From: Schizochytrium sp. TIO01
Lineage: Eukaryota; Protista; Bigyra: Labyrinthulomycetes
Direction of reading: 5' to 3'
Length of the DNA stretch: 64,000 bases
Assembly: GCA_004764695.1 (NCBI GenBank)
Contig: SMSO01000033.1
Location: forward strand, 1,116,001 to 1,180,000
This document shows positions 1 to 64,000 of this stretch, one piece after another; within the stretch, counting starts at the first letter, position 1, and every line of letters begins with the position of its first letter. A program made the translations under genes and the position numbers. Under the pieces are notes generated by a model. It was not told the DNA's origin. It saw nothing but the letters and a program-made list of their open reading frames with translations, and did not search any database.

Positions 1-719
1 GCAAATTTGACCTGTGCTTGAAGAAGACCATAGTTCCCCTCTTGGTAAAATGGGTATGCATGAAGACGATCTGCCCATGCACAGATTCCAGGATAAGATT
101 TTGAGAAATCACTACCGGTCGGCGGCTCTAGCTTGGGGTCAAGAAGACTGAGCTGGTCAATTTCTGTAATGAGTGCAATATCTGCGAGAGTAGCATATTC
201 AGTCCCGGCAATGTAAGAGGACTTGTTGAGTTGTTCCTCCATGATTTGAAGTGATGATGTAAGAATTCTCTCTTCGCGCTCCTGGGGAATCTCTACAAGA
301 TCAAACCGGGCGCTGTGCTTTGATAAGTCACCAATCTTGCTCAGAGCCAGGCGCCGGAAGAGGCCCGCAGCACCCACGCGAAGGTTGGAGTGTTTCCAAT
401 CCAGCCAGGAGTCTACAATAGCCCTAACTTGAATATCTGAGGCGGGATATAATTCCTTCTGCAGATCTTCACTTGCGTACTTTTCCACCAGATACCGCAT
501 GATGGCGTGGCTCTCGCTAAGCACGAAGCCACCGTCAATAAGGACGGGGTACTTTCCATTTGGATTGAGTTTATGGTACTCTGCCGTATTTTGCTCACCT
601 TTGCTCGAGTCAATTCTCTCCAGCGGCGCTTCAACATTCACAAGTTTACAAATCCACAACACTGCTCGAGTTGGCTGCGAGAGGTCTGCCCCCAAGACTC
701 GAACTGATCGTGATGCCAT
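1..719 (-). CDS. Glutathione S-transferase, theta-like class (3' end runs off the window)
   Basis: Absent from the ORF track because there is no stop inside the window. Manual minus-strand translation from the ATG at 719 is open to position 1: MASRSVRVLGADLSQPTRAVLWICKL...EYHKLNPNGKYPVLIDGGFVLSESHAIMRYLVEKY...LYPASDIQVRAIVDSWLDW...TLADIALITEIDQL. It shows the GST N-domain motifs (SQP.RAV, NP.GK.P.L.D..F.L.ES.AI.RYL) and the C-domain T.AD motif. Confidence 0.92.
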   Translation of the reverse strand, partial: MASRSVRVLGADLSQPTRAVLWICKLVNVEAPLERIDSSKGEQNTAEYHKLNPNGKYPVLIDGGFVLSESHAIMRYLVEKYASEDLQKELYPASDIQVRAIVDSWLDWKHSNLRVGAAGLFRRLALSKIGDLSKHSARFDLVEIPQEREERILTSSLQIMEEQLNKSSYIAGTEYATLADIALITEIDQLSLLDPKLEPPTGSDFSKSYPGICAWADRLHAYPFYQEGNYGLLQAQVKF

Positions 720-1367
720 CTTGAAAACAGAACCACGATTCTTAACTCCTCTCCTCACTTGGTTGAAGGTTTGCTTGTACAAAACGCCAAACTAAAACCT
801 CTGCAACAACTTCTGCAGACTCCTGCACTGCCACGGCAACGAGCTAAAGTCCACGTCGTCGTGGATCAAGTTGCCCTAGGTATTACCTTTCGTGCTGTTC
901 TCGCATCGGCGCAGATACATTCCTATTGACGTTTAGTCACGCCGAACCATGATCCAAGATTGAGATCTTTTCACTCTTCAAGTGCTTTATTGCTTCTTCT
1001 TTTTAAAAGATCTCTATCAACTCCTCTACTTTGCTTATGAAACGCTGTTATTTCTGGCTGGAAACAAGCTGACGCACAGACAGTGCAAAACTGGTTTTAC
1101 CTTGTTTTCCTTAATTAAGATCATGCTTCGAGTTGTGTTTGTGCGTTTATTCTTACACATGTCCCAGGAATCTCAGCAATTGAAGCGCAATAGCCGATGT
1201 TACCTGGGTATCTAGGCAGGTCCTATCTAGTACGGGTCGGTGATTCCAAGGATTTGCAGCATCGTTCTTGAACCAGGAGGATCGTGGAACCTGCAGGCTT
1301 CGCCGATTGCGGCCACTACGTCTGTTCATCAGATATATACTTCAGCGCATGATCAAATACTACAATA

Positions 1368-1396
1368 AAGAAGAAGAAGAAGAAGAAGAAGAAGAA
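1368..1396. repeat. (AAG)n microsatellite
   Basis: About 9-10 perfect AAG units, seen directly. Confidence 0.9.
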
Positions 1397-1613
1397 ACTT
1401 GGAGGCAGTATAGAGTGAGAAATCATTTCCTGTCAATGAATATTGTAACTTTAATTGAGTAGATAAGCTTAATTTGTGTGATTCAAGAGGATTCAAGTTC
1501 ACGTATGACAAGAAGAACAATGAAAACAGTAGCAAATCTAAGTAGTATATTAGAATGTTAGACTCTGACTTTGAACCAAAATGCAAACGCAATGGAGTGG
1601 GAATCTTATATAC

Positions 1614-3425
1614 TTAGATGACAAGCGCATTGTAGTGCACACCACCACAGTAAAGCACGTTAATCGTAGGTGCGTCCATGCCAGCCTTTCCTGGCAAGTC
1701 AAAGCAAGAGATGCGCTTAAACGCACCCCCACCCCCACCCCCACGAGAGTTGAAGTAACCTGAGCCCTTCTCACGCTCGTAGATGTGAACGTTGACCTGC
1801 ATAAGTCTTGAGCAAGCAGCACATTCGATACCACCTCCCCAGCCGCCAATTGCCATCCGCTGTGCGTATTGCTGTACAGTTCTACGACTATCCCACTGGA
1901 TCCAGTCCTTCAAGGGAGTTTCTGCAATTTCAAGCATAGGGTTGTTGGCAATGAAGTTTGCGACCTCCCGTCGTAGCTTTCCAGCCTGTATACGATTGCC
2001 CAAGCCATACGCCAAGGAGTGGAACAGACAGCTACCATCGCCAGGCATTGTGACAACCTGGGCATTACGCACATAAACTATCTTCCCATCGCCATTATCG
2101 CCAATGCTCATGGCTCGTCTTCGCTGAGCATCGGGATGCTTTTCCCTATTTTTCTTAAAATGAGGACATTTCGCAGTTACATGTTCGTAACTGTCGCAAC
2201 GATCACAAGTAGCAGAGTCCGTCTCTTGCTTGAGAACAGGGCTCTTTGAACTTCCCTTTGCAGCAGCAGATCGAGATCCATTTTTGCTAGATATTTTGGT
2301 ATTATTGATCATTCGAGTAATAGTAGCCATTGGACTCTGTTTCTTTCGTTTAGAAGGGTCTGCTAGTTTGCCCTCACGCCTTGCACGAGCCTCGTTGTAA
2401 GTTTTGTCTTCAAACTCCTCCTTTTCCTCTTCCTCTTCGCCCTCGAAATCACCCAAGTTCGAAACGTCATCTCCATTCTCGTCGTAGAATCCACTGCTTG
2501 GACTACCGGCTTCGTTGTAGTAACGATCTGTATATTTACCTCGCATGTCGGTTTCAGATTTGGCCATAGTAGCTCTGCGTGGCACATCCTCAGTGTAAAA
2601 GAAGTTTGGATCATCCTTATGCGGGAGCTGGTGTTCCCATCGCGGCTCGCCACGTACTCGAGTCACTTCGATATTTTTGTATGGATCATGAAAATTATAT
2701 TCATGTCCGTATCGAGTCTGCTGACCATCCAGATATGTTGAGACCCGCAAATTTTGCGAAGCACGAAGATGTTGCACGTCAACCTTGTGTATATTTTGGC
2801 CATACATTTGTTCAGCTTGGGCCTGTTGCATGCGCAGTTGCTCTTGCATGATTTGTTGCTTTTGCAGCTGTGCTCGTTCGTAAGCTTTTTGCGTTGCCAC
2901 ACGCATCTGTTCGCTATCTGCAGATGATGTGCGGTGAGGCCGACCTGAAGTTTGCATGGGCATTGGTAGACTAGGTGGGACTGATGTATCTTCAAAGTCA
3001 GTTTGTTCATCATAAACAGGTCTTCTCTGATGTTTCATTGTTGCTGAGACGCTGCTTTGATACGTGTCGTGGACATGATGAGTAAATGATGTAGCTGCGT
3101 ACTCATTGTAATTTGCCATTGCGGCATGGCGACGTCTATGCATGTTGACACTGTCATACTTGATTTTGGACCTTTTTGAGGATGAGGCTGGCATAGATGA
3201 GGGAACGTTTCCGTTCAGCCTGCCTACACCTTGAGAAATAGCATTTCGGGACGAGGAGCCTTGGTACGAGCCAATCATACCTGCTTGTGAGCTCCCTGCA
3301 GGTCTCGTATATTGCCTGTTGAATCGAGCTTGTGAAAGTTGGTGCCGAGCATTCTCTCTGGACCTGTCCAAGTCGCGAAGAAACTCAGACTGGCCTTGCT
3401 CTCGAGAACTTGAGCGGATCTGCAT
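1614..3425 (-). CDS. OTU-family deubiquitinase (C-terminal OTU cysteine protease) with a CCHC zinc knuckle and a long low-complexity N-terminus
   Basis: 603 aa. OTU motifs MPGDGSCLFHSLA (catalytic D/C), WGGGIE and GVHYNAL (catalytic H). CDRCDSYEHVTAKC fits C-x2-C-x4-H-x4-C. Confidence 0.88.
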   Translation of the reverse strand: MQIRSSSREQGQSEFLRDLDRSRENARHQLSQARFNRQYTRPAGSSQAGMIGSYQGSSSRNAISQGVGRLNGNVPSSMPASSSKRSKIKYDSVNMHRRRHAAMANYNEYAATSFTHHVHDTYQSSVSATMKHQRRPVYDEQTDFEDTSVPPSLPMPMQTSGRPHRTSSADSEQMRVATQKAYERAQLQKQQIMQEQLRMQQAQAEQMYGQNIHKVDVQHLRASQNLRVSTYLDGQQTRYGHEYNFHDPYKNIEVTRVRGEPRWEHQLPHKDDPNFFYTEDVPRRATMAKSETDMRGKYTDRYYNEAGSPSSGFYDENGDDVSNLGDFEGEEEEEKEEFEDKTYNEARARREGKLADPSKRKKQSPMATITRMINNTKISSKNGSRSAAAKGSSKSPVLKQETDSATCDRCDSYEHVTAKCPHFKKNREKHPDAQRRRAMSIGDNGDGKIVYVRNAQVVTMPGDGSCLFHSLAYGLGNRIQAGKLRREVANFIANNPMLEIAETPLKDWIQWDSRRTVQQYAQRMAIGGWGGGIECAACSRLMQVNVHIYEREKGSGYFNSRGGGGGGAFKRISCFDLPGKAGMDAPTINVLYCGGVHYNALVI

Positions 3426-5507
3426 ATCTGTACGCGGGCGTCAGCCCTGAACCTTTCTTCAACGTGGCGTTGTTGGCTATGGACGCTGAGGTTTTGCAAC
3501 CTTTCCAAGATCAGACCAGGCCTTCTCTCTGGCCTGGGTCTTTTTACAAGAATTTGAGTACTGCTTCCACTCCTTACACTGCACTATTGTGCACTATTTT
3601 AATGCTTTCGTATATATTGCTAGCACTCACACCTTGTAGCTAGGTTGATATTGTCTTATGTTGTAGCTGTTCAACTCCGCCAATAATTTCCTTATTTATT
3701 TACTCAGTCCAACGTGGTGTCGATCAGGGCACCGTTTTGCTGCCGTTCATACCCCACTTTGTCTGGAGTGATGATGTTTTGTTTGCCAGTAAAACCTAGG
3801 CACCAGTAACGACTGTAAGAGAAGTGAGCACACACTCCTCCAGATGTTGTTTTATGTTGTGGAACCTCTTATGCCGAAGGACTCATAGATTTGCGGAGAA
3901 CTGGCTTTGACTTTAAATACAAAGCAACCTTCTCTGTGTTCTCTTGGAATATTTCTGTATACTAAGTAATGCTGTGAAATTCGTTTAGAATAATCAAACT
4001 GCCAAATTAAGTTCCACCACGCCCCATTCAACGAGTCAATAACCTTGTGATACCCGCTTCGACGATAGATTAGCAGCCATGGTCGGTCGGAGAAATACTG
4101 GCTTCATAAAGCGGAAGGGTTTAAAGTATCCGTTGAACTATATCGTGCACGATAATATTTAAATAAAAACATTTTTTTTGTTGTTGTCAAGAAATTCTGT
4201 AAACCAAACAACAGCAAGTAGTATAAGAGCTATGAGCCATTGCCTGAAATAACTTAGTTGGATGACTATAACTTTATTTTATGAAGTTTTTTATAATGAA
4301 GAAAGAAGAAATAAATCGTCTTTTCGCACAACATGACCTTCTTGGATGGGTCCAAGTAAATTGCCCGCTTCAAGAGGGGAAAACATTCTGATCCCATGCT
4401 AATCATCCGCATTTATACTTCTCCGGGGAGGTAACACGTATTAGAGTATCTATGCTTGTGCTGCAGATTTGTCGAAAAGAATGTGTTTCAAAGTTTCTTT
4501 TTTATGTATATATATATATATATATATGTTCCTTAGTAAAAGCAGAAACTGAGGAATGATCTTTATATTACTATAGAAGTACTTTGAGAGTTTAATCCTT
4601 TGTGATGGTCATTGAGTGATTCAGGAGTTGAGATCATTTCGAATAATACCTCAGTATGAGGCATTTCTTATGCAAGACTAATTGTTTTTGTGAAGAGTAT
4701 TGTAAGTACCGAGGTAGTCGTAATATATGTATGATGATTTCAGAAGGTAACCAGTTTTCTACTATGTTACATATCTATTCCCTATTCTAATTTCTTTGAT
4801 CATCATGAACAATTCCTTGCCTTTGAAACGTATTCATAATGAGCTAGACTCGTATCAAAACTCTCCTCAGAATGTGGTTCAGCATCACAACCATGATAAC
4901 CTTGGTATCTTGAAAAAAAAAAGAATGGATAAATTGTGGTGTGTACCAATACGAACATAAGGGAAAATATGGGATTTTGAGAACGCAAGCGCGCGAGACT
5001 GCCCGCGATATATCAAGTTGGATGATAATTGATCCAAACAAGGGAATGAATGCCATTATTTGTGTCTCTTTATACAGTATTTATATGCGTGATTTGTGCA
5101 GCTAGCGATGGGGACGGCCAGCTATTTGTCATTAGAAATCCATCTTGAAGAGGCTAACCAAAAGAATTCAAAAATTGCCACGAATGGCTTCTATATTTAA
5201 ATAAGGGGTGTCAAGAAACAATTAAAATGGATCCCGCGAGCTTATTACTTGAACGAGAACATTCTCTTGTTAAGGTTTTTGATTCAAAGATGTGGATCCC
5301 AACGCGTTGCGATGTATACTTATCGCAACATAGTTTACTGAAGCTTCAACAAACCAACAATTGAGCCAAGCTCTTGTTGAGGTTCTAATTCGTGCCGTGT
5401 GTTTCTTACTGTCAGGTCTACATAGATAGCCGACCTGGTCTGTCCTCGCGTAGAGCACGACAAGAGAGCAAGTCGAGGACGCCTTCCAAATAAACAAGGG
5501 CCTAACG

Positions 5508-6125
5508 ATGGAATCGAAGTTTGCAGAGCCTGAAGGCATCGGCCGCAAAGGTGCAGAAAGTAAATTTGCTGATGAGTCCGAGTCCAAAACAGTAGATGCT
5601 AAACCTCGAAGAGCGCACGGAAACAATGAGTCCAAATTTGCGGATGACGATGGCGACAACCAGGGCCCCGCCACAAACGAAGATGAAACGCAACTTACAA
5701 CCATGGCAAGCATTTTTGGTGACGACATGATTATCGCTCATTTAGTGGAGTTCTGGGGAGAAACCCTCTCCGAGGATATCAACACTTTCTTTGCAGATTA
5801 TTGCAAAGAATTCGATGATGACAGCGAAAATAAGCTTGTGTACACAAAGATTCACAAAAAGTATGAGAAAGTCATGGAGAAGCATCTCCAGACTTTTCGT
5901 GAGCAGCAAAACATCACAGAGAGTGAGTTTTATTCACGCATTCGAAAGGCTACGGATAAGAGCGAACTAGCGCAAATGATTGTGGAGTTGGTGCTCAGCT
6001 GCGCAGATTTCGAGTGTTTCGTGGATATTATGAAATCAAAGCGCCGTCACATGGACATGGACAGTGAGCGCTTCGACGAGATTGACGATGCTCAGGACGT
6101 GCGGGACCTTGAATCGAAGTACTGA
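5508..6125 (+). CDS. BART-domain protein (ARL2BP/CFAP36-like)
   Basis: 205 aa. INTFFADYCKEFDDDSENKLVYTKIHKKYEKVMEKHL...LVLSCADFECFVDIMK matches the BART pattern (F.d..E.kL.YT.iH..Y...vE..l; DF..F..mM). Confidence 0.8.
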   Translation: MESKFAEPEGIGRKGAESKFADESESKTVDAKPRRAHGNNESKFADDDGDNQGPATNEDETQLTTMASIFGDDMIIAHLVEFWGETLSEDINTFFADYCKEFDDDSENKLVYTKIHKKYEKVMEKHLQTFREQQNITESEFYSRIRKATDKSELAQMIVELVLSCADFECFVDIMKSKRRHMDMDSERFDEIDDAQDVRDLESKY

Positions 6126-8525
6126 ACCGATTGCTAATCATGGCATGTTCATTCGTTATCATCAGCTTTGAAAGTGATGAGAACCTTTTCTTACATGGCC
6201 ACGAGCCCTATTTGCTCAACTAGCAGGTTCACTTTCTTGGTTTGGTTGCCCATCCATCATCCCAGAAGGAAGACTTTTAACTAAATAAATAAACAATAAG
6301 TAGGTATTACAAACAAACAAACAAATAAAATAAAATGAAAGATCTTCTTCCCCACAAGTTCTACACAGACAGTACTCATTGCTCAGAACAGAGGCGAACT
6401 CAGCATGAGCCTCTCCGAGCATCACGCCAAGCTCGTGATAGTACCTATCTGCCGTAGATTAGATTCACCTGTTCGCTGCAGAGCCTGCTTAGGTGCATAG
6501 CCCAAGAATAAGAAGCACCAACCAGACCCGGGATGATGCCATCCATACACAGAGTAGATAGGACCTATCATCTACATAGCACGAACTAGGTGCCTCCTAC
6601 TCACCTGCCTACGGCAAATTCACCAATACTGCGGCCAAAGTTTATATGTTCAAGCAAAGGAGAAGGACTGAAAGCAATGGTTTCAGGGTAGCGATGCTGC
6701 TTTTGAGAGCCAAATGAGCCCTACATAGTTCACTTTCACTTGGTATTCATATCTGAGTGGAAAAGTTGCTCTGCGTAGAGACATAGATATATCACCGAGC
6801 CATCTCAGCATCTGCTTCTTTCCAGGTTAAAGCTCGATGAAAGAACCCGGAGCGAAACAGAGCAGTACTACCTAGGCAGGCAGGCAGTTTGTCGATTGAT
6901 TTGTTGGTTGCTTGGTAAGCTGTGTTGTGCCATGAGCATAGATCGATGTGAGCAATCAAAACTTGCTTTTGTGTAGCTTCAATGGCACTCACGTAATGTT
7001 GGATTGGTTTCATTCTTCATGAGGGAGGTGAAATTCTTCTGACACAGACTGACTGGCCTTGCCTACAAAACTTGAGCCAGGATTATCTTAACCTTGCAAT
7101 GGCTGGGTGCCTGAGACGACAGCGGGTTCAAGCTGCTCGTGGTGGTGGCTCCTGACATTGTCGTTGTCGAGGAGATTGAAACCCGAACTGCAACCTATTC
7201 TACCTCTACTGTATCAACAAAAGGTGCAAGACAGATGGCTTTGATCCCTGCAAGTACGACAAGTACACATCCCTCCACGTTGACGTCAGAAGACATTCAT
7301 GCGTGCGTGGCACCAAGCATGTGCCTGGTCACGTGCCTCTGAGCTCGTAGGTTTGACGGGGATCAGCCCTGTTGTGGAGTTGAATGGAGCTGGAGTGGAA
7401 TGGATTGAACGACCCAAGTCGAGGCGGGCAGTGCTTTGCTTTGCTTTACTTGTTCATGAAATGAATCAATAAATCAATAAATCAATAAATCAATAGGAGA
7501 TTTGCAATGCAAACGGTCTTTTTTTCTTTTCTTTCTCTTTCCATTGAAGCGCTTCCTGCGCCGCCTCGTGAGGACTTGTGCTCGGACGGACCCAGGCCGT
7601 TACACCGGCGATGCAGGAGGAGGAGCTCGCTCGTGCATGAGCGAAGCACGAGACACCTTTGCGACAGTTTAGTTGGCCAACGCCGCCAATTTCTTGTAAA
7701 ATCTCTCGAGGAAAAGCCTCAGTCAGTCCTGAAAGATGATCTTTCATAAGTTTTTAACTATGAAAAGAGGAATGAATGATGTGCAATCTCATGGAAGCGC
7801 GCAAGTCCAAGTAGGTTACTTTACTTGTTCATGACGTCAAATAGAAACTAAGCTGGGAAAGGCCAGGCACTCATTGGAGGGAAAGAGAGCCACGCCCAAG
7901 GGAAGTAAGTTCATGGCTTTGCAATGAATGCTCTTCGACACAGACTGAGGCCGCTTCCTTCTCCTGGAGCGCCGCCTTTTAGTTTGTTTACATTGTTCCC
8001 TATCTATCCATGAAAACTAGTATTGGACTGTCTGTCTTGAATATCGCATTAAAGTACAGCGTATTAAAAGACAGTGCGTTGTAAAACACATGAGGTTTCA
8101 TATCTTTCTCGTTTGCCAGGGCCTAAAGAGGGCTAGTGTTATGGGTAGGAGGGTGGCCGCAAAGAGTTCTTTTATTCGACTTGAATGTTGTTTGTTTATA
8201 AAAGAAGAAACAAAAACAAATAAATAAACAAACAAACAAAACAGAGAAAGAATCCAAAAGGGAAACGAAGAAAAGAAATTCCATCTGCTCGCCGTCGCCT
8301 CGCTCGGGACCCTCTCGCTACCCTCTCGCTACCCTCTCTGTGTAGGACAACTTGTGGCTCGTGGAGAGTCTGACGTTACCGCTTGAGGTTCACGTTTACC
8401 TCGGCAAGACTCTGTACCGCTTTCAACTTCGGTGACTCGTCCTCCGAATCTATCCTACTTTAAATTTTGTTAATTCCCTCTTTTTGTAGAGTTGACGAAA
8501 CAAATCCAAACCTGACAAGCGAGGC

Positions 8526-9794
8526 ATGAGGCGTCTCCGCAGGGCGCTCCCGCCGGCTCAAGGGCGGAACCTTGCTACCTCTTCGGGACCGCAGAGCACC
8601 CAGGACTCTTTCTCGTCCAAACTCTTGGTTCCGTCTCTTCAAACCCGCGTATCTCCACAATGGAATGGCAGTCTTAGCCGTCGTGGAGGTCTTCTTCATC
8701 TCCGTGGGCAATATGCTCGCGCTCTGAGCGGCACACCGGTACGAACCGTAGAGGGATCGCATAGTAGGATGCGTGCTAGTGGATGGGCTTTCGTCGCTGG
8801 TGGCGGGGCTGTCCTTGCTGCGGCGTACTCTGCATCGGTGATCTTGGGCGGCAGCGGCAGTGGTAGCGGCCTCATGGATGGCGGCGAACCTCTCTGCAAG
8901 TCCGTCTCTGTGTACGCATCGCGGGGACCGCGCAGCGCCATGGAGGACGAGTATTACATCTCTCCAGACGAGCGTTTCTTCGGCGTCTATGACGGCCACG
9001 GCGGGGCCAAGGTCTCCAAATTCGTGCGCAGACACCTGCACGAGCGTCTAGATGCCTACGAAGCCCAGAACGATGCAGACGGAGGCCCTGAAAATGCGCT
9101 ACGTAAAGCATTCGCAGATGTGTCGAAAGGAATTCTTCAGAACAACAAGTTTGATATGCAAGGCTCCACTGCAGTAACTGTGCTACTGGGACGTGACGAG
9201 CTATGGTCAGCGAACTTGGGAGACTCAAGGGCCGTCTTGTGTCGTGACGGAGAGGCCATTGATCTGACAGTGGACCATAAACCGAATTCCGTGGAGGAAA
9301 AGTCTAGAATCGAAGCACTTGGCGGAAATGTCCGGTGGTATGGCTACTTAGGACCGGACAGGCAGCCTGTGCAAGGGATGGGGGCATACCGCATCAACGG
9401 AAATCTCGCTGTGTCTAGAGCCTTTGGAGATCGACTGGAAACACCATTTGTATCAGACGAACCAGATGTGGAAAAATTTGACAGGGACCATGATGCTGAC
9501 AGATTTATCATTCTCGCGTCTGATGGACTCTGGGATGTTATGACTAGCCAGGAGGCAGTGAAGTTCGTCATGCAGGTCATGACAGGATCTGTTGGCGCAT
9601 TGGGACAGGGAGAGAAGAAAACTAGGAGGCCATCAAGGTCGCTGACAAAGTGGATGCGACAGTACTCGGGTGATACAAACATGGTCCGAGCTGTACTTGA
9701 CACGCGTAAAGCGAAGATCTCCAAGTACCTCGTCGAGGAGTCTTTGCGGAGGGGCACCGCAGACAACGTCACCGTTATTGTCATCTGGTTGTAA
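8526..9794 (+). CDS. PP2C/PPM-family protein Ser/Thr phosphatase, probably organelle-targeted
   Basis: 422 aa with RSAMEDE, FFGVYDGHGG, GSTA, ANLGDSRAVL, LTVDHKP, NLAVSRAFGD, FIILASDGLWDV and GTADNVTVIV. The Arg-rich N-terminus and hydrophobic stretch suggest a mitochondrial presequence/anchor (inference). Confidence 0.96.
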   Translation: MRRLRRALPPAQGRNLATSSGPQSTQDSFSSKLLVPSLQTRVSPQWNGSLSRRGGLLHLRGQYARALSGTPVRTVEGSHSRMRASGWAFVAGGGAVLAAAYSASVILGGSGSGSGLMDGGEPLCKSVSVYASRGPRSAMEDEYYISPDERFFGVYDGHGGAKVSKFVRRHLHERLDAYEAQNDADGGPENALRKAFADVSKGILQNNKFDMQGSTAVTVLLGRDELWSANLGDSRAVLCRDGEAIDLTVDHKPNSVEEKSRIEALGGNVRWYGYLGPDRQPVQGMGAYRINGNLAVSRAFGDRLETPFVSDEPDVEKFDRDHDADRFIILASDGLWDVMTSQEAVKFVMQVMTGSVGALGQGEKKTRRPSRSLTKWMRQYSGDTNMVRAVLDTRKAKISKYLVEESLRRGTADNVTVIVIWL

Positions 9795-11803
9795 ATGCAT
9801 ACAGCGCAGCACCGAGGCTTCTTTAGTCAGGCTATATCTCCTGACATGCTTGTTTGCTTATTATATACTTGCCACGGCAGGTGAAAATAGATCAAGAGCG
9901 AAGAGGGAATCCCTTATATATATTTCAACATGCCTACGAGGTGCCGCAAGTCTCTCCGGCATGTACGTCCCTCTGTTGCAAATTGCTATAACCTTTGAAA
10001 TTTCGTGGCCCTCAATAGCAAACCTAGCAAATTATCCTGTTATCTACATCTTCGTCTGTGGGTATGGAAACAAGGCTAGAGCGCATCAATTGCCTGTGCA
10101 CATTAGAAGGAAAACATCGTCGTCTTTGAAAAGTGCAACTTGGCCAAGTCTATCTACCACTTACCAGTTTGAGGAAGTGGCGTTGGTGCACACAGCCATC
10201 TAGCCAGCCTTTCACAGATCTTTCTGTTGCCTCGTGATGCTAAATACTTTTATCATCGCGGTTTCATATTTGTGTGCGTATACTCTTTCCTTTCTACTTT
10301 CCCTCGTCATCGAAGATGAGCTATCGCACGCTGCTATATATTTGAGCTTCGGCATCTCCACTATCGCGTATAAGTGTATGCATGTATACATGCATATGCT
10401 CCTGCGTCACTACGTGCGTGCAGTCATGTCTACAAGCTTCATTCATAATAATCATACATACAAAAATATATACTACATATTTACTTTTTTGCAAGCTGAT
10501 TGGATTCTTCCGTTCGCATCATCACAGTAACTTGCTAGATGTTGCTACACTTTGGTGAACTTGTACCTTGAATTTAAAGTCTTCACGTTGTAGAATGTTC
10601 AGCCTCGAAGTTGCACATCGAATGTATGTTTTGCTGTATTGACTTCTTTTTTAAATTTAATTAAAAACATGAAAAACGTCAGTCTTCGTTTCCCACAAAA
10701 GCTGAATGTCCCAATTATGTAATGAAACAATAAGATTGACTTGAGCTGCATGTTGACGATCGTTGTAAGCCCAATCCACATGATCCCTAATATCCTGCTT
10801 TTATAGGTCATCTTCTGCGATCACCTTACGACATATTAGTTCTTTTTTACTAGCTTGAGGAGTGGCTTCTGCTGGTCTTGTTAGTCCTTATTTTGACATC
10901 AAATCCCGTGCGTATCGTAATAATGTTGTTAAGGATAGTCAAAGCTCGGATATTATACTGGCTTAGTTTTATAATATAGAGGCAACATTTTCAATAAATC
11001 ACAGTGGCTGAAACTAAAAACGGGAAAGAATGAATACCATTTTTTAAAATTTATTCTTTAATTTAAAAAAAAAAATTAAAAAAATATATATATATAGATT
11101 AACTAGTCACAGTTTTGCTTTAATCATGGCTGCCAAAAAGTTATTCGAGCGGAATTGATCAAGCAAACGTTACGAAACAAACTACATGTCCTCCGGGGCC
11201 TCGCTCTATCATGCAGCTGGCCTGAAAGACGATAGAATATAAATGAACTTTAGAAATATTTTTTCTGTCTTGTAAGTGTACGGCGTTCTTGTTAATTATC
11301 CTTGGGTTGGCATCGCTCCGTGCAAATCTTAAGAAAACACTGCAGAGAACAAGTCATCTTTAAGACTCGGTTTCATGAAGCCCTTAGATGTACCGAGGGA
11401 AGACATGCAGTCTGTGCGCATGAACATTTGCAAGCGAAAGTAATATTAGAGAGTATTGGTGGTATACTGTTTGGTTCCGGATTACCATTGCATTGTTGTG
11501 TGCTGAGGATGAAACGAAACGGAGCTCTGAGGTTTGAGTACGACCAGGAAAGCTAGTATGTAACACAACATTAATTAGATCTAGGGGGTTTAGAGACACA
11601 GCCACAGGAGAATTCTATAGTTTTCTCATTAAAACAAAGGGGTTGGGCCTCTAGTTCGAGCGAAATAGGTAAACCCACCCATCTATCCTACTTACACCAC
11701 TTCTTTGCTACTAAACCAGTTATTGGATTGAATATACTTGTTTTGAGAAATTTGGCAAAAATATGACTCAAAGCAGACAAAAAGATATATAGCTTGCGAG
11801 CTC

Positions 11804-13405
11804 TCATCTTGAGCGCGAAGTTGAGGAGGAAACCCCAGGCCGTGGACGAAGGTATCTCGTCGCCTCAATGCAAATGAAGAGTTGTCCAATTATGGCACCA
11901 ATACCGGTAATTGCACCAACAGAAAACTGCATCGCCTCCGTAGATCGGGAGGTGGATGTGATAATCTCCGGCTCAAGATGAATGCCAGGTTTCGATCCTA
12001 GTTCAGAGGTGTGTGAACCATTCACATGGCCACATAACTGGCGATTAGGGCGAGCAAAAGCTACGCGACGCCGTGCAAGGTCGAAGAAAGTATAAAATGC
12101 TCGCATGAAGGTATCGCCCAGGACTGTGCGATCGTTCGCTGGCTGTATGCCAAGGCAAAAGACGTCAGCTTTGTACTGGATGAAGTACATGGATGGAGGA
12201 AGATCTAGCCGCACCCCTTCAAAATCAAAGCTCAGAGTTGGAAAACCTTGTGGAGGTTGCGTCAAGCATACTCCACGGTCGAAAATAGTTTCTTCTGTGC
12301 ACACACCAGGCAGAGAGCAAAAGCGCGCCTGGAAAAATTGAACAAGAGTGTCCCATATATCTTTCTCCAGAAGAAGCAACGTAGTTCCACTATCAACAAT
12401 CGCCTGTCGAGGTGGGCTATAGCTTGTCGACTTAATGGGCTCACCGCCAACCGAAATTCCTGCCAGGCCCACCGAGTAGTACGTTCCAAAGAGTCCCGTA
12501 CTAAGCATAGGAACAGAGCTCAGGGTTCCATGATAAAGTTTTTCCTCTTTGCCAATAGATCCGAGAACAAGCTTGCCACCGACATCGCCTAGGCACATAC
12601 CAAATCCCCAAATTGACGTGTCCTCATCGTTGAGAACAGCCTCATATGCTGGTGGAGAGCATGTCGGATTGCAGTTCAGTCGCGGTAGGCCGAGACCCAA
12701 AATTCCATCCACCCTAGTTGGCCAAGGACCAGTTTCCTTAAGTGCCTTGTAAACTACGACTTCTCCAAAGGACTTATTATTGAGGCTGAGCAAATCAGTT
12801 TCAAGGACTCCTTCTGAGGTAACGTGGTAATCAGAGTCGCCCCCATACTCCAAGTAAAAGCCACAAGTCTCAGGCTCTAATCCCGCGCAGCAACGTGTAT
12901 CATTTTCGCTTCCACGACGGCAGATCCATGTGTTTGCGGTGTTGAGGCCGCAGTGATCGCTGCTGCACGCAATAGGGGCTCCTCCAGAATACCCGCTTGC
13001 AGAGGCTAGAACCAGCGAGCTAGAACCAGTATCCACCTGGAGTCGCAGCGAAACATCTCCAATCTCCACATACGCCCAGTATTCACCAAGCGTCGCAATC
13101 CCACCTTCCAGATCCACTAAAAACCCGGCGCCATCTAGAGAGGAAGATCGCTTCGACTTCTTAGCATTCACTTCATTTGCACTTGCACTGTATCCATAAA
13201 TATTGTTCACAGCCTCGGCATTTTCGTAAACGCTTTCGTTGTGCTTGTTGACATTGATGTCGTTGTTGGTGACGGCACCGCTCCGAAGTTCACGCCGCAC
13301 ATACGAAGAGCCAAGAGCACCTACCGACGGAGACACAAGACCGGCAACCAACGCTAGCACTACTATAATGGCCACACGTGGCGCTTGCAGATGCTGCGGC
13401 GCCAT
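11804..13405 (-). CDS. Pepsin-family (A1) aspartic protease, secreted/membrane-anchored
   Basis: Two catalytic motifs (VDTGSS, VDSGTT), plus DGILGLG and VLGDTFMRAFYTFFD. Signal-like hydrophobic segment after MAPQHLQ (ATG at 13405; the ORF is open to 13489) and a hydrophobic C-terminal segment. Confidence 0.93.
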   Translation of the reverse strand: MAPQHLQAPRVAIIVVLALVAGLVSPSVGALGSSYVRRELRSGAVTNNDINVNKHNESVYENAEAVNNIYGYSASANEVNAKKSKRSSSLDGAGFLVDLEGGIATLGEYWAYVEIGDVSLRLQVDTGSSSLVLASASGYSGGAPIACSSDHCGLNTANTWICRRGSENDTRCCAGLEPETCGFYLEYGGDSDYHVTSEGVLETDLLSLNNKSFGEVVVYKALKETGPWPTRVDGILGLGLPRLNCNPTCSPPAYEAVLNDEDTSIWGFGMCLGDVGGKLVLGSIGKEEKLYHGTLSSVPMLSTGLFGTYYSVGLAGISVGGEPIKSTSYSPPRQAIVDSGTTLLLLEKDIWDTLVQFFQARFCSLPGVCTEETIFDRGVCLTQPPQGFPTLSFDFEGVRLDLPPSMYFIQYKADVFCLGIQPANDRTVLGDTFMRAFYTFFDLARRRVAFARPNRQLCGHVNGSHTSELGSKPGIHLEPEIITSTSRSTEAMQFSVGAITGIGAIIGQLFICIEATRYLRPRPGVSSSTSRSR

Positions 13406-14742
13406 CGTGGAGGGAGAGCTGCGCGCAAATGAGATTTGGGATTGATCGATTGTCAGACTTTGTCGATTAAATACTCGATAATATTGCATAGATACTCATA
13501 GTATGATTGTAGTACCTACCTAGAGTTTTTAAAACAAGTTTTCAAATAGATTCTGTTAGTGTAGTATATCTCTTCTCTGTTTATCTTGGCTAGTACCTAG
13601 TACAGTGGTAGGATAATCTGTGCAAATATATGTGCCTACCTCTCTTTGTATTCGACGAGTACTTTGTCTGCATTAACTCTTCGTAGGGCCCTTATAAATG
13701 GTATTTATATTTTTACTTCGTTTGCGCTTTTCAACTTTAGAGCACTCCCACTAGTCAAAGGCGGTATAATCCAAACAATCCCATTCTTTGATATCTTTGG
13801 AGGGGACCTAGGTTTTAGGTACCTATTGATGAAGCTAGATAACGTTACAAGATGGTATCCTGGGCAATAGATCTCCTTGTGGATGAAGAGAGTGGTGTGT
13901 ATTTTCCTTTAATCTTATATATAAAATATACACAATACAAAGAAAAGGCCGCAGAAAACAGAAGATGTACTCGGCGTGGATGGCATTCAAATTGCACTAT
14001 TTTGAGATCAGTATTTTTTCGAAGGGCCACCTACTCCTTACGAACATTCGAAAGTCACTACTTCGCACGGTTCCAGTCACTCTAATTACACCTTTCGGGG
14101 TTCTTATAAAATTAGAGTTTAATTTTCAACTGTGGCTGGTGGCAGGATCAAAAATAGCAGGATCATTATGTTAACTTTCTTAGTTTTTCGCTGCATCAAC
14201 GAAGTTTAATTTTTAGGGTGCTCATTCCGGTTTAGATATCAACTAATTAGGAATAAGAAGGCTGAGAAATGTGCATCAATTTGCACCAAACGGAACTAGA
14301 TTATGTTTAGACTACTAGATAGTGCCCCTAAGAGAATCGGATAGACAAGCGTCCAGTAGGCTTCCAAAGCTAGTACTGGTATCAATAGTGCCTGCTTATA
14401 CGAGTTAGCTCGCGTTTTAACCTGGCTCGGTCAAAGCTTCCCAAAATGCTGACTGGACGACTTGATTCATGGTTTCATCTTCAGGTATTTGCAGTACCTA
14501 TGTTGGGGAAATTCTGAGAAAGGAGGACTCCTTAATTGAAGAAAATATATAACTAGCAGTCAATTTAAAAGTGGAAACAAATTAACGCCCTCATTTGCCA
14601 ATATAATTACAGAATAAGTCTTACAGAGAGGCCGTTGTCCATATAACATCCAATAGGCATTTATATCCAGAGATAAACATTACGTTACATCCCTAAGGAG
14701 GAAGAATACATAGTGATTTGGCATCCAACAGTCGCTTAAGAC

Positions 14743-15660
14743 TCAAGAACTTTCATCCAGGCTAGCTGCTTGTAACCTACGTGATAATGATGATACAGAT
14801 TGACTTTGGGTCTGATTTAAGGTATGATCTTGAATTTGCTGCAGTTTCACTGCAGAATCGCTCGGCAACTCCCAGAGCTCCGCAACGGGAGTGCGGCATA
14901 ATGGACAGGTCGGGTTGGCCTTAGAGAGCTGTTTAGCACAGTCTGTACATAGGCAAGTGTGCATGCAGGGTAGCATTGTTGTATTCTGCGGGTTCGTAAG
15001 GCAAATAACACACTCTTGCGAGGCCTCCTCAACACCGCCTCCAAACATTGTCTTCAGCCGATACATCTTACCCTCCTGCGACGTTACTGACTGTTCTTTC
15101 TCTTCCAAGTTGGTATCTAGCTGCGTAGACTGCGACTTGGCCCAACTCGCTTCACTGTCCTGTTCTAATCTTATCACAATCCCTGCTGCCAGCGCTTCTT
15201 GACACGGAACTCGAATTGAGATAGTCTGCTCTCCAAGGCTTACGGGGAAGCACACCTCGGAGCCTTCCGCACCTGCAACGAAGAAGGGTTCCGTATAAAT
15301 TGTCTCCGGTGCGAATATCACTACTGCGCGCCCCTGTACGTCTGCACGTACTTTAAACTCGAGCGTGTTGAGGCTGTCGAACTCTCCCAGAACCTTTGCG
15401 GAACCGGGCACCATCGCAATACCAACTCTCATTCCACCGGCGCGACGGAGTTCAGGACCTGCACGGATGATGCTTTCTCCATGCGCGGTGAATACAGAGG
15501 TTGAAACCATCCGGTGGTGCTGGCGAGCCGCTGCGGCTTGCTGTGCTGCCTCCACATCTGCCCAGCTGCGCACGGCGCCGACAGTAGCATGGCTTTCGAT
15601 GGCGGTGGATGTTGATGCCTCAGAGGGCCATGAGACTACTCCACTCAAGGTGTTGCCCAT
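14743..15660 (-). CDS. C3HC4-type RING E3 ubiquitin ligase, LOG2/MGRN1/RNF157-like
   Basis: ECVICLTNPQNTTMLPCMHTCLCTDCAKQL...CPLCRTPV, preceded by YRLKTMFG (resembles the Y.L.EIYG motif of this family). The N-terminal MGNTLS is a plausible myristoylation site, as in the family. Confidence 0.82.
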   Translation of the reverse strand: MGNTLSGVVSWPSEASTSTAIESHATVGAVRSWADVEAAQQAAAARQHHRMVSTSVFTAHGESIIRAGPELRRAGGMRVGIAMVPGSAKVLGEFDSLNTLEFKVRADVQGRAVVIFAPETIYTEPFFVAGAEGSEVCFPVSLGEQTISIRVPCQEALAAGIVIRLEQDSEASWAKSQSTQLDTNLEEKEQSVTSQEGKMYRLKTMFGGGVEEASQECVICLTNPQNTTMLPCMHTCLCTDCAKQLSKANPTCPLCRTPVAELWELPSDSAVKLQQIQDHTLNQTQSQSVSSLSRRLQAASLDESS

Positions 15661-16642
15661 AGGATTCACGAAGAGTGCGTCGAGAAGAAATGCGTCTCAA
15701 GGCCATGCAGAGGAATCTCCTCGCGACCAGATCTCCAAGCACCGCTCTCGTTTTGATTTTGCTTTTCAACTATAAGAGGGTACCTACCCACTATAGTTTT
15801 CCGAAGTACTTTTCTGCTTATCCTCTATGACTCATAGTAAGGGAGTAAACAACCCATAGGATTACTCCCGATAAAGTGGTTGATAGGATCTTAGAAAGTT
15901 CTATACCCGCAATGTTGAAAGGGTGTGCACGAAGGCCACCATAGGTATATATACTTAAGGTTAGGCCTATGAATATGAGTGAACTGAGAGGTCCGTTTCG
16001 CGGCGCGGAGGGATACAGGAGGCTGAAGAAGATGAAGGGTTGTTGACGAGTAATATAAGGGGTCCTCGAGAAATGTTTGTTGTTGAGATCTTTGATTTCG
16101 AATTCTTTCTACCACCTTTGTAATAACGATTTCATTTAGGTATTGGCAATGAAAAATAACCAAGTCAAAGACATAGATATTATATAAAGGTTAACTTTGA
16201 AGAAAACCACGAGAACGTGAAAGAAAATACGCTCGAGCTTGTTAATTTTTTCTGCTGATTATTAAAAGCTATAATATTCACAAAATTTTCATGAACTGGG
16301 GCATTTTAAAAAAAAATCCAAGGGTTGTTCTTGTAATAGTAGGTATGTGAAACTTGGAAAGTGATTTTTTTTTATTCTTTAGAGGATAGATGACAAGGGC
16401 GCTCTTGGAAAAATATTGTAAATATTGTTTGCTGCACAAAAGACAAAAACTAGGTATCGAATTCATTGAAAAAAGTCGGAAGGAAGAAAAAAGAAAGAGA
16501 CTACCAATGGTGCTTAAATGAGGGAGATATACACATGGTTGTGAAAAGCACGGAGATTGAGACATCAAGGAAATATTAATCGCTTGGTCGGTTGCATAAA
16601 GAAATCACTGTCTGCGCTTGCAATTATTTGTTGGAGGCAAAG

Positions 16643-17578
16643 ATGCAAGCACAACATGACAATAGAACTGGCGCTCAAGGGCATTGCCAACTTGAGAATT
16701 CTGAGCTAGCCAAGCTGGTTATTCGAAACAAGATATTAAGAAAGCGTTGCAAACACGCTGCCAGGCAACTCGACAAACTTGTACAAGAGGCAGAGCACCA
16801 CGCAGTACGTGATGAAATTGCTATTGCACAAAACAAGAAAGACGCCAATTTTTACGGAGACGATTTTGATGAGGTTGAAGGGAAAAACACGCTACGTAAA
16901 CTCGAAGCACAAGAAGCTAGCCTTTTCAAACTAGTGTCAGCAGAGCAACGAGGACATCATTTATTGCTAAGTCGAAGTGAGCAGCTAGCAGAAAGCCAAG
17001 TCCAAAAGGATGGCGAAAGACTCTACGCACAAAAGATAGACCTTGAGCTGCGTATAAAGTTTCTGCAACAAGAAAACCAAAGCATAAGAATCGTGGTGGA
17101 ACAGCAAAAGCAAGCACTCCAAATTGAAGTGCAGCAAAATGAACCAATACGAAAGAAGGAAGAGAGCATTCGCCAGGAAATACTAGAAACTAAAAAAAAG
17201 ATGAAAGAGGCAGCTCTACAACTTCCTACGTACTCTTCTACGAAAACAGCAATACGCAAACATGAAAACATGATGGTTGTCCACTGTGAAAATGACAGTC
17301 TAGTTAAATCTATTAAATTTCATCAGGCGCGCGCGGCTGAGCTTATTCCCTCAAAGAGTCGTCCTAGTCCACGGCATTGTATTCAAGAAAAGATGGCCTC
17401 CCGCATATGTGCACAGCTTCACCAGCGATGCGATCAGTTACAGAAAGACCATGCATATCGTATGCAAAAAATATACCAACGTTACATACACATGAAAGAG
17501 CTCGAGGAAAACTTGCGAGTACTTCGAAGCGGGCTCTCAGCTCCGCCAGGTGCTTCAGAATTAGTTGAAACTGTTTAA
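16643..17578 (+). CDS. Hypothetical coiled-coil protein
   Basis: About 311-aa ORF from the first ATG, rich in E/Q/K/L heptad-like sequence. No recognisable family motif. Confidence 0.6.
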   Translation: MQAQHDNRTGAQGHCQLENSELAKLVIRNKILRKRCKHAARQLDKLVQEAEHHAVRDEIAIAQNKKDANFYGDDFDEVEGKNTLRKLEAQEASLFKLVSAEQRGHHLLLSRSEQLAESQVQKDGERLYAQKIDLELRIKFLQQENQSIRIVVEQQKQALQIEVQQNEPIRKKEESIRQEILETKKKMKEAALQLPTYSSTKTAIRKHENMMVVHCENDSLVKSIKFHQARAAELIPSKSRPSPRHCIQEKMASRICAQLHQRCDQLQKDHAYRMQKIYQRYIHMKELEENLRVLRSGLSAPPGASELVETV

Positions 17579-18133
17579 TAGTATATTGTACATATTATTT
17601 AGAAATATGTAAAAAAAGAGAGGAGGTTAAATTTTGCGTTGCTGCTTCTCGTGTAGCGTTGTCCATCGGAATATCGACATATACTTTCATTCTTTAATTT
17701 TTTGTTGATAATTTTTCTTCGAACATTCCAACCCTGCAGGATTGTCAACTTGGAAGCGCTCTCAAAGTTCTTCTGATATTGTGACCAACGGCGTAAGACT
17801 ATGTGTAAGTTCTTATATGTATACTGATATTTGGATATTATATGAACTGTCTACAAACAAATAAACAACCTAACTAACGAACGAACGAACGAACAATCAA
17901 TTTTACTTAGTAAGTGTAAAGTCAGTCTTGCCTATGTGAGTGTTTTGCACAATGTGGTCAGCACCTTAAGTGCTATTTTGTTCGAGCGCGGTGTCCATTA
18001 CAATCTAGAAGAGACTTTCTTTAGACACACACAAAAAAAAGAGTGAAGGAGATTCAAAACAGGACATTTGGTCATTGATTTGGATATGAGAGTATTAGGC
18101 GTAAATTGTATTGAATGGATGCCTCGCTCACCT

Positions 18134-19836
18134 TCAGTCGCGAGACTGACTTTCTAGCATTTCTAAGATGGTGTGATCGCGACACAGCTTACGGAACTCC
18201 ATAAAATCAATCACCTCCACATGGCTACGGTTTGTGTCTAGGACCTCATCCACCTCATACTCCATGAAACCCAATTTCACTAAGGCTTCACGCAATGCAA
18301 TTGTAGGGATTTCCTTATCGTGGCCATTACCATAAAGGTTTACAAGTCTGTCATAAACACGGTCAATGCGTTCTTCCTCAGCCTTTGGGAGCCTTGATGA
18401 CATTCTGCGTGTCAAGGTAGATGCAAGTGGTGTCTCGATATCTTCATGATCATCATTGACAGGTCTCAAGGGTGCTGCAGAAAGGTGTTGCACTTGATCT
18501 ATTTGTGCACCAGATGCTTTACGCCAAGCCGTGCGCAAGGGCATGTCAGTATTTTTCAAGAGGGAAGCGATAAAGTCATAGCACGCAAATTCAATACCCG
18601 TTTGCGGGGCAGCGCGTGATGCGTTGGCAAGGAGGCCTTTGTAAAATCCTCGGGCGCCTCCAGATGCGTAGATCTTGCGGATACAATCCGATGTATTCGC
18701 ATAAAGTCGTTGCTGCCCGAGAGCGCCAGAAACTTGCATATGGCGGCGAACAGTGTCTATTGGATAGCTAAAGATTGTGAGAGGATTGCTGCAGTCGAGC
18801 CAAGCATGACCTTACCGAGTGGATGTGAGAAGAAGGGATCTCCTTGTGTCATATCCTTAAGGGTATCGTAAGTAGATAAGCTGATGGCAAGATAAGGCAT
18901 GATACCGCACAGGGAAATACCGAGGCCTTTGTACATTCCGGCAATGCCTTCCTTTTCAATAGTCGACTGCATCAAGTGCACCATGCCATTATACCTCGAT
19001 GAAGTATCAGCACTGAGACGCGTCCGTGCTAAATCTAGCGGGTATACCGGAATAATGGTGGATACTCCCGAAAGCGCACCACAAAACATTTTGCGTAAGA
19101 ATTTCTCGCGGCCTTTGTATTCTGCCTCGCCTTCAGGGAAGGCCAACTTTTTATAGGTGTCAAACGTCGTAAACTTGATGGCAGAATTCGGGATAATGCG
19201 CAACACATTGACGCCATTTCCTCGCCAGTACGCAAGGACACCTTGCTCACGGCCAATACGGGTTAGACAGTCCCATATTCCCTTATATTTGAGCGCCTCA
19301 GGAACTTTAGAAACAGCCTGTACTTGCAAGACGACCTTGACGCGCTCTAAAGGGGCCGTCAAGGTCCTGCTGATAGCACCTGCACCTCCACCGGCAATAA
19401 GCTTGCGAACGACCTGGTCCTCTCGCGAATTGGGTGACTTTGAGGGACTTGAAGAAGAACCGGGAGATGGCGAAGATGAAGATCCCTGATTTGAGCCTGA
19501 ACTGCTGCTTTGTGACGAGATTTGTTCAGATGGTGTTGGCAAGGCCTGCAATACTGAAGGTGAAGTCGCCTGAGATGGTGCAAATACCCATGGCAATGAA
19601 TTCTCCTTTTTAGAGACCTGAATCGAAGATGATGTCGGTGATGTCGGTGCTGGGGCCTTTGCAGATGCCGCCCACACGCCCGGCAGGCCCTCTACGTGCT
19701 GATGGTGCTCCATTCGCAGGAAAGTTATATTGCGGTTATGGACTTGGAGACCGTCCAGTTGGATCTGGGTGCTCCACGCTACACCAGAGTTCTCAGACGC
19801 CTGGGCAGCCCGCGATGGGCTACAGGTGCTGGCCAT
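18134..19836 (-). CDS. SLC25 mitochondrial carrier (three carrier repeats) with a Ser/Pro-rich N-extension and an EF-hand-like C-tail; interrupted by a 1-nt frameshift at about 18770
   Basis: Carrier signatures APLERVK, YPLDLARTR and, after the frameshift, YPIDTVRRHMQ; also YWRGNGVNVLRIIP, MYKGLG and FYKGLLAN. ORFs 18757..19836 and 18134..18739 join if one base is added at the A3 run 18770-18772. Confidence 0.88.
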
Positions 19837-21140
19837 GCGGAGTCTGCGATGAGCGTTATTGCGAGTCTGCGCCTCGATTTCTGTCTACTACTCCTACTTC
19901 TTGTTTTCCGATGTTGGCATCATCTCTTTTCTTTTTCTTTTCTTTTCCTTTCTTTTCTTTTTCCAATTTCTTTTCCAATTTCTTTGTTCAAACTACTTCC
20001 TGCTAGTACTGTGCTTAGGGTATCACTACCTACTACCCTGTACTTTTGCAACTTGAAGATATAATTTCAAAAACATTAACTTGAAGTATATATTGCTTGC
20101 TGTACAAAGTGCTAGCGATGCATATGCCCCATAATCGTCGCCTTTGGAGCTTCTTGCACCCATAATTAGATATAACTGCTGAAGGAGCTGCCAGATTGCT
20201 GACCTTTTTCTGAAAGCGAATTTGCTTTATGCGTTCGCTTGGTGTCTAAGTCGTGAAAAATAGAAGATGTGGCAATGTCGAAAAGTCCTTATTATACCGA
20301 TTTTTTCTTGCTTAAAAATAAATATGAATAAAAGCAAGTGATGTAATCTCTCTTTCTGTGCGCAGTAAGATAGGAAAAAGGACGTGAGAAAAAGACAAGA
20401 AAACAAACTTTCATACGAGAAAAGAATACAGAGTATTACATCCCCGAAGTCTTGGTCCTCCACGAACATTGAGCAACGCTATGATCCAGCATTGCAAGTT
20501 CTCAACAACGAGAATTCGCGTGAGTAAGGGGCGAACAATCGATAGATGGTGTAGGTATAGGTATCTGTGATGGTATTCTTCGTTCAATGGAATGACCACA
20601 TTGGTAGATACAGCATCAATTTACTTTTTATGAAAACTTGTTTACTTGAATAATCAAAGCTTGAGTAAAGCCAAGAGTCTCTGCGAACGAGACGATGACT
20701 CTGAGCATGCTATACGTGAGAGTTCCTTGGGCATATCATGGGTGTATAAAAGCAGACGCTAAGGATATTGGGCATCATGGAAGTGGCGTACCTTTTATGT
20801 GGGCTAAGCTCAGGATGGGGAGGGAAGCTCAGAACTTCGTCAGAAGCAGTGGGACAGCGTGAGAGTTTATTTATTTATTTACTTAATTATTTTATTTTAC
20901 TTAATTATTAGAAGAAAAATATATATAAAAATAGATGACTACAATTATAAGTATGAATAGATAGAAAAGAGGGTTTTCTTTGAACACATTTTATCTATGA
21001 CTTTAGATAAGAACAAAGAGTCTTTTGCCAGCTTCAAAGTTTGCTCATCTTTCTTCTGGTCCTCTCATTCCCTCATTTATCTCCTCTTTGTTGGGAGAGA
21101 CGCCTACTAGGTACTACTCCGTCAGTATGTTTAATCAGTC

Positions 21141-21192
21141 AATGAATGAATGAATGAATGAATGAATGAATGAATGAATGAATGAATGAATG

Positions 21193-21252
<60 letters not shown>
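21141..21252. repeat. Compound microsatellite (AATG)13(AATC)15
   Basis: Perfect tetranucleotide arrays, switching unit at 21193. Confidence 0.95.
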
Positions 21253-21253
<1 letters not shown>

Positions 21254-21673
21254 GTCAACTTTGGCAAGAAAAAGGACTTAATTTTTTTTAAATTAAAAAA
21301 TATCAAAAAAGCAATCATGATAAGAGAAGAGAGAAAGAGAGAAGTTAACTTATAGTAAACGCCTGAAAGCGGCGTGCTTTTGCGCCTTTCTAGCTGCAAA
21401 ATGAAGCTCGGATACCTATCTCGTCCATGGGCGAGTGGGTCAGTGAGTGCGTTGTCTTCGTGGGCGCCTTCAAAGAGGCCAGCTGGCTAGCTATGATATT
21501 TGCAGGTCATGGCCTGCAAAACGAGGTGTAGTTTCTTTGGTCATTTTTGATGGAGCAAGCGCCACCTAATTTCTGTCTATGTACTCTCTCTAGAGATGGC
21601 TACGTTTTCCGCGGATAATCAATAATGCGTGAGTGAGCAGAGAATGAGTGAATCAGCGAATGAGCGAATGAGC

Positions 21674-21701
21674 GAGTGAGTGAGTGAGTGAGTGAGTGAG
21701 T
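21674..21701. repeat. (GAGT)n microsatellite
   Basis: About 7 GAGT units, preceded by degenerate GAAT/GAGC units. Similar arrays occur near 22567-22603 and, as ACTC, near 42900-42930. Confidence 0.85.
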
Positions 21702-22277
21702 ATTACGAGCACTGCACACAAGCATCTCGAAAAGGGAATGCAGTGCTCATGGATGAGGCACGTAGGGGTACGAGTTTTCTAGCGATGGTAGGATGGTGCT
21801 CGAGCTGTGTACGGACTTGCAAATCATAGTCGCTTTTATTTCTTTTCAATGCCTCTGTCATAAATATATTCATACTACATATCTCTCTAGCTAGACAGCA
21901 GTGGGTAGGTAGTTGTTTGTAACCTGAATCATGAAATGTATGTATGCAATGATGTAGTAAGTACGTACTGGTGTCTAATTCACCCATTCCCCGTGGGCTT
22001 CGTGAGAATGGATAAATAATAAATAAATAAATAAATAAATTAATAATTAATTAAATAATTAAAATTTTATACGCAGTGTACGTACCATGCATCTTTTGGG
22101 GGTTCCCTGAGATTTGGTTCGACGTTGCCTCACTCTCTCGCGGATGCTCCCTCCTTCGAGATCAGGCCACAGCAGATTAAATGCTGTGCAACAGCATCGC
22201 AGAAAAAAAAGAAAAAAGAAAAAAACAAGCTAAGCGAGCGCTCTCGTCTAGCAGATATTAGAGTTCTGGTTAGGAGG

Positions 22278-22309
<32 letters not shown>

Positions 22310-24368
22310 ACTATAAAGTTGCCACGATGCTCGAAATTGCTTCTCCATTAGCTCTAAGCTCGGTCATGTGAAGCTGCTTATGCATAACTCAAGAAATCAT
22401 AGGCCAACGAATGTTCGAGCTGCATTCTCGAAATGCAAGGCAGCTTGCAAATCCCTCAACTCTGCGTAACGCCCTCAAAATAGTTCGAGGTAGAAAGGAA
22501 GGACATCGTTGAAACACTAACCTTACGTGGAGGCCTTCCTCCTCCTCCGCGCCCTCCTGCACACGGTGAGTGAGTGCGTGAGTGAGTGGGTGAGTGAGTG
22601 AGTGCCTCGCTTCGCAACAAGCAAGTCAGCTCGTCGGTCATCGAGAGACCATTCCAGTCGATTCATCCATTGCAGGCAGAAGGCACGCAACTGCGAAAAC
22701 TAGTTCACGGGGTTATTCGAAGGCCCATGTCCTGCTTCCATTCCAGCTGCTAGCCATCATCATCTCAAGAAATAGTCGATACCTAAGCGAATGATTGATG
22801 CCTGAAGAGCTACTGAGGAGGTACGTACGAAGAAAAGGAGAAGAACAGGTTACGCATGGGAATATGAGGTTCTCTGGTTCAGGAACTCGGGAGAGCAAAG
22901 AACCACGAGATCGTAGGGAGCGTGCAGAGGGCTTGGAGAAATAGGACAGAGAACAAGCTCGGAATATTGGGGAAGATACAATGCCTTGGGACAGGTCCGA
23001 GTTGAGAACCATGAGCAGCAAATCGCAAGTGTAGTTTGCACGCACCTGTCAGCCTTGAAAGCAAAAGTACTTCGGGCCGAACATAATATGTTGACGGTCA
23101 GACTTCATCTCAAGGTGCCATGTGTGGGCAGGAAAAATAGCACGGATCAATGTCGAGATTGTGCAATGAACGTGACCTGGTGAATTGACGGGAACCCATC
23201 TACTTACGTTGACTGAGCTACGCTGACATCATCTCTAGAGGTCATGATATTGTAAAGGCTGAAATGGGCTAAATTGTGTCGCTAAAAGCGCGCGCTGGGG
23301 ATTGACGAAGACACTCGAGACTGAGAACTGAAGTGGGACCTTGGAAAATCAAGGAAGGACATTGCCCTATACGATGGCTTAGACCAATAGATAACTATTG
23401 CTTCGCAGCGTTCAGTAAGCTTGTAATGCCATGCAAAAGTTTTGGTGCTTCGAAATCAAAGTCAAGGGGACCGTAGCAGAGAGCAGAAGTCACGATGGAG
23501 ACCCTCAAAACAAACCTGTTTCTCATCTTCCACAGAAGGGGCTAGCACAAACCCCATCGAATAAACTCAGACGAATTTATGACTAGCTCATGGAGGATAT
23601 ACGCAAAGTGAGACCATGGTTCCTTGGGCTAGAAAAGCCAACCTGAGGAACAATTGAATGCTGAGTAAACCACCCAGAAAGGTCTTTCCTTACAAGCCCT
23701 CTCATTAGCAAAGATTTTCATTTGGCTTGATGATATTATATGCAGAATGGGAGACAACCTTCGCTGTATTTGCTTATAATAAATTGTGTAATAGATAGCA
23801 AGTGCTGCCCGGACCAAGAAATGAAGTACTGCTCTCAAGTTTTCAAGCCACTTCAGAATATAAAATTGCTATAATTCCCTTTGAGTATGTACTAATTCCT
23901 CTAAGACTACATAGATTGCCGAGTATGACTTGAAGTATAACTACCCTATTAATAGTAGCTAAGGAAGAATAAGCGAATTATTCTATGTTTATCCACTACC
24001 GCAACAAACGCTCTCGCCACAAACACCAGGGCTTCAGGCATAGCTGTAGAGCCCAAGCGCTTGCCTGCTGTGTTGTGGGTTGCGGCACAAGAAAGCTGAA
24101 GGAACTTCTTCTCCTTGTTGCACGCTGGAGAGGCTCTTCGTGTGGAGGACTTTCCCATTTTGTTATCTTCTTGTCTGCATATTTGGGGGTGAAGGTCGTC
24201 TAAAGCAAAAGGGTTGTTGGTCATTCTGCGCATCGAAACCTTCGTGGCAGCAGTAAACCAAGAAAGCCCCGTAGTCAGCTGACAACTGTTTGAGACAGGC
24301 AATACTTCCGAAGTCTAAGATAAGCAGGTGTACCTGAACGCAGGCAGAATCCACAAGAGCGGGCTACA

Positions 24369-27300
24369 ATGAGCCATGCTAAGGGGTTTGGATTCAAACC
24401 ACAACCCGTTGCAGATGTCATAGACCTCACAGATGATGATCCACCTGATGATGTTTCAAAACCATCCCAAACTATACTTTCGCAACCACAAAGCTCGAAA
24501 TCAGGATCTACATCTTCATATTTCCAAACATCCCAACAGAAACCAGTAGAGATACAACCATCTGTATCATCCTTTAAGCCAACTCAGGAAAAACGAGCTA
24601 TTGCGCCGTCAACAACATCGTCTACATCAGCAACTTCAAGGGGGTCCACTTCTATTGGTACAACCCAACAAAAGACCTATTCGACTCTGCGCGCTGCTGC
24701 CTTTGCAGATGATGTTGATGCCTTGCTCTCAGATTTGCCTCCTTTAGAAAACAGCCTAAAACCGAAGGGACACTCCATCACTGCCGCTTTCGGGAAATCA
24801 AGCTCGAAAACAACTCAAGGACCTGCCCGCCCTCATCATCATCCAGCTCCACCACCTAAACCAGCTCCACCACCTAAACCAGCTCCACCACCTAAACCAG
24901 CTCCACCACCTAAACCAGCTCCACCACCTAAACCAGCTCCACCACCTAAACCAGCCCCACCACCTAAACCAAGTGTTCCGTCTAAACTAGTTTCTTCGCC
25001 TACTTCGAGGCCTCCGCCTGAAGTGCAACCACCCACGCTGGAAGTTCTCCCACCCAAGAGATTAGCACCATCGACAATGGCCACTCCTCGAGCTCATCCG
25101 CCAATTATCGCACGGCCGAAGTCGCCGATCGAATCTACTTCTGCTCCAACATCTGTCTCGCAAATCCCCTCAGAGTCAACGTCTTCAAATATTCATAAGA
25201 TTAAGGATGTGGAATCTGCCGTGCAACCGCCAGTACCTGCAGGTATCTCTGTCAGCTCCCCAACTACACAATCGTCATCAGTATCAACTGCTGTGCAACC
25301 CAAGGTCCCCAACAGCAAGCCGGCGCCATCGTCACTTTCTCTGAAACAGGAAGTCGCCCGCAAACTCCTGGATAGTCGAAACAAAGCTGCAAAGCAGCCG
25401 CCTGTTGCTGTTGCGTCTAAGCCACGCAGATCGAACCACACCAGACCCGCATCATTGATGCCAATTCTGAATTCGAGTTCATCAGACCAGGATCTTTCGT
25501 CATTCATTACACATCGAGACCCTAGCAAACCCGCATCGAGCTCTAAATCTTCGAAAGGTGGAGAAGACTCGGCATCAACAGACAATGATGCGAAGAAACC
25601 AGGTTTTAAACGGCCCAAAGTTCGCCGTATGCAGAGTACTGGAGATTCGTCACGATGGATGTCTGTCAAGGTACCTGGTTTTCTTGAAACATTCCTGCAA
25701 TGGGATTTTACCTCTATTGATCGTGAGTTCAACTCATCAAAATCTCCGACTTCTTCGTCTTCACAACGCCAGAAGCACTCAAAGCATGCACGCCGTGATA
25801 AAACAGAAGTAGAGGACCCTTTCGCGCGCCCCTCTTCAAGCTCACGTTCATCAAATACAATAGGCTTTGCGGGCTCGACTACTAAAGGGCAAAACAAAAG
25901 GCAAGCTTCTTCATCACCTCCTCGAGATTCTAAGCGTGGGCAAGTAAGTAGCAAGACAAATAGCAATGGGGGGCTGATCAGCGTAAGCACTAGTTCTCTT
26001 CGTGATGTTCCTCTAAAGTTCTATTCTTCACAAGAGTATGCAGAGGTTTTCCTTCCGCTCGTACTAGAGGAAGCCCTCGAAGAAGCACGCACATGTCTCC
26101 GGCGAGGTCGCATTGCAGAGCAGCGCTGTCCATGGAGCGCCGAAATTTTGCCCACCAAAAAACTTCAATATGGCTCATCTGGTTCATCTTCCTCGTCTGC
26201 GACTGCACAATCAAGTACGAATGATGATTTTTTCACTAAGTCAACGTCTTTGAGCTTGAAGCCAGTTATGTTGCGGTTCGCCTTGCAGACCTACAAATGT
26301 CAGTCCAAGGCTGAGGTTGTGCAGCATGAAAAGGAGTTTGCACGTTTGCCAAGGTATGATTTGGCACGCGTGGCTGAGCGAGACTATATGAAGAGTCACG
26401 GAATTCGAAAGTTTGGTATCATGGCGCCGAGCACGATCACACAAGGTGATGTAATTGTTTTCTCCTCGTCAAAGGATTATTACGATAAGAAAGGTGTCCG
26501 TTCTTCAAGCCTTGCACCAACTTCTGCTCTCGGTGTCGTGCATGGTTCTTCGCGGATAAGTTTTACGAGACTGCCACATAACAAAGATCCTACAGGATGC
26601 TCTTACGAGATCGAATGTTTTGTGCCTGTGACCCTTCTGTCTAAGGCAACTCTACCTAGATTTGTCTATGGTTGGCGTGTTTCAAATTGTATCACCTCAT
26701 GGCGCGAGTACGACGCTGTGGCCCAAGTTGTTGGAGTAAACGGGGCTAAATACCCCTTGCTAGAGACCCTTCTAGATGGTAGGGGACAAGGTCTTTTGAA
26801 CCAGAACAGCAGCTCTGGTAGCAACAACAACTGCTTGAATGATGAACCGGAAGATAATATATCCGTGCCTGGTGCAGACGAGAAACTCTTACAATATCTT
26901 AGAGAGTCTTATAATGCCAGTCAGTTTAAGGCTATTCTTAAAGCTGCGGCGAAAACAAGGGGCTTTACACTTATTCAGGGTCCTCCTGGTACCGGTAAAA
27001 CTCATACTTTGCTTGGTATCATGAACCTTTTGCACGTTAGTGTTTTCCAGCGGTTTTATGATAGTCAATTGCTTAGCCCAAACCTTGATGTGGAGGGTAG
27101 TTCCACCCCATCACCTCCTGCTAATAGTAGCAGTAGCAACAATCCGAATACAATGTCCGAAATGGATCGTCTTATGCAGATGCCTCATATCCTTGTCACT
27201 GCTCCATCAAACACTGCTGTGGATGGTATGGTTAGTAAGATTCTTTCAAGTCAGTTTCGAGATGGACACGGCAATCAGTACATGCCTGCGATGGTTCGAA

Positions 27301-28739
27301 TTGGTAAGCTTGGGGAGGGAAGTAAAGAAACTGCGGCTATCACACTTGATGCTCAAGTGGAGGTTCTTGTCAAGCGGCTTAGCTCAAACCCTTTGCAAAC
27401 TTTAAATGAGAAAATCCAGGCTCTCGAAGCACATGAGCGGGTTCTTATGCAGGAAACGATGGAGCTTCGGCATCGTGCTGAGTCTATGGCCAAACAGATC
27501 CGGACATTTAAAACTGCTAGCCTTAAGCACTTGGCGTGGATGGATGAAAAGTCCAAAACGGTTGCCATGGATCAAATTTTGGAGGAACGTCATAATGAAG
27601 CTATTCGCATGGATCAACTGCCTGGAATGGAAAAGCAGTATAAACACTATGCTGCTACTTTTCATCAGAATCGTGAGAAACTACAAGCCTGTAGACTTGA
27701 ACTCACCCGATGCCGCATCATTAACTCTTCCCCTTCGCAGTCTGCCATGCGTGCAAAACTTCGAGACTCAGTTCTCGAGCAATCGCAAATCTTTTTTGTG
27801 ACTTTAAGTTCAAGTGCTTTACGACAGATCCAGGAACTCCGTACGCGGTATCGTTTTGAGGTCGTGGTTGTCGATGAAGCAGCACAAGCCACAGAGCCGA
27901 GCGTCCTCATTCCTTTGCAGCATCATGTTGACCATTGTGTACTGGTCGGTGATCCTAAGCAGCTACCTGCCACAGTAATTTCCGACGCTGCTGCAAATCA
28001 TTTTCTTCAGCAAAGTCTTTTTGAACGACTCCAAAATGCTGGGCACCCTAGTTACCTACTAGATACGCAGTATCGTTGCCACCCTCTCATTTCAGCCTTT
28101 CCTTCTCAAGAGTTCTATGAGGGTCGTTTGAAGGATGGGGAGAATGTCCAGGGTGACCAGAAACCTTATGAGATTCCTGGAGTGTCGCGATTCTCGGTTT
28201 TTATGCCTTTGACATTTCTCAATGTGCCAGGAGGTCGCGAGTCCCGTGGTGAGAACTCATTTAGTAATCAGCAAGAAGCAACCCTTGCTCTGAACTTGTA
28301 TGAGACTCTTCGGTTTGTTCTAAGAAAGGATGGGCTGACAGACGATGTAGGCATTGGTATTATCACACCCTATCGCGAACAATTTGACCTTTTGCGTCAC
28401 AAATTTAAAGACTATCGTAAGGACCCACTCCTGCAACTGAACACCGTGGATGGTTTCCAAGGACGGGAATTTGATGTCATTATTCTATCTTGTGTCCGAG
28501 CGGGTGAAATTAACCCCTATTCATACAACGGACGCTCAAAACGCCCGAGTATTGGTTTTGTAAAGGATGCTCGTCGCCTCAATGTGGCCGTAACCCGTGC
28601 AAAGTATGTGTTGATTGTGATAGGCCAAGAACACTCCCTGCGCTCTTCGACTTTATGGTCTCGCTTTCTTGATCATGTTCATACGACTGGATCGTATCGT
28701 AATGTGACAGATGTCCATGAAGATTTACTTCACTTGTAG
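24369..28739 (+). CDS. Sen1/senataxin-like superfamily 1 RNA/DNA helicase
   Basis: 1456 aa with YNASQFKAI (Q motif), LIQGPPGTGKT (Walker A), ILVTAPSNTAVD, VVVDEAAQATEPSVLIPL, LVGDPKQLPATV, SLFERL, LDTQYRCHPLI, GIITPYREQ, TVDGFQGREFDVIILSCVRA and RRLNVAVTRAK. Confidence 0.93.
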   Translation: MSHAKGFGFKPQPVADVIDLTDDDPPDDVSKPSQTILSQPQSSKSGSTSSYFQTSQQKPVEIQPSVSSFKPTQEKRAIAPSTTSSTSATSRGSTSIGTTQQKTYSTLRAAAFADDVDALLSDLPPLENSLKPKGHSITAAFGKSSSKTTQGPARPHHHPAPPPKPAPPPKPAPPPKPAPPPKPAPPPKPAPPPKPAPPPKPSVPSKLVSSPTSRPPPEVQPPTLEVLPPKRLAPSTMATPRAHPPIIARPKSPIESTSAPTSVSQIPSESTSSNIHKIKDVESAVQPPVPAGISVSSPTTQSSSVSTAVQPKVPNSKPAPSSLSLKQEVARKLLDSRNKAAKQPPVAVASKPRRSNHTRPASLMPILNSSSSDQDLSSFITHRDPSKPASSSKSSKGGEDSASTDNDAKKPGFKRPKVRRMQSTGDSSRWMSVKVPGFLETFLQWDFTSIDREFNSSKSPTSSSSQRQKHSKHARRDKTEVEDPFARPSSSSRSSNTIGFAGSTTKGQNKRQASSSPPRDSKRGQVSSKTNSNGGLISVSTSSLRDVPLKFYSSQEYAEVFLPLVLEEALEEARTCLRRGRIAEQRCPWSAEILPTKKLQYGSSGSSSSSATAQSSTNDDFFTKSTSLSLKPVMLRFALQTYKCQSKAEVVQHEKEFARLPRYDLARVAERDYMKSHGIRKFGIMAPSTITQGDVIVFSSSKDYYDKKGVRSSSLAPTSALGVVHGSSRISFTRLPHNKDPTGCSYEIECFVPVTLLSKATLPRFVYGWRVSNCITSWREYDAVAQVVGVNGAKYPLLETLLDGRGQGLLNQNSSSGSNNNCLNDEPEDNISVPGADEKLLQYLRESYNASQFKAILKAAAKTRGFTLIQGPPGTGKTHTLLGIMNLLHVSVFQRFYDSQLLSPNLDVEGSSTPSPPANSSSSNNPNTMSEMDRLMQMPHILVTAPSNTAVDGMVSKILSSQFRDGHGNQYMPAMVRIGKLGEGSKETAAITLDAQVEVLVKRLSSNPLQTLNEKIQALEAHERVLMQETMELRHRAESMAKQIRTFKTASLKHLAWMDEKSKTVAMDQILEERHNEAIRMDQLPGMEKQYKHYAATFHQNREKLQACRLELTRCRIINSSPSQSAMRAKLRDSVLEQSQIFFVTLSSSALRQIQELRTRYRFEVVVVDEAAQATEPSVLIPLQHHVDHCVLVGDPKQLPATVISDAAANHFLQQSLFERLQNAGHPSYLLDTQYRCHPLISAFPSQEFYEGRLKDGENVQGDQKPYEIPGVSRFSVFMPLTFLNVPGGRESRGENSFSNQQEATLALNLYETLRFVLRKDGLTDDVGIGIITPYREQFDLLRHKFKDYRKDPLLQLNTVDGFQGREFDVIILSCVRAGEINPYSYNGRSKRPSIGFVKDARRLNVAVTRAKYVLIVIGQEHSLRSSTLWSRFLDHVHTTGSYRNVTDVHEDLLHL
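24843..24968 (+). repeat. Coding minisatellite, 18-bp unit CCAGCTCCACCACCTAAA x7, encoding (PAPPPK)7
   Basis: Six identical units plus one with a synonymous change, inside the helicase N-terminus. Confidence 0.95.
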
Positions 28740-29407
28740 AGACCCCGAGAGTACACTAGATAGACAATTTCAAATACTTTTTAAATTTTCTTCCTTTCCT
28801 ACAATTTATGACTCGGCAGCGAGTGCTAAATATCTACTTCCATTCAGGGTAGCTTGGCACGCTGCAGGTGAGACCCCTTTGCATCACTATAAGTTTTGTC
28901 ATTTGTATGAAGACACAGGGAAAATATGGTATGGAACTATTCGCGTACTCTGTAAGCATATTTTAATTTTAACATAGCATGACTGTAGACTTACTTATAA
29001 CCAGCTTTCTATAAGTCATATTAATTACTAACAAATTCACCTGAGGTAGCAAGTTGTGATGGTATACTAGCAGAGTTCATTCTGACTTTATTTTCTGCTT
29101 AACATGAAAGGTCATTAAAGAAAAATGTTATCATAGAATATAGAAAATTTTTAGCTTGTTTATTAAGATAAAAACCATGTATACTAGGGTGAATTATAAG
29201 ACAGCTCCTTGAAAGCTATCTCTGTTAGTCAGAAATTAAGTCATTCGGTCCATCATAGTACTAATCTAGTATGCGAAGAAATGCGGACAAGGAAAGTAAG
29301 TGCAAACAATCGCCTACTTTCCGTCACCAACATAAGACGTAGCCCTTCAACCACGTGTAAATTGTTTAAGATCTTGCGATACAATAAGTGGGCATTTAGA
29401 ACCCAGC

Positions 29408-32400
29408 TTAGTATTTATCACGCCGCATGCGACCAACCATACGGCTTACGAGACCCCGGCTACCATCGGCAGCACCTTCAACTTTGTGTTTGGAATTTGC
29501 AAGCAAGGAAGCAAAGGATTTGCTGCTATTCCCATGAGCATGGGCGTTGTTGGCATGACTAGGCGACTCCCAATCTTTGAAGTTGGTGTGGTGGTGATAA
29601 GGACGGTCGGCACGGGCCTGGTTTGTGGAACGTTGGTTCTCCTGCTCACGAGTTTCCTCTCGAGTATTCAAACTCCTGGCACTCTTTTTCTCACGAGCAA
29701 GATTTGTCTCCTCAGCAGAACTACGGCGACGTTCTTTAGGAGGATTTGAGGAAGATTTAGCAGAAGTCCATGTATCATCGAAAGATAGTACAGGTCCAGC
29801 AGGGCGAAGACCGCTTGAAGCGGTAGTCTTGTAAGGAGTCGAGGTAGTAGAAGCAGGGGAACTTACAGAATTTTCATCCGAGCTTCCTGTCTTCTGACGT
29901 CTGGCTCTAAGGGGAAGTAGAGGCGAAGGGATGTGCTTGAAGCGGTTCGATTTGGAAGCCGCCGATGTAGGTGTAGTATGGCCATCGTACGCCGGGGCTA
30001 CTTGCTTGGCAGCTTGGAGTTGCTCCCTTAGTTGTTCAAGCTCGGTACGAAGGGTGTCAATCTGACGCTCCGCATCAGCTTCACCAACCTGGGCGTCCTT
30101 GGCAAGCTGAGTCGCAGACTCAAGTTGCTTGATAGTTTTCTCGTGCAGTGCACGCTCCTCTGTAAGTTCTTCCTTGTAACGTTTGATGGCATCAAGTTGA
30201 TCGACAACGATGCGGTCAAGACGCTCGAAAGATTTTCGGTGAGACTCTAAGCTCTTACGGCGTGCTCCAGCCACTGCAGCTGCCTCTGCGGCAGGTTTAC
30301 TATTGTCAATATCGGCGTTAGGACTATCTTTTGCAAGCAAAAGCTCCTTAAGCTGTTCAATTTCCCGACTCTGCAGTTGCAGTTCCGCAGAGTGAAGCTT
30401 GCGCATCCTCTCCATTTCCTCTTCGCATTCATTGATGTTTTGAACTAGTGCCTCGATATCACCCAAGCTGTACACGTTGCTCTTCCCTCCCTCCATCATA
30501 CGATTGCGGAGGTTCTTAAGAAGCATCTCAGATTTGTTATCACTGATTTGCTTGGCAGCATCAACGCGGCTGCGGAAAACAGCTTCCATCTCCTCCAAGC
30601 GCTGTGCCATCTCTTGAGCAACTTCCTCACGAATTTCAGTTTCCATCGTAACGCATTTGAGACGTGCATCTGCTAGCTCATGAATGAGTGCGTGGACAAC
30701 AGGGTGTTCCTCTAAGGAGACATTCATGGCCATGTCATCATCAGTATCATAATATTCGTCGGGATATGGAATGGCCTGGCGCTGCTCTTTGCGAGAGCCA
30801 GTTCGTCTGTGACCTGGCGTGCCATTGTTGTTGTGGTTGCTTGGAGTCATCATTGCGTTTGCGCCACGCTGGTTACCACGAATGCGCCTTCCATCAATAT
30901 CATACTGGGCACCACCGCTTTTGCGACGTGTGAATGCCTTGCGAGCAACCTTTACATTTTTTACAAGTGCGCCGTACTTCAGCGCATGTGCTGTTTCATC
31001 GTAATCTTCTGGCCTGGCGCTGGCATTGACAATCATTGCGACTCCTCCGCAATTAGATCCAACGAAGCAATCCCTGAAAAGGAGGGTCAGCTTACTCTCA
31101 CGAAATGGAACCATTTTCTCCCGCTTGTTTAAACGCTTCTGTTTTTGATTCAAACGCAAGGTGTCGAGGCATCGCATAAGGTTCATCAAGGAACAGTTAA
31201 TGTTGGATGCCTCGCGCTGTCTTGCTCGAGAGGAGTTTGTACGCTTACCTCGCTCGGATCCGGCAAGATCAACAATGTAAAGTCGAGCGGGCTTGCTACT
31301 TCTAGCTGCTCGGCCCTTCTGCTCGACAGTCACGACGAAGACCGAATGGCTACGGCTAGATTGCAAGTTGCATTCTGTTTCATGTGTTTCCCGTGCTTCA
31401 CGACCTCGAATAAGAATGTCAAGACCTTCTGCGCAAGAGTAGATTGGCGTGGACTTGAGACCTTCCACCTCGACACCTTCGTCACGAAGCTTGATCTTCA
31501 GACGCTCCTTTGCAAGATAGTGGGCTTTGGCAGGTGCTTGCAGATCATGTACTTGCTCATTGTAGATTTGCAGATAAGACACCTCGACCTTTGGAAGGTA
31601 TTCCTCTGGATCATCAAAACCGTAAAGTTGCACCTTCTTCTCAAGCTGATCAAAAACTGATTGAAGTGTTCGTGGGATGATACCTGGGTTCTCCTCGCAG
31701 CCCTCCACAGTGTATGTTTTACCTGCATTAGTCACACCATATGCAAAGAGGAGGCCGTCTTTGCCTTCTTCAATAAGTGTTTCTACGAGGGGTAACGTTG
31801 TGGCTTCAAAGAGTTCTGATTGAGTGGTAGGCTTATCGAAGATCCGTGTGAATTTATATTTGCCACCAGTCTCGCGATTCTTGAAGGATTGACTTTCTTC
31901 AGGTGCAACAGTATCTACGGTCATTTCATCTACAACTTGCAGTGTGTCATCCTCAGCACGAGTAAAAATTAACTCGGAGCGTTCATCGGAACGGTGTTCG
32001 TGAGGGCGAAGTCTTAAATAAACCTTGACCATGTCACCATCAACCACATCGTCGGTTTCAGGATACGCCTGATTGAATTTAGGAGGGGGTGTGTACGGGA
32101 GCTCATCGCGATACATGGTGTCAGATTCCGAGCCTGAAGCAGAGCGTGGCTCACGCTCCGGAGTTGCAGGATTGATCATTGCTGCCTTTGAAGCTTGATG
32201 CAAGTTTTCTCCAGTTGACACAGTCTTTGACTTTGTTGGTTTGTTGTTGTTGCTGTTGTTTTCACCGCTGCTACTGCCGTCAGAGCTACTTTTTCGGCTC
32301 CCTGAGCTTGTGGACGCGCTACTGCTGCAGGTCCCTGAGTTGGTGTCAGAGCTGAGGCTGCTTGATGCAGAAGAAGCTGTTCCTGGTCTCTTTCGCGAAG

Positions 32401-32779
32401 TTTGCGGCTTGTTTAATTGCGGACGACCTTGGTGTGCTGATTTTCCAGGGTAGGTTGCGTGTTGCAAATTCCTGCTTCTTGGTGTCTGCGAGCTTGGAAT
32501 ACGATTTCCACTCGAGACAGAACTCGTGTGAAACTTCGACGCGGATTTCGCTCTGGAGATTGACGTGGGCGGCTTGGATGCCGTCGCAGGTCTCACAGCT
32601 GAAGAGCCCTCAACGCCTCCACAGGGCTGTGAAAAAGTGGTCTCGAGATTATCTTTCGAGCTCCCAGCCTGCGGTGCAAAGTCTCTCCCGGTGGCCGCTA
32701 GCGATGGAGGCGCCTCGAGATCCAAGGCTCCTCCGTGCCTGTGCTGCTGCTGCGCGAAACTCCGAGTTTGCTGCGCCAT
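29408..32779 (-). CDS. Kinesin motor protein, kinesin-6 (KIF20/KIF23/MKLP)-like
   Basis: VKVYLRLRP, GLLFAYGVTNAGKTYT (P-loop variant typical of kinesin-6), VSYLQIYNEQVHDL, NLQSSRSHSVF, IVDLAGSER, VPFRESKLT and the stalk motif METEIREEVAQEM. First ATG at 32779. Confidence 0.92.
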   Translation of the reverse strand: MAQQTRSFAQQQHRHGGALDLEAPPSLAATGRDFAPQAGSSKDNLETTFSQPCGGVEGSSAVRPATASKPPTSISRAKSASKFHTSSVSSGNRIPSSQTPRSRNLQHATYPGKSAHQGRPQLNKPQTSRKRPGTASSASSSLSSDTNSGTCSSSASTSSGSRKSSSDGSSSGENNSNNNKPTKSKTVSTGENLHQASKAAMINPATPEREPRSASGSESDTMYRDELPYTPPPKFNQAYPETDDVVDGDMVKVYLRLRPHEHRSDERSELIFTRAEDDTLQVVDEMTVDTVAPEESQSFKNRETGGKYKFTRIFDKPTTQSELFEATTLPLVETLIEEGKDGLLFAYGVTNAGKTYTVEGCEENPGIIPRTLQSVFDQLEKKVQLYGFDDPEEYLPKVEVSYLQIYNEQVHDLQAPAKAHYLAKERLKIKLRDEGVEVEGLKSTPIYSCAEGLDILIRGREARETHETECNLQSSRSHSVFVVTVEQKGRAARSSKPARLYIVDLAGSERGKRTNSSRARQREASNINCSLMNLMRCLDTLRLNQKQKRLNKREKMVPFRESKLTLLFRDCFVGSNCGGVAMIVNASARPEDYDETAHALKYGALVKNVKVARKAFTRRKSGGAQYDIDGRRIRGNQRGANAMMTPSNHNNNGTPGHRRTGSRKEQRQAIPYPDEYYDTDDDMAMNVSLEEHPVVHALIHELADARLKCVTMETEIREEVAQEMAQRLEEMEAVFRSRVDAAKQISDNKSEMLLKNLRNRMMEGGKSNVYSLGDIEALVQNINECEEEMERMRKLHSAELQLQSREIEQLKELLLAKDSPNADIDNSKPAAEAAAVAGARRKSLESHRKSFERLDRIVVDQLDAIKRYKEELTEERALHEKTIKQLESATQLAKDAQVGEADAERQIDTLRTELEQLREQLQAAKQVAPAYDGHTTPTSAASKSNRFKHIPSPLLPLRARRQKTGSSDENSVSSPASTTSTPYKTTASSGLRPAGPVLSFDDTWTSAKSSSNPPKERRRSSAEETNLAREKKSARSLNTREETREQENQRSTNQARADRPYHHHTNFKDWESPSHANNAHAHGNSSKSFASLLANSKHKVEGAADGSRGLVSRMVGRMRRDKY

Positions 32780-35256
32780 GCCGACACTCGTGGGCCGAGC
32801 AGAATTCTTGTAGGCCCGAAACCGTCTCCAGCGCACACCAACCGAGCGAGAACACTGTCTGTGACTGCTTTCCTTGTCTAAGCGCCGCTTTTGATTGTTG
32901 GTATTGGCCCAGTGGAACTATGGATGCACTATTTGAGGTGTTGGAGTGCTCAATTTGTAAAGTTAACGCTGTAATGAAAACTATGGAGAATGAAAACAAA
33001 AACAAAAACAAAAATACGAAAGGGAAGGGGCGCAGTTGAATTCGCACAGCCAGTGTCGCGAAACGATTTTACACGATGAAACCAAAATCAGCTTTGAGTT
33101 CTTTCCTTGTTGTTGATCGACAAGCCCTCAGGATTGGTTGGGTATTCCGCAATGAGTGAAGAGCGCGAAAGCGGTTTGAGAGATTTTAGGTCGTGACGGA
33201 TAGAAGTCGAACCAGCTTTCAGTTCATGACACAGTCCTTGAATATACTACTCTGCTTCTCTCGCTTCGGCTGCTACCTTGACACTTGCAAGAGTCTAGAA
33301 GATGAGCTAGGCGCCTTTTGATTGGATGTTATTGAATGTTTGCTCAAGATGGTTGAATAATACGCGTAAAAGGTTATATATTTACAGAAGAATTTACGCA
33401 GATGGGTTTTTGTTGAGGATGAGAGTCGGGTCGCTGCAAGCTCGGGAAATGTAGCGGTGCGAGAGTCGGCGCTTTTGACGAGATCGGCGGGGGTTTCTTT
33501 GATTTATTCTTTCTCCTGAGAACGAGCAGAGGTTTCATCTCCTTCGTAGGAACTTAGCTCCATCGTTACATTTTTTTAATTTTTTTTACTACTTCTATTC
33601 CTACAAATAACATCACAGTCACGACCCAAACATGTGAATAAAAGGAATGGCAGGCGAGCTTGTAGATACACCACTGCCTTAATAAACCACCATGTGGGTA
33701 TGCTGCTAGCTCATCTCCTTTGTTTTGCATCAAGCTATTGCTTGCTATTCCTATGTCTCAGTAAACAATCCATTCAATGACTTCTTTCTCTTTACGGGTT
33801 AAAAGAAATTCTTCAACTTGAAAATGAAGGCTCGCTTTACTTACAGCTATCTATATATCTGCAGGCTTTACATTGTTGAAGCGAGGGCTCGTCGCCTCTA
33901 GTGGTTTCCTGAGAACGTCCAGGGGTTTCGTCATTTGTGAGCCTGCAGCTTGTTGGTTACCCATCTTCCTCTCGTACTAAAGGGCTTCATTCTAAAGAAA
34001 GCAAGTGTGGCGCAAACTTTGCAGAGAACCGTTTCTTCTTTGCAGAACCCATTTTGCTGGTTCGAATTTCTTTCTCTAAAAAACAGAATCAGGGCTCCTT
34101 CTTCTCGGAAAGGCGACTTAGGCTCTCGGCCTCCGCTCATTATGGGTCGGATGGAACTTTTGTTACGCAGACAGGACTTTAAGTTTGATGAGAGACTGAT
34201 GATCAGTGAAGGTGAACGCATAGTATTGGACAGCTTGTCTGCTCGGAGTTGGCGCGATGATGCCAATGGGGTAGAGATTTTCTTTATCGATAATGAAAAA
34301 GTGGAATGGCTTCTTTACCTCTGAGTAGGTGGTAGGTACCAACGAGTACCGATTAGTTGTTTTCTGACAATAGTAGTTCTTTCACATCTTCGACATTCGC
34401 ATGTAGTATGTCGTCTCTGTGCTTTTAAAATAAAATGTAATAATGAATTGCTTTGGCTTCAGTTTTCGCTCAAGCTAATAAATCTGATGCGAACTGATGA
34501 TTTTTGCAGTACATGTACTGTTGCGATAATCGTTCTCTAAATTTCATTGTTAACTGAGCTCTCATTGCGCGATTTCAAGGCACTATCGCGTCATATGTCA
34601 TCGTGCATAATCATCAAATGCATGATCGGCCACCACCGTCGATCGCTACTCCGTTGCTTAGTTTATGGCATCAACGAATTGAGTTTGGTGTTACTGCTTT
34701 TCAAAAAAAGGTTATATTTTGATTTTATTCTATTAATATAATATAAGAGGAGATTGTGAAAATAAAAATAAAAAATCACACAAAAAACAGAAAAAACCAC
34801 GAATGTTGCTGACGCTCGTGCTGTGTATCGGTATGTTTCTGAAACAACTAAGTTCTAGTATGCTTGCTGTCCCCTGCAACTCGGTGCTGTTCGAGGTAAC
34901 TGCATGATTCAGTTAACAGCTAATTCCTCTATCCAGACAAGTTTTGGTGCCTATCATGAAACTACCGATAACAAGTGTGGAAATTGCTGTATCCTCATGC
35001 TGAAATTGAATAGGGCGGGAAAATGGCCCCAGGGCAAATAGGTTGCTGAAGCATCAACTAGTACTGAAAGCCAACGAGTTGTACAAGATAATAACCAGAA
35101 AGACATTCACGTTTTTAAATCTTTCTTTTCTTCTTCTTTGTTAAAAAAAGGGGAGAGAAATAAAAAAACACTCTGCGCCGGACAGTAAATATACGAGAGC
35201 ATGCATTTTTCTCAGAAATGTGAACAAGTACGATGACCATCATATCCACCATCATA

Positions 35257-38200
35257 CTATTTGCCAGGTGTTTCAGCTGATCCAAGGCAAGCTTGGTGAA
35301 CCACCGATCGTAAATTTGGGTCCACAGCAAAGGGCTCAGTCAGAATCTTCTTAGCGCAAATACGGCATTGGGTATCTTGTGTAATAGAGAAATTGCGCTT
35401 TTGACGACGGGAAAGCTGATACAAAGTTTTGATGTTCTGTGCTACACAAAGATTCTTTTCCACGCGAAGCTGCGACAATTTCTGCACATTGGCTCGGAAA
35501 ATAACTGCCAAATAACCTTGCAAATCACTGAGCCGCATGTCTGCAGGGAGTTTAGAAGTCACAAGGCCAGGGTCAATGACGCTTCCGTATTTTTCAAGAA
35601 TAGACAGTGACTCTGCTCGATACTTACTGGCAAGTTCTGGCTCGAAATAAAGACACACAAGTTCTAAAAACGGATTGCTAGCCTTTCCTGGTTGCAAATG
35701 TTGGTTTGATGCTAACATCTTCGAGCCTGGGCTTGAGGTACTAGCACCTCGTATTGGACTCGGGGTTCGAGATATGGGTGATGATGATAAGGCGAAGTCT
35801 GCCATAGTCGCTGATTTCAGCCCCTGTTGACGCGGTTCTGGGACATTTAATGTGCTAGCTGCATTGTCTTGCTCCCGCTCCTGTTGTTGCTGTAACTGAA
35901 ACCAAAGCTGCTGGCGAGCATAATGTTTTACGCAGTATGCCTCAGCAGCCTTAGGGTCATCTAAGTCCTTAATTAAAACTGCCAACGCAGTATTGTGCCA
36001 GCCACACTTTGAGTATAATTCAACCCTTTCTGGAAGCATGGCATCGTTTAGGTCATTTTGTTGCTGTTCAAGTTGCCTCGCTATTAAATCAGCTTGAAAT
36101 GTCGTTCTGTGATGTGTTCCGGGCTCTTCCACGCGAAGAGTCAAAGTTTCTGGTCTATCGATGAAATCAAAAAAGTTTTCACGGTTTTCCTCGCGGAGAG
36201 ACGCTGGACATTTCTCAAGAACACGTATGAATTCCTGAGCTGTCTGCAGATCAAAAGCGCGAGCTGATGGGTCCATGGACTCATCTGCTGAAAGCTTTTG
36301 TAAATATGTGAGACAAAGTCTGCTCCGCGGTGATGTGTCATACTTACATAATTGATCAAGAACAGTTTCTGAATCAAGATTACCTTGACTATCTTGAGTT
36401 GGTTCTGTGAAAATTTGCACAGCAGACTCTGGATCGCGTTCAAGAACCCATGGCGCAAATGACCAAACAAGTTGAGGATCTTCGTGATGAGCACGAAGAA
36501 AATTGATGGTTTCAGCAACACCATCTATTCCTGATTCTGCATACTTTCCCTTGCCAATATCAGCCCAGATTTCAAGTGCTTCACGTCGATGAGATGGTGA
36601 GGACCCCAATAAAAGAGCGGCTGCATGATATTGTTCCTTATCCAGGAGCGCGTGTGCACAGGTATCCACCTCAAGTGAATTGGGAGAAGCGCAAAGTTTA
36701 TGTAAGGCCTGAACGTCGCCTTCACTGTGCGGAGGATCAACGAATAACCGAAACAAAGCAAAGTCTACAAACGCAGCAATTTCCGAGTCCGCAATACCTT
36801 TCGATCGCTGGGATTTTAAGTATTCCTTGAAAGTTGTTAGCAATTCATCCTTTGTATTTTCTGTGCGGTTTTCGACCCGGAGCAACATTGGGTACGCATG
36901 AATATCCTCATCGTCCAAATCATCTTGTGAGCTAGAAATGTCGAAATTAGTCCTTCGTAGACGCTTAGGATTATACTTTTCAACGTAGGGAGGTTGAAGA
37001 CCTGGAAATTGAGCAATCAGCTCTCGCAGGTCGAGCTTTGCAAAACCAAATTGTTGAAAAGCTTTTGCGAAACGGCCTCTCCGCAACATTGCAAGCGCTG
37101 CTTCAAGGTGGAAATGCGCAATGAGGTCACTGCGAGTAGAGTGGTCTGGAGAGTTAATAAGGTCGGGAAGGAGAGTGTCGTGGGTTGAAATTTGACGTGC
37201 AAGACGACGAAGTGTTGTCTGTGTATGTGCTCGACTTGATCCTTTATGTGCTTCCTCAATAGGGTTCAGCACTCGTTCAGAGTAAATCCGAAAAGCTCCA
37301 GATACATCATCCATATCAAAGAACTCTTCCATCCGCCGTCTTAACGAAACGGTCCCAAGGTTAAGAACTGCATTCGACGTAAGGAGAAATACTCCACCGC
37401 CCGCAGTGAGGTTTTCTAGGATTGGCTCGGAAGCATCAGTTTCAATATCTTGGCCAGCTGCAGATTGGGTTGCTTGGGCATTCCAAGGAGCAGGCGCGAC
37501 CAATGCAATTGCAGGAGTTTCAAGAACTGAAAATTCAGAAACAAGGCCCTGCGGGTCAGTTGAGTGTACCTGAATTTGGCGGCCATCATCGTGTAGAGAA
37601 ACTGCAAAATCTAAAGTACAGACAGTGCGTAGTGGTGGTGTTGACCAGACAATTGTACTACCACTGGGTTGTCCTGAAGAATCAATAACAATGCCTAATC
37701 CATCTACGATCATTAAAAAACGGCCTTGACTTAGGGCGCTGACATTGGACCCTCGGATGAGATGAGCATAATTAGGTGTCATTGATATTGTACCTGAGAA
37801 CCGCTTAGGTCTACCGGGAGTCCCAGGGCTTGCAGTGAGTATGTTCCCGCTAGAGGGCTCTGCCACTGAGGCCCCCAAATTCCCTACTCCGCCAGGAGAC
37901 GATGTCGCCATTCCACTTGAATTTGTTGCTGCTGCTGCTGCTGTTGCTGCGAAGCCAAATCCAGAGCGCCGCTTCCGTCGTCGATCGTTTGGAAACTCAT
38001 GAACTTTGAGCATTCGTCCAGAAGGGACATCAATTAACATTATTTGGTCCTCAAGAGCTACACAGATCTTGTGAAGAGACCAAGCTGCATCCAACGCAGG
38101 ACTTGGGATGTTAAGCACTTTCCACGGTTCATATTTCTCACCTGCCCATCGAAACAGGTGCGCTTTATGCGATGTAAAGACGCAAATACTAAAGTTTGGT

Positions 38201-38532
38201 ACTGCAGATTCATTCTGCACAAGGCCTAGTACCTCGCCGCGTACGCTTGGCTTAGCATTCGGACGCTGACACAGACGCTGTGCATCGATGCTTTCAACTA
38301 TACCATTGGAGAGTGCTAATAAAAGACCGATTTCGCCGAGAGCCAGCAATTGTACAATAGGTTTTCCGCCTGGAATTGTGTAACTCTGCTGTTGGCCATT
38401 GAAAATAAGGCAGACGCGGCCGTCATCTGTACCTATGTATATTTGATCGTAAAAGCTAGCGAGACACCTGGCTTCCGGCGGTACACCGCCATCTTGAGGT
38501 CCGAGACCTCGTGCTGCGGTAGTGCTTAGCAT
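35257..38532 (-). CDS. Vps39/Vam6/TGFBRAP1-like HOPS/CORVET subunit (CNH-like N-terminus, clathrin-repeat-like region, C-terminal Vps39_2 Zn-finger-like region)
   Basis: 1091 aa with IYIGTDDG...KPIVQLLAL...LLLALSNG, LDLRELIAQFP, HRREALEIW, LVWSFAPWVLERDPESAVQIFT, HNTALAVLIKDLDDPKAAEAYC and the C-terminal ITQDTQCRICAKKI...VVHQAC. Confidence 0.88.
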   Translation of the reverse strand: MLSTTAARGLGPQDGGVPPEARCLASFYDQIYIGTDDGRVCLIFNGQQQSYTIPGGKPIVQLLALGEIGLLLALSNGIVESIDAQRLCQRPNAKPSVRGEVLGLVQNESAVPNFSICVFTSHKAHLFRWAGEKYEPWKVLNIPSPALDAAWSLHKICVALEDQIMLIDVPSGRMLKVHEFPNDRRRKRRSGFGFAATAAAAATNSSGMATSSPGGVGNLGASVAEPSSGNILTASPGTPGRPKRFSGTISMTPNYAHLIRGSNVSALSQGRFLMIVDGLGIVIDSSGQPSGSTIVWSTPPLRTVCTLDFAVSLHDDGRQIQVHSTDPQGLVSEFSVLETPAIALVAPAPWNAQATQSAAGQDIETDASEPILENLTAGGGVFLLTSNAVLNLGTVSLRRRMEEFFDMDDVSGAFRIYSERVLNPIEEAHKGSSRAHTQTTLRRLARQISTHDTLLPDLINSPDHSTRSDLIAHFHLEAALAMLRRGRFAKAFQQFGFAKLDLRELIAQFPGLQPPYVEKYNPKRLRRTNFDISSSQDDLDDEDIHAYPMLLRVENRTENTKDELLTTFKEYLKSQRSKGIADSEIAAFVDFALFRLFVDPPHSEGDVQALHKLCASPNSLEVDTCAHALLDKEQYHAAALLLGSSPSHRREALEIWADIGKGKYAESGIDGVAETINFLRAHHEDPQLVWSFAPWVLERDPESAVQIFTEPTQDSQGNLDSETVLDQLCKYDTSPRSRLCLTYLQKLSADESMDPSARAFDLQTAQEFIRVLEKCPASLREENRENFFDFIDRPETLTLRVEEPGTHHRTTFQADLIARQLEQQQNDLNDAMLPERVELYSKCGWHNTALAVLIKDLDDPKAAEAYCVKHYARQQLWFQLQQQQEREQDNAASTLNVPEPRQQGLKSATMADFALSSSPISRTPSPIRGASTSSPGSKMLASNQHLQPGKASNPFLELVCLYFEPELASKYRAESLSILEKYGSVIDPGLVTSKLPADMRLSDLQGYLAVIFRANVQKLSQLRVEKNLCVAQNIKTLYQLSRRQKRNFSITQDTQCRICAKKILTEPFAVDPNLRSVVHQACLGSAETPGK

Positions 38533-39395
38533 TTCTTTAGAAGTCGGCTTTCATGCAGTAGAGCTTTGTGGCTTTTTCTCTTCACAGAGCTCGCAATCTG
38601 GGCTTTGAAACGTAGTAGATAGAAGGAGCGAAGCTAGCAAGCTATTGATGATGAGCTGAGCTGACTTGTATCCTTGTTGCTCAAACGTAGACTATGCAGA
38701 AAACAAGATTTTCTGGGTCTCGACAAAGATCCTCGACAGTTATCCTTGTATGCTCGTTGTGCCAGTCTCTAGCATTCGTCTGCAGGATGGAATCACAGGC
38801 GAGAAGTTGTTTGATGAGCAAAGATACCGACTAGGTATGAGCTTTCATGCTATTAGGCCTCATTAGTAATTTATCATAAGGGATTCATTATATAATCTAC
38901 TAGTACTTAGCTATAAACTATCCTGGTACGCTCCAAGATGGATAGAGATAACAAGTCACAGTGACAGTCGAAACAGGTGACTGACATGCCTTTCCTTGGA
39001 GACTGACCAATGAGTACCAACGCAGCAATTATCTATTGCAAGGTATGCTGCTTGTAGTGTCTTGTTGATCTTCATTCTGTAAAATGAAGGGTACTTTTAA
39101 CGAATATGCGCAAAATTTCCATATTCAAACCAAAAGGCGATAAAAGCTCAGATTGAAAAAAACCAATCTCTGCGAATGCTGTCTATTCAGTCACATATGC
39201 AGGGTGGGTTTAAAATCATTTAGTGGGAACCCGTGATAGTGTGGAAAGGAGGTTGCTAAAGATTTATCAAATTTTTAGACCTTGAAGTCATGGGATCAAA
39301 ACACGAAATGGAGATACCTGCGCATCACTATGCTAGATAAATAGATTGGGAAACACCTTGCGAAATATCGAAAGAGCTTGTGCTTGTTAAAGCAA

Positions 39396-39439
39396 AAACT
39401 GACTTCGCACTAAGAAACTGACTTCGCATCAAGAAACTG
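39396..39439. repeat. Short tandem duplication, 19-bp unit AAACTGACTTCGCA(CT/TC)AAG x2.3
   Basis: Seen directly. Confidence 0.75.
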
Positions 39440-41414
39440 TCTAAGTAACCAGTCATATTCCTCCAGAGCATGTTGGCGTCTCCAAACACCTTGCTGGTGA
39501 TTACCTATTACTGTTAAGATTGAGAATATGGCAGTCGCCAATAAGTAAAGATACCTCATTCACGATGAATTCAAAATATAAAGTTAAATTGTGGCATCGA
39601 CCTTGAAGAGCTAAACTTATGTCTTTCAGAAGACATGCACTTAATATCAAGAGTGACAACTCTGTCTGCCATTTTTATTCTTTCGAAGGTCTTGGTTGAT
39701 CTTCTGCAAAATATTCATATATCATTTTTTCAACTAGAATCGATGCTGACTTTACACATAACCTAGCATCTTGTTAAAATTAAACATTGAGATAATTGGC
39801 AGCACCAGAGTGCAGGGACTTATAAAAACTTTGACACAGATTACTTAACTGTTGCAGTACTTCATAATCTAGAAACTATGCCATCCTTTATAGAAATGGT
39901 TAAACTTAAGTTAAAAGAAATACTAAATAACCGTTTTCTACTTGAATGCATTTCACTACTTGTGACACTACCAATTGAATGACGAAGCAGCACATATCCC
40001 TCCTTATTCAAAGAATAGGAGGTCTGGCAATATTGATGTACTTTAAACTTGAATACAGGACCATGTTTTAGCATTAATTTACCAGGTGCATGATAATTTC
40101 TAAATCCCTGAGTATACATTGCGCTGTTAAATATCCTCTTAGCTTTTCAATTGGACTACAGTACAAGATTTGTTGTATGGTACCAGAATCCCGAATGGTT
40201 TTCTGCCCTGACATAGTAGGATGGCTTTAATCATATCGTATCTCGCTTGACAAGTCTAGTTTTTTTGCTGTTGTTTTGAGAATCGGTCAAGTGTATATGT
40301 GCCCATGAGGTCAGGTGAGGGTCAGTAAGCAGTGCGTCGCGTCATTGATCAAAGTCGCGCATGGTGGTTGCCATCAAATGGTACAATGCACACGTATTTG
40401 CTGCGAAACATGCCTACTCTCACAAGTCAAGCTACTTTATGAAAGTTTATCCTTGTTTATTTCAAGTTCGTTGGCCGACGATAAGGGGCCTTCGTCGATT
40501 CCAACGCATTACACTGTTCCAAAGACGAGTGTTCTCGGTGTTCAAGCCAGTAAAACGAACAGGCGAAGTTTCCCAGACTAAGCACCTCTACCTAGCTAGA
40601 GTTCAACCTAAAGTCACATCGTAGGCACAGATTAAATAAACCCCATTTACAATTTTATTTGTGTTTTTCTTTCCTTTTATGCCTATTTTTTTCTGGTTAC
40701 AGACGAAACTTGCAGCAGCAGAAGAAGATTATGATCGCTTGAGCAGAGTGCCGCCTTTTAAAAGCAGACTCTCACGAAGTCCTTTGAGGCTTCAGAAAGA
40801 CACAGTGCATACAGTCAATTTCGGAAAAAGATTGTGCCATGAACTCCTCTGTTCCTACCTAACACTACCTAGGTTGTTCAAGCCCGAGTCTGAGCAGCAC
40901 CCGACAAGAATACCTACTGTATAATAGTTTGTTGAGGTTCAAGAGGGACAAAGTTCGAGGATTCGGCACTCTCACTACTCATAGGTAATACGTTGAGTTC
41001 GCTTAGCTTGGGTAAAAAGCATCGTCATTACTGATGATTCGGGGTATAGGCGGAATTGGCAGTATCAGCAGAATTGAATCTAGTGCACCGGATCCATCGT
41101 AGCGAAGAAGATTCTTTTTAGGAGTGCATCTTCAAAGCCTGGCTGAGTAATAGAAGAACTATTCCTCTGCAGATAGATGTCTATCAATTCGCTCTGGAGC
41201 ATCGAATCTTGAAGTCTGCTGGAGCTTTTCTGACTAGGGTTGCGATCTTTCGTGCCAACCAGGAATCTTTGTCTTAGTTCACCTGCTATGCTTCGCCTCT
41301 GAGTTGATTGCCTCGTCCAGGCCTGCGAGATACTGAGATGCAATTGATGAACCCATCATTGAAGTCGGCGTGTGGTAGTACACTAGGTGTAGCTCATTCC
41401 CTGCGTAGATTTCA

Positions 41415-41415
<1 letters not shown>

Positions 41416-41450
<35 letters not shown>
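41416..41450. repeat. (GAC)n microsatellite
   Basis: About 11 GAC units with one interruption. Confidence 0.85.
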
Positions 41451-43401
41451 GGCTCATGGTTCGTAATCAACAGCCGATCTTAAAGTATGAATCTTGCACA
41501 AGGTTATGTTCCCCCCGCGGCCCTGGATTAGAGGCGAGTCTCTGGAGATGGTGGAGAAATCTTATTGTGCTGTTCTCTGAGTAATGCATAGGTAGTATGT
41601 GTTCTTTATCCTATAGAGCCTGTTATTGGTCTACGTGTTTAATACCTGGAAAATCTAAATGGTCCACAGATACAGTCCGTTGTTTGCGTACGAATCTCTT
41701 CAGCAAGGGACTCTCCAGGATCTGCGAAGGTCTGGTTGAAGATCGAGATCACTTTCTTGCCTTGGGCGTACCAGCTTCCTAAGTAGAAGTCTATTGTTTC
41801 TTTCTTCGGAGACAGCAACGGCCACGGTCCATGTCTACGATGGTCATAATCGCTGAATCGCCTAGGTAGGTTGTATTTTCAATGCGAATAAAACGTTATA
41901 ACAAAAACATATCTTCAAAGGTAAAAAAATAGCTATCAAAAAAATGAAAATTAGCATCAAAGACCCATCATCATATGTATGCATATACACATATAAATAT
42001 ATATAGTTATTTTTTTATTTTTTTTGTAAGGTTTCAAAGGTTATAAGTTGAAGTTAAAATTAGACAGTGGGACTTCGATCCCCAGTGCCCCAGCGGTTGC
42101 CTGTTTTTTCCCTTAAGGCTCCACCATGAAAGTTTCTTGAAAGCTCTGGCAAGCGCGTCTTCCGTTGCTCCGGCCGACCTAAACTCATTCTCTAAAGTGG
42201 GAAACGAAACTCATCAACATAAAGTATCGAGTAACCAGGTACCTTTTACATTCGATGTCCGAACCTTGTTGTAGGTAGTAGACAATTACAGCTTGGGGTC
42301 ATGTTATCCGCATATCATGCGAGAAGAAGTCCCTCTCATTGTTCTTCACTACGCCTCCTTTGGGTCCAAAGCCAAGATCATACATCTCCTGACCACTTCA
42401 TCGACTTCATGTCCAGTTCCCAGTTCAACTTACAATGCTCATCGCGATCATCATGAAGCGGGCCTGCCCTGCTCCGGGTTACGTGCCTCGGGACTCTGTC
42501 TGAGTCTTCGCATCGATCGCTTTCGGAGATGGATAGATGTTGCCTATGAAGTTTCGCTGGCAAGCTCAAGCCTACTTGCTACCGCTCGAAGTTACCTGCT
42601 TCTGCACTCGGTCATCCAACCCCCGCCTGGCTCTAGAGGTGACGGCCCGAAACCTCCTTCGCCTCGTTTCTCGCCCCACAAGCCCAACCAGAGCTTAGGG
42701 CCGAGCGACGACGACGTCCTCGATACTCCATCGAGCTTGGACCCGCTCATGATTGGGCGCGTTCACAAGCGCGCTCTCTCATTGGGGTACTAGCTAGTTA
42801 TAGAAGGCAGAACTGAGAGTCATCCCATTTACTTCACAGTCGCGCACATCAAAGAACTCCAAAGTCTGAGTCAGACGGAGCCAACGTTTCAGCAGTCTCT
42901 CACTCACTCACTCACTCACTCCCTCACTCAGCCAGATCAATCAATCCATCAATCCATCAATCAATCAGTCAGTCAATCAATGTCATGGCTTGTCACCATC
43001 CTCCAAGAGCTTCGAGGTTTCCCTAGTTCCTGCACAGGCAGAAACAGCCTAAAAATCTCTCGTTTTCGACGAATCTCTCTCTTTTACCTCCCTACATAAT
43101 CATGACAGACAGATTCATGACAGATTAACTATGATGTAATATAATATGATATAATATAATATAAAAGTACCTGCCATGTATGTATGTATGTATCTATACT
43201 TCTGACTGTTCTCACAATTGATCGGTCGATCGCGCGATTCTAAAAACATTTGTTTTTAAAAGGTAGTGCCTTAGCTCCTCCTAACCAGGTACCTAGCTAG
43301 GCAGGCAGGGATTGCACCACAGGCAGCGGATTCCCCCCGGTCCGCTATTATCGAATGCGCGACATCGTTACTCCTTCCTCTCCACACACTTTGGAGGCGA
43401 G

Positions 43402-43477
43402 AATGAAGAAAGAAAGAAAGAAAGAAAGAAATGAATGAATGAAGAAATGAAGAAATGAAGAAATGAAGAAATGAAGA
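43402..43477. repeat. Compound (GAAA)n/(GAAT)n/(GAAATGAA)n low-complexity repeat
   Basis: Seen directly. Confidence 0.8.
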
Positions 43478-44423
43478 GGGACGAAGCACTGACTGCATCC
43501 CCTTGAGCAGCACTCGGTCAAGACTATCATGACTTCAAGGGCCAACTTGGGAATGAGCTCGAGCTTTTTTGGGCATGTCTTTGGGGCTTTCTCATAGCGT
43601 TTCAGGCGCATGACTTACCTTCATAAGCTGCTGGGAGTCGAATCGAACGAAACCAACTAACTGCCTTTGCTGCGAGTTCCACATCTCCTTCTAATTCATA
43701 GGACTCGAATATTAGTGAATAGGTACTTCTTCTCCGGTGAAGTTCTCGTCTATTCGAAAGTGAGACCTCATTACGTCATACATTGTGGCAACAGGTTGAA
43801 GACATATAGATAAATATATGTCCTCTAGGCCTGCATACTTACACATGATACACAAGCTCCTACTACTCCTTCCATCCGTTTCTAACCAGAAACTTGTCTC
43901 CGTACATTGCTGCTCAGCTCCTCGCAACCCTCTTTGGGGACTTGCTTGCTTCGGCAGGCTTCAATTGGGTCCAAGACTTCATCCTTTTTTTCTCAGTAAA
44001 GGTGGCGATTTTCGAGGACAGTTGTGCAGATGAAAAGCAGGTGTGTGATGAAAGGAAAATGAAGCAACCCGACATATGATGGACTGACTGCCTGCCTCAA
44101 TCTGATTCTTTTGCTGCCCTCGAACTCTCAGTGATCTGGTCACCTTCTATATCGCTCGCCATGGATGCAGGCAGGTGAGTTTGATTTGGTCGAAGACTGT
44201 ACAATGATTGAACTCCGCAATACTCGCCGCGAAGTCTCGATTGAAAAGCGACGGCTTCGAAGTTTAAGAAGCAGATCGATAGACACGAAGAGCACACAAA
44301 GAAATGTTGAGCCTTTTAAAATGTCAAGATTATCGTGTCAGGCTTCAGCTGGAATCTTCAGCTCAGCTGATCTTTAAAAAGAGACTTCGCGACTTAGCTC
44401 AATCGTAGAAAACAAAAGCAGGC

Positions 44424-44529
44424 CACAGTCAAAGTCGAAGTCAAAGTCAAAATCAAAGTCAAAGTCAAAGCCAAAGCCAAAGCCAAAGTCAAAGTCAACG
44501 TCAGAGTTAAAGTCAAAGTCAAATCAAAG
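44424..44529. repeat. Degenerate hexamer array (AAAGTC/AAAGCC)n
   Basis: About 17 imperfect AAAGTC-type units. Confidence 0.85.
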
Positions 44530-45763
44530 ACATTAAATGAAACGCGCACTTTTCGAGCTAACTAAGCCTATCTGCAGTATTATCTAAAGAAAGGAGACGG
44601 CTGCGACGGCGCCCCTTGTTCGCGCAAGCATCCCAACTCAAGGATATCCTGGGCTTCGTACCGCCACCGCGTGCCGCAAAGGCCCCGATTATAGTACCCA
44701 TCCTCAATTAAGTACCTTCGAAGGCTGGTATTTGGGACCTCCAGCAAAAAAGAGTGGCAGAAAGAAAGAGGAGAAAAGAGAAGAAAAGAAAGAGCACACC
44801 GCGTGCCGTGTGCATGCGAACCTGTGCCGAGGCCCTTTGTTCTGTGCAATAAGCTCGCCACTCGCTCAAGAAGATGGGTGCAGAAGACGAAACGCAACAC
44901 AACGCAACGCGACGGAGGCCATAGCATAGTACGCTCAGGCCCCGAGCTCTGCTCTTTTCTGCTCGGATGCCACGACGGTTGGCTCCGCTCAGGCACGTGA
45001 GGCGGAGTAATGCTTATGAAGGAGAGGAGATGTAGCACAGAGGTTAAAGCAACAAAATAAATTGAAAATTAATAGAAAGAAATCAAAGAAAACGAAGTAA
45101 AATACCCAGGTCCGGTAGGAGACCCTAGCAGCTAGCTAGCTGGCGAGAGAAAGTAATCAAAGAGAATTGGAAACTTGAACTGCATTGAAAGCTTTGAAGA
45201 GCGGGAAGGAAATAAGCAATGGAAAGAAAGGCCAGCGTGTCCCTCCTTCTTGAAGTTCTTGCCGGTATTCTGGTCTCTTGAGCAGGTCGCCAGATGGAGA
45301 ATGGGCTCAGAGAACTTATTGGCACCATCGAAAAGATTCAGGAGGCGGCTTGCTTGCAAACTCACCTTCCGAGGCTCCGTCGTATCTAGCGAGCTCGCCA
45401 GAATCTTCAAGATTCGCAGCTTTTATCGCATCTTCTTCTTCTTCTTCTTCTTCTTCGGCTCTCGCTCTTCATATATAATAAGTCTGGTAGGTAACGCGTA
45501 GGTAACTCCTAACATGGTACCTTAGACCTTTCAAGGGCCTCGGCCCATGTCCAGACTTGTATTATTTTGTCTTTTACAATTATGAAGTTACCCGTATGTG
45601 GGCATAAGTGATTGGTATGGGAGGCGGCACGGGGATAAGGGACAGCGTGTGTCCAAGTTAAAAGAAATTGGAGGGAAGAAAGAAAAGAGAAATGGGTAGC
45701 AGTTAGTAATAGTTGCATAGGGATAGAGGTGATGATGATATTATGAACGTCATAGCCCTGGCT

Positions 45764-45794
45764 ATTTTTCGGGACGTATTACGTCCCGAAAAAT
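45764..45794. repeat. Left subterminal palindrome ATTTTTCGGGACGTA-T-TACGTCCCGAAAAAT
   Basis: Perfect 15-bp arms around a 1-nt centre. A degenerate second copy lies at about 45824-45852. Confidence 0.95.
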
Positions 45795-46267
45795 CGGATA
45801 AACTTTAATTTTCCCGGTAGAGTATTTAAGGACTTATTACGTCCCGAAAAATATGTACCTACTTGAGTCATTGATCAATTCAACAGTCTAGCTCTGTTCG
45901 GGATGAAACTCGTTTAGTTTACCCTCCCCGACCTCACCTGTCCATATGTTATCATGTTCTCATGATTCTCCGATTGATAGTTGAGTTTAGGACCAAACAA
46001 TGACATTCTCAGTGGCGGTTAGGTGGTGGTTAGGTTAACAGGTATTTGACACATGGTCGTTAGGTTCTCCCACGGTACCTGTTCTACCAGACAATTAATA
46101 CTGATAAACATCAATAATATCTTGCGCCAGCATGTAGTGCCAGCAGTACCAACAAAAGTACATCATACCTTACTTCATCGTCCACTTGCTAGTCTACTTG
46201 GGATCTATCAGCACTTCCCTCAGCGAAGAGGTCCATTGGCGCTTGAGTTTAACGTCAGCTGTGTGTC

Positions 46268-49200
46268 ATGTCTCTAGATGACGTCGAGAATGACAAGGAC
46301 TCAATCTACATTTCCTCTGATGAGTCTTCTTCTGATGAAGACGAGAACGATCTCTATGAGTGTTCATCGGCAAGTACTCCTGGCCATGAAAACTGGACCT
46401 TTCAATCTTACTCCACTGAAGGCGCAAAGTACCACAGCAACCTATCTGGGTCTCAACTTGGCATGAACGCAGTCCAACTCAAGTACAATTGCTCAAGCGA
46501 ATTAATGCTCCCCAAGGTTCAACAAGAAAGTTCGGAGATTACTAAAAGGATTCGAAAGGTTCTTCGTGTTGACAATAACTACAAATTTACCAGGCTTGAT
46601 AGTTTCAAGATTTGTTTGCCGCCAGGCTGGGTGATTGCAGTTAAGGAATGGTTGAATAGTCTTAGCTCAAACGCATCTCCGCCATTTTCTATCACGGATC
46701 AAGATTTCCGTGCCTACCTTCTCGTTGAAATTTCTCTGCGAGTTGCAGGAAAGTCGTTCTCGGAGTGTCTTGAGGACCCACCAGGTCATTGGAATCTAGC
46801 CCATACGGTATCCTATTCAAAAGTTCGAAAGGCAATGAGCCTGGACAAGTCCAATCGGGCAACAAAAGGGTCACGCGAGGCTAGAGTATGCTCCTCAAGT
46901 CCGATCATCCATGAAATGGGAGGTGCTGCTCAGCGCCATTGGGTGAAGATGTTCTTTGTCCCTAAAACCACTTGGATCGATCTTGATGACGACAAGCTTC
47001 CCTATGGTTCTCCTCAGTGGGAGAATTTTGGAATTCGTACCATTCCAACGAAAACAAAAAAACAGAAACCCGTGATACATCTTGTGTGCTCTGTGGGTAC
47101 AGGTCTGCTCCTAGTACCACGGTTAGAGACTTCCCACTCACCTGTTCATAAAATTGTAAGCAAGGCAATAGATTTTCTGAATGAGGGGGAGTCAGGAGAA
47201 AGCCCTGATGCGTCTGTGTCTTCAGAGCTTCGTGTATTCATTGATCGTGGTTATCTGGCATTATCGAAACCTCAGGATATGGATCGTGCAACAAACATAA
47301 CTCAAATTCTTCAGTCAAAGGGAGTCAAATTTCTTGGAACTTGTCGCAAGACCTCGTCATTCCCGTTTATAGATGTTGAAGGACCAGTTCCTGCTACGCC
47401 TGTGAGGGGAAGTCAAACTATCATTAACAGGAATGGCCGTCGAAGCACCTACACCGCTCAAAGATACCAGAATGGCGATTTTGTTGCTGCGATGATGATG
47501 CGTCACGGTGCGGGAAAGCATAGAGTTGCACAACTCATCACGAACGACCGTTGTTTGGCTGACCAAGTTTGGAGTTACGAAGTACTTCCTGCTGGAGTAG
47601 ATTGGAACTCACCAGGTGGTGTAAAGCGCGTTCCACATGCTGAGATTGAGATAGAGCCGTGTGACATGAGTACATATAAGATGAAGGCACAAGCTAATCA
47701 TAAAATTAACCTTGTGAACGCCAATATCTTCTCAATGACAATTTCCCAAAGAACACCTGACTGGTTTATGGCTCGGCAATTTAGAATTACAAGCACCGGT
47801 GCTTTTACCTGTATCAACTTTAAAAATGCTCCATTCGTTCATTCGGATGAGCTTATGGCCTTACACCACGATGTGAAATCGTTCGCTTGTCTTGACCCGC
47901 AACGAATTATCTCATTATTCCCCCGTCCTAATAAGCGTTCTTCTTATTCATCTGAAGGAGCTCAGAAGCAATATAAAAGGAAGCGTCAAGGGGAGGGTCT
48001 TATTCTTGAATATACATACTGGATGCAACGTATGAACAAAAATGAGCTTATCCAAAAGTTACTTTCTTTGGATGTAGGTGCAAAGACTGATGGCAAAAAG
48101 ATCGAACTAGCCAAGCGGATCGTAGACATCCTATCAAGAACTATAGATCATGAAACGGTCTCAAACGGAGAACTATCTTCCTTACAGGAAGACATACACC
48201 CTCAGCATGCATCTCAGGAGTCCACTACTCAAGACCTGCTGGAAATGAGTGACAGTAGTGACATTGGGGACAGCTTTCCCTTGCACAATTCTGAAACGAT
48301 TGATGATAACCATACATGCACTTTCGAGGAACGCCAGAAATCATTTCTTAGAACAATCACACCAAGTTGGTTTATGAAGCCTATTCAAAATGGGTTTTCG
48401 AATCATAAAAACCCACTGGCTTTGGGGATTGAAAATGAGGCAGACGTGGCGAAAGATCTTTCCAGATGGGTTAAGAAAGCAAGTTCCAATAAATTCTGTA
48501 TTCTCCAGCTACGCAAATATGGTCTGATTATTAATCGGGAAGTCCAATTTGTAGCAGACTCACCCGACGGTGCAGCTGTTCTTTTGAGGAATACAGAGCT
48601 AGAAGGAAACAATTTTGTTATAGATGATGTATTTGCCTTAGAAATCAAAACAAGTACAAATGCCAAAACTATAGATGAGTTAAAGTCTCGAGTTGCTGGT
48701 CAGAGTGCGTGGCACGAATGCAAATGTGGAACAAGTGAGTTCGAGTCGTTAGTCCCAAATCCGTCGTTTCGAACTCAGTGTATCCATCATGCAGCTACTT
48801 TAGATGTCCCTTACACCCTCCTTATATATGCCACAACTGAGGAAATCATGCAAGGAGTGCTAATCAAAGTCTCATGTGCCCAGCGCCAGTCATGGCGTGA
48901 GTATTTCAAAGCGTTGAGTGATGAATACATGGGCTTTGCTTATGGCAATCAACTTGGTAGGTTTCCTCGTTTTGCACCAGACCAATCACCAGACTGGGGT
49001 TATGCTGTGGATTTACACAGTGCCGAACTCGCTTTGCAGCTTTGGCGGAGGCATAGTGACGACGTGCTGGTCAACGGAACCCCACCGCCTTGCAAACGCC
49101 TACTGCCTTTGACTGTTAGTGTCTGGAATAAGATGATGGGCGGAGTTGATATCACTAGAAAAACTATCAATGGAGCGAGCATTCGTACTTCAAAGCTGAC

Positions 49201-49783
49201 TCCTAATGCTTTGGTTTGTTTAACATTCATTGACTATATTTTATACAACTCGTTTCGAGCGTATCAGCTCCTCTCAATGGAGCATCGGAACCTCACATCG
49301 AAGTGTAAAACAATTACGGAATGGTCAATGCTACGCAAAAATCTGTGCTGCTATAGAGGCTATCTAAGTAGTCTCGCAGAAGAAATTAGGGTTGTCTCAA
49401 TGGAATCCCTTTACCCATTTGACAATACTTGTTCCATGTCTGACATAGAATTCTGCTGGAGAGCAACTGATAACACCATTTCGCCTACTTCTACAGCCTC
49501 GCTAGAATCGCCGCAACAGTATCAATACAGTAAGTCACGACTCCCAGAACTTCTACAAACTCGTTTAGTTGGACAGCATGAATGCGTGGGCAAGTTCAAG
49601 AAGAGGGGAGCCTGCATTATGTGTTGTGTTGATTGCGAACGGGGATCGGCGCCAGACCATCCATATCGTAATCCACGGAAGACCACTCGATGGTGCCAAA
49701 CTTGCAATGCTTACATTTGTAAGCATTGCAATATCAAATTTCATAGCGAGGAGCAAATTACGATTCCTCATTTCCATACATAA
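46268..49783 (+). CDS. piggyBac-like DDD transposase with an inserted YqaJ/lambda-exonuclease-like PD-(D/E)XK domain, a SAP-like motif and a C-terminal Cys-rich domain
   Basis: 1171 aa. Acidic N-terminus. piggyBac-like core: WIDLDDDKL (D240), VFIDRGY (D326), KGVKFLGTCRK, WNKMMGGVD (D961), FIDYILYNSFRAY. C-terminal H..CIMC...RKTTRWCQTCNAYICKHCNIKFH. Inserted nuclease: QRTPDWFMARQFRITST, GIENE, GLIINREVQFVADSPDG, LEIKT, QCIHH. Confidence 0.88.
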   Translation: MSLDDVENDKDSIYISSDESSSDEDENDLYECSSASTPGHENWTFQSYSTEGAKYHSNLSGSQLGMNAVQLKYNCSSELMLPKVQQESSEITKRIRKVLRVDNNYKFTRLDSFKICLPPGWVIAVKEWLNSLSSNASPPFSITDQDFRAYLLVEISLRVAGKSFSECLEDPPGHWNLAHTVSYSKVRKAMSLDKSNRATKGSREARVCSSSPIIHEMGGAAQRHWVKMFFVPKTTWIDLDDDKLPYGSPQWENFGIRTIPTKTKKQKPVIHLVCSVGTGLLLVPRLETSHSPVHKIVSKAIDFLNEGESGESPDASVSSELRVFIDRGYLALSKPQDMDRATNITQILQSKGVKFLGTCRKTSSFPFIDVEGPVPATPVRGSQTIINRNGRRSTYTAQRYQNGDFVAAMMMRHGAGKHRVAQLITNDRCLADQVWSYEVLPAGVDWNSPGGVKRVPHAEIEIEPCDMSTYKMKAQANHKINLVNANIFSMTISQRTPDWFMARQFRITSTGAFTCINFKNAPFVHSDELMALHHDVKSFACLDPQRIISLFPRPNKRSSYSSEGAQKQYKRKRQGEGLILEYTYWMQRMNKNELIQKLLSLDVGAKTDGKKIELAKRIVDILSRTIDHETVSNGELSSLQEDIHPQHASQESTTQDLLEMSDSSDIGDSFPLHNSETIDDNHTCTFEERQKSFLRTITPSWFMKPIQNGFSNHKNPLALGIENEADVAKDLSRWVKKASSNKFCILQLRKYGLIINREVQFVADSPDGAAVLLRNTELEGNNFVIDDVFALEIKTSTNAKTIDELKSRVAGQSAWHECKCGTSEFESLVPNPSFRTQCIHHAATLDVPYTLLIYATTEEIMQGVLIKVSCAQRQSWREYFKALSDEYMGFAYGNQLGRFPRFAPDQSPDWGYAVDLHSAELALQLWRRHSDDVLVNGTPPPCKRLLPLTVSVWNKMMGGVDITRKTINGASIRTSKLTPNALVCLTFIDYILYNSFRAYQLLSMEHRNLTSKCKTITEWSMLRKNLCCYRGYLSSLAEEIRVVSMESLYPFDNTCSMSDIEFCWRATDNTISPTSTASLESPQQYQYSKSRLPELLQTRLVGQHECVGKFKKRGACIMCCVDCERGSAPDHPYRNPRKTTRWCQTCNAYICKHCNIKFHSEEQITIPHFHT

Positions 49784-49976
49784 AAATTATCCACACAAAA
49801 AATTAATATTACATTTAGCTTATATAAAATCTTCATTTATCGCGAAATCTTCATCTTTAGATGTTTCTCCGACTTGAGCAACGCAAAAATAAACTACTAT
49901 TGTTTATATTAACTAAACTATTAAACTAACCAAAATACCCAAACTCTTATACGTTTTCGCTAATGCAAAGTTCAGT

Positions 49977-50003
49977 TTTTCAGGACGTATTACGTCCTGA
50001 AAA
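49977..50003. repeat. Right subterminal palindrome TTTTCAGGACGTA-T-TACGTCCTGAAAA
   Basis: Perfect 13-bp arms around a 1-nt centre; homologous to the left palindrome with a compensatory base-pair change. Confidence 0.95.
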
Positions 50004-50771
50004 TCTAAAGGCCTATTTGCCCTATTAGGCCGTTTTATCGAGGTTGTGAGCCAATTTTTGGACGAGTAGCGTGAGCTCAATACGCTTGCTTCTGCAAAGA
50101 AATCGTGCTCAGTTTAGGGAAACAGTTGTTTCAACATGATCATACAATCAAATTTACGATTTTAGATCTTTACAGGGTTTTCTGGCGATTTTAGTCAAAA
50201 ATATTTTGCGGACATAATTCGGGACATTTTGAATTTAGCCAGGGATAGAGTTTTTTTGTTTTTTTTTTAAAGGTCAGTAATGAGAAAGAAAGCACAGCGA
50301 CAAGAAAGAAGGCAATACTCCAACTAATCGCTCGACTCGCCAGCTCGACGCGACAGCGCTTTCCGACCGCCTCGAGGGAGGTCGTCGCGAGGTCTGCTGT
50401 TTGGCAGAGAGGATCTGATTCTCTCCAATCCCGATATCGACTTGAACAGCCGCGTCCTCAGGGACCGTAGCTGTACTCGTTGCCACCGCTGCTGTGGCGG
50501 TGCCGCTCTTCGTTAACCATCTCGTCAGCTGATTAGCGCGAGATTCCTATAGTTCTGCATATATAGGTGGCTAGTTATATTTGAAGAAGAAGGGCAGCAC
50601 GTCCTCGTACTTCTTCGTCCCTGCATCCAAACCTTGCTCGTGTTTCTTACCTAGGTTCACGGAGTAATCATATATATATCTAGCAGATATCTCTCAAGCC
50701 AGCCGTTGTTATAGACAGACGTTTGACACATCCTTCATATATTTCATTAATTCGCTAGAAGCCCAAGCAAA

Positions 50772-52166
50772 ATGGCACCCAATCATGCAAGCTCAGGCCC
50801 TTCGGCAGGTGCCCAGGTGATCACAGGTCCTCGAGTTGAAGAGCATCTGGAGAATGTTCGTCCTCGAGCACGAATTCTGATTATTTCACCAGTTTTCCCA
50901 CCTCAAGTAGCAGTGGGTGGAGGTGTGGCAGTGACGGTAGGTGCCTTGACAGATAAGCTCATTCACCGCGGATGTGTTGTCAAGGTTCTATCTCCAAGGC
51001 TCTTCAATGTAGACTTCGGCACATCTAGTCTGTACAAGTCCTTTCCGGTCCAGTTCCCAACGGTGTTCAACCTGCGACTGTTCTACCGCGAGATCAAGGC
51101 CGCAGATGTCATCGTGTGTCCTGATAACACTGTCATGCCATTCCTCCTCTACTTTAGCCACTTACATGGCACCCCTCTCGTATTTAACCTGCACACTAAT
51201 GTGCGCAAGCTCTTAGAGATGACTGGACCCTTTGGTCGCTACGTGTCAGCCCCAATCTGTGATGGTTTCATCCGATCCTGCTCCAATATGACTGCTCGCA
51301 CATTTACAACCTCTCCAAGCTACCGGGATGTGCTGCAAAAGCGTGGATACCGTGTAGACGCTGTGTTTTCCCCGCGTATTAAGCTGGCGATTTTTGAGGT
51401 TGAAGACTCCCAACGCGAAATTGACGAGGCTCGCAAGTTCCTTAGCAAGGGTAACACCAATATGACCTTGCTCATCTACGTCGGTCGCTTCTCGCATGAG
51501 AAGCGCATCGAGCTTCTGGCAAAGGCTAAGCCGGAGGAATGCGTTCTCGCTATCGTTGGTGATGGCCCTGGTGAGGCTGGTGATGATGTGGAGCGTCTTC
51601 ACGACCCCGCAAACCATGTTTACGTCTTCCGCGGTATGCAAGGACAAGCGCGCCTGCGTGTATTTTACAAGGCCTCTGACTTCCTCGTGTCAGCAAGCAA
51701 CTTTGAGACGCTTGGTATGACTGTGGCTGAAGCAAACCTTTGTGACACACCGGCGATCTGCGAACGTGCTACCGGCTTTGATACTCAAATTGTGCATGGT
51801 GAGAACGGCTTTCTCATCCACTTTGACGATTCCAAGCAGGCCAAGGCTGATATTCGCTATGCTATGAAACACAAACCTACTCGTAAAATGATTCGTGCCC
51901 TTATTTCTGGTGACCAGCGATGGGACAGCGACCTTCCGAATCTCGAGGATCTTGTGCTTGATGTAGTTGATGTTGGCGATGATAAATCTCGCTGGGGCTC
52001 CGGTCCAATCTCTCTCTGGCTGATGACCCCCGCCATTATCATCTTCTACATCATGTTCTGGATTGTAGGCTTTCCTTTCAACCAGGTTACTAACTTTGCT
52101 GACCGTAAGAACATTGGTCCGGCCGTGTTTAACTCCAAGCGTCTAGCACCAAAGGCATCCTGCTGA
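50772..52166 (+). CDS. GT4 (GT-B) retaining glycosyltransferase, SQD2/SqdX/MgtA-like, with a C-terminal hydrophobic segment
   Basis: 464 aa with FPPQVAVGGGVA, LVFNLHTN, LIYVGRFSHEKRIELL, LAIVGDGP and FYKASDFLVSASNFETLGMTVAEANLCDTPAI (E-x7-E motif). C-terminal LWLMTPAIIIFYIMFWIVGFPF. Confidence 0.9.
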   Translation: MAPNHASSGPSAGAQVITGPRVEEHLENVRPRARILIISPVFPPQVAVGGGVAVTVGALTDKLIHRGCVVKVLSPRLFNVDFGTSSLYKSFPVQFPTVFNLRLFYREIKAADVIVCPDNTVMPFLLYFSHLHGTPLVFNLHTNVRKLLEMTGPFGRYVSAPICDGFIRSCSNMTARTFTTSPSYRDVLQKRGYRVDAVFSPRIKLAIFEVEDSQREIDEARKFLSKGNTNMTLLIYVGRFSHEKRIELLAKAKPEECVLAIVGDGPGEAGDDVERLHDPANHVYVFRGMQGQARLRVFYKASDFLVSASNFETLGMTVAEANLCDTPAICERATGFDTQIVHGENGFLIHFDDSKQAKADIRYAMKHKPTRKMIRALISGDQRWDSDLPNLEDLVLDVVDVGDDKSRWGSGPISLWLMTPAIIIFYIMFWIVGFPFNQVTNFADRKNIGPAVFNSKRLAPKASC

Positions 52167-55100
52167 TCTTTGTGACGATGATAACGTTATCGCTGATGCC
52201 ATCTGTTTTCAACGGTGATGTGATCTTTATGATGTGAACAAATATGTTTTGTTTCGCTCCATATGTATGTGAGCATATGTTTGTGTGTACGCCTTCGTTT
52301 GCGCAGACTGCACGCGGATGCTCTAATTCCATTTCTTTCTACTTCTCATAAACTTTTCGACGTGACTCTTTTCAATATTCCAGGTCAGCCCCCCGCATAT
52401 ACTTTAAGGATTGGCCAGGGCCAGGTGATTGCACCCACTCAACTATATAACATCTTGTTGATTTTCTTTGCTTTTATTTCCCTCTCTACAGACCTATTAC
52501 TTAATCCAAAGTCAAGTCAATAGATTTAGATTATGGATTGATCACCAAACTTTGTAAGCTTTGATGATTCTATTGGTGTTGTTAATAGTGAACGAACAAT
52601 ACCAAACTTTGAATTATTTGCCGTACGTAACGTTGCCTTTATAAAATATATGATTGATTAGAAGGGGAAAATAGGCAGAGAAAAGCCCGTTCGGATCTCA
52701 AATGCAATTATCACAAGAGTCTCAATTTAAATTGGCCAACACCTTTGGCCTGTAAAAGGCTCAATCCCGGTTCTAGATATTGAAACAAAATGCGCATCTG
52801 TAGCTGATCATTTCCCAAATCTGATCCAGTGATGAACTACTTGAGATGATGTAATCACTTGCTGTAGAAAGACAACTTTTGCTATATTTCGATTGTGATG
52901 GATACAAGTGCTAAATGGTGGGGTGAATCGATGAAACGAAGAGATGATCCTTTATACCATGCAATGGAATGCATTTCACTCATTTGTTTTCGACAACTTT
53001 ATAACTTCTTTAAATCAGACTTGAGAAATCCACTTAGTTACTTTTCTCCTCAAATACCGCTTCCGTAAACTTCAGTATGAAATGGTCTAAAAAGATTGAG
53101 AATAATGACAGTTTAGATCCAAAATCGAATATAGCTTTATCTCAAGTTAGTTAAATGCAGCAAGGCTTTAATGGAAAAAAAATTCAGCTGTTTGACTCAT
53201 TAAATCCCAATTAATATTATGAACTAGAGCCACTAAAGATTTGTCTGACCCACACCCTAGCGTTTGCAATTCAGATAGATGGCTGTATGACTCAAGATCT
53301 GTTGGTCGAATTTCCACTGACATATTTGATTAAACACAAGTTTCAATGTAGATAAATTTAATTCTCTCGGGCTGTTCAAGACCAGAGCATTGAGACGAAC
53401 TGTGCTAGATTTGATCCATACGTACACGAATATGATCGTCGCAATATTGTAGTTGAAGTCGAAACCTAGCTCACCAAGTGGATAATCCACATCAAGATCT
53501 CAGCACTTCATGAGGTTTTGGTATTTACTGAAACCGCAAAACTTGCATTCATTTTATCGATCACTCGTTGAAGGCACTGGGGCCAACAGTCAAAACGTAT
53601 AGGTGTTTTAAGATATATTTATGCAGCCAGAAAGTAAGTACAAAGCTTTTGCGTCGTACTCTTGGTCTTGGTTGCAATCACCCAACACTTCGACAATATG
53701 TTAATTTGCACGTAACACGTGGTGGTTGTACTGTTTGAGAGCAACCAACTTGCTGTACTGGTATGAAAGGTTCGGGCTCTTGAAGTATTTTTATCATCCC
53801 GATGCTATGTATCCGTAAATTGTTTGCTTTATTGTGACATCAATATTTCAAATAGTCTCCAAGATGTGTACGCCCTCTCAACATAAAAAGATTCCACCTA
53901 AAGCCAAATTGAATGATGCAACTCCTGTTGATGTTGAGTGCAGGAGAACTTTTTTTTTAAAAATAAGACAAATGAAACAAAAACAACGAACAGACTCTAG
54001 CTGAGGCAAAATGGCTGGCTTCTGCATAGAGCACTTAACTCGTGCTGAAGAGAATCACTGAGGGGAAATCATCGAATCTGACGTGTATCCTCTCAGTAGT
54101 GATAGAATCCTGTATGCCTCCATTCCAACTCAACGAGCGATGCTGAAAGCCAATGCTTTACACAACAGAGACATAGGTATGAGCCTTTCGAAGATCCTTG
54201 GAGCGATTTCTCAGCCTTGATTATGGTCTTTCATAATTGAAGTGCAAATATAGCGCGCAATGAGCCTAAACTTAATTGGTGTCTAATGATTGAATTTAAA
54301 ATTTGGCTCGATGGCAACAGTTTACCAACTTGTGAATGGAATTGCTTTTAATACTCAAATGGTGCATTTGCGTTCCTTCAAATCGTATCATGGGAACCGC
54401 TTAATAGCACTTGAGCTGGGTTCGATCATCAAAATATTAGTGTAGAGGATGCAGCAAGTATCCCGGGCAGATGACCAGCGACGTTAAGAGATACTCAATA
54501 CATGACTACGGATTCCAATTATCTGGTGATGCATACCTTTGCGGAGAAATATATTGTGACATGCAGCAAACAGGACAATTGTAATATACTTCAAATCGGG
54601 TAAGATATTAAGAACGTGACAATATGTTTCGAATTCCACATAATTCTATAATGTTGCTTCGGGAGCAGCACACGTCCATTCATCAGTCTTAAGCCTTGGA
54701 TTTGCTCAACCCTCTTTGGCCGACACTCAAGAGCTTGACAACATCTTTCATGGTTGACCTTGTGCTTGACGAGTAAGCTTTCTCAGTGAGTATCTATCGC
54801 TTTAAAATACACTTCATTGTTAAGATTTCACATGAAGATAGTACGTTACCGCTATTCCTGACTGATTCATTCATTGTTTCAGTCGCTGCTCCGTTTTGTG
54901 TTGTTCACGGATAATCAGCCTACATTCTCTGTTTGTCCTCTTCCCACCCCTCTTCAATAGCTCAAACCCTGCTTACGACAACACGTTAATCTTATCATTT
55001 TAGTCGATAAAATAGTTTGACTTGCACCTCGGTTGCGATGATACAGAACATTATGCGAATTACGCAGCGATGATCATACTTTTCCACAACGCAGGGTTGA

Positions 55101-58020
55101 TATATAAAGGAAACGCTTTGATTTAAGGTTTGAAACGATGAACATTTAAATCTGTTCCAAAAAGCCAGAAGTTCATGGAGCAAAGATATTGTAACATGCC
55201 CCTAACAAACTAGAGCATAAGGACTTCAGCTTAGTTGTGCAGGGCTTCGGCATCTAAATAGCTGATCGTTCATACCTGTACTTTCTAACGTAAAAGGAAT
55301 AAAAGAACGAACTTAGCTTTAAGAAATTCAAACAAAAGGAATGAAAATAGTAACGTGAAAGTATCGTAGTATGATACTCATCTTGTACAAAGATTGCCCC
55401 AGTCATCACTGTTTATAAAGAAGACTGTAAACTGTTATCATGTTTTAGGTCGGCCGACTAAGTTTCGACATTATCAACATTAAAAAAGTCACACCGAAAA
55501 AGAAGTACAACAACCTACCATTAGGGTTTCTAGTAGAGTTCAAACTCAAAGGCAACGCATTTAAAATATCGATGTGTAAGAAACTTCTATGTTGAGTTTG
55601 ATAGTAAAGTATTCTAGGAATTCTACATTTCCAAACGGCATCCCTCTGATTTCTCTCTTCTCTGTAGCTTTGATAACCTGCTGTTGCCTTAGGTATTACA
55701 AACAGGATTATACCATGACAAAGCATGTTTAGAAAGATTTAAATTGAGTTGGTAGAGATGATTAGAAGTATATTGACTATGACGATGGGTGAAACTTTTA
55801 AATTGCATCAAAACTTATCATCAATAGCATTTTCTATTTTGCAATTGCCGTTGGCACGCAATGGTTTTGCTCGTAAACCTTCGTTTGGTGATGATGTAAA
55901 ACAAGAGCTCGTTCCACCTCATTAGATACCTAAACGAATGAATCAATGACCACCGAGGACAAACAAAGGTATGCTAGCACCAGCAACATCAGCAGTGCTA
56001 GTTGATTATCACGAAATATATAGAAGGGAAAATAGGTACATAGCTTAAGCTTTGCCAAATTTCCCAGCAAATCAAATGAGCTAATGTTTATATTAAAATT
56101 TACAAAAGCTGCCAATCCTAGGCAACTTATTGTCGTTCTACCAAACTGAAAGCTTCCGATGTTGTTTTAATTTGGCCTGAGGAAAAACATATGATAGGAC
56201 TTGCTAAGACTTCGGCTATTACATATTATGAATGATAATACTTTCCCATATTTTATGTTACAATGTCAGTGCAAAGGAAGAATTCTTACATGGAAGGCTT
56301 ACTTATATAGCGTTTCGATATATAGATATGTTATTCATGGAAAGAACAATGAATATTCCTGTTCGAGACTACTTTGCAAACCAGATATTTACGAATGATC
56401 CTCCGTTCTTTATCAGCGTTTTATATGAAGTTGCTTCCAATTCAAAATTCCGGCAAAATGGTTTAAACAAGAAGCTGAATAGTTTTAAAGCTTAGGAGGT
56501 TCAAAATGTAATTCAAATTGGAAATGTAGAATCAGAGCAGAACACCAGACAACGAAGCAAAGATCGTAGAAACAACGCCAGATCACAGTAAGTTCATGCA
56601 ATACCTCGAGACCGTACTCGAAACAATATATCAAATTAGTGTTTGTACAATGCCGAGCCTCATTTATTGTATCTTATGGGTGCACATAGCAGCAATTTTG
56701 ATTCGACTTGCGCATACGGTTACACGCCGGTTAATTTGTGTATTTCCCCTTGCAAAACTGAGAGAAGAGGGAAGTTTTGAATCCCCGTCCCCGTTCCTCC
56801 AGGTTATTATGTCAACAACCCTCTAACTTCATTTTAGTTCTTCATCATGATCGATAAATTAGGACTGGTGGTTCTGCTTATTATATCAATGAAAAAATTA
56901 GTTCTCTGCCTAAGTAGTAAACAGTGAATAATCAGAAGAAGCCACTTCGCAATCGTGCAGTTAGTTTTGTTCAATCGGCTCGTTTGTGTAATTCCACAGT
57001 TTTATAAAATACATGCTTCTGCGCTGTCCTTGGTCCGAGCCTGGGCGTTTCTCCCACTCAATAAACCTCTCTTGTAGCAAAGTTCTCTAATATTCTGAGT
57101 GTTGCTTTGCCAGGTCCGCACCTTTAAATAGAGCACCTTAAAAAAAGAATGCAATGGACGTATGATTACATTCACTACTGCAGTTGACTCTAACCCCTAT
57201 CCTAGTCGCTGACGCAAAGGGATTATTAGTACTGGTGGGTGGTAAGAGAAGTGTCACTATCAATATTCGTAAGAGTTGATTGTAGGAAACTTGAACATTC
57301 GTTAGCAAGGTTATTGTCCATTTCAACGCTGAAATCCGCATGAGACCACCTCCTTCTCTACCATAACAGGTAGGTACTTGATGTTCCCTCCTTTGTTATT
57401 TTAACAACTTATCTAATGTAAATATAATAAAAAGGATAGAAAAAGAAGATTGAATTCGTTGCTCAGGTACAGGGCCTATTCATATTCATTCTAAGGTAAT
57501 AGAGAAAGAAAAGAAAAAAGAGACGAAAAAGAGACTGATCTTGCATGGCTTCCCTGAACTAATTAAAAAAATTCATAGAGGGATATAAACATTTTTAAGA
57601 ATTAACTAAGAAATTAAGAAATTCGGATCACTGTTCCTAAGAATGCGAATGCAATGAGTCGCCAGCTCACTCGCTCAATTGGTCAAGATCGGTGGGGAGA
57701 AGGAAGTGGGAAGATTTCACGGCGCTGACCAATCGCCCCCGCGGCAGAATATATGGAAGAGATGCAAACGAGGAGTGGAAGATGAACTCTTAAGCAACCA
57801 GGAGCTGGCGGGAGATGTCTTTTCTTATTATCGCAATGTTTTGTTTTATTCGTATTTTGCCAAGCGTATGATATAATACAGCAAAATGACCATGAAAAGT
57901 GTAAAACACTTAATAAATAATATCATACAAAGTCATAGTATATAACTCTAAAGAAAGTCTGTGGCTGGGTGGTCATCGTCGCTTCCCTCCCTTCTCTTCT
58001 CTTTTCTTATTCTAAAAAAT

Positions 58021-58146
<126 letters not shown>

Positions 58147-61100
58147 AACAACCTATTACTTAGTTGAATTGGTTGAAGAATAGATGTCATGATTTTAAGG
58201 ATATCGGCCCTGCTTATGGATACCTAAACAGGTACTGTCTCATCGCAATAAATGTTCTGCGCCTCTTCGGCGTCCAACCTTAAGACTGCTGAGTACGACG
58301 CCATGCAGCAAGAGAAATAACTTAGAAAAGGACACCTTCACCTGTTTCGAGGAATTGCTGGTGGGTTACTGGAAAATGGGTATCAGTCCTCCATCGGACA
58401 TTGTTACGATCAGTTCCCCTAAAACGTTTAATATGAATCTATATTGTGGTGTGCGTTTATCGCCACTATGACGTTGGTAGCATGATTGCCAAATTAAGCA
58501 GGCCTGAGTACACCTGATATAGATAGTTCGAATTGCTATGAAGCAAGAATGCGACTCTTATGTGGTGATGCGAAGATGAAGCTTGTGGTGGAATCCATAA
58601 ACTTTGTGTAGAAGTTTTCTCAATCCAAACTCTTAGAGCGCTTCTTCGGCACCAGGACCAGTTGGATAGGGGGAACACGAAACACGAGACAGAAGAGAGT
58701 TTATTCTGGTTGTATTGGATAGCATACTAATTGCTCAGAAATCATGGTTATTTGTCCCTTTTATCAAAACAATGATCTGGGGCCCTCTAGTATTGAAAAT
58801 AAAATAAAACAAGAACATTGAAATTCTGGTGGCGAGCGATATAGACGAGCGTGCTTGATTTCGTAATTAGGACTACCATAGGTGCGAATAGGAAAAAATC
58901 TACCCATTGAAGCTGTTCAACTTGTCCGCATCTTTGGACTAAATCCTAGTGAACCCACAGTGACTTTGGATTGAAAGCTTCGTTAAAAGAGATAATAACC
59001 GATGCCATTGGCTGTTTTGATAAAGTCTCCCTTTCGCTGTGATGAGATAGCGTCAGTCTGTGCTGGGAGAACTATCTTTCTGCCAGCTTCTACGATGGTC
59101 TTCGAATGGTCGGTTCACTCTGCTAGTTTAAAGACGAAAAATCTGGTGACAAGTGGGTATAGGTTCGTTCAGATTCGTTGCCGAATATAGGAGAAAATAT
59201 TAGGACTTTAAGGGGAAGGAGAGACGGAGCAAGTTGCAGAGAGGGTTATTCGAAAATATATGGTGGCGTCGCAATGCAAATGTTGAAGGAGAAGCACATT
59301 TTGCATCATAATATAACTTGCAAACTTCAACATTCGTTGTCCAAGAGACCTTTTTCACTTCAGGAGAACACTTCTCGATGCGACATAATCTGTCGCACCT
59401 CGCTTCTTCAATTGTTTTTTACACTTGTATTATGCTTTATCCCAGTAAGTTCAACTACCAGCAACAAGATTTGCCAAAAGGAATCGTGATGGCGTTTCAA
59501 CTTTAACCAAAGGCATTCAGCAAAGGGATTCGTGGCTTCACGTTGAATATGGTCTAAAGAACCCCTACCACGGAGGGCTTCACTCAATAGTTTCTTGCAA
59601 AGCGTTGAGAACTAAACCAACTCAGTGTCCTCAAAGTGTCTCTATGTCCAAAGTATGGTCACGAGTTTTCCCACCTTCTTTTCTTTTTCAAAAACGTTTT
59701 TTAAAATTTCCTTTGTCTCATTTTCATTTTAAAAGTGAAAAGAAAAGAGATGAGAAATAATTATTGGCAGGCAGAGAAATCAACATAATAATGCATGGGG
59801 ACTTTCAGATACTGATAACTACACCGAAAATTGTGGGATTCCTTATACTACTCCATGCTCTGTCATACAGATTTTCCCCCAAAGCTTGAACCGTTGAATG
59901 TCATAATCTATGAAGCATATAAAAGGTACTTCTGAAGGCGCATCCAATCTTATGTACATAACACGATGTATCTCATGCACTGCTCGTCAAAGATGTCGTA
60001 TTCTGTAACTTCATTTCTGGCGCCAGTCTCCGCTCCCGTGTAGAAATTGGTGCGTTATAGATAACATGATTTATCAAAAGAAGTTGTGTGCAACATGTAG
60101 TGAGGTAGGTATTCATTCGATAAAAGTATAGCCCGAGGCACCCACATACTCGCAATCTGTATGAAAGCGTCTATATTCAATCCATGTATTTTTCCAATTC
60201 AAACAAATAACTTTTGAAACCATAGTCTCAAGAACAGCTTAGCAGGAGTTGCTTTTGTCATAGATTAGTTATGCTGGCCCAAGTATGCATAAAAGAGGAG
60301 ATGGGTCTTGCCGACTCAGGGTCGCCTTCTACCAAGCCGCTTACTTGAGTTGAAGCTCAAGTCGAAGTCAAAACAATCATTCCTAGATTGTCTATAGTTT
60401 CAATAAAAGTTAAAGCTTGAAGTTGCAACGCAGATCCTGTAACCATGATAACCTTTCGAAGTTTTCCATTTACAGTTATGATGCAACATGGGAAAAAAAA
60501 TAATAAATTAAAAAATTAAAAATTAGAGGCCACTTTTCATTGTGTGGCTCCGTTCTATGCGACGAACACAAACCGCTTAGTACTCTAAAATGAATGATCA
60601 AGTAAATAATAGTTTCTACAAGTCAACCGCCAAAATTAAGAGATTTGTGTGAATGTAGATACAAAAGTTCAACTGTATTTTCATCAGTGCTTCAGATGTG
60701 TGGGTAATTTAAAAAAAAATAAATTAAAAAAAATAGTAGAAAACTTAAACCCAAATGACTTAAATTTTCCTTGTGATACCAGTCCTGGCAGCACGCCGGC
60801 GTTGCCATGCAAGTTCGAATATGGACTTACCATTTGGTCCAAGATAATTTGTTTTATATTGGCTTGAATTCCTTGCCAGTTATATAATATAATGAAAGGG
60901 AGGAACACTTTTAGAAAAGAACAATGAAAAGGGTATGCTCTGACGAATCAAGATATGATCTATTCCATTTTGTTGAAGCAAGTCAACTTGCAACAATTGG
61001 ATATATACAACATCTTTTAGCTTCTGCTTTGAGTACCAGTACTGTTGTCTTAGATTGTGCATGGATGCACTTTCTTTTTTGTTTTTGAAGTTTGTACCAT

Positions 61101-64000
61101 GCGATATAGAGCAATAGTCTGGTAGACCTCCAAAAGTACTATCAGAGGGCAGCCTAAAATGAACGTCGCAACAGTTTCCAGTGGTCACCGTAGCCATCAA
61201 CCCAGCACCATTCTTTGTTATTAATACACGGCTAGTCCGTAGGTATTGCCGGGGTACTTTTAAAGCTCCTGTAGAATTTAACCAGTCATAAAACTAACAA
61301 AACTACTTCCATTATATTGTGTTGGCACGCGCAGTCCCCATCTCAACTACTGAACGAAGCCCTCTCCTACCCTTTCGGGCTTAGGTATGACGATTGATTT
61401 AAGAACGCCCTCCCTTCAAGGCATATCGCTCAAGAGCTCTAACGCTCAACTATTGCTATACCAGTGAAGGTAAATAGGGTCCTTCGATGCTCGAAAGGGC
61501 ACAGAAGAAACCTTTTTTGTTCTGTTGCTAGCAACAAATTTATATGTATATAAAGTCAATAGATAGAGAGATGAGATTTAAAAAATAGAAAATAATGCTC
61601 TTCAGGATTCTTATCTCCTTTTAGTTATAAATAAATAACTAAAAACTAATCGTTCAACACAAAAAAAAAGAGCAAATACTCGGTTTTCAGTGCTTTACTT
61701 TTTCAATTAAACATACTTTAAAATAATTAACATTGCTAGGTGGGTGCTTACCTTCTTTTCACTAGGATTACCTTCCAAATTCCACTAGTACCACTGATGA
61801 AGAAAAACGTTGTTTTCTTCTCATATTAACATAATTTCAGCTCATACCCATATTCCAAATTTCTGTCGTTCATTGCTGTATTTTAATTTTATTTCAATTT
61901 TATTTTAAAGAGAACCTTAAAACAAATTTTGATTTTATAAATTTATTTTGACCAGATATATTTTCAAGATTTTATTTATTAATTTTAAAAAATCAATTCA
62001 AAAGAAAAACTTTAACCAAAAGATGTACTATTTATTCCCTGGCACAGTGCGTATGTAGGTTTTTGGTCAAAATTGATATTAAGATGCGGAAAGTAAGACA
62101 ACCAAAATGTCCACTGAGAAATCAAATGCCCAAGGTCTATACTTTTAATATTACCTAATTGTATGGTTTTCAAACGTAATAGTTTTCTTAGGTATACAAC
62201 CATCTTGATATTTGAAATTGTAAAATCAAATTTGGTTTATATGTTATCCAGAAACTAAAGCACATGTAACAATGGAATAGAGAGATTCATCACTACAACA
62301 GAAGGATACGATATCTCTATTTTAACCTAATCATAAGATACACAGGAACGATTTTGTATTCGTTCTTTTTTAAAAGCAGGTAACTCTGTGGAGAAGCTGG
62401 ATTTTAATGCCACAGTGCTACGCTGATATAAGTTTTCCTTTTGTCCTTTTGCTTAGATAACGTAGAATATCAAAAAGATAAAACAAAAAGATAAAACAAG
62501 AAACATATGTTGGTTGAGGAAAGGAAAAAACAAGAGACTGCGTTCTCTTGCCAAATTAATGTGAATTACGATGTAAGAGCTCCACGGCTCTGCTATCTTT
62601 TCATAATTGCGCCTTTCGTGGCAAACTAGTCGCGGAGTTGATCTTTAGATCTCGACGTGTCGTCATCTTGTCCTTAAAGAACATAATGAAAGATTATCTA
62701 CAAGATACCACCACAAACTGATGTCACCTTCTTATTCAGCAAGTCAAAGAGTTCGCAAAGTCGCCAATACCGGCAAATACCTTTCTAGAAGAGCGAACTG
62801 CAAGAACAGAACAAAATAACTCTTATCCCCAAAGCATAACCGTAAGTACCCCTCAGGTTACTGATCTACTTTTGTATCCCTGTACATCTTCAAACCTACC
62901 CTCCTTCGCCAGCGAATTTGCGCAGTCCATCTCTCGCACAAACTGAGCACACCGGTACCTACCCTAGCGCCCCTTAGCTGCGCCATACGAAGATACCAAT
63001 CCATGGTACCTGAGACGTGACTAGCGCTATGCCTAAGGCCAGCTAGAACCTCGGGAAGAACCGGGGGAGGATGGCACGGTATTGCGCGGAGGGTCACGAC
63101 GGTGGAAACCAGCATCAACGAGGGTGTAATGAGTTCGAACGAAGTGCGTGCAATGTCGTCGCGATGGCTTTAGGTCGTACTGGGCGCTTTCTCTTGAGCA
63201 CTTGGGCTGCGCCAGTTCAAGCGTGGCCACACAGGGGTGGAGGTCGCAGGCGCGGTAGTGCGTGCGTACAATGCTCAAGGATCGCACGGAAGAGGGTGTG
63301 CGCCGCGGATTCGGTTGCGTAACGAACTAACTAACGGCCTGGAGCTAGGTCTATATGGCCATAGCCCGCCTCGCAGGGCAGGGCTAAGGCCGGATCAGTT
63401 TCTACTGCAGCAGAGGCCACGGTCTCGCCTCAGGGAGCAGCCTGTAAAGAGAGAAGTCCTGGCAGCAGGCCAGGATGGTACGGGAGGAGCTGGCTTGGCA
63501 CAGCGCGGGGAAGGCGGAGATTTTGGTTGACTGGCACAAGCACATACGCGTTCTGTCTGCTCGTCGTAATGGAGATCTATAAAGCGTTTTCCAGGAGAAA
63601 GAAAGCGAGTTCTTCGGAAAGGTTTTGGGGTTGTTCACTTATCTAATTGTTTTTATTTAAATTAAATTAAAAATTTGAAGATATGATTATAATTTTAGAA
63701 AAAGGGGAAAAAAAAAGAAAGAAAAAGTACCAGTCAGCTTCTACAAAATTAGAAGAAAGATGAAGCAAAACACATCGTTATGACGTCAAGAAGTAATCTG
63801 ATGTTGCATGTGCCCGTTGATTCTTTCAAGCTCACGCGGAATTCATGGAACGCCTACGAGCAAGAGAGAACTCCTAGGTTATCTTTGATAGGTTCTTGCG
63901 CATGAGGAACAGATTGGGACGCTTGCATTCGAATAGATTCGGCTTCACAATGAACGGAAAAGCGCGGTATTTGTTCTTTTTCAAAAAGTTAGAGCTTTGC

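Follow-up and report, generated by a model that had tools for sequence, protein, structure and literature searches.

A single-ORF transposon in the window (the whole 64,000-nt stretch of Schizochytrium sp. TIO01 DNA analysed here) is very probably an autonomous, recently active cut-and-paste element of the piggyBac superfamily with a nuclease nested in its transposase, and the same high confidence applies to this explanation taken as a whole. The original prediction, made from the sequence letters, had placed the transposase ORF at exactly the coordinates listed in Table 1 and had numbered its key residues, all of which are present and fall in family-wide conserved columns of an alignment of 39 homologues. 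Profile comparisons and a predicted structure support the assignment of the flanking parts of the protein to one putative DDD core of the piggyBac type, accompanied by a Cys-rich domain, and of the insert to a predicted lambda-exonuclease/YqaJ-type PD-(D/E)XK nuclease.

Table 1 Features of the element in window coordinates, with protein domains as predicted from the family profile and the structure model
Feature	Positions	Strand	Basis or details
Whole transposon, 4489 bp, one ORF	45756..50244	+	Seven genome copies identical over exactly this interval, unlike outside
Left target-site duplication, ATAG	45752..45755	.	Direct reading; repeated at 50245-50248
Right target-site duplication, ATAG	50245..50248	.	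Direct reading
Left terminal inverted repeat, 9 bp, CCCTGGCTA	45756..45764	+	Direct reading
Right terminal inverted repeat, 9 bp, TAGCCAGGG	50236..50244	+	Direct reading
Left subterminal perfect palindrome, 15-nt arms (repeat I5)	45764..45794	.	
Second, similar left palindrome (repeat I1)	45825-45853		
Right subterminal palindrome, 19-nt arms, 89% complementary (repeat I3)	49971..50009	.	
Transposase ORF, 1171 aa, no intron	46268..49783	+	
piggyBac all-helical dimerisation/DNA-binding domain, N-terminal half (aa ~85-232)	46520..46963	+	Model superposition; profile alignment to piggyBat, residues 35-352
RNase H-like core, first part (aa 233-366)	46964..47365	+	piggyBat alignment; D240 46985-46987, D326 47243-47245
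piggyBac-core insertion domain, all-beta (aa 367-439)	47366..47584	+	Model strands at 367-439
Nested lambda-exonuclease/YqaJ-type PD-(D/E)XK nuclease (aa 456-928)	47633..49051	+	Structure superposition; LHK-Exo profile match
Nuclease key residues			R503, E724, S765, D767 (48566-48568), E792 (48641-48643), K794 (48647-48649), Q837
Putative SAP-like motif (helix-extended-helix) within the nuclease (aa ~571-631)	47978..48160	+	Disordered loops on either side
RNase H core end and helical domain, C-terminal half (aa 942-1047)	49091..49408	+	W953-N954; D961 49148-49150
C-terminal Cys-rich domain (aa 1112-1160)	49601..49747	+	Aligned with the piggyBat Cys-rich domain, residues 516-577

In a Foldseek search, the AlphaFold model of the 1171-aa protein (pLDDT 82.4, pTM 0.78) had piggyBac as its best match (E 6.2e-6), with Tn5 and lambda exonuclease next. 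VIA-align placed 373 residues on the piggyBac chain 6x67_C (Z 23.9), pairing model residues 85..1047 with chain residues 117..517 across the insert. Because chain residues 117-432 number only 316, at least 57 of the aligned residues lie beyond the insert, and a single rigid piggyBac superposition covers both halves, which had been proposed to form one core. The fold of piggyBat (9c0f) was matched with Z 20.2. By these superpositions, D240, D326 and D961 would lie on one RNase H-like fold and form a single catalytic centre, with 86 aa between the first and second Asp and 635 aa between the second and third. The predicted nuclease is inserted exactly after the beta insertion domain, whose topological place is that of piggyBac residues 372-433 (PMC7351741), and before the helix that bears D961.

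The assignment of the domains depends on the family profile together with the predicted model, because searches with the single protein against Pfam and the PDB were empty. The original prediction had expected DDE_Tnp_1_7 and YqaJ to be recognized by Pfam in pieces of the protein, and neither was found: no transposase or nuclease match was obtained with the whole protein or three pieces of it, only a sub-threshold B-box, PF13843 (DDE_Tnp_1_7) being absent in whole and in pieces and PF09588 (YqaJ) reaching no gathering score in the 1171-aa protein. Among the 39 homologues, PF13843 matches four (P0040 with 40.7 bits at a cut-off of 22.4) and PF09588 one (E 0.0062), while the nearest Atlas clusters are YqaJ with a score of only 0.82. 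A phmmer search of the protein against PDB sequences returned nothing, a word-index homologue search only the query itself, and a profile of five sequences from the same genome no credible match. Comparison by hhalign of the family alignment with a single piggyBac ORF (L015) and a single YqaJ ORF (L018) of the same genome gave probabilities of 24% and 0.7%, respectively, such single-sequence templates being too weak for this to weigh against the assignment. The sole profile giving credible matches was that of the family (A3), built from 39 homologues of 17-34% identity. It matched piggyBat 9c0f_C with E 6.5e-11 in three collinear stretches that flank the insert (D1/D2, D3 and the Cys-rich domain), T. 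ni piggyBac 6x67_C with 2.9e-7, LHK-Exo 3syy with 2.6e-5 and mimivirus R354 with 0.0046. The observation is well beyond chance, by the profile matches and by the structural Z scores alike.

In the profile alignment, D240 pairs with the Asp of the piggyBat motif LDE and D326 with that of MDNYY, and the D961 region (the YN..GGVD motif) is aligned to residues 405-464 of piggyBat and 433-534 of piggyBac. In the C-terminal domain, each of the columns C1116, C1119, C1143, C1146, C1151, C1154 and H1159 shows at least 90% conservation, and Pfam zf-Tnp_2 (the PF13842-type Cys-rich domain) is found in 3 of the 39 homologues. The piggyBac DDD core that had been claimed is therefore borne out by the piggyBat profile match and the piggyBac Z score.

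For the insert, 3slp_A (lambda exonuclease) was aligned to residues 456..928 of the whole model with Z 12.1. An insert-only model, searched without bias against the entire PDB, returned 3slp_A (Z 13.1, rmsd 3.4, 201 of 226 residues aligned) and LHK-Exo (3syy_A, Z 12.3) as the best of 48,161 chains, and R354 with Z 11.2. Profile residues 464-525 were aligned with LHK-Exo residues 2-64 in the match of E 2.6e-5. Together with lambda-exonuclease Z scores of 12-13, these results uphold the proposal of a YqaJ/lambda-exonuclease insert with intact residues. The N-terminal motif Q-R-T-x-x-W-x3-R-x4-T-(A/S)-S is present, with Q494, W499 and R503 retained in 72-74 of 76 members. R503 is presumably equivalent to lambda R28, the Arg that binds the 5'-phosphate. 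The nested nuclease carries a putative SAP-like motif within it: 11 of the 39 homologues have a Pfam SAP match at the corresponding place in the alignment (best E 2.2e-10), and the Ku70 SAP domain matches the family profile with E 7.7e-8. SAP (PF02037) was not significant in a Pfam search of the 1171-aa protein alone, and SAP structures matched residues 113-177 of the insert model weakly (Z 5.3-5.4).

Conservation extends to both putative catalytic centres. In the alignment of 39 homologues, D240, D326, D961, Q494, W499, R503, G720, E724, S765, D767, E792, K794, R835 and Q837 are each at least 90% conserved. Among family representatives sharing at most 50% pairwise identity, and counting only members that cover the position, the DDD residues are kept in 64/65 (D1), 68/70 (D2) and 117/123 (D3), and those of the nuclease in 72/76 (R503), 105/107 (S765), 104/107 (D767), 107/110 (E792), 105/110 (K794) and 109/112 (Q837). 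Both triads are kept in 42 of the 47 members covering all six positions, so that retention of insert and PD-ExK residues by other members, raised as a check of the original prediction, is the rule; three members have lost both triads and one has lost each alone. The two catalytic centres tend to be lost together. At E<=1e-3, the family numbers 955 representatives. Its members come from diatoms, a thraustochytrid, Plasmodiophora and an ichthyosporean; in broader terms, the lineage is represented among stramenopiles, Rhizaria and Holozoa. It is a large protein family of double design, unannotated publicly and distributed over several protist groups.

Seven copies of the element are present in the genome, 100% identical and each at another locus with its own flanks; these differing flanks rule out assembly duplications of one locus. 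The seven copies are bordered by the 4-bp duplications ATAT, TTAT, TTAA, CTAA, TTAT, ATAG and TTAG. The piggyBac rule of insertion into, and duplication of, TTAA does not hold here, as this sequence is found in only one of the seven; the length of 4 bp is kept and the sequence is relaxed to NTAN, with a central TA in eight of eight cases (the seven copies and a sister element in L009) and free outer bases. The sister element, 40% identical, has the left end CCCTGGATA, ends CCCTGG.TA as found here and a CTAA duplication. The element has the 5'-CCC...GGG-3' ends of the piggyBac type. Searches for non-autonomous derivatives, with both of its ends as queries, recovered nothing besides the seven full copies, a single older copy and two fragments, and so no MITE family.

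The element looks alive, because its copies are identical, its insertion is polymorphic and transcripts are probable. An empty site with a single ATAG is present on one contig of run X4, another sequenced sample, and may represent the ancestral state instead of an excision product; the copy depth of the element also varies among samples. In two runs that are probably RNA (X10 and X13), contigs are collinear with the whole ORF, contain no intron and end shortly past the stop codon. Their RNA status is a guess, and carry-over DNA from the multicopy element is possible. That the ORF is instead a gene domesticated by the host, or a relic in decay, could be suggested by three of its paralogues in this genome (L011, L013 and L014), which have long open frames with altered catalytic residues and no detected ends. 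Nevertheless, this reading is hardly credible in view of the perfect inverted repeats and the target duplications of the copy in the window, the seven identical copies at distinct loci, the sample-to-sample polymorphism at this locus and the differences in depth.

As to how the two centres would work together, the DDD centre is expected to nick, form hairpins and transfer strands at NTAN sites in the usual way, and the nested nuclease would take the 5'-phosphorylated DNA end made by DDD cleavage and digest it in the 5'->3' direction. The nuclease is anchored about 6-8 residues before W953-N954, the counterpart of the hairpin-contacting WN pair of piggyBac, which is conserved in the family; in piggyBac, Y439/N440 touch the TTAA hairpin loop (PMC7351741). 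We tentatively favour a role in donor-flank resection, by which the gap would be repaired by homologous recombination and the element restored at the donor site. The next option would be the trimming or opening of a transposon-end intermediate. The broader proposal that the nested 5'->3' exonuclease resects the donor or replaces the hairpin step, with the donor restored by homologous repair and copies gained, is possible but doubtful. Lambda exonuclease and LHK-Exo are toroidal trimers and piggyBac is a dimer; therefore the nested domain cannot work in quite the same way.

Alternatively, the nested PD-(D/E)XK domain may act as an endonuclease on the second (5', non-transferred) strand of the transposon ends, as TnsA does beside TnsB in Tn7, and would then replace or supplement the hairpin step. 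The insert adjoins both the DDD active site and the residues that hold the flanking tetranucleotide in piggyBac, the two centres are retained or lost jointly, and a division of labour between PD-(D/E)XK and DDE enzymes is established for Tn7. However, structure and sequence comparisons alike rank processive 5'->3' exonucleases (lambda exonuclease and LHK-Exo) highest, not restriction-type endonucleases, and the hairpin-contacting WN pair is conserved too. Moreover, R503, S765 and Q837 of the 5'-phosphate pocket are kept in about 95% or more of members, which suggests that the domain binds a ready-made 5'-phosphate end. Such an endonuclease is thus unlikely. A catalytically dead nuclease, kept as a module by which the transposase binds DNA, multimerises or is regulated, would accord with the SAP-like DNA-binding motif and with the common occurrence of dead PD-(D/E)XK domains, activity being here only predicted. 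It is most improbable, given that the catalytic and phosphate-pocket residues are all kept at 94-99% in spite of an identity of 17-34% among members, which is unexpected for a purely structural module.

The piggyBac transposase is among the best-understood and most-used eukaryotic transposases, and to our knowledge its hallmark is seamless excision with no need of end-processing enzymes. The natural lineage described here extends this chemistry by a conserved lambda-exonuclease-type site that is built into the core within a few residues of the hairpin-binding site. If the exonuclease proposal is true, a seamless cut-and-paste element would have been turned into a copy-gaining one, driven by a one-polypeptide machine that cuts, resects and integrates. 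The element lends itself to tests of how a transposase links the breaking of DNA to resection and to repair-pathway choice, and it might serve as a basis for transposase tools that process ends themselves. Moreover, a name is supplied for hundreds of proteins annotated as 'hypothetical' or 'SAP domain-containing'.

The suggestion of an undescribed lineage stands insofar as the literature covered by searches pairing piggyBac with YqaJ, lambda exonuclease, PD-D/ExK or exonuclease domain did not describe the architecture; it is weakened by the precedents of nested or fused nucleases in Dada and KolobokE. The element resembles piggyBac and piggyBat (6x67, 9c0f; PF13843 and PF13842) in domain order, fold, C-terminal Cys-rich domain and a beta insertion domain after strand 5, in a DDD triad carried by the motifs LD(E/D), D(N/R)xY, GTxR/K and (Y/W)N..GGVD, and in its CCC...GGG ends and 4-bp target duplication with central TA. 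However, it differs by about 500 extra residues (nuclease and SAP-like motif) that separate the D3 helix from the insertion domain, by its NTAN target, by inverted repeats of only 9 bp and by a divergence too great for PF13843. In Tn7, the PD-(D/E)XK nuclease TnsA and the DDE enzyme TnsB cooperate at one transposon end, but they are two polypeptides, are bacterial, and TnsA is restriction-endonuclease-like and not of the lambda-exonuclease type. Dada has a DEDDy exonuclease nested in a DDE transposase (PMC3706591), likewise after the second Asp of the DDE/D core and thought to process ends made by transposition, but it belongs to another superfamily and its nuclease has another fold (DEDDy 3'->5' versus lambda-exonuclease type 5'->3'). 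KolobokE carries a lambda-exo-like nuclease fused to its transposase (PMC9587614), and Kolobok duplications are also of 4 bp (TTAA); its nuclease, however, lies downstream of the transposase domain, whereas here it is nested in the core. Membership in the Kolobok superfamily was rejected, since Kolobok has 5'-RR..YY-3' ends and a core C/DxxH signature (hAT/P/MuDR group), in contrast to the CCC..GGG ends and the piggyBac fold and profile found here. Finally, the same nuclease family has been recruited by the eukaryotic ISL2EU transposons, which harbour a separate YqaJ-exonuclease ORF (PMC4122938); there, the nuclease is made as a protein of its own, in a different superfamily related to PIF/Harbinger.

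A single uninterrupted ORF of 1171 codons lies within the element, and its direct reading recovered, at the expected positions, every motif and residue of the original prediction, in which a YqaJ/lambda-exonuclease domain is inserted into a piggyBac DDD catalytic core (table). The surrounding genes of the window (kinesin, Vps39, PP2C, aspartyl protease and glycosyltransferase) are ordinary eukaryotic genes with long open frames, in a 64-Mb genome of 37 contigs. Searches of Pfam with the whole protein and with three pieces, and of PDB sequences with the protein, returned no match, and the protein itself was the sole match in a word-indexed protein search; PF13843 does not detect the protein and PF09588 does not detect the insert. 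The same genome harbors full-length diverged paralogues (21-40% identity), and a profile built from them and run against 1.84 billion representatives matched 955 proteins at E<=1e-3 and 70 at E<=1e-30, many of them 1000-1400 aa long and spanning the entire profile. The named members include diatoms (Skeletonema menzelii and S. dohrnii), the thraustochytrid Hondaea fermentalgiana, the rhizarian Plasmodiophora brassicae and the ichthyosporean Chromosphaera perkinsii, and every one is labelled either hypothetical or 'SAP domain-containing'.

When 39 long members, 17-34% identical to the subject protein, were aligned, the columns conserved in at least 90% of sequences are exactly the residues that had been singled out beforehand: D240, D326 and D961 of the transposase; Q494, W499, R503, G720, E724, S765, D767, E792, K794, R835 and Q837 of the insert; and the C-terminal Cys/His set. 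Pfam recognized the piggyBac transposase family (PF13843) in four of the 39 members (exceeding the cut-off in one homologue, P0040, at 40.7 bits), zf-Tnp_2 in three, SAP in 11 and YqaJ in one. The 39-member profile, searched against PDB sequences, matched piggyBac-type transposases on both sides of the insert, and lambda-exonuclease-type nucleases and a SAP domain within it (table).

Coordinates and motifs of the transposase, its profile matches and related loci
Feature	Position	Motif, matched residues or remark	E value
Transposase ORF	window 46268-49783 (+)		
Element	window 45756-50244		
D240	transposase ORF	within LDDDK	
D326	transposase ORF	within FIDRGY	
FLGTCRK, W953-N954, D961	transposase ORF, after D326, in that order	D961 in WNKMMGGVD	
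Cys/His-rich tail	transposase ORF	C-terminal to WNKMMGGVD	
N-terminal motif	insert	Q494-R-T-P-D-W499-x3-R503-x2-R-I-T-S	
E724	insert	G720-x3-E724	
D767	insert	S765-P-D767-G	
E792, K794	insert	E792-I-K794	
Q837	insert	R835-x-Q837	
Disordered N-terminus (aa 1-40)	window 46268-46387		
piggyBat transposase	profile 14-360	35-352 (D1, D2, GTxRK)	6.5e-11
piggyBat, second stretch	profile 840-899	405-464 (YN..GVD)	
piggyBat, third stretch	profile 986-1057	516-577 (Cys-rich domain)	
T. ni piggyBac	profile 840-930	433-534	2.9e-7
LHK-Exo (lambda-exonuclease homologue)	profile 464-525	2-64	2.6e-5
Mimivirus R354 nuclease	profile 642-689	112-161	0.0046
Ku70 SAP domain	profile 522-588		7.7e-8
Identical copy	G000 C24:5429136-5432648		
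Identical copy	G000 C24:5508286-5511798		
Sister element	L009:939-5327		
Paralogue	L011:1399-5133		
Paralogue	L013:2601-6518		
Paralogue	L014:2890-6588		
Canonical piggyBac-type ORF, L015	C31:7606601-7607800		
Canonical piggyBac-type ORF, L016	C13:2563422-2564621		
Canonical piggyBac-type ORF, L017	C13:6427843-6428133		
Free-standing YqaJ ORF	L018:1285-2508 (-)	full PF09588	4.4e-22

An AlphaFold2 model based on the 39-sequence alignment reached a mean pLDDT of 82.4 and a pTM of 0.78, with disorder only at residues 1-40, 556-577, 629-677 and 1050-1088. Residues 1-40 are acidic and Ser-rich (pLDDT ~30) and resemble the N-terminus of piggyBac, which is likewise disordered; from aa 41 onward a small beta element with the invariant W43 is confidently modelled. 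The top Foldseek match in the PDB was the piggyBac strand-transfer complex (6x67_C, E 6.2e-6), followed by Tn5, piggyBat and then lambda exonuclease. VIA-align superposed model residues 85..1047 on chain residues 117..517 of 6x67_C (Z 23.9, rmsd 3.8 A, 373 residues; piggyBat, Z 20.2); since chain residues 117-432 amount to only 316, no fewer than 57 aligned residues must lie past the insert, and a single rigid superposition therefore spans both halves. Alignment of minimal integrase cores, such as that of HIV integrase (model 233..1010), likewise requires the two halves together. These superpositions on the predicted model are in line with a single RNase H site to which the three aspartates would belong. 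Model residues 456..928 align with the whole of lambda exonuclease (Z 12.1, 207 of 226 residues). A separate model of the insert (aa 458-940, pLDDT 84.9), compared with 48,161 representative chains without a prefilter, matched lambda exonuclease (Z 13.1), LHK-Exo (12.3) and R354 (11.2) best, followed by a Haemophilus phage exonuclease (9.0) and the EBV alkaline nuclease (8.6), and SAP domains aligned with the stretch corresponding to aa ~571-631 (Z about 5.4). Family profile and predicted structure thus agree with the proposed assignment of the flanks to a piggyBac transposase and of the insert to a lambda-exonuclease/YqaJ nuclease.

In piggyBac, strand 5 is followed by a three-stranded beta insertion domain (residues 372-433), and Y439 and N440, just ahead of G444-G445 and D447, touch the TTAA hairpin loop (PMC7351741). 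The beta insertion domain of the subject protein occupies aa 367-439, and piggyBac-like sequence restarts at about P947 (aligned to piggyBac P433), ahead of W953-N954 and D961. The nuclease therefore interrupts the core where a pre-existing insertion domain ends, a few residues ahead of the segment that grips the flank tetranucleotide and bears the third Asp.

Among the listed profile matches aligned to the family model, the DDD residues were conserved in 64/65 (D1), 68/70 (D2) and 117/123 (D3) members, and those of the insert in 72/76 (R503), 93/94 (E724), 105/107 (S765), 104/107 (D767), 107/110 (E792), 105/110 (K794) and 109/112 (Q837). Each residue of the PD-ExK triad, predicted to be intact, is thus kept in at least 95% of members at the sequence level. 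Both triads are intact in 42 of 47 representatives whose sequence includes all six catalytic positions and both are lost in three, while the PD-ExK triad alone and D2 alone are lost in one each. This pattern shows that both sites are under selection and hints at joint action, although for such related sequences the association is no formal statistical test. The same residue conservation speaks against a non-catalytic nested domain, which is unlikely. Members with lost catalytic residues include three paralogues of the same genome (L011, L013 and L014; 21-33% identity, open frames of 1232-1305 aa), in which one or both nuclease centres are affected. A search around them for an inverted-repeat-plus-duplication pair found none; they may be domesticated or immobilised offshoots of the family.

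Seven genomic copies carry 100% identical ORFs and one older copy is 97% identical. Comparison of the flanks showed that identity among the seven begins and ends at the same bases, defining a 4489-bp element with the ends CCCTGGCTA...TAGCCAGGG, bounded by 4-bp direct repeats (ATAT, TTAT, TTAA, CTAA, TTAT, ATAG at the window copy, and TTAG; consensus NTAN). Two of the seven lie ~80 kb apart in the same orientation on contig C24, which could reflect local hopping. With both element ends as queries, only the known copies and two fragments were matched in this genome, and no MITE swarm was found. A 4389-bp sister element (L009), whose protein is 40% identical to the subject protein, has the ends CCCTGGATA...TATCCAGGG and the target duplication CTAA. 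Its subterminal palindromes (TTGTCTACG...CGTAGACAA) differ in sequence from those of the window element but correspond in place, suggesting that the protein and its putative binding sites have co-evolved.

A contig assembled from X4, a public run of a different study, spans 45300-45755 and 50276-50700 with exactly 27 letters between, the length of the T-rich tract immediately 3' of the right duplication (50249-50275); the X4 sample therefore has an empty site at this locus with a single ATAG. That tract was masked as a repeat in the read mapping, so the joint does not appear among the tabulated ones. Depth over the element is ~4-6 times that over its flanks in X4 and ~10-20 times in a second run, X2; copy number thus differs between samples, which suggests that it is still changing between strains. 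In two RNA-like runs, depth was 380 and 38 over a neighbouring gene, 12 and 7 over the element and 0 over intergenic DNA, and their contigs are collinear with the full ORF, fading shortly past the stop codon. This suggests that the element is transcribed without an intron, although the RNA label is conjectural and carried-over DNA of this multicopy element may contribute. The element is a currently or very recently active transposon.

Domain architecture, active-site conservation, ends, target duplications and mobility are established; judging from the two families, the DDD core would nick the 3' ends, make and open hairpins, and integrate at a 4-bp target whose central TA would be read as in piggyBac. 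In lambda-type exonucleases, R28, S117 and Q157 form a pocket for a duplex end bearing a 5' phosphate, and the strand held there is degraded 5'->3'. R503, S765 and Q837, conserved in the family, are presumably the equivalents of these residues, and DDD cleavage would leave flank-strand 5' phosphates directly beside the insertion point. Because of this conserved pocket and these phosphates, we tentatively favour end resection, most probably of the donor flanks, as one possible role of the nuclease; it would turn repair away from simple re-ligation of complementary 4-nt overhangs and toward homologous repair, which would restore the element at the donor. Alternatively, the nuclease may process the transposon-end hairpin or a 5' overhang. 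A TnsA-like second-strand endonuclease seems rather improbable, since a phosphate pocket of the exonuclease type and the retention of the hairpin-contact residues are harder to reconcile with it.

The transposase belongs with the piggyBac superfamily by its fold, motifs, Cys-rich domain and CCC..GGG ends; however, the strict TTAA rule of piggyBac is replaced by NTAN. The insert shares the fold and all catalytic motifs of lambda-exonuclease/YqaJ nucleases. The same genome also encodes canonical piggyBac-type ORFs (L015, L016 and L017), two of which have an uninterrupted full-length PF13843 match and hence lack the nuclease insert, and a free-standing 407-aa YqaJ ORF (L018). As judged from sequence and predicted structure, the family is a large lineage of piggyBac transposases, so far unannotated, that crosses supergroups and carries, nested within the transposase, a conserved nuclease of the 5'->3' exonuclease type. 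The suggested novelty holds in part: transposases carrying an extra nuclease are already known, among them Dada, with a nested DEDDy exonuclease (PMC3706591), and KolobokE, with a fused lambda-exo-like nuclease (PMC9587614), whereas the exact combination, a piggyBac core with a nested lambda-exonuclease-type domain and a SAP-like motif, was not found in the literature (Repbase and Dfam being outside the scope). In ISL2EU elements, YqaJ is a separate ORF (PMC4122938), whereas here the nuclease is nested in the same polypeptide as the transposase.
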